Shown here piece by piece: positions 1-20,000 of a stretch of DNA of 20,000 bases. How positions within the stretch are numbered: position 1 is the first letter of the stretch; each line of letters begins with the position of its first letter. Source of the stretch: an uncultured virus (IMG/VR IMGVR_UViG_3300039136_000054) (Duplodnaviria; Heunggongvirae; Uroviricota; Caudoviricetes); the IMG/VR virus record IMGVR_UViG_3300039136_000054. One strand, given 5' to 3'. The notes beneath the pieces were generated by a model. The model saw only the letters and a list, made by a program, of their open reading frames with translations, was not told the origin of the DNA and ran no database searches. The position numbers and the translations under genes were made by a program.

Positions 1-112
1 ACACGTCTGGTTGTCTGGTGTATGCTTCGGGGTCTGAATAGATCTCTGCTTCCAGGGCGTTAAGCAAAGATTTAAGATTCTTGTGGATTAGTTTGAGTCT
101 TTCTCTGTCCAT
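1..112 (-). CDS. Small hypothetical protein, 5' part only (MDRERLKLIHKNLKSLLNALEAEIYSDPEAY...), runs off the window edge
   Basis: Hand translation: ATG at 112-110, GGAGG Shine-Dalgarno at 117-121, open frame to position 1. Confidence 0.75.
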   Translation of the reverse strand, partial: MDRERLKLIHKNLKSLLNALEAEIYSDPEAYTRQPDV

Positions 113-131
113 AAAACCTCCCTTTAATTAT

Positions 132-160
132 ATAGTAGCATAAAAAAAGGGGGTTTGCAA
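132..160 (-). promoter_or_regulatory. Putative sigma70-type promoter overlapping a terminator
   Basis: TTGCAA (155-160), 17 nt, TG-n-TACTAT (132-137). Confidence 0.45.
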
Positions 161-167
161 CCCCCCC
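142..167 (-). terminator. Rho-independent terminator
   Basis: GGGGGGGTT-GCA-AACCCCC hairpin followed by T7, just after the stop at 172. Confidence 0.85.
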
Positions 168-171
168 AGTC

Positions 172-345
172 TTACATAAGAATACGTCTGCAGATTCTCT
201 TACATTCTGTTTGATTGAGCGCGTCACATTCAATCAGGCATTCGTAGTAGTCATCTAGTTTCTGGTTCTCTATTGCTAGATCATCCATTGTTTCTTCTAG
301 ATGTCTCCACTCATCCAACTGACTGCGTGACAGTAGTGTATGCAT
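172..345 (-). CDS. Small Cys-rich hypothetical protein (57 aa; YECLIEC...ECKRICRR)
   Basis: ORF track 172..372; start moved to ATG 345 because GGAGGTGG SD lies at 348-355. Two Cx3C motifs. Confidence 0.75.
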   Translation of the reverse strand: MHTLLSRSQLDEWRHLEETMDDLAIENQKLDDYYECLIECDALNQTECKRICRRILM

Positions 346-397
346 TTCCACCTCCAAGTCGATTGTACACATAATGTAGAGAGGGGGTTTGGTTCAT
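311..397 (-). CDS. Putative 28-aa upstream ORF overlapping the start of 172..345 (MNQTPSLHYVYNRLGGGNAYTTVTQSVG)
   Basis: GGAGGT SD at 403-408, ATG 397, TGA 311-313. Confidence 0.4.
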   Translation of the reverse strand: MNQTPSLHYVYNRLGGGNAYTTVTQSVG

Positions 398-437
398 GTC
401 ACACCTCCATGTAATGCTGTACTATATAGAGAATTTG

Positions 438-451
438 GTAGCAGATTTTAC
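438..451. promoter_or_regulatory. NtcA-type box GTA-N8-TAC
   Basis: GTAgcagatttTAC in the intergenic region, 11 nt upstream of a minus-strand TATAGT (421-426). Confidence 0.35.
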
Positions 452-471
452 TATAATCGATGTGTTAGCAC

Positions 472-500
472 AAAAAAAGAGAGGTAACTTGACCTCCCTT
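472..500 (-). terminator. Rho-independent terminator closing the riboswitch/DUF4278 operon
   Basis: GGGAGGT-CAAGTT-ACCTCTC hairpin followed by T7. Confidence 0.8.
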
Positions 501-519
501 CACACAAACGTATTGAGTT

Positions 520-678
520 TTATTGCTTCACGTTCCAGCTGGACTTGCCTCGCGATTTTAGATAAACCATCTTGGCATATGATACACCACGATAAGTCAA
601 AAATCTAAAGACTTTATCTGGATCGTGTTTGGCAGGGTCATAGTCTGGAAGATCATATTCAAGTCTGATCTTCAGCAT
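520..678 (-). CDS. 52-aa protein with a DUF4278-like LTYRGVSY motif
   Basis: Hand translation MLKIRLEYDLPDYDPAKHDPDKVFRFLTYRGVSYAKMVYLKSRGKSSWNVKQ; GGGGGAG SD upstream. Confidence 0.7.
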   Translation of the reverse strand: MLKIRLEYDLPDYDPAKHDPDKVFRFLTYRGVSYAKMVYLKSRGKSSWNVKQ

Positions 679-686
679 CTCTCCCC

Positions 687-782
687 CTACAGTTTTTGCA
701 GGAGTAGGATCTCACCGTAAAGTAATGCGATGAATGCTGCACAACCTAGGGATGTTACTCCAACTAATTGTAGTGCTTGCAT
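687..782 (-). CDS. 31-aa single-TM micropeptide (MQALQLVGVTSLGCAAFIALLYGEILLLQKL)
   Basis: Hand translation; fills the gap between 788 and 678; uniformly hydrophobic. Confidence 0.6.
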   Translation of the reverse strand: MQALQLVGVTSLGCAAFIALLYGEILLLQKL

Positions 783-787
783 GACGA

Positions 788-955
788 TCACTTAACGTAG
801 GTGCGACCACGATAGCAGAATGTACCATGAGCTTCTTTGCTTTCTACGCAACGCTGATCATACTCGACACCACGATATGCGGTAGCGGTGATCTGTGCAT
901 CGTGCAGTGCAGCTGCCTTCTGGATCTGCTTCTTGATGAGAGTGAGGGTGTTCAT
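788..955 (-). CDS. DUF4278-like small protein (55 aa) with two YRG repeats (AYRGVEY, CYRGRTY)
   Basis: ATG 955 with AGGAGA SD at 962-967; lies directly downstream of the glnA-like aptamers, the known context for DUF4278 genes. Confidence 0.8.
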   Translation of the reverse strand: MNTLTLIKKQIQKAAALHDAQITATAYRGVEYDQRCVESKEAHGTFCYRGRTYVK

Positions 956-995
956 TGTAGGTCTCCTAAAAGAATGGGATTGTCGCCCCGTTCCT

Positions 996-1163
996 TCAGT
1001 CGTTTGCGCCCCAAACATCGAAACACTCTGGTACATAGTCCTTAACGGTATCTACCAGTTCTATTCTAACCTCTGACTCCAGGTGCTTTTGCTTTTGGAT
1101 CCGAAGGATTAAAGCATCGGCATCTGGACATGCCATCGATGAATACAAAAGTAATTCAAACAT
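996..1163 (-). CDS. 55-aa hypothetical protein inside aptamer 2 (MFELLLYSSMACPDADALILRIQKQKHLESEVRIELVDTVKDYVPECFDVWGAND)
   Basis: Hand translation (below the ORF-track cutoff); GGAG at 1174-1177; aligns with 1199..1399. Confidence 0.75.
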   Translation of the reverse strand: MFELLLYSSMACPDADALILRIQKQKHLESEVRIELVDTVKDYVPECFDVWGAND

Positions 1164-1198
1164 GGGGTGAACGCTCCGTTCCGCGACTTACTTGCGTC

Positions 1199-1399
1199 CT
1201 ATGTATACAACCCGTCGCATTGACCTTCCACCTTTGTCTTGAGATATCCAATAATATTCATCTTCGATCGAAGATCAAGATGAGGATCTAATTGAATCTC
1301 CACTCGACGTTGGAGGAACCTTTCACACGACATGTGCCACCCGTAGGGGTTGCCGTCATCATGATGGGCAAGGGTCAATGCCAGCAGGATGCTGAACAT
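1199..1399 (-). CDS. 66-aa hypothetical protein inside aptamer 1, hydrophobic N-terminus
   Basis: ORF track; start and stop codons sit in the two strands of the P2 stem. Confidence 0.75.
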   Translation of the reverse strand: MFSILLALTLAHHDDGNPYGWHMSCERFLQRRVEIQLDPHLDLRSKMNIIGYLKTKVEGQCDGLYT

Positions 1400-1417
1400 A
1401 AGATGAACGATTGCTAT

Positions 1418-1447
1418 AGTATAGCATTACTATATATCTTATGTCAA
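1418..1447 (-). promoter_or_regulatory. Sigma70-type (host-like early) promoter for the riboswitch operon
   Basis: TTGACA (1442-1447), 18 nt, TG-c-TATACT (1418-1423); predicted TSS ~1411, just upstream of CGUUC at 1409. Confidence 0.75.
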
Positions 1448-1448
1448 C

Positions 1449-1464
1449 TGTAACATCCGCTACA
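1449..1464. promoter_or_regulatory. NtcA-type box TGTA-N8-TACA
   Basis: tGTAacatccgcTACa directly upstream of the -35 element. Confidence 0.6.
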
Positions 1465-1468
1465 TTTA

Positions 1469-1732
1469 TTATTTCTTCTCTTTTGGTGCGTTAGGATCCA
1501 CCCACAGCTTGGGATTTGCTCTGCCTTCAGTCTGTACCATTGTAACAAAGTCTTTACGATACATGTCCCAGTAGTGATCGAAGATGTCTACTCTCTTACT
1601 GGCAGTCACGATATCAAACTTGGTCATACCATCTTGCAAATACTCTACCATGTATGCAGTGTATGGTAGAGAACGATCTTGACAAAGTGTGGGGTCACAA
1701 TCTTTGTGGATGTATTTAATTCCTTTCCCCAT
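1469..1732 (-). CDS. Hypothetical protein (87 aa, MGKGIKYIHKDCDP...)
   Basis: ORF track 1469..1798; start moved to ATG 1732, which forms a TGATG overlap with the upstream gene. Confidence 0.75.
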   Translation of the reverse strand: MGKGIKYIHKDCDPTLCQDRSLPYTAYMVEYLQDGMTKFDIVTASKRVDIFDHYWDMYRKDFVTMVQTEGRANPKLWVDPNAPKEKK

Positions 1733-2166
1733 CAGGCGCGACTCCCCCACTGAATTTGGGGGAACGCTTGTTCCACACATGCCCTGGTGATCTTCCAACG
1801 CTTGCCAAGTTTCTTGTCTTTGACCAGAACCAGAACCTCTGCTTCTCCTTCAGACAAACCCTCCAGCATTTGGATGAACAGTTCCTCTCGCTTGGACTGC
1901 TTAAGGGTGCTGCTACCGCCCTTGAAGAAGAGATAGAGCTTGCGGTACTCTTTCTCCAGAACTGTGTGCTCCGTCCCTTCAGGGGCATCGTTGGGGGTGT
2001 AGGGAACCTCTCCTGGTGGCAACAGACTGACGATGCTCTCGTCAAAGTTTGCAATCAGAATCGAGCGAAGTGCATTGGTGTTGTACTCCTTCAGAAGTTT
2101 GACCTTCTCTGGTTTTGTCTTCGCGTTGCTCACTTTCTGGAGCACTTCATTGATTAACAATTTCAT
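1732..2166 (-). CDS. Conserved T4-like phage hypothetical protein downstream of rnh
   Basis: 144-aa ORF with ATGA overlap with rnh; position typical of cyanomyoviruses. Confidence 0.8.
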   Translation of the reverse strand: MKLLINEVLQKVSNAKTKPEKVKLLKEYNTNALRSILIANFDESIVSLLPPGEVPYTPNDAPEGTEHTVLEKEYRKLYLFFKGGSSTLKQSKREELFIQMLEGLSEGEAEVLVLVKDKKLGKRWKITRACVEQAFPQIQWGSRA

Positions 2167-3026
2167 TTATCAAAGGGTGATGAACTACGAAAAAAGAATT
2201 CCTGCAACAAATCATTCAGTTGATGTTCCTTGAAGTATTCCAAGGGAACTTTCTTTCCACTGATATTTATGGAGTTGTATTCATCGAGAATTTTTTCCTC
2301 GATCTCTTCTGGAACATAATCAAAGTCAATCAAGTTTTGATTGCGATGATAGTTTGCCAGTTGCTGTGTGCTAGTACAGAACTCTGCTGGGTCCTGGTTG
2401 ATCCACTTGGCAACTTTCTTTTGACTGATAGGTTTCTGTCGTACACCAACAACAAACGTATCATCATCAGATAGAAAGTTAGGGATACCATCTGACTTGT
2501 CCCCACGCATCACATGCTCCTTGATATATTGCCAAGGATCATCATGAGACACAGGTCTCTTTGTGATTGGATTGTACTGCCTTACTCCTGGGTATTTCTG
2601 CAATTGAATGAAATCCTTATCCCCAGATAAAATAAGAATCCTGTCCTTCGGTCCCTTGTTCTTGCACAATGTAGAGATTACATCATCTGCTTCGGCACCG
2701 TGGACTTCTACTACCTTGTAAGGAAAGTATTCTCGAATCTCATCTCTAATTTTGTTTAGGACTTCAAAGATTGCTGTCCAGTTGTGAGATGATTCTGCTC
2801 TTGCTTTCTTTCTACTTGCTTTGTAGAAAGGAAAGATGTCCTTACGCCAGTAGTGTCTGCTATCGTATGCTAAAACAACTTCACCATAGTCTTCGGCGTA
2901 TTGTTTCTCGTATGAACGGAGACTGGTGAGCACCATATGTCTCACCAGTTTCTCATTCAATTCACTTTGTTTGATCTGTGCCATCAGGTTACTAATCATA
3001 ACCTGATTCATATCAATAATAACCAT
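2163..3026 (-). CDS. rnh: T4-type RNase H / 5'-3' exonuclease (FEN family)
   Basis: Motifs IIDMNQ, YWRKDIFPFYKASRK, EADDVI, SGDKDFIQL, GDKSDGIPN. Confidence 0.95.
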   Translation of the reverse strand: MVIIDMNQVMISNLMAQIKQSELNEKLVRHMVLTSLRSYEKQYAEDYGEVVLAYDSRHYWRKDIFPFYKASRKKARAESSHNWTAIFEVLNKIRDEIREYFPYKVVEVHGAEADDVISTLCKNKGPKDRILILSGDKDFIQLQKYPGVRQYNPITKRPVSHDDPWQYIKEHVMRGDKSDGIPNFLSDDDTFVVGVRQKPISQKKVAKWINQDPAEFCTSTQQLANYHRNQNLIDFDYVPEEIEEKILDEYNSINISGKKVPLEYFKEHQLNDLLQEFFFRSSSPFDK

Positions 3027-3246
3027 CCTCGTCGGAATCCTCCTCGTCTACGAAACGTACTGATAAGAGTTCTTCGTTGACGACCATACCTTCATCATCA
3101 TACATTTCTGGATGTTGTGGAAGATTTGATCGTGTATTCATGTAAGCATAAAGAAAATCGTTTGCTGTCCATCCGATTAGACCGCCGACAATTCCAAACA
3201 GAAACATTAGGATTGTCGAAAAGGTTAGGATTACTGCAGTCGTCAT
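3013..3246 (-). CDS. Small membrane protein: N-terminal TM helix, acidic tail
   Basis: Start moved to ATG 3246 (AGGAGA SD upstream); VILTFSTILMFLFGIVGGLIGW is a TM segment. Confidence 0.75.
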   Translation of the reverse strand: MTTAVILTFSTILMFLFGIVGGLIGWTANDFLYAYMNTRSNLPQHPEMYDDEGMVVNEELLSVRFVDEEDSDEDGYY

Positions 3247-3259
3247 GGCTCTTCTCCTG

Positions 3260-3430
3260 TTAGGTAGTGCTCTCCTCCCTCCAGGTAAATTCAATCTTAA
3301 ATTGAAATACTTTTTTTAGGAGAGCTAAACTGTGATTGATCTTGATTCCCCGCTCACTCGGCGGCGGGGGTGCTTTCGCCCTCCTACGAAGCATTAACTC
3401 CACACCTTTATTTATCTGGAGATCATCCAT
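3260..3430 (-). CDS. Hypothetical protein (56 aa, MDDLQINKGVELMLRRR...)
   Basis: ORF track; ATG 3430 overlaps the end of the glutaredoxin gene. Confidence 0.65.
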   Translation of the reverse strand: MDDLQINKGVELMLRRRAKAPPPPSERGIKINHSLALLKKVFQFKIEFTWREESTT

Positions 3431-3680
3431 TTTTCTTACGAGGGATAACAACACCATGATCTAGTAGATACTTTGCTGTTTGGGCAAGACCTCCAACTGG
3501 TTCACCATCTATAATAACATACGGATACCCTTTTGCCAAGGGGTACTGCTTGATCATGGTGTCCCTCGGGATGTCCTGCCCAACCACATAAGAACTGTAC
3601 TCTAGGTTAGCACGTTTCATTAGGATCTTTACCTTGTCACAGTAAGTGCAACCAGGAATAGTATAGATGTCGATTTTCAT
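3423..3680 (-). CDS. Glutaredoxin (NrdC-like)
   Basis: CTYC active site, YPYVIIDGEPVGG motif. Confidence 0.9.
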   Translation of the reverse strand: MKIDIYTIPGCTYCDKVKILMKRANLEYSSYVVGQDIPRDTMIKQYPLAKGYPYVIIDGEPVGGLAQTAKYLLDHGVVIPRKKNG

Positions 3681-4261
3681 TGAGGATTTTTAATTTTGAG
3701 ATTGAATGAAATTGAGTAGCGTTCTTCTTCACTTTCATTTGGTTTCACCATGTGCAGAAGATGAGAGGGGAACATAACTAGTCTACCCTTCTCTGGTTGA
3801 ATGAAGTGTACATTACTTCCATACCCATAGGTCTGATGCTCATGTGGGGATCGGAATACCAGGTCACCAGAATCTTCAGGAGCTTCAATCCATACCACAC
3901 CAGAATAAAAACAATGAGGATGTGTATGAGTCACGTTCCAGTTTCCTGGTCCATTTATATTGAACCACATGTTGTCAAGTTCCAATGATGTATTAGGAAA
4001 CCCGTTGTGATAAAACTGTTCAGCAATCTCATCAGCACATGGTTTAATCATCTCCCAGAGTCTAGTGGCAAGAGGAATGAAGTCAATGTCCTGGTGAATG
4101 TCAGACACAGACTGATACCCACCCATGTTACTCACAGTTTCGGATGGATACTTGTCTCTATACTTCCGAAAGTATTCCATGAAGTCAGTGTTGTCAAACT
4201 CATCATCATATGCAGAAAGAATGTAGAGTGGGAACAACTCCATGGTATTGTAATCAATCAT
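3677..4261 (-). CDS. 2OG-Fe(II) oxygenase-like protein (TIGR02466 type)
   Basis: WFNIN, HTHP, SGVVWI, FPSHLLHMV, RYSISFN. Confidence 0.9.
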   Translation of the reverse strand: MIDYNTMELFPLYILSAYDDEFDNTDFMEYFRKYRDKYPSETVSNMGGYQSVSDIHQDIDFIPLATRLWEMIKPCADEIAEQFYHNGFPNTSLELDNMWFNINGPGNWNVTHTHPHCFYSGVVWIEAPEDSGDLVFRSPHEHQTYGYGSNVHFIQPEKGRLVMFPSHLLHMVKPNESEEERYSISFNLKIKNPQ

Positions 4262-4488
4262 GCAAAACCTCCCTTGCTTTTCTTCTTCGGTTTAACATCA
4301 ACCACTTCCATATGTGATAGGAACTGACCAGGAGACTGGAACCATCGTGCGTGTGCTACCTGCCAGTCATCATAGATTTCTGTCTGACCATTGGTGAACA
4401 CAATCCTATAGCGATGCCTATCGTATGGTTTGTCACAGGTCTGCGTGAAGTATCTAGGATCGTTTGGTTTGATCAGATCGTAAGACAT
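4258..4488 (-). CDS. Hypothetical cyanophage protein (76 aa, ends KGGFA)
   Basis: ORF track; ATGA overlap with the next gene. Confidence 0.75.
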   Translation of the reverse strand: MSYDLIKPNDPRYFTQTCDKPYDRHRYRIVFTNGQTEIYDDWQVAHARWFQSPGQFLSHMEVVDVKPKKKSKGGFA

Positions 4489-4489
4489 T

Positions 4490-4511
4490 AAAAAAGGGGT
4501 CCGAAGACCCC
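4490..4511 (-). terminator. Rho-independent terminator after psbD
   Basis: GGGGTC-TTCG-GACCCC-T6, a cUUCGg tetraloop as in T4. Confidence 0.9.
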
Positions 4512-4518
4512 TAGTATA

Positions 4519-5574
4519 TCACAGAGCATTGCCTCTTGGCAACACCTCTTCGGGAAATACAAACTGCTCATGCGGTTGATCCACTGGTGCCATCCAGGCA
4601 CGTAGACCTTCGTTCAGCAGAATGTTCTTGGTGTAGAACGTCTCGAACTCGGGATCTTCCGATGCTCTGATCTCTTGACTTACGAAATCATAAGCCCGAA
4701 GATTAAGAGCAAGACCAATAATGCCGATGCTACTTGTCCAAAGACCCATAACAGGAACAAAAAGCATAAAAAAGTGCAACCACCTCTTATTAGAAAAGGC
4801 AATGCCGAAGATCTGACTCCAGAAGCGGTTCGCTGTAACCATTGAATAAGTTTCTTCTTCTTGAGTCGAATCGAATGCCTTGAAAGTATTTGCTTGTTCG
4901 CCATCTTGGTAGAGTGTGTTCTCAACAGTGACACCATGGATTGCAGACAGTAATGCTCCCCCTAGTATACCAGCAACACCCATCATATGGAAGGGGTTCA
5001 ATGTCCAGTTGTGGAATCCCTGAAGGAAGAGGAGGAATCGGAAGATTGCTGCGACCCCAAAAGATGGAGCGAAAAACCAACTCGATTGACCCAGAGGGTA
5101 GATGAGAAAGACACTAACGAAGACAGCAATAGGACCAGAGAAAGCAATCGCATTGTACGGACGGATGCCAATTAACCTAGCAAGTTCAAACTGTCGAAGC
5201 ATGAAACCAATGAGAGCAAAGGCTCCGTGGAGCGCCACAAAATTCCAGAGTCCCCCAAGCTGGAGCCAGCGTTGGAAATCGCCTTGAGATTCAGGACCCC
5301 AAAGTAGAAGAAGAGAATGACCCATAACATCAGCAGGCGTTGACACAGCCGCTGTAAGGAAGTTAGCACCCTCCAGGTAACTACTTGCAAGTCCGTGGGT
5401 GTACCAGCTTGTGACAAACGTAGTGCCAGTAAGCCAGCCACCAATTGCAAGATAAGCAGTGGGAAAAAGAAGTAATCCAGACCAACCCACAAAGACAAAG
5501 CGATCCCGTTTAAGCCAGTCATCAAGGATGTCAAACCATTCCCTCCTTGGTTGTTGTAATGTTGATGTTACCAT
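4519..5574 (-). CDS. psbD: Photosystem II D2 protein
   Basis: [16 protein letters not shown]...[10 protein letters not shown], 351 aa. Confidence 0.99.
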
Positions 5575-5594
5575 TTATTTAACCTATGAAGACT

Positions 5595-5618
5595 AAAAAA
5601 GGGGGTCGGATGACCCCC
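5595..5618 (-). terminator. Terminator between psbA and psbD
   Basis: GGGGGTC-ATCC-GACCCCC-T6. Confidence 0.85.
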
Positions 5619-5640
5619 AATGTGTGTGTATACTAACCGA

Positions 5641-6720
5641 TCAACCAACAGTAGGTGCGGTGAGTGCAACAGGAGTAGACTCTGCAGCAGCAAGATCGAG
5701 AGGGAAGTTGTGAGCGTTACGCTCATGCATGACTTCCATACCCAGACCTGCACGGTTCAGAACGTCTGCCCAGGTGTTCACAACACGACCTTGACTTTCA
5801 ACAATGGATTGATTGAAGTTAAATCCGTTGAGGTTGAATGCCATGGTGCTGACGCCGAGGGCGGTAAACCAGATGCCCACAACTGGCCATGCTGCGAGGA
5901 AGAAATGCAGCGAGCGAGAATTGTTGAAAGAAGCATACTGGAAGATCAGACGACCGAAGTAACCGTGTGCAGCAACGATGTTGTAGGTTTCTTCTTCTTG
6001 ACCGAACTTGTAACCATAGTTTTGCGATTCGGTTTCAGTAGTTTCACGAACCAGCGAAGAAGTAACCAGACTTCCATGCATAGCAGAGAAAAGAGATCCA
6101 CCGAATACCCCAGCAACACCGAGCATGTGGAACGGATGCATAAGGATGTTGTGCTCTGCTTGGAACACAAGCATATAGTTAAAAGTACCAGAGATACCAA
6201 GAGGCATAGCATCGGAGAAAGATCCTTGACCGAAAGGATAGACGAGGAATACAGCAGATGCTGCAGCGACTGGAGCAGAATATGCTACGCAGATCCAGGG
6301 GCGCATACCCAGGCGGTAAGAAAGTTCCCACTCACGACCCATGTAGGCGTAGATGCCAATCAGGAAGTGGAAGACAACCAATTGGAAGGGACCACCGTTG
6401 TACAGCCACTCGTCGAGAGATGCTGCTTCCCAGATGGGATAGAAGTGAAGACCAATAGCATTGGACGAGGGAACGACAGCACCAGAGATGATGTTGTTAC
6501 CATAGAGAAGAGAACCAGCGACTGGTTCGCGGATGCCATCGATGTCCACAGGAGGAGCAGCGATAAAGGCGACGATGAAGCAGATGGTTGCAGCCAGCAG
6601 GGTGGGGATCATCAGGACACCAAACCAACCGACATACAGACGGTTGTTGGTAGAGGTGACCCATTCGCAGAAGGATTCCCAAGTGCTGACCGAACCTTTA
6701 CGTGAAAGAGTTGCAGTCAT
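5641..6720 (-). CDS. psbA: Photosystem II D1 protein, intronless; GREWE (Glu130, high-light type)
   Basis: [15 protein letters not shown]...HNFPLDLA plus C-terminal extension, 359 aa. Confidence 0.99.
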
Positions 6721-6746
6721 AATAGTGCGTTTTGAACGTTAGTTAT

Positions 6747-6791
6747 GCAAACAATGTAACGACTCCTTAAAGGTCCTTTACATTTGTTTAC
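6747..6791 (-). ncRNA. psbA 5' UTR hairpin (PhotoRC-II-like)
   Basis: GUAAACAAAUGUAA...UUACAUUGUUUGC imperfect inverted repeat between the promoter and the ATG. Confidence 0.5.
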
Positions 6792-6792
6792 C

Positions 6793-6826
6793 TATTTATT
6801 ATAGCGTAGGGTCGGTTTTCCGTCAA
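6793..6826 (-). promoter_or_regulatory. psbA promoter: sigma70 type with an overlapping T4-like late element
   Basis: TTGACG (6821-6826), 17 nt, TATAAT (6798-6803); ATAAATA at 6793-6799. Confidence 0.8.
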
Positions 6827-6853
6827 GCCTTTAAAGTAGAGTATTAATACTCA

Positions 6854-6979
6854 TTAGATAGGGTTGGTGGCGGGGATCATCATGCCCCCACCGTGGTCAT
6901 CGTCATCGTCGATGCTACCACCCGTCAGGACAGCAGCAAAGATGAACCCTGCAAACATCGACAGTGCGAGGACTAACAT
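6854..6979 (-). CDS. 41-aa membrane microprotein with a DDDDDHGGGMMIP tail
   Basis: Hand translation MLVLALSMFAGFIFAAVLTGGSIDDDDDHGGGMMIPATNPI; TGATG coupling to hli. Confidence 0.75.
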   Translation of the reverse strand: MLVLALSMFAGFIFAAVLTGGSIDDDDDHGGGMMIPATNPI

Positions 6980-7098
6980 CACCATACTCCTGGGATGATC
7001 TGTCCAGTGGTCAGGTAAGAACCTACTGCTGCAACGAAACCAACCATTGCTGCACGAGCGTTCAGAATTTCTGCTTCAGGTGTGAATCCAAATTTCAT
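6979..7098 (-). CDS. hli: High-light-inducible protein, short form (39 aa)
   Basis: Hand translation MKFGFTPEAEILNARAAMVGFVAAVGSYLTTGQIIPGVW; ExxNxRxAM and TGQIIPG motifs. Confidence 0.93.
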   Translation of the reverse strand: MKFGFTPEAEILNARAAMVGFVAAVGSYLTTGQIIPGVW

Positions 7099-7244
7099 TT
7101 TTTGTTCTCCAAAGTTTTGTTTGTGATAATAATCTTCTCTCCATCATGAGAGAATTGTAGTTCGTCGTCTGGATGCCACAGAAGTTCTTCGTATAAATCG
7201 TCGAGCTTCTGAATGTCTTCCCAGAGTGCATTCGGATTAGGCAT
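7095..7244 (-). CDS. Hypothetical protein (49 aa, MPNPNALWEDIQKLDDLYEELLWHPDDELQF...)
   Basis: Hand translation; overlaps both neighbours (ATGA with hli). Confidence 0.75.
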   Translation of the reverse strand: MPNPNALWEDIQKLDDLYEELLWHPDDELQFSHDGEKIIITNKTLENKK

Positions 7245-7527
7245 ATTGATTCAACAAGGATCTAATGTTTTGTGTGATCTCCATACCTCCTGTTTTCTTT
7301 TCAAGCAACGTACCATTAGGTGATGCAATAACGAGAACAGGCGTAGCAGTTACACCATATAATTTAGCAATGTCGAGATTCTCTTGTGGAATTGGTTCAT
7401 CACTAAAGTCTTCTAACTGAACCTCTTCAATTAGATCAAGGCGATCATCTTTGATAGCATTCAAGTATCGCTTTACCAACCCACAAGGACCACACGAATC
7501 CTTGGTGAACATATAAAACTGGTTCAT
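7237..7527 (-). CDS. Thioredoxin/glutaredoxin-like protein
   Basis: CGPC active site, YGVTATPVLVI motif. Confidence 0.85.
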   Translation of the reverse strand: MNQFYMFTKDSCGPCGLVKRYLNAIKDDRLDLIEEVQLEDFSDEPIPQENLDIAKLYGVTATPVLVIASPNGTLLEKKTGGMEITQNIRSLLNQYA

Positions 7528-7532
7528 GTATA

Positions 7533-7736
7533 TCAGAAGATACCAAAGAATAGTTTACCAGTAATCGCGTAAGAAATCAAGCCCGAAACGATTCCTCCCA
7601 TTGCCCAACGTCCATTGTACATCTCCTTATATTGCATAGGAGAGAACAGACCCTTGCGATTGTAGTCTTCGACTACCATCTGGGGTTCTCTAGCAAAGAG
7701 ATTGTTTTGTCCGTATTCGTTTGTTGTTACGGTCAT
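7533..7736 (-). CDS. hli: High-light-inducible protein, long form
   Basis: MTVTTNEYGQNNLFAREP N-terminus, EMYNGRWAM motif, TM helix, ends FFGIF. Confidence 0.9.
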   Translation of the reverse strand: MTVTTNEYGQNNLFAREPQMVVEDYNRKGLFSPMQYKEMYNGRWAMGGIVSGLISYAITGKLFFGIF

Positions 7737-7762
7737 TGTACTTATGTAAAGAACTGTTACAT

Positions 7763-7791
7763 AGTATATAGCAAAAAAAGAGGGGCGTCAA
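7763..7791 (-). promoter_or_regulatory. Sigma70 promoter for the hli operon, -35 inside the terminator hairpin
   Basis: TTGACG (7786-7791), 17 nt, TATACT (7763-7768). Confidence 0.75.
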
Positions 7792-7800
7792 GCCCCTCTC
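7773..7800 (-). terminator. Rho-independent terminator
   Basis: GAGGGGC-TTGAC-GCCCCTC-T7. Confidence 0.88.
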
Positions 7801-7806
7801 TGATAA

Positions 7807-8163
7807 TTATTTCTGATCGATGACATTTTGTTTTCTTGCTTGACGGGACAACCAGAAGGCGATACCGATCAAAGCGAAGTAGAACAGGGTGTCATCTATC
7901 ATGACTAGGAAGAACACAACTGAACCACCAATCTTATACATGGGAGGGATGGGGATCAGTTCTACCAGACGACGCACCTGCTTTTCAAATACAAAGAAGT
8001 ATAGTAATGCAAGTGCAGTCATCACATACTCACTATAGGGTACAACGAAGTACAGTGAGATGATAATAAAGATTGGAAAGTAATGTCGTTCAGGGACCTT
8101 ACTCAAGGTCGTAACACTTGCTCTCCAAAAATTCTTGATTAGTTTTGAGAAACGCTGTGACAT
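7807..8163 (-). CDS. Hypothetical multi-pass membrane protein (start uncertain)
   Basis: ORF track; several hydrophobic helices. Confidence 0.7.
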   Translation of the reverse strand: MSQRFSKLIKNFWRASVTTLSKVPERHYFPIFIIISLYFVVPYSEYVMTALALLYFFVFEKQVRRLVELIPIPPMYKIGGSVVFFLVMIDDTLFYFALIGIAFWLSRQARKQNVIDQK

Positions 8164-8281
8164 AACTATCTACATCTTGTTCCATAGTATGGTGTGCATG
8201 TGTATGCAGTGACTGTATGACTCCCAAAGATCCACAGATCAGTAGGTTCATCACCGTGAGGGGGTGGAGAAGGTAGCGCAT
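8099..8281 (-). CDS. Hypothetical protein with N-terminal hydrophobic segment and HTHAHH motif
   Basis: ORF track, 60 aa. Confidence 0.65.
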   Translation of the reverse strand: MRYLLHPLTVMNLLICGSLGVIQSLHTHAHHTMEQDVDSYVTAFLKTNQEFLESKCYDLE

Positions 8282-8282
8282 T

Positions 8283-8304
8283 AAAAAAGGGGTCCGAAGA
8301 CCCC
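8283..8304 (-). terminator. Rho-independent terminator, identical to 4490-4511
   Basis: GGGGTC-TTCG-GACCCC-T6. Confidence 0.9.
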
Positions 8305-8324
8305 TGTATTATAGCAGGTTTGGA

Positions 8325-8699
8325 TCAGAAGGACCAGGTAGCACCCAGTTTTGTTCCGTAACCACGATCAATGTCATCGTCGCCAGATCCCACGAAGGAG
8401 ACCTCACCATATACGGAGAGAGACTCGGTGGCGGCGATGGATGCACCAGCCTTACCAGAAGGAACGGTGTCAGCAGCAGCGCCATCAGGATTGACGTAGC
8501 TAGCTCCACCTTGGACGTACCAGTCAACCAGACCAGTGGATCCAGAGTAGCCTACGTGAGCGTCTGTCGTGGTTCCAGTGTAGTCCGAGCCAGTGAAACC
8601 AGAGTTTGCCTCTACGTTAACGTAGGGTCCTGCCAGGGCAGCACCAGGAGCAGCGAAAGCGACGGCTGCAGCGGCAGCAGCGAAAGCAGTTTTGATCAT
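8325..8699 (-). CDS. Secreted small outer-membrane beta-barrel-like protein
   Basis: Ala-rich signal peptide (ALA|GPYVNVE), amphipathic beta strands, C-terminal GATWSF. Confidence 0.75.
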   Translation of the reverse strand: MIKTAFAAAAAAVAFAAPGAALAGPYVNVEANSGFTGSDYTGTTTDAHVGYSGSTGLVDWYVQGGASYVNPDGAAADTVPSGKAGASIAATESLSVYGEVSFVGSGDDDIDRGYGTKLGATWSF

Positions 8700-8730
8700 G
8701 TTTGTTTTCCTAAATTTGTTGGACAGTAGG

Positions 8731-8760
8731 TATATAGCACAGAAAAGTTACAAAAGTCAA
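8731..8760 (-). promoter_or_regulatory. Putative sigma70 promoter
   Basis: TTGACT (8755-8760), 18 nt, TG-c-TATATA (8731-8736). Confidence 0.45.
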
Positions 8761-8788
8761 CACCCTTGTGACACTTTTTCTGCACTAA

Positions 8789-8860
8789 AGCGGATGATCG
8801 GAATCGAACCGACGACATCTAACTTGGAAGGATAGCGTTCTACCGCTGAACTACATCCGC
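8789..8860 (-). tRNA. tRNA-Gly(TCC), CCA not encoded
   Basis: GCGGATG/CATCCGC acceptor stem, CTTCCAA anticodon loop, GGTTCGATTCC T arm. Confidence 0.93.
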
Positions 8861-8864
8861 AGGG

Positions 8865-9056
8865 TGGGAGAGCGTTACTTCTCCCTAGGCTCGCCACTTG
8901 TTCTTTCACTGGAAACAAGAAACCAGGCGGCAACAATCACCCGCACCACTTGCTTTTGAGGAGAAGCAAGAAACCCGAGGGGTCTGGGACCCATCCCGAC
9001 CAGGGCGCTTTTAGCGTCGTCCCGAGACGTGGGTCATAATGACTCCACCAGGGTAG
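8865..9056 (-). ncRNA. Structured ncRNA, manA-like (wcaG-like submodules)
   Basis: About 200 nt of non-coding DNA abutting tRNA-Gly; two pseudoknot modules each ending in UGGYG; terminal GGGAGA/UCUCCC hairpin. Confidence 0.65.
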
Positions 9057-9065
9057 GTTTAGAGT

Positions 9066-9482
9066 CTATCCAAGACTAATGGTGTCGTTACCATCTTCAT
9101 CATCCTTGACTTGATAAGGATCATTGAAGGTGATGGTATCCGTACCTTCTGCACCAGAGATGACGGTATCACCACCAAAGTCTAGCACATCCTCACCGAT
9201 ACCACCGAAGGGAATGTTAACAGGACCAGCAGCTGCTGCACCAAAGGTTTCTACATTAGTAGCATTCAGATAGTCGGACTGCAACTGGAAGTTGTAACTA
9301 GACTCATCGTAGGATGGGTACTCACTGGGAAAGTTAATAACCATACCAGTTTCCATGGGTTCCATGGTACGCAGTTTGTCATAGATCTCAAAGAGATCGC
9401 GAACAGAGTCACCACTCTTGTTCTGCAGTGCTTCCAGCAGTTCCTGGCGCACTAGTTCTTTTGCTTCAGCGAGACGAGACAT
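9066..9482 (-). CDS. Hypothetical acidic protein (138 aa, MSRLAEAKE...)
   Basis: ORF track 9066..9551; ATG 9482 overlaps the end of the upstream gene. Confidence 0.7.
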   Translation of the reverse strand: MSRLAEAKELVRQELLEALQNKSGDSVRDLFEIYDKLRTMEPMETGMVINFPSEYPSYDESSYNFQLQSDYLNATNVETFGAAAAGPVNIPFGGIGEDVLDFGGDTVISGAEGTDTITFNDPYQVKDDEDGNDTISLG

Positions 9483-9705
9483 TATCTTTGATGTAACAAG
9501 GGACAGTTTCGGGATCCAACCACTTCGTATACTCGAAGTCCTCCATGGCAATAGTCATCTGCATGGCATTGTCACAGAGGTACATGTCAGAGTACCGCTT
9601 GGTGTACTCGTGTGCTTTTTGAATACGAAAGTCAGGCATCCCGTTGGTTTCCAGTGTACCACACTCGACGTAGCGGTAGGGGAAACGCTCAAGAAGGATT
9701 TTCAT
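9466..9705 (-). CDS. Conserved cyanophage hypothetical protein (MKILLERFPYRYVE...)
   Basis: ORF track; TAATG coupling. Confidence 0.8.
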   Translation of the reverse strand: MKILLERFPYRYVECGTLETNGMPDFRIQKAHEYTKRYSDMYLCDNAMQMTIAMEDFEYTKWLDPETVPCYIKDNVSSR

Positions 9706-9929
9706 TAGTAGGAGGGATCTCCAGGAACGTCATCATCATAGGGCAAGTCAGGCATAATGTCAAGCAGTGGTTCGATCTCTTCTGTGATCGGTGCTGCGAT
9801 GACTGCACTGCCATCAGGGCGACGTACTAGGAAGTGCTCGCCCTGATTCTCAATCAGATCCATGTAGTTATCGAAGTTAGCTTGGAACTCTTCTTCGGTA
9901 ACCTCACGCATTTCTTCTACTTGTTTCAT
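9705..9929 (-). CDS. Phd/YefM antitoxin-like small protein (74 aa)
   Basis: ATG 9929 in ATGA overlap; VTEEEFQANFDNYMDLIE...HFLVRRPDGSAVIAAP resembles the Phd N-domain; acidic tail. Confidence 0.6.
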   Translation of the reverse strand: MKQVEEMREVTEEEFQANFDNYMDLIENQGEHFLVRRPDGSAVIAAPITEEIEPLLDIMPDLPYDDDVPGDPSY

Positions 9930-10171
9930 ACGTTGCAACAAATATTTTGTTCTTGAAGATACTTGATAGTTTCTGTACATCCACCTAGGTGCTTCTTGTC
10001 CATAAGAACTTGTGGGAAAGTTGTTCCCTCCCCAAACAAACTATAGAAATCAGCACCAGTGAAGTCTCTACCTAAACGATACTCTACAAACTTGAACTCA
10101 TTCAATTCAAAAAGCAATCTGATCTGCTCACAATAGCGGCAACCGTGCTTTGAATAGATGGTGAAGGTCAT
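9926..10171 (-). CDS. Glutaredoxin
   Basis: CRYC, TTFPQV, LGGCTET motifs. Confidence 0.92.
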   Translation of the reverse strand: MTFTIYSKHGCRYCEQIRLLFELNEFKFVEYRLGRDFTGADFYSLFGEGTTFPQVLMDKKHLGGCTETIKYLQEQNICCNV

Positions 10172-10818
10172 TTAGAAAGTTGGGCGAAATCCTGTTCAAA
10201 AATATTTAGACCAGCGTCGGTCAGAACGTGGTTGTACATTTTATCAAACACTGACACAGGTAGAGTGACTACGTGAGCACCGTACAAGAGACAGCGAGCA
10301 ACGTGATGAACATCACGAAGAGAAGCAGCGAGAATCTGGGTCTTCTGTGCCTGTGTGCAGTAAAGACCAGAGATAGCACGAACCAGTTCGACGCCACTGC
10401 AACTATTATCGTTCATCCGACCCACAAATGGGGAGATGTATGTGGCACCTGACAAAGCGGTCACCGCTGCTTGAGCAGCAGAGAAGCACAGGGTCACATT
10501 AGTCTTGACGCCACGACCAGAGAGTTCCTTGCAGGCAATCAGACCCTCTTTGTGGAGGGGAAGTTTGATAGTCACTGCTTCACCCAGACCGATGTAGTTC
10601 TCGGCATCCTCTAGGAGTTCTTCTGCTGTATGTCCATTGACTTCTGCTGATACAGATTCAAACCCAAAGGACTCATCACACAACTGTGCAATAAGATCTC
10701 GGTAGGGCACACCTTGCTTACGAACAAGTGTAGGATTAGTTGTTACGCCTGCGATGATACCAGTACGAGATCTCTCAAGAATGGCACCGAAGTCTGCTGT
10801 GTCTAGAAAAATTTTCAT
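10168..10818 (-). CDS. talC: Transaldolase (TalC/FSA family)
   Basis: MKIFLDTA start at 10818, GVTTNPTL, TIKLP, NVTLCFS, YISPFVGR, ILAASLR. Confidence 0.97.
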   Translation of the reverse strand: MKIFLDTADFGAILERSRTGIIAGVTTNPTLVRKQGVPYRDLIAQLCDESFGFESVSAEVNGHTAEELLEDAENYIGLGEAVTIKLPLHKEGLIACKELSGRGVKTNVTLCFSAAQAAVTALSGATYISPFVGRMNDNSCSGVELVRAISGLYCTQAQKTQILAASLRDVHHVARCLLYGAHVVTLPVSVFDKMYNHVLTDAGLNIFEQDFAQLSK

Positions 10819-10846
10819 TGTAATATTGTTGGTATAGATGTACCAA

Positions 10847-10920
10847 TCGGGGTGATAGGATTTGAACCTACGACCTCCCGCTCCCAAAGCGGGCGCTCTA
10901 CCAAGCTAAGCTACACCCCG
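10847..10920 (-). tRNA. tRNA-Pro(TGG)
   Basis: CGGGGTG/CACCCCG acceptor stem, CCCGC-TTTGGGA-GCGGG anticodon arm. Confidence 0.95.
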
Positions 10921-10929
10921 TTAAAGGAG

Positions 10930-11181
10930 TCAACGCTCCTCAAAGTCAATTCGTCGGACCTTGCGTTGTCGCCTCTCCTCCTGAAAAACCAAGTCTTGTG
11001 GTGATAGATTCGGAGTAGACTTGTGCTTCTGGGGACTCGTTAGAATCTCTACCAGAGACAGATCCTTCCCTGATATGTTGGTCCCACGGATGCTCGTAAG
11101 GTTCGGGCACCCGCAGCACCTGGTCTTGGAGGGATGACTCTCTAATACTTTCCCGCAATTCTTGCATCTGATACTTAACAT
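10930..11181 (-). CDS. Small zinc-ribbon protein (CxxC...CCGC)
   Basis: IRCKNCGKVLES...CCGCPN. Confidence 0.75.
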   Translation of the reverse strand: MLSIRCKNCGKVLESHPSKTRCCGCPNLTSIRGTNISGKDLSLVEILTSPQKHKSTPNLSPQDLVFQEERRQRKVRRIDFEER

Positions 11182-11278
11182 TGTCTAGCGCCACTCTAAT
11201 TAGTGCTAACTCTTCGTGTATATCCTGATGGTGAAAGCGCAATGGTTTCTGCAAAAGTCTTTTAAGTTTCTTTTTCAT
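10946..11278 (-). CDS. Hypothetical coiled-coil protein overlapping the zinc-ribbon gene in another frame
   Basis: 110-aa ORF starting right after tRNA-Val; basic helical N-terminus. Confidence 0.5.
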   Translation of the reverse strand: MKKKLKRLLQKPLRFHHQDIHEELALIRVALDNVKYQMQELRESIRESSLQDQVLRVPEPYEHPWDQHIREGSVSGRDSNESPEAQVYSESITTRLGFSGGEATTQGPTN

Positions 11279-11291
11279 GAGGATTTAACAC

Positions 11292-11365
<74 letters not shown>

Positions 11366-11369
11366 GAGG

Positions 11370-11443
11370 CGTCTTGGGCAGGACTCGAACCTGCGACCGA
11401 CTGTTTAGAAGACAGTTGCTCTATCCAGCTGAGCTACCAAGAC
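11370..11443 (-). tRNA. tRNA-Arg(TCT)
   Basis: ACTGT-CTTCTAA-ACAGT anticodon arm, GGTTCGAGTCC T arm. Confidence 0.95.
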
Positions 11444-11452
11444 ATGAAAGAC

Positions 11453-11481
11453 ACTATAGCATAGTGTCGGAGGTTTGTCAA
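11453..11481 (-). promoter_or_regulatory. Sigma70 promoter for the tRNA cluster
   Basis: TTGACA (11476-11481), 17 nt, TG-c-TATAGT (11453-11458). Confidence 0.8.
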
Positions 11482-11783
11482 CCAGTGACTCTTTGGAATC
11501 CTGTACCAGACATCCAACCACCAGGACCAGATTGAATCTGTTCTGATCCACCACCAAGTTGTGGCATGGGGTCTAGTTGAGTAGTAGTTTTACCACCACC
11601 AGTGGCAATCTGATACATTCTTTCGTGAATGTCAGAAGGAACACCAGTGGTTTCTTCTGCTAGCAGCAGTTCTTCTGCTACACAGAGATCGTGTTTTGCT
11701 TTTAGAATCTCCTGCTTCTCACTGTAGTAGGCAGGTCCGAACCAGGGATCGTCTTCTAGGTAAGAGGGAGCGGGATACGTCAT
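11478..11783 (-). CDS. Hypothetical protein (MTYPAPSYLEDDPWFGPA...)
   Basis: ORF track, 101 aa. Confidence 0.75.
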   Translation of the reverse strand: MTYPAPSYLEDDPWFGPAYYSEKQEILKAKHDLCVAEELLLAEETTGVPSDIHERMYQIATGGGKTTTQLDPMPQLGGGSEQIQSGPGGWMSGTGFQRVTG

Positions 11784-11819
11784 GTGTGAAGCGATAACGA
11801 AGTCATGTTACCAGATTAT

Positions 11820-12053
11820 TTATGCAGCGTCAAGGGTCTTTGGTGCGTAATATGCCTTGTAGTATGCCACAATACCATCTGACCTCACGTTACCTTGTGA
11901 CACCCAATCATGACAGCACTCCATGATACCTTTCTGACTATGAACAGGGGATCCATCTGGGTTGAGCTCGGATCCAAATTTCTTGAGCAGGATAGCATAG
12001 ACCCTAGCACGGGCATCCATACGGTCATCACTGTAGCGCCAGTCTTCAGACAT
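11820..12053 (-). CDS. Hypothetical protein (77 aa, MSEDWRYSDDRM...)
   Basis: Start moved to ATG 12053, downstream of the promoter at 12076-12104. Confidence 0.75.
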   Translation of the reverse strand: MSEDWRYSDDRMDARARVYAILLKKFGSELNPDGSPVHSQKGIMECCHDWVSQGNVRSDGIVAYYKAYYAPKTLDAA

Positions 12054-12075
12054 AGTTGAGTAGCAACTGGTCATA

Positions 12076-12104
12076 ATTGTATCACAACAGACATGAGCTG
12101 TCAA
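12076..12104 (-). promoter_or_regulatory. Sigma70 promoter
   Basis: TTGACA (12099-12104), 17 nt, TG-a-TACAAT (12076-12081). Confidence 0.75.
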
Positions 12105-12105
12105 G

Positions 12106-12112
12106 CTAAATA
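12106..12112 (+). promoter_or_regulatory. T4-like late promoter
   Basis: CTAAATA 24 nt upstream of ATG 12137. Confidence 0.6.
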
Positions 12113-12136
12113 GTTGAGTGGTAAAATTTAGATCAA

Positions 12137-12631
12137 ATGAAAAAAGCAATTGCAGCTTTTGGAATGCTTCTGATGACATCACCTGCTATGGCTGGTGGAC
12201 TTGTTACTAAACACTCTTCTAGTGTTCAACTTAACGTAGACGCAGCGCGTTCTACTGCCACGAGAATCGGTTCGAGCTTCAGTATCTCTGGCTCAAATAT
12301 TGATACTACGGACGGTTCGACTGCAAACACAGTTTCTGCTGGTACTATCACCTCTGGTGTATATTCTCCAGGAACTATTGCAGCAACACAAGACACCGCT
12401 GGGGCAGCATTTAGTTTCAGTCAATCTTATACACAAGGTGATGCACTTCCAACTAGTGCAGCTACTGTAGGTCAGATTCCTAACTTCGGTTCGGTTACTT
12501 CTTACACAGCTGGAACTGCTGGCGATCTTGCTGGTACTGTAACAAGTGCAGGTGTACTAACCGTAACTGCTGGTGGAGCTGGCACAAGTGCCGTGGGTCA
12601 ATTTGTCTCCGAGGTCACTGTAATTGATTGA
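12137..12631 (+). CDS. Secreted S/T/G/A-rich beta-strand protein
   Basis: Signal peptide MKKAIAAFGMLLMTSPAMA; 164 aa. Confidence 0.85.
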   Translation: MKKAIAAFGMLLMTSPAMAGGLVTKHSSSVQLNVDAARSTATRIGSSFSISGSNIDTTDGSTANTVSAGTITSGVYSPGTIAATQDTAGAAFSFSQSYTQGDALPTSAATVGQIPNFGSVTSYTAGTAGDLAGTVTSAGVLTVTAGGAGTSAVGQFVSEVTVID

Positions 12632-13089
12632 GGACGTTCGTAATGACGATTTCTGGATCGACCTATTGGAATATTGCGACGAGTGCGGTGGTAATCCTGC
12701 TTACAGGTGCCACCGCCCAGGCAGTCCCCGTTGTCCCAAACTTCACACAGGGCTCAATGACGAGCCACACAGAGACAACACAGACAATAACCGAGACGAT
12801 TAATAGCATGGATTATAGTACAGGATATCAATATTCTGCTACTGGATCTGGCGTAACTGCTAGTGGAAATCTTTCCCCTGGCACTTCTAGTAATTCTGTA
12901 TCAATTGAAGGAGTGAATTCAACATGGACTGGCGTGGGTTCAAAACCAACTTTCACACAAACAACACCAGGGGCAGCGTTCCAGTTTACGGAAACGTATT
13001 CAGGACCAGGACTCCAAAATCACACGATTATCCAAAGAACAACAGAGGTTACAAGCGTAACCGACACAACAAGTATTTTCTCCCAGTAA
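12628..13089 (+). CDS. Secreted Thr/Ser-rich protein (start uncertain)
   Basis: Hydrophobic segment ending AQA|VPVVPNF; GAAFQFTETY motif. Confidence 0.8.
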   Translation: MRTFVMTISGSTYWNIATSAVVILLTGATAQAVPVVPNFTQGSMTSHTETTQTITETINSMDYSTGYQYSATGSGVTASGNLSPGTSSNSVSIEGVNSTWTGVGSKPTFTQTTPGAAFQFTETYSGPGLQNHTIIQRTTEVTSVTDTTSIFSQ

Positions 13090-13862
13090 TCCTATGTCTA
13101 ACTCAACTTGCAAGTGTAATCCCTGCTCGTGCAGAAACTGTGGGCGGTGTGAGTGCAACAGCATCTCCAATCGCTAATAGCTCTGGCTCGGTAACTAATC
13201 AGGCAATTCAAGTATTACAAGGTCCTTACATTACCAACACTTATGGTGGTGGTATTCAATGTCAAGGACCCACCAGAAACTTTACTCCCTATGTAACAGG
13301 GACTGCATCAGCTTCCAAACCTTGGGAGCCATATTATGATGATCCTGTATATGATATCAGTGATAACAATGGTGCCTTCGATGACGAAGGGAACGCAATT
13401 GGGGACGGAATTATTGATAATCCTGGCCGCATTCTTTTCCACAAAAAAACTAGAACTGGACAGAAAGATAACTACAGTTTAGGTCTTGGTTTCTCTATGA
13501 CATGGAGTACACCAACAGATAAAAACCTACAGGATCTATGTAAGAAAGCAGCAGCAACACAGATCGAATTGAATCAACAACTCGCTGCTAATAAAAGATT
13601 AGATTTTGAGATCGCTAGGCTCAAAAATTGTGGACAGTTATTAAAGGAGGGAATTCGCTTCGCTCCTGGTACTAGGTACGCCAAAGTGTGTGAGGATGTG
13701 CAAGTATCTGGTGTGAACTTCATGGTTCCACACGTACACAAGATCCCTTCTACTTCTTCGTCTTCGCCTTCACAGCGCGAAGCTTTGCAATCGCTTGATT
13801 CCGATCCCGCTGCTCTTCTCGGCGCTCCTTTACAGACAAGATCTTCATTTGTTTCCCCCTGA
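12924..13862 (+). CDS. Secreted or membrane-anchored hypothetical protein
   Basis: 312-aa ORF; AAGGAG SD at 12908-12913; signal-like FLPVILCLTQLASVIPARA segment. Confidence 0.75.
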   Translation: MDWRGFKTNFHTNNTRGSVPVYGNVFRTRTPKSHDYPKNNRGYKRNRHNKYFLPVILCLTQLASVIPARAETVGGVSATASPIANSSGSVTNQAIQVLQGPYITNTYGGGIQCQGPTRNFTPYVTGTASASKPWEPYYDDPVYDISDNNGAFDDEGNAIGDGIIDNPGRILFHKKTRTGQKDNYSLGLGFSMTWSTPTDKNLQDLCKKAAATQIELNQQLAANKRLDFEIARLKNCGQLLKEGIRFAPGTRYAKVCEDVQVSGVNFMVPHVHKIPSTSSSSPSQREALQSLDSDPAALLGAPLQTRSSFVSP

Positions 13863-14559
13863 TTGTAGCAACCTTCTTCAAGACTTTCTTCACTGTAGGT
13901 TTAATAACCTTCAGTAAGATGTCAGCAAATGGTTTAGCAATCAGTGCAGATGTAGTAGCAACTACAGCAATACCCCCAGTGGTGATTACGGTCCCCGCTG
14001 GGGGTAATCCATTTATGGCTTGTTCAATGATAGGTACATCACGTACCTCACGAATACATTGATTGCCGACTAGTTTATATCCAGTAATTTCTTTCCTACC
14101 ACTATCGAAGATGTGCCCGACAGGTTCTTCTGCCGCCTGTTTCTTTGTGGGACACTCTATCTTTGGTACTTCTTTATTTGTTTCTGGTGTCTTCTTTGGT
14201 GTCGCTGCTGGTTCTGGCGTCTTCTGCTCTGGAGGACTGCCAATAGGTGGCACTGGAGTCTCACGCTCAAGCTTCAACTTGTTCTTATTATAATCCATAG
14301 GAGTGAACGATGGTGTGCCTGCATCACAGTACACCTTTACACCTTTCGGATCGTCAATCTCTAATTGATTGTTGTCATCACGTTCGTGTGCCTCTACACA
14401 TCCAGGCATGTCCACAACAGGGACACCAATCATATTGGTAACTGGATAGATAGGAGGAACACTAGGGATTCGTGCCTCTGGAGCAGTCCAAATGTTAATT
14501 GGACCGATGTCAAGGTCACGAATCCTAATGCTATCTGTTGTAATCTGTGGGATATCCAT
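13750..14559 (-). CDS. Hypothetical protein with Pro-rich linker, C-terminal TM helix and basic tail
   Basis: 269-aa ORF; TGATG coupling. Confidence 0.8.
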   Translation of the reverse strand: MDIPQITTDSIRIRDLDIGPINIWTAPEARIPSVPPIYPVTNMIGVPVVDMPGCVEAHERDDNNQLEIDDPKGVKVYCDAGTPSFTPMDYNKNKLKLERETPVPPIGSPPEQKTPEPAATPKKTPETNKEVPKIECPTKKQAAEEPVGHIFDSGRKEITGYKLVGNQCIREVRDVPIIEQAINGLPPAGTVITTGGIAVVATTSALIAKPFADILLKVIKPTVKKVLKKVATIRGKQMKILSVKERREEQRDRNQAIAKLRAVKAKTKK

Positions 14560-14795
14560 CAGGGTAGAGGGATAGCACCACCTGTTGCACTTGGAAGTTT
14601 CTCTACTTCAGGCATTGCTTTGTCTACAATACCAGGCAGTGCTTTAGTCACTGCATCAGTCGCTGCCTTCGAGACTTTCTCAATGGCAGCTTCAGTAATC
14701 GAATCTCTATTCAAGTACACATAAGCAGTGGTTCCTACTAGCGTGAGGGATACTAGTCCCGATAGTAGTGCCACTGCATCAATCACCTTTCGCAT
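14559..14795 (-). CDS. Small membrane-anchored protein (78 aa)
   Basis: MRKVIDAVALLSGLVSLTLVG TM segment. Confidence 0.75.
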   Translation of the reverse strand: MRKVIDAVALLSGLVSLTLVGTTAYVYLNRDSITEAAIEKVSKAATDAVTKALPGIVDKAMPEVEKLPSATGGAIPLP

Positions 14796-15066
14796 CTTTC
14801 TTTTCCTCACCTTTTTTATCTTTATCTTCGTCTTTCTTTTTAGACGCTTGGACTCCGAACGTAGCTAAAGTCGTTGTGAAGACGCTGGCTATAAATGTCG
14901 GATCGATTTGTCGTTGTGGAATGCCAGGAACAGTTACATAATTAAGTGTAAGAATTGCTGCTGACCACCCAAGAATAATAACACGCACCAATGCAGACAG
15001 ACCTTCGTCTGCCCATTCAAACTTTTCCTTCTTCTCTGGCACTTCCTTTACAGGAGTTTCTGCCAT
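14779..15066 (-). CDS. Two-TM membrane protein with charged tail (holin-like topology)
   Basis: Start ATG 15066 downstream of a CTAAATA late promoter; two TM helices; KKKDEDKDKK tail. Confidence 0.7.
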   Translation of the reverse strand: MAETPVKEVPEKKEKFEWADEGLSALVRVIILGWSAAILTLNYVTVPGIPQRQIDPTFIASVFTTTLATFGVQASKKKDEDKDKKGEEKKDAKGD

Positions 15067-15089
15067 GTCTGGAATAGTTGAGGCACTTT

Positions 15090-15096
15090 TATTTAG
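15090..15096 (-). promoter_or_regulatory. T4-like late promoter
   Basis: CTAAATA overlapping the stop of the upstream gene. Confidence 0.55.
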
Positions 15097-15764
15097 TCTG
15101 CAAGGTAACCATTTTCTTTTAGCCATTGCCCTGTCAGTGGTGTGGGTGGATACACTTTCCACATCTCACCAGTAGCACAGGCATCCAATGCTTTAGCAGT
15201 CATACCTTCAGTGCGACCTGCCCAGGATGCTTCTGCTTCCCAAGGCACTGCATTTTTAGGATAGGTACGTTCAGCAAGTGTGCGCCAGATCGTAGGAACT
15301 GCCTCTTCAGGTTTGATAATAGCGATCATACTATTCTTGATAGTACCCGCCATGCAATCCTGTGCAGCGTGCCACCCTTCATGTCTAGTGACACTCATAA
15401 GTGTGCTTTGACGATGCATGAAAGCATCATTCAAGAAGAAGTTATTACCTACAGTATGATAGACACCTCGGTGTCCTGGTGGAAAGTATTTTGTATCTGC
15501 TAGAAAGACCTTAACTCCGACCCTATTAAAAGAGGCGATGATGTCATTAAACTCACGAGCAACAGCATCATAATCACTGTCGGGATAGCGATCGATAATA
15601 TCTTGAATACTTGTGATTCGTTTAACATTGTCGGTACACTCTAGTAGCATCATGCATCCCATAGAATCCATAGTGTGGTAACCCTTGGTGGGTTCCGCCG
15701 CTACAGGCACAGTCATACCATGTGCTGCTCCGAAGAGCAGACCTGACAAAATATACTTAAACAT
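15093..15764 (-). CDS. Secreted HExxH zinc metallopeptidase-like protein
   Basis: Signal peptide; RHEGWHAAQ motif and distal WEAEA; GAGG SD. Confidence 0.75.
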   Translation of the reverse strand: MFKYILSGLLFGAAHGMTVPVAAEPTKGYHTMDSMGCMMLLECTDNVKRITSIQDIIDRYPDSDYDAVAREFNDIIASFNRVGVKVFLADTKYFPPGHRGVYHTVGNNFFLNDAFMHRQSTLMSVTRHEGWHAAQDCMAGTIKNSMIAIIKPEEAVPTIWRTLAERTYPKNAVPWEAEASWAGRTEGMTAKALDACATGEMWKVYPPTPLTGQWLKENGYLAD

Positions 15765-15782
15765 AATATACCTCAATGATTT

Positions 15783-15929
15783 TTATTTATCTTCGTTGTA
15801 CCAGAAGTCTTCCCAGTCTTCTTCTGTCGCTTCGTAGATAGGGCAAGGTTCTTCCATAAGGATATCGACTTTTGCTCTTATCATTCTAGCACGAAGCTCT
15901 TTTTCTTGCTCTTCAGTTAGAATACTCAT
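15783..15929 (-). CDS. 48-aa hypothetical protein (MSILTEEQEKELRARMIRAKVDILMEEP...DFWYNEDK)
   Basis: Hand translation; fills the gap between neighbours. Confidence 0.65.
   Translation of the reverse strand: MSILTEEQEKELRARMIRAKVDILMEEPCPIYEATEEDWEDFWYNEDK
15784..15790 (-). promoter_or_regulatory. T4-like late promoter
   Basis: ATAAATA 19 nt upstream of ATG 15764. Confidence 0.6.
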
Positions 15930-16077
15930 TGAGGATGTCTAGCATACGGTTCAACATGTGATCAGCACCTGAACGCCAATCATCATTCTTGTGGTCATAC
16001 ATACCATCTCCGATTTCTTTTTTTAATTTAAGAACACGAGACAGTGCATCAACCTTGAGTAGTCTTCCTCTTGGCAT
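15913..16077 (-). CDS. 54-aa hypothetical protein (MPRGRLLKVDALSRVLKLKKEI...)
   Basis: Hand translation; ATAAATA late promoter at 16098-16104. Confidence 0.7.
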   Translation of the reverse strand: MPRGRLLKVDALSRVLKLKKEIGDGMYDHKNDDWRSGADHMLNRMLDILNEYSN

Positions 16078-16100
16078 AATTAAAAACCACAATGAAATAT

Positions 16101-16439
16101 TTATTTGTTGTTCTCGAACAGACCAATGAAATATTCAGCATCCACCACAATCAGTGGTTTCTTTCTGTTCTTCTTCATGACTACGATAGGTTCATAGTCA
16201 CCAGAATTTTCACATGCCTGTTCGTATGCGTCCCAAACATTGAGACGCTCAACGTTCTTACATTCTATCGAGTGAGGGAACTTTTGTCTAGCTGCTCGTG
16301 CCATGATAAGATCTTCACCACCAGCACCCATGCTACGAGACTCAATGTCCTCTGGGTGAACATCTAACATCTCAATGAGTTTCTGGCGAACCCACTTCTG
16401 TAGGTTCCTACCCTTTGCTTTGGCACTACTAGTTTTCAT
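16101..16439 (-). CDS. PD-(D/E)XK nuclease, Holliday-junction-resolvase-like
   Basis: KAKGRNLQ, GEDL, SIECKN motifs. Confidence 0.8.
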   Translation of the reverse strand: MKTSSAKAKGRNLQKWVRQKLIEMLDVHPEDIESRSMGAGGEDLIMARAARQKFPHSIECKNVERLNVWDAYEQACENSGDYEPIVVMKKNRKKPLIVVDAEYFIGLFENNK

Positions 16440-16590
16440 AACCACGGATCTGGTATTTGTACCGCATTGCTTGTAGGAACCATGCGTCGGTCAGACACTT
16501 TGGTCCCTCCATTATGATCTTCGCTTGTTTTTCGTTCACGCTTGGATCCGATAGTGCTCTCCTTTTCCATTCGGGAAGTTCTTTTGTCAT
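16429..16590 (-). CDS. 53-aa hypothetical protein (MTKELPEWKRRALSDPSV...AWFLQAMRYKYQIRGYEN)
   Basis: Hand translation; AGGTGG SD at 16595-16600. Confidence 0.6.
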   Translation of the reverse strand: MTKELPEWKRRALSDPSVNEKQAKIIMEGPKCLTDAWFLQAMRYKYQIRGYEN

Positions 16591-16615
16591 GTAACCACCT
16601 GTAGAATATGTTCAT
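16436..16615 (-). CDS. 59-aa ORF in an alternative frame (MNIFYRWLHDKR...)
   Basis: ATGA overlaps with both neighbours. Confidence 0.45.
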   Translation of the reverse strand: MNIFYRWLHDKRTSRMEKESTIGSKRERKTSEDHNGGTKVSDRRMVPTSNAVQIPDPWL

Positions 16616-16881
16616 GTCTCTGATTGGTTCTCCCAATATCCAGGGATGTTCTCACCACGCAAGAACTTACCCCAGTTGACAGTGTTGTAGTCAATACTAT
16701 TGTCCCAGCAGAACTTCTGCATAACTTTCATTAGCTCCTCGTCATTCATCCTGGTCCACCAATAGATCGTATACTGTTCGTTACGATCAATTTGTTTCAT
16801 GACTTCCAGATACTTCTGGACTGCCTTGGGTTGTTTTGGATCTGCCTGCATAGGTTTAGGCAGTGGAGTATCAGGATTCAT
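16612..16881 (-). CDS. Hypothetical protein (89 aa)
   Basis: ORF track; overlaps neighbours at both ends. Confidence 0.75.
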   Translation of the reverse strand: MNPDTPLPKPMQADPKQPKAVQKYLEVMKQIDRNEQYTIYWWTRMNDEELMKVMQKFCWDNSIDYNTVNWGKFLRGENIPGYWENQSET

Positions 16882-17546
16882 AATTGTATAAGCGTATGGT
16901 CATCATCATCTGTAAAGATGTTAGCCAATTGTGTAAGATCAAAGGCAATAGTAATTCTAGGACTATCCTGTTGATTAACTGTAGTATAGTGAGGAAGATA
17001 GTTAGGGAATAGTGTCAGTTTACCTGGCACATTCTCTGCCTCATAGTTCCTACCAATGTTATCATATGGATGAGTGTAGATAGTCTTGGTGTCTACAGCG
17101 GCAACAGTTAGATGCCCTCCCAAGTATGTATGTGGGTGGACAGAGTGCCAATGTTGTTTGATCCTCTCTCCTTTCCTCAATACATTTGCCCAGCATCTAA
17201 TGCGTACCTTGGGTGGAGCTTTGAATACACCGAACATACTTTGGTAGTATTGTCGGTGAAACTTTTTGATCTCCTGATGTAACTGATCTGTAGCAGGAAA
17301 CCCCCAGGTCAAGACATTAAAATGCCTGAACCTAGAGGTAAGACTATTAGGACCAAGACCAGTGTTCCCGTCACTACTGGCGGGAAACTGGGATTTGATC
17401 TCTTCTTCTTTCTGTAGAATAATTTTAGTTAGTTCTTCACAGTCAATATCAATTTGCTTTTCGCCAATAGTAAAGTCCCACTGGGGTGCAAATGGTGACT
17501 GGGGCGGATCACTCTTGTGATGAACCGCGCACCATTCTTTTGTCAT
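16878..17546 (-). CDS. 2OG-Fe(II) oxygenase-like protein
   Basis: WANVLR, HWH, FPNYLPHYT, RITIAFD. Confidence 0.85.
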   Translation of the reverse strand: MTKEWCAVHHKSDPPQSPFAPQWDFTIGEKQIDIDCEELTKIILQKEEEIKSQFPASSDGNTGLGPNSLTSRFRHFNVLTWGFPATDQLHQEIKKFHRQYYQSMFGVFKAPPKVRIRCWANVLRKGERIKQHWHSVHPHTYLGGHLTVAAVDTKTIYTHPYDNIGRNYEAENVPGKLTLFPNYLPHYTTVNQQDSPRITIAFDLTQLANIFTDDDDHTLIQL

Positions 17547-18730
17547 AGTTTAAATCCAGAGAATGTCTTTTCACCAACGTCTTGCTTGAGACCACCAATA
17601 ACATAGGACTCAACCTCTGTCTCCTGTGGTGCCACCTGCATGGTCTTGGAGTTCAACCAGTGCTCTGTCCAAGGGAGAGGATTGTTAGAGATAGGTTGAC
17701 TGAAGACAGGCTTCATGTTGATAGACTTCATGCGACGATTTGCAACCCACTCAACATAATTCTTGAGTAGTTTGTCATTCAAACCAATCATGCTACCGTC
17801 TCTGAACAGATACTCTGCCCAGTTCTTCTCTTCCTCTACACAGTCACGGAACATCTGGACAACGTTCTGCTCTTCTTCCTCAATGATCTTCAGCATGTCA
17901 GGGTCATCACCCTTCTGCCAGTTCTTGATCATGTTCATGGTGATGGTCATGTGCTGTGACTCATCACGAGCAATCAGACCGATGATCTTTGCATTGCCTT
18001 CCATGACTTTGAGTTCACCGAAAGCAAAGGAGCAAGCGAACGAAACATAGAAACGAATACCCTCAAGGATGTACACGTTCATGACTGCACGATAGAGTCT
18101 ACGCTTCAGGTCACGCAGTGTCCATTCAGCACTAGGAGAATCTTTCCAGTCTTCCTTCCACCAGTTACCAGTGCCATACTCCTGTGCAGCATTGATGAAG
18201 TCATCGTATGCCTTGGTGACACTAGCAGCACGTTCAATGATCTTCTCATCGTCGATGATAGTGTCAAGAACTTCTGTAGGATCTGGGTACACATTCTTAA
18301 TGATGTATGTGTAGGAGCGACTATGAATCATCTCCATAGTCTGCCAGATGTTCATGGCACCCTCAAGCTCGGGTAGTGAACAGTAAGGGCTAAAAGCCAT
18401 CCCAGGACCACGCCCTTGTACAGAATCCAAGAGGATCTGGTACTTAAGATTGGAGGTGAAGATATGCTTCTGCTCTGGACGAAGCGTCTGGTAGTCAGCA
18501 CGGTCCTTCTGAAGTGATACTTCTTCTGGTCTCCAGAAGTATCCCAGTTGCTGTTGAGTAAGTTTCTCAAAGATAGGATACTTGAATTGATCATAACGTT
18601 GTACTCCTAGAGGGGCACCAAAAAACATTGGTTGCTTCAATGCATTGACTGTATTGGTATTGAATACAGTCATGCCGTCTACAGATTTCTTTGGCATGTC
18701 GTCGTTGACTCTAAATTTTGCAACTGTCAC
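17543..18730 (-). CDS. nrdB: Ribonucleotide reductase class Ia beta subunit
   Basis: FWRPEE, EMIHSRSY, LEGIRFYVSF, RDESQH, QVAPQETEVESY; GTG start. Confidence 0.97.
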   Translation of the reverse strand: MTVAKFRVNDDMPKKSVDGMTVFNTNTVNALKQPMFFGAPLGVQRYDQFKYPIFEKLTQQQLGYFWRPEEVSLQKDRADYQTLRPEQKHIFTSNLKYQILLDSVQGRGPGMAFSPYCSLPELEGAMNIWQTMEMIHSRSYTYIIKNVYPDPTEVLDTIIDDEKIIERAASVTKAYDDFINAAQEYGTGNWWKEDWKDSPSAEWTLRDLKRRLYRAVMNVYILEGIRFYVSFACSFAFGELKVMEGNAKIIGLIARDESQHMTITMNMIKNWQKGDDPDMLKIIEEEEQNVVQMFRDCVEEEKNWAEYLFRDGSMIGLNDKLLKNYVEWVANRRMKSINMKPVFSQPISNNPLPWTEHWLNSKTMQVAPQETEVESYVIGGLKQDVGEKTFSGFKL

Positions 18731-20000
18731 AATCTTCTTCCTCGGTTTCTAGAATTTGGGTAAGCAGGTCTTCGATGCTCTGTTTCTTCTCTTCTTCTTT
18801 GTCGTCGTCTTCTTTTACATCATAGGTGTTTTGATAGTATGAAGTTTTCCAACCGTACTTGTATGTAGTCAAGAAATCCTGTGCCATGACCGAAACTGGG
18901 ATCTCATTGTTGGGGTAATTCAGTGGATTGTAGCTCCAGTTACCAGAAATTGCCTGGTCAAAGAACTTCTGCATCACAGCAACAATATTAATATACCCAG
19001 TGTTGTTAGGCATATCCCACAGAAGGGTATAATTGTTCTTAAGAGTCTGGTATTGCGGTACGATCTGTTTAAGCGGTCCCTTCTTGCTCTTCTTAACGGA
19101 CAGATACCCTCTAGGTGGCTCGATTCCATTTGTTGCGTTTGACACAACGGAACTGCTCTCTGATGGCATTTGAGCAGACAGTGTTGAATGTCGTAGTCCA
19201 TGCTGTCTGATCGCTTCCCGTAGAGTTCCCCAATCAAGTGAAAGGTCATGTGGTACTAGTTCGTCAACGTCTTTTTTATATGTATCGATAGGAAGAATGC
19301 CATGAGAATACTTGGTACGATCAAAGTATCCACACGCACCTTTCTCTTTAGCAATCTGGTTAGAAGACTTCAGAAGATAATACTGGAATGCTTCCGTCAG
19401 ATCATGGACTGCTTTCACTGCTTCAGGAGAGTCGTAAGAGTGCCCCTGCTTCGCCAGGAAGTGCGCTAGACCGATGTATCCGATGCCCAGTGACCTACGA
19501 TTGAGTGTGGACTCTCTCGCCGCTTTGACAGGGTACTCCTGGTAGTCGATCAGTTCTTCCAGACCACGAACAGCAAGATCACAAAGGGGTTCAATGTCAT
19601 CCAGTGTCTTCAGTTTACCTACGTTGATAGCAGACAGAATACACAGAGCAATCTCACCCTCGCCATCGATATGCTGGATGGGGTCAGTTGGTAGAGTGAT
19701 CTCCTGACACAGGTTAGACATGTTAACCTTGTCCAGGAAAGAACTATGACTGTTGCAGTGGTCAATGTTCATGAGGTAAACACGACCAGTCTCTGCTCGC
19801 TCCTTCAAGAGATCAAGAATAAGTTCTTGAGCACCGATAGTTTTGCGTGGAATAGATCCATCAGATTCATAACTTGTATAGAGATCATCAAACCCAGGAG
19901 TACCAAAAGCATCATAAAGACCTGGTACATCGTGAGGTGAGAAGAGACTGATCTCTCCGTCTTGGATGAAACGTTCATAGAACAGTTTACTAATCTGGAT
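18711..20000 (-). CDS. nrdA: Ribonucleotide reductase class Ia alpha subunit, 3' part
   Basis: SNLCQEI, CILSAIN, QMPSESSS, KTSYY, C-terminal CDSC; frame open to the window edge. Confidence 0.98.
   Translation of the reverse strand: MQISKLFYERFIQDGEISLFSPHDVPGLYDAFGTPGFDDLYTSYESDGSIPRKTIGAQELILDLLKERAETGRVYLMNIDHCNSHSSFLDKVNMSNLCQEITLPTDPIQHIDGEGEIALCILSAINVGKLKTLDDIEPLCDLAVRGLEELIDYQEYPVKAARESTLNRRSLGIGYIGLAHFLAKQGHSYDSPEAVKAVHDLTEAFQYYLLKSSNQIAKEKGACGYFDRTKYSHGILPIDTYKKDVDELVPHDLSLDWGTLREAIRQHGLRHSTLSAQMPSESSSVVSNATNGIEPPRGYLSVKKSKKGPLKQIVPQYQTLKNNYTLLWDMPNNTGYINIVAVMQKFFDQAISGNWSYNPLNYPNNEIPVSVMAQDFLTTYKYGWKTSYYQNTYDVKEDDDKEEEKKQSIEDLLTQILETEEEDCDSCKI

Follow-up and report, generated by a model that had tools for sequence, protein, structure and literature searches.

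Two short open reading frames (ORFs), each bounded by what look like the arms of a glutamine-sensing RNA, lie close together in a viral genome, and they raise the question of whether they are diverged copies of one gene and what such genes would do inside a riboswitch. The window, i.e. the whole stretch of 20,000 nucleotides analysed here, comes from a 73,485-base virus record that, judged from translated psbA-, psbD-, nrdA/B- and transaldolase-like ORFs and a wcaG RNA, is a T4-like cyanophage. The answer we favour, and consider rather likely to be correct as a whole, is that ORF A and ORF B are distant paralogs belonging to one cyanophage family of two-cysteine helical-hairpin microproteins, that they travel as optional cargo in the P2 loops of the RNA and that they are predicted disulfide-stapled binders of a host envelope protein under nitrogen control. 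The features on which the argument draws are the following.

1450..1463, minus strand: NtcA-type box GTA-N8-TAC, a putative site matching the consensus from PMC3037559.
1418..1447, minus strand: predicted sigma70-type promoter, conserved in position, with TTGACA (1447-1442), an 18-nt spacer and TATACT (1423-1418).
1397..1409, minus strand: predicted outer aptamer 5' strand, with P1 (1409-1405) and the P2a 5' arm (1403-1397), which contains the ORF A ATG.
1199..1399, minus strand: ORF A, 66 aa, family A (phrog_6471), with a short hydrophobic N-terminus, Cys25 and Cys61, and predicted helices 25-36 and 43-54.
1184..1203, minus strand: predicted P2a 3' arm (1203-1197, containing the ORF A stop), joining strand with the loop-E AGUA (1196-1189) and shared P3 5' strand (1188-1184).
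1163..1183, minus strand: predicted inner, circularly permuted aptamer core, with the P1' hairpin (1181-1177/1173-1169) and the P2b 5' arm (1167-1163).
996..1163, minus strand: ORF B, 55 aa, family B (phrog_504), with Cys12 and Cys47 and predicted helices 12-24 and 30-43.
988..1013, minus strand: predicted P2b 3' arm (1013-1009), inner joining strand (1008-1003), shared P3 3' strand (1002-998), loop-E GAA, outer P1 3' strand (993-989) and linchpin G988.
963..979, minus strand: predicted expression platform, in which 979-966 pairs with 986-999 without ligand, covering the first bases of the Shine-Dalgarno sequence (967-963).
788..955, minus strand: DUF4278/IF17-like gene, the likely regulated downstream gene (phrog_545; Pfam PF14105, E 3.3e-4).

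The match of the last gene to PF14105 scores 21.4 bits, under the cut-off of 25.3. On its 3' side, on the same strand, lie a second YRG-containing small gene (520-678, phrog_6192) and a conserved small hydrophobic ORF (687-791), which are probably part of the same operon. In three studies, metatranscriptome contigs from relatives span roughly 494-1433, a result to which we give little weight because the contigs carry no strand information.

The first-pass annotation had aligned the two ORFs without gaps, and this alignment holds as described, with identities at core positions 1, 3, 13, 14, 18, 19, 32 and 35, a closing cysteine at 39/38 and an MFx(I/L)LL start in both ORFs. Taken by itself, the similarity of the pair is marginal. 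BLASTP of A against B alone gave E = 0.036, the Smith-Waterman score was equalled by 224 of 5000 shuffles (p about 0.045), and at the DNA level no similarity was detected (723 of 1000 shuffles match the score). Comparison across the families indicates that some of the shared residues are accidents of this pair. Among the representatives (39 for A, 37 for B), Q14 is shared by only four in A and five in B. H18 is found in five of those in A, and in B histidine does not rank among the top five residues there. The MFx[IL]LL start is carried by 7 proteins out of 141 in A and 36 out of 166 in B. What is family-wide is a core composed of hydrophobic-[ST]-Cys, a hydrophobic residue at 13, Leu19, Lys/Arg24, hydrophobic residues at 27-28 and 31, and the closing cysteine.

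That both ORFs are real genes, as had been proposed, is borne out by full-length matches to PHROG profiles (ORF A to phrog_6471, E 1.4e-36; ORF B to phrog_504, E 5.2e-22) and by purifying selection. The median pN/pS against one reference was 0.18 for A (n=84 homologs) and 0.31 for a 53-residue B (n=33), and codon changes in both fall mostly at third positions. All members of the PHROG alignments match their own family (22/22 for A, 52/52 for B), and a tblastn search with an E limit of 1 returned 62 phage records for A and 310 for B. The two entries, which correspond to T4-like GC 429 and GC 430 and whose syntenic hypothetical genes are annotated in P-HM1, P-RSM4, P-SSM4 and S-TIM5, stand in PHROG as two separate families without function; here we unite them, together with one or more additional subfamilies, in a single superfamily. 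Neither ORF has a Pfam family, and neither has a relative in the PDB by sequence (best E 0.62-0.64). Fold comparison against the PDB returned generic helical matches (best Z 5.2, rmsd 2.7 and 51 aligned residues for B; 3.7, 9.3 and 54 for A) and the ESM Atlas unnamed clusters only, so that across Pfam, the PDB and the ESM Atlas no known fold or function was found for either protein.

The relationship between the families becomes clear with deep profiles, and in the register that had been proposed. The HHalign probability was 0.4% with close homologs only (77 + 39 sequences), a shallow result that reflects alignments that are too uniform, 75% with the cores of 12 + 55 representatives, 87% with full-length alignments of 22 + 52 and 92.6/94.1% (E 4.5e-7/1.3e-7, 39 columns) with the cores of 39 + 37 representatives, a set from which ten chimeric or fragmentary sequences and all those without a complete two-cysteine core had been excluded. 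Protein searches and RNA-pattern searches supplied the loci for the loop ORFs, and the distant A members came from the 85 matches of a profile search that covered 1.84 billion proteins. The controls were 53 further ORF clusters of these loci, some being shadow frames, which are shallower than A and B (Neff 1.2-3.4 among the top matches listed) and none of which exceeded a probability of 4.5%; a reversed profile gave 2.3% and none of 150 column shuffles reached the score. Thus, the profile-profile comparison yields a significant match over the full core, well above controls, and we consider that A and B very probably share a common ancestor, as far as sequence comparison can tell.

An opposing view is that A and B are unrelated amphipathic hairpins that converged and look alike through similar loop length and a shared cysteine pair. 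The weak pairwise and sequence-to-profile scores speak for it. In the external PHROG profiles (38,880 families) 2 of 22 A members match phrog_504, at best with E 0.028, which agrees weakly with a common origin; the B profile scores most A members near 0 bits, and full-length B was absent from the 85 matches of the A profile. Once both cysteines and the two residues before them are left out, the HHalign probability of the interior falls to 27% (E 6.9e-4; 12% with shallower cores), indicating that the cysteines carry much of the score. Against convergence, the score climbs with depth, spans the full core with one gap and lies far above the 53 controls. The top true sequence outside families B and G found by the B profile is an A member (13.1 bits; best of 7,470 unrelated decoys, 9.2), and a further family, C, is linked both to B (94%) and to A (71%). 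Common origin is also the simpler explanation for the occupation of the same RNA loops, and we consider convergence improbable. Family E matches B (92%) and not A (0.25%), and family D reaches about 22%. A tree of the 39 columns sets A apart from the rest (98/97) with a long branch between A and B, its bootstrap being unsettled and its support rough. An in-register A/B chimera (P0221) was set aside as one sequence on one contig and a possible assembly artefact, and a viral-contig search with P0190 gave no match.

The RNA around the ORFs is the second part of the answer. About 5,300 sites in viral contigs match the junction pattern. Across the 353 parsed, non-dereplicated reads in which covariation was examined, the segment that follows loop E pairs with the one preceding the final GAA; 50 distinct combinations occur, many of them with changes on both sides of the helix. 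Furthermore, 22 loci carry a first-half G at the linchpin position, and in all 22 the C comes after the last GGAACG, not the first. The pairing across halves and the linchpin imply that the outer core is a Glutamine-I aptamer and that a second, permuted core sits inside its P3 and shares that helix. We therefore read the region, from sequence patterns, as a single double glutamine aptamer with interlocked halves, in which each P2 loop serves as a slot for cargo. The closure of P2 around the ORFs shows covariation, and thermodynamic folding of the window recovers both P2 stems, mostly at pair probabilities over 0.95, together with the inner P1'. The outer P1 and P3 have a probability of 0.0 without ligand, so they rest on covariation and on stabilisation by the ligand. 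Two independent tandem aptamers were also considered as a model and are ruled out by the linchpin and the P3 covariation; a P1 made from the first half only does, however, fold with a probability of 0.3. The description of both proteins as enclosed in loops does not wholly hold for ORF B, whose last five codons and TGA stop are aptamer nucleotides (1013-996).

Rfam detects no glutamine riboswitch in the window, where the gathering score of RF01739 is not reached; since the inserts break the model, we regard the RNA as a variant of RF01739 and not a standard member. A natural empty version (L193) scores 43.6 bits against the 35-bit cut-off. With Glutamine-I the RNA has in common the three-way P1/P2/P3 junction, loop E, the long-range linchpin pair and the downstream DUF4278 gene; it differs by the second permuted core in P3 and by whole genes in its P2 loops. 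Earlier papers place glnA RNA (RF01739) ahead of gifB/DUF4278 genes (PMC6212724), report glnA RNAs in cyanophages, one of 99 nt (PMC9964418), and mention tandem glnA RNAs (PMC2864571). The C-G linchpin of Glutamine-II (RF01704) and equivalents of C1, G18, C39 and G40, which contact glutamine in its structure (PMC6698751), are found in both cores; a two-piece RNA binds glutamine according to the same source, so long loops need not prevent folding. Unlike in Glutamine-II, GGAACG is not in a hairpin loop, P3 spans both halves and loop E is present, and empty versions score under the 33-bit cut-off of RF01704. Because Rfam misses a riboswitch whose loops contain genes, the number of riboswitches in phages is probably underestimated.

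The proposed tie to a glutamine aptamer is supported among close relatives. Both aptamer flanks were present in 158 of 158 assessable close homologs, that is at 79 of 80 A and 79 of 80 B loci, the one exception in each being at a contig edge; these were the best 80 of 483 (A) and of 394 (B) matches and are thus biased to close relatives. Among divergent A loci (49, of which 7 were at an edge or unmatched), 29 of the 42 assessable had both flanks, five a 5' match only and eight neither. An unbiased sample of 120 loci contained 106 that fit the interlocked pattern, 100 of them complete, and here ORFs were found in both loops in 12, in the first only in 10, in the last only in 48 and in neither in 30. 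In targeted searches, whose counts are not frequencies, family A occupied the first loop 141 times, the last 15, the middle 2 and a single aptamer once; family C was found three times in each of the first and last loops and family B in the last only (171). The confinement of B may be due to its stop codon usually being borrowed from the last arm, which it enters by 13 or 16 nt in 168 of 171 units. A pattern covering part of family B gave one match to a B-type gene in a first loop, with no aptamer around it. Judging from this distribution, cargo is probably transferred from one loop to the other by recombination, with the short repeats on either side of each loop as the sites of exchange.

The annotation had proposed duplication of an aptamer+ORF cassette. 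Part of this stands, as the aptamer itself probably arose by tandem duplication; the halves, on the other hand, form one interlocked RNA in which ORFs are optional. Duplication of a single aptamer+ORF unit, whose copies diverged into the interlocked RNA with A and B, is thus possible only, with ORFs optional, A in both loops and A outside aptamers, and we rate it as somewhat unlikely. It would predict the same 8-mer in both arms, as is seen in one common type (48+7+6 reads), and single aptamers do exist that hold an A ORF (L332, L333) or a B-type ORF (L422, the second unit of a true tandem). Such single aptamers are rare, however (1 of 127 matches carries an ORF), A occurs without aptamers (the eight divergent loci above, and podoviruses), and in L519 and L526 it lies upstream of a compact riboswitch, which fits later capture. 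The long, roughly supported branch between A and B also counts against a single duplication, and with loop contents found in both slots, present position says little on origin. We therefore keep to optional cargo that is probably exchanged between slots.

As to the proteins themselves, the proposed two-cysteine helical family is supported, with predicted helices and a cysteine pair in all sampled loop ORFs. Among 493 distinct loop units 348 contain an ORF, and every one of these 348 distinct ORFs has two cysteines 30-42 residues apart, against 72 of 631 control ORFs. AlphaFold2 models (mean pLDDT 77 for A and 81 for B) agree in having two helices each, with helix 2 starting at Cys1+18 in both; their Foldseek neighbours are shared weakly, with 9 of the 15 top B neighbours within the top 29 of A, all at E > 0.007, and cross-hits at E > 0.01. 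An A ortholog was not among the top 50 Foldseek neighbours of B, and a predicted ORF B homodimer (score 0.02) gives no evidence either way. The two cysteines are likely to staple the hairpin through a predicted disulfide. An N-cap motif was considered and dropped. A hairpin stapled by a disulfide and binding to another protein is the most likely form for A and B to take. The target may, at a guess prompted by small size, fast divergence and optional presence, be a protein of the host envelope, for instance a nitrogen transporter or a phage receptor, a suggestion that is tentative.

Export, which had also been suggested, is plausible for A and doubtful for B. A proteins start with a median uncharged run of 11 residues without a positive n-region, some distant members have full-length signal-like starts, and we lean towards export of this family. 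Family B has 7-19 residues ahead of the first cysteine, an uncharged run of eight residues and an acidic start in 156 of 166 proteins, and its export is rather unlikely. A lipobox ahead of the first cysteine was found in 0 of 141 A and 1 of 166 B proteins. Alternatively, the proteins could be cytoplasmic, redox-switched binders acting in the manner of CP12 or NblA on a nitrogen or light-harvesting protein. The lack of a credible signal peptide in B and the nitrogen-linked operon agree with this, as does the size and shape of A and B, which we take to be like those of NblA and CP12. Neither of these was among the listed fold or Pfam matches, and Pfam searches of the 22 A and 52 B alignment members gave single-member chance matches with none consistent. 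Since families A, C, D and E have uncharged N-terminal runs of 10-19 residues, and given the signal-like starts of distant A members, we consider a cytoplasmic role rather unlikely and tentatively prefer binders of an envelope protein.

Nitrogen also appears in the control of transcription. Of 200 distinct upstream regions, 176 contain an NtcA box at a distance of at most 80 nt, compared to 4.6 in shuffles, and sigma70-type -35/-10 elements follow the box; in the window it is 26 nt from the -10, a spacing that fits activation or repression alike. NtcA sites in cyanophage genomes are reported in PMC3037559, and IF17-like genes switched on by glutamine riboswitches in cyanobacteria in PMC6212724. 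At the downstream end, a ligand-free hairpin over the ribosome site has pair probabilities of 0.95-1.0 over most of its length, and the 3' strand is predicted to cover the start of the site in the window and in 152 of 178 tails with a site, a count made without shuffle control. On this basis we propose that one transcript would start from the NtcA-linked sigma70 promoter. Without ligand, the 3' strand of the aptamer would hide the first part of the site at which ribosomes load onto the IF17-like gene; translation at low glutamine would thus fall to the cargo genes. Glutamine would stabilise the nested fold, tying up both start codons in P2 stems and freeing the ribosome site of the IF17-like gene. 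The chances of this combination of NtcA promoter, glutamine fold and opposite regulation of loop and downstream genes, modelled as it is, appear about even to us.

The same geometry suggests that the proteins might matter little and that the ORFs act in cis like leader peptides, a ribosome at the ORF B stop opening the hairpin over the IF17-like ribosome site and translation competing with aptamer folding. The ORF B stop (998-996) lies within the strand predicted to cover that site, and besides the near-constant position of this stop in the arm, start codons are found in or beside P2 stems. A folded product is nevertheless implied by the invariant cysteines, conserved core hydrophobics and purifying selection, free-standing homologs retain the same features, and 30 of the 100 complete loci have no ORF at all. 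A purely cis-acting role thus seems to us rather improbable, but a cis role can coexist with a protein role, and functional proteins remain our preferred reading.

Among open papers in PubMed Central and bioRxiv, searches listed none that deals with genes enclosed by a glutamine aptamer, with two aptamers interlocked or with proteins of this family. The closest likeness, as described in PMC2839356, is to the PeSL cassettes of T4-type coliphages, in which repeated regulatory elements flank small non-essential genes and mediate their recombinational shuffling; here too repeats flank small genes, the repeats being arms of a ligand-sensing RNA and the cargo one protein family. Two unannotated families from hundreds of cyanophage records are joined in one superfamily with a defined core and placed in a nitrogen-sensing operon, which bears on how marine phages sense and steer the nitrogen status of the host. 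Paralogy alone is of moderate interest, and the surprising parts are the exchange between slots and the predicted opposite regulation. More speculatively, and with less confidence than in its components, the riboswitch could double as a gene-cassette system with exchangeable P2-loop slots and fast-diversifying disulfide-stapled microproteins, in which high glutamine would silence the genes in the loops and turn on the glutamine-synthetase inhibitor encoded downstream; if true, the phage would possess a nitrogen switch that works in both directions and whose effectors can be exchanged. Built-in controls are provided by natural variants in which no loop, one loop or both loops hold a gene, and cultured carriers are available (Syn9, S-SM2, P-SSM4 and S-TIM5).

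Several further observations were made along the way. The RNA determines the C-terminal tails of the cargo proteins (loci L161-L283). Those in the first slot finish with GRK-stop and those in the last with DAND or DAKAD, and A-family proteins in the last slot acquire the DAKAD tail. A conserved empty P2 hairpin of 22 nt, found in 7 + 7 distinct units across both slots (L171, L181, L188, L206 and others), may be a protein-binding site. Three-unit chains (L358:461-780, L293/L378) have an extra aptamer half and an A-family ORF in the middle loop. T7-like cyanophages carry an unannotated A-family ORF between hli and psbA (L164:1484-1650, L165:1500-1655) with no aptamer, its N-terminal part overlapping hli in another frame, and P0194 is a single-contig Hli-A fusion. 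The free-standing A gene of L519 (L519:1462-1944), which adjoins a T7-like polymerase fragment, has a compact glnA riboswitch and a YRG gene some 200 nt downstream. Cellular genome collections gave 15 matches, several on short MAG contigs that may be phage DNA, and the interlocked aptamer with a B-family ORF occurs on two contigs of cellular assemblies, L391 (Nonlabens, 188 kb) and L385 (Synechococcus MAG, 194 kb), which have the size of a myovirus genome and are probably phage DNA. Elsewhere in the window, the minus strand bears the wcaG RNA motif (RF01761, 80.9 bits) at 8883-8978 and, at 172-372, a conserved small protein (phrog_665) with three cysteines close to its C-terminus, and four tRNAs lie at 8789-11443.
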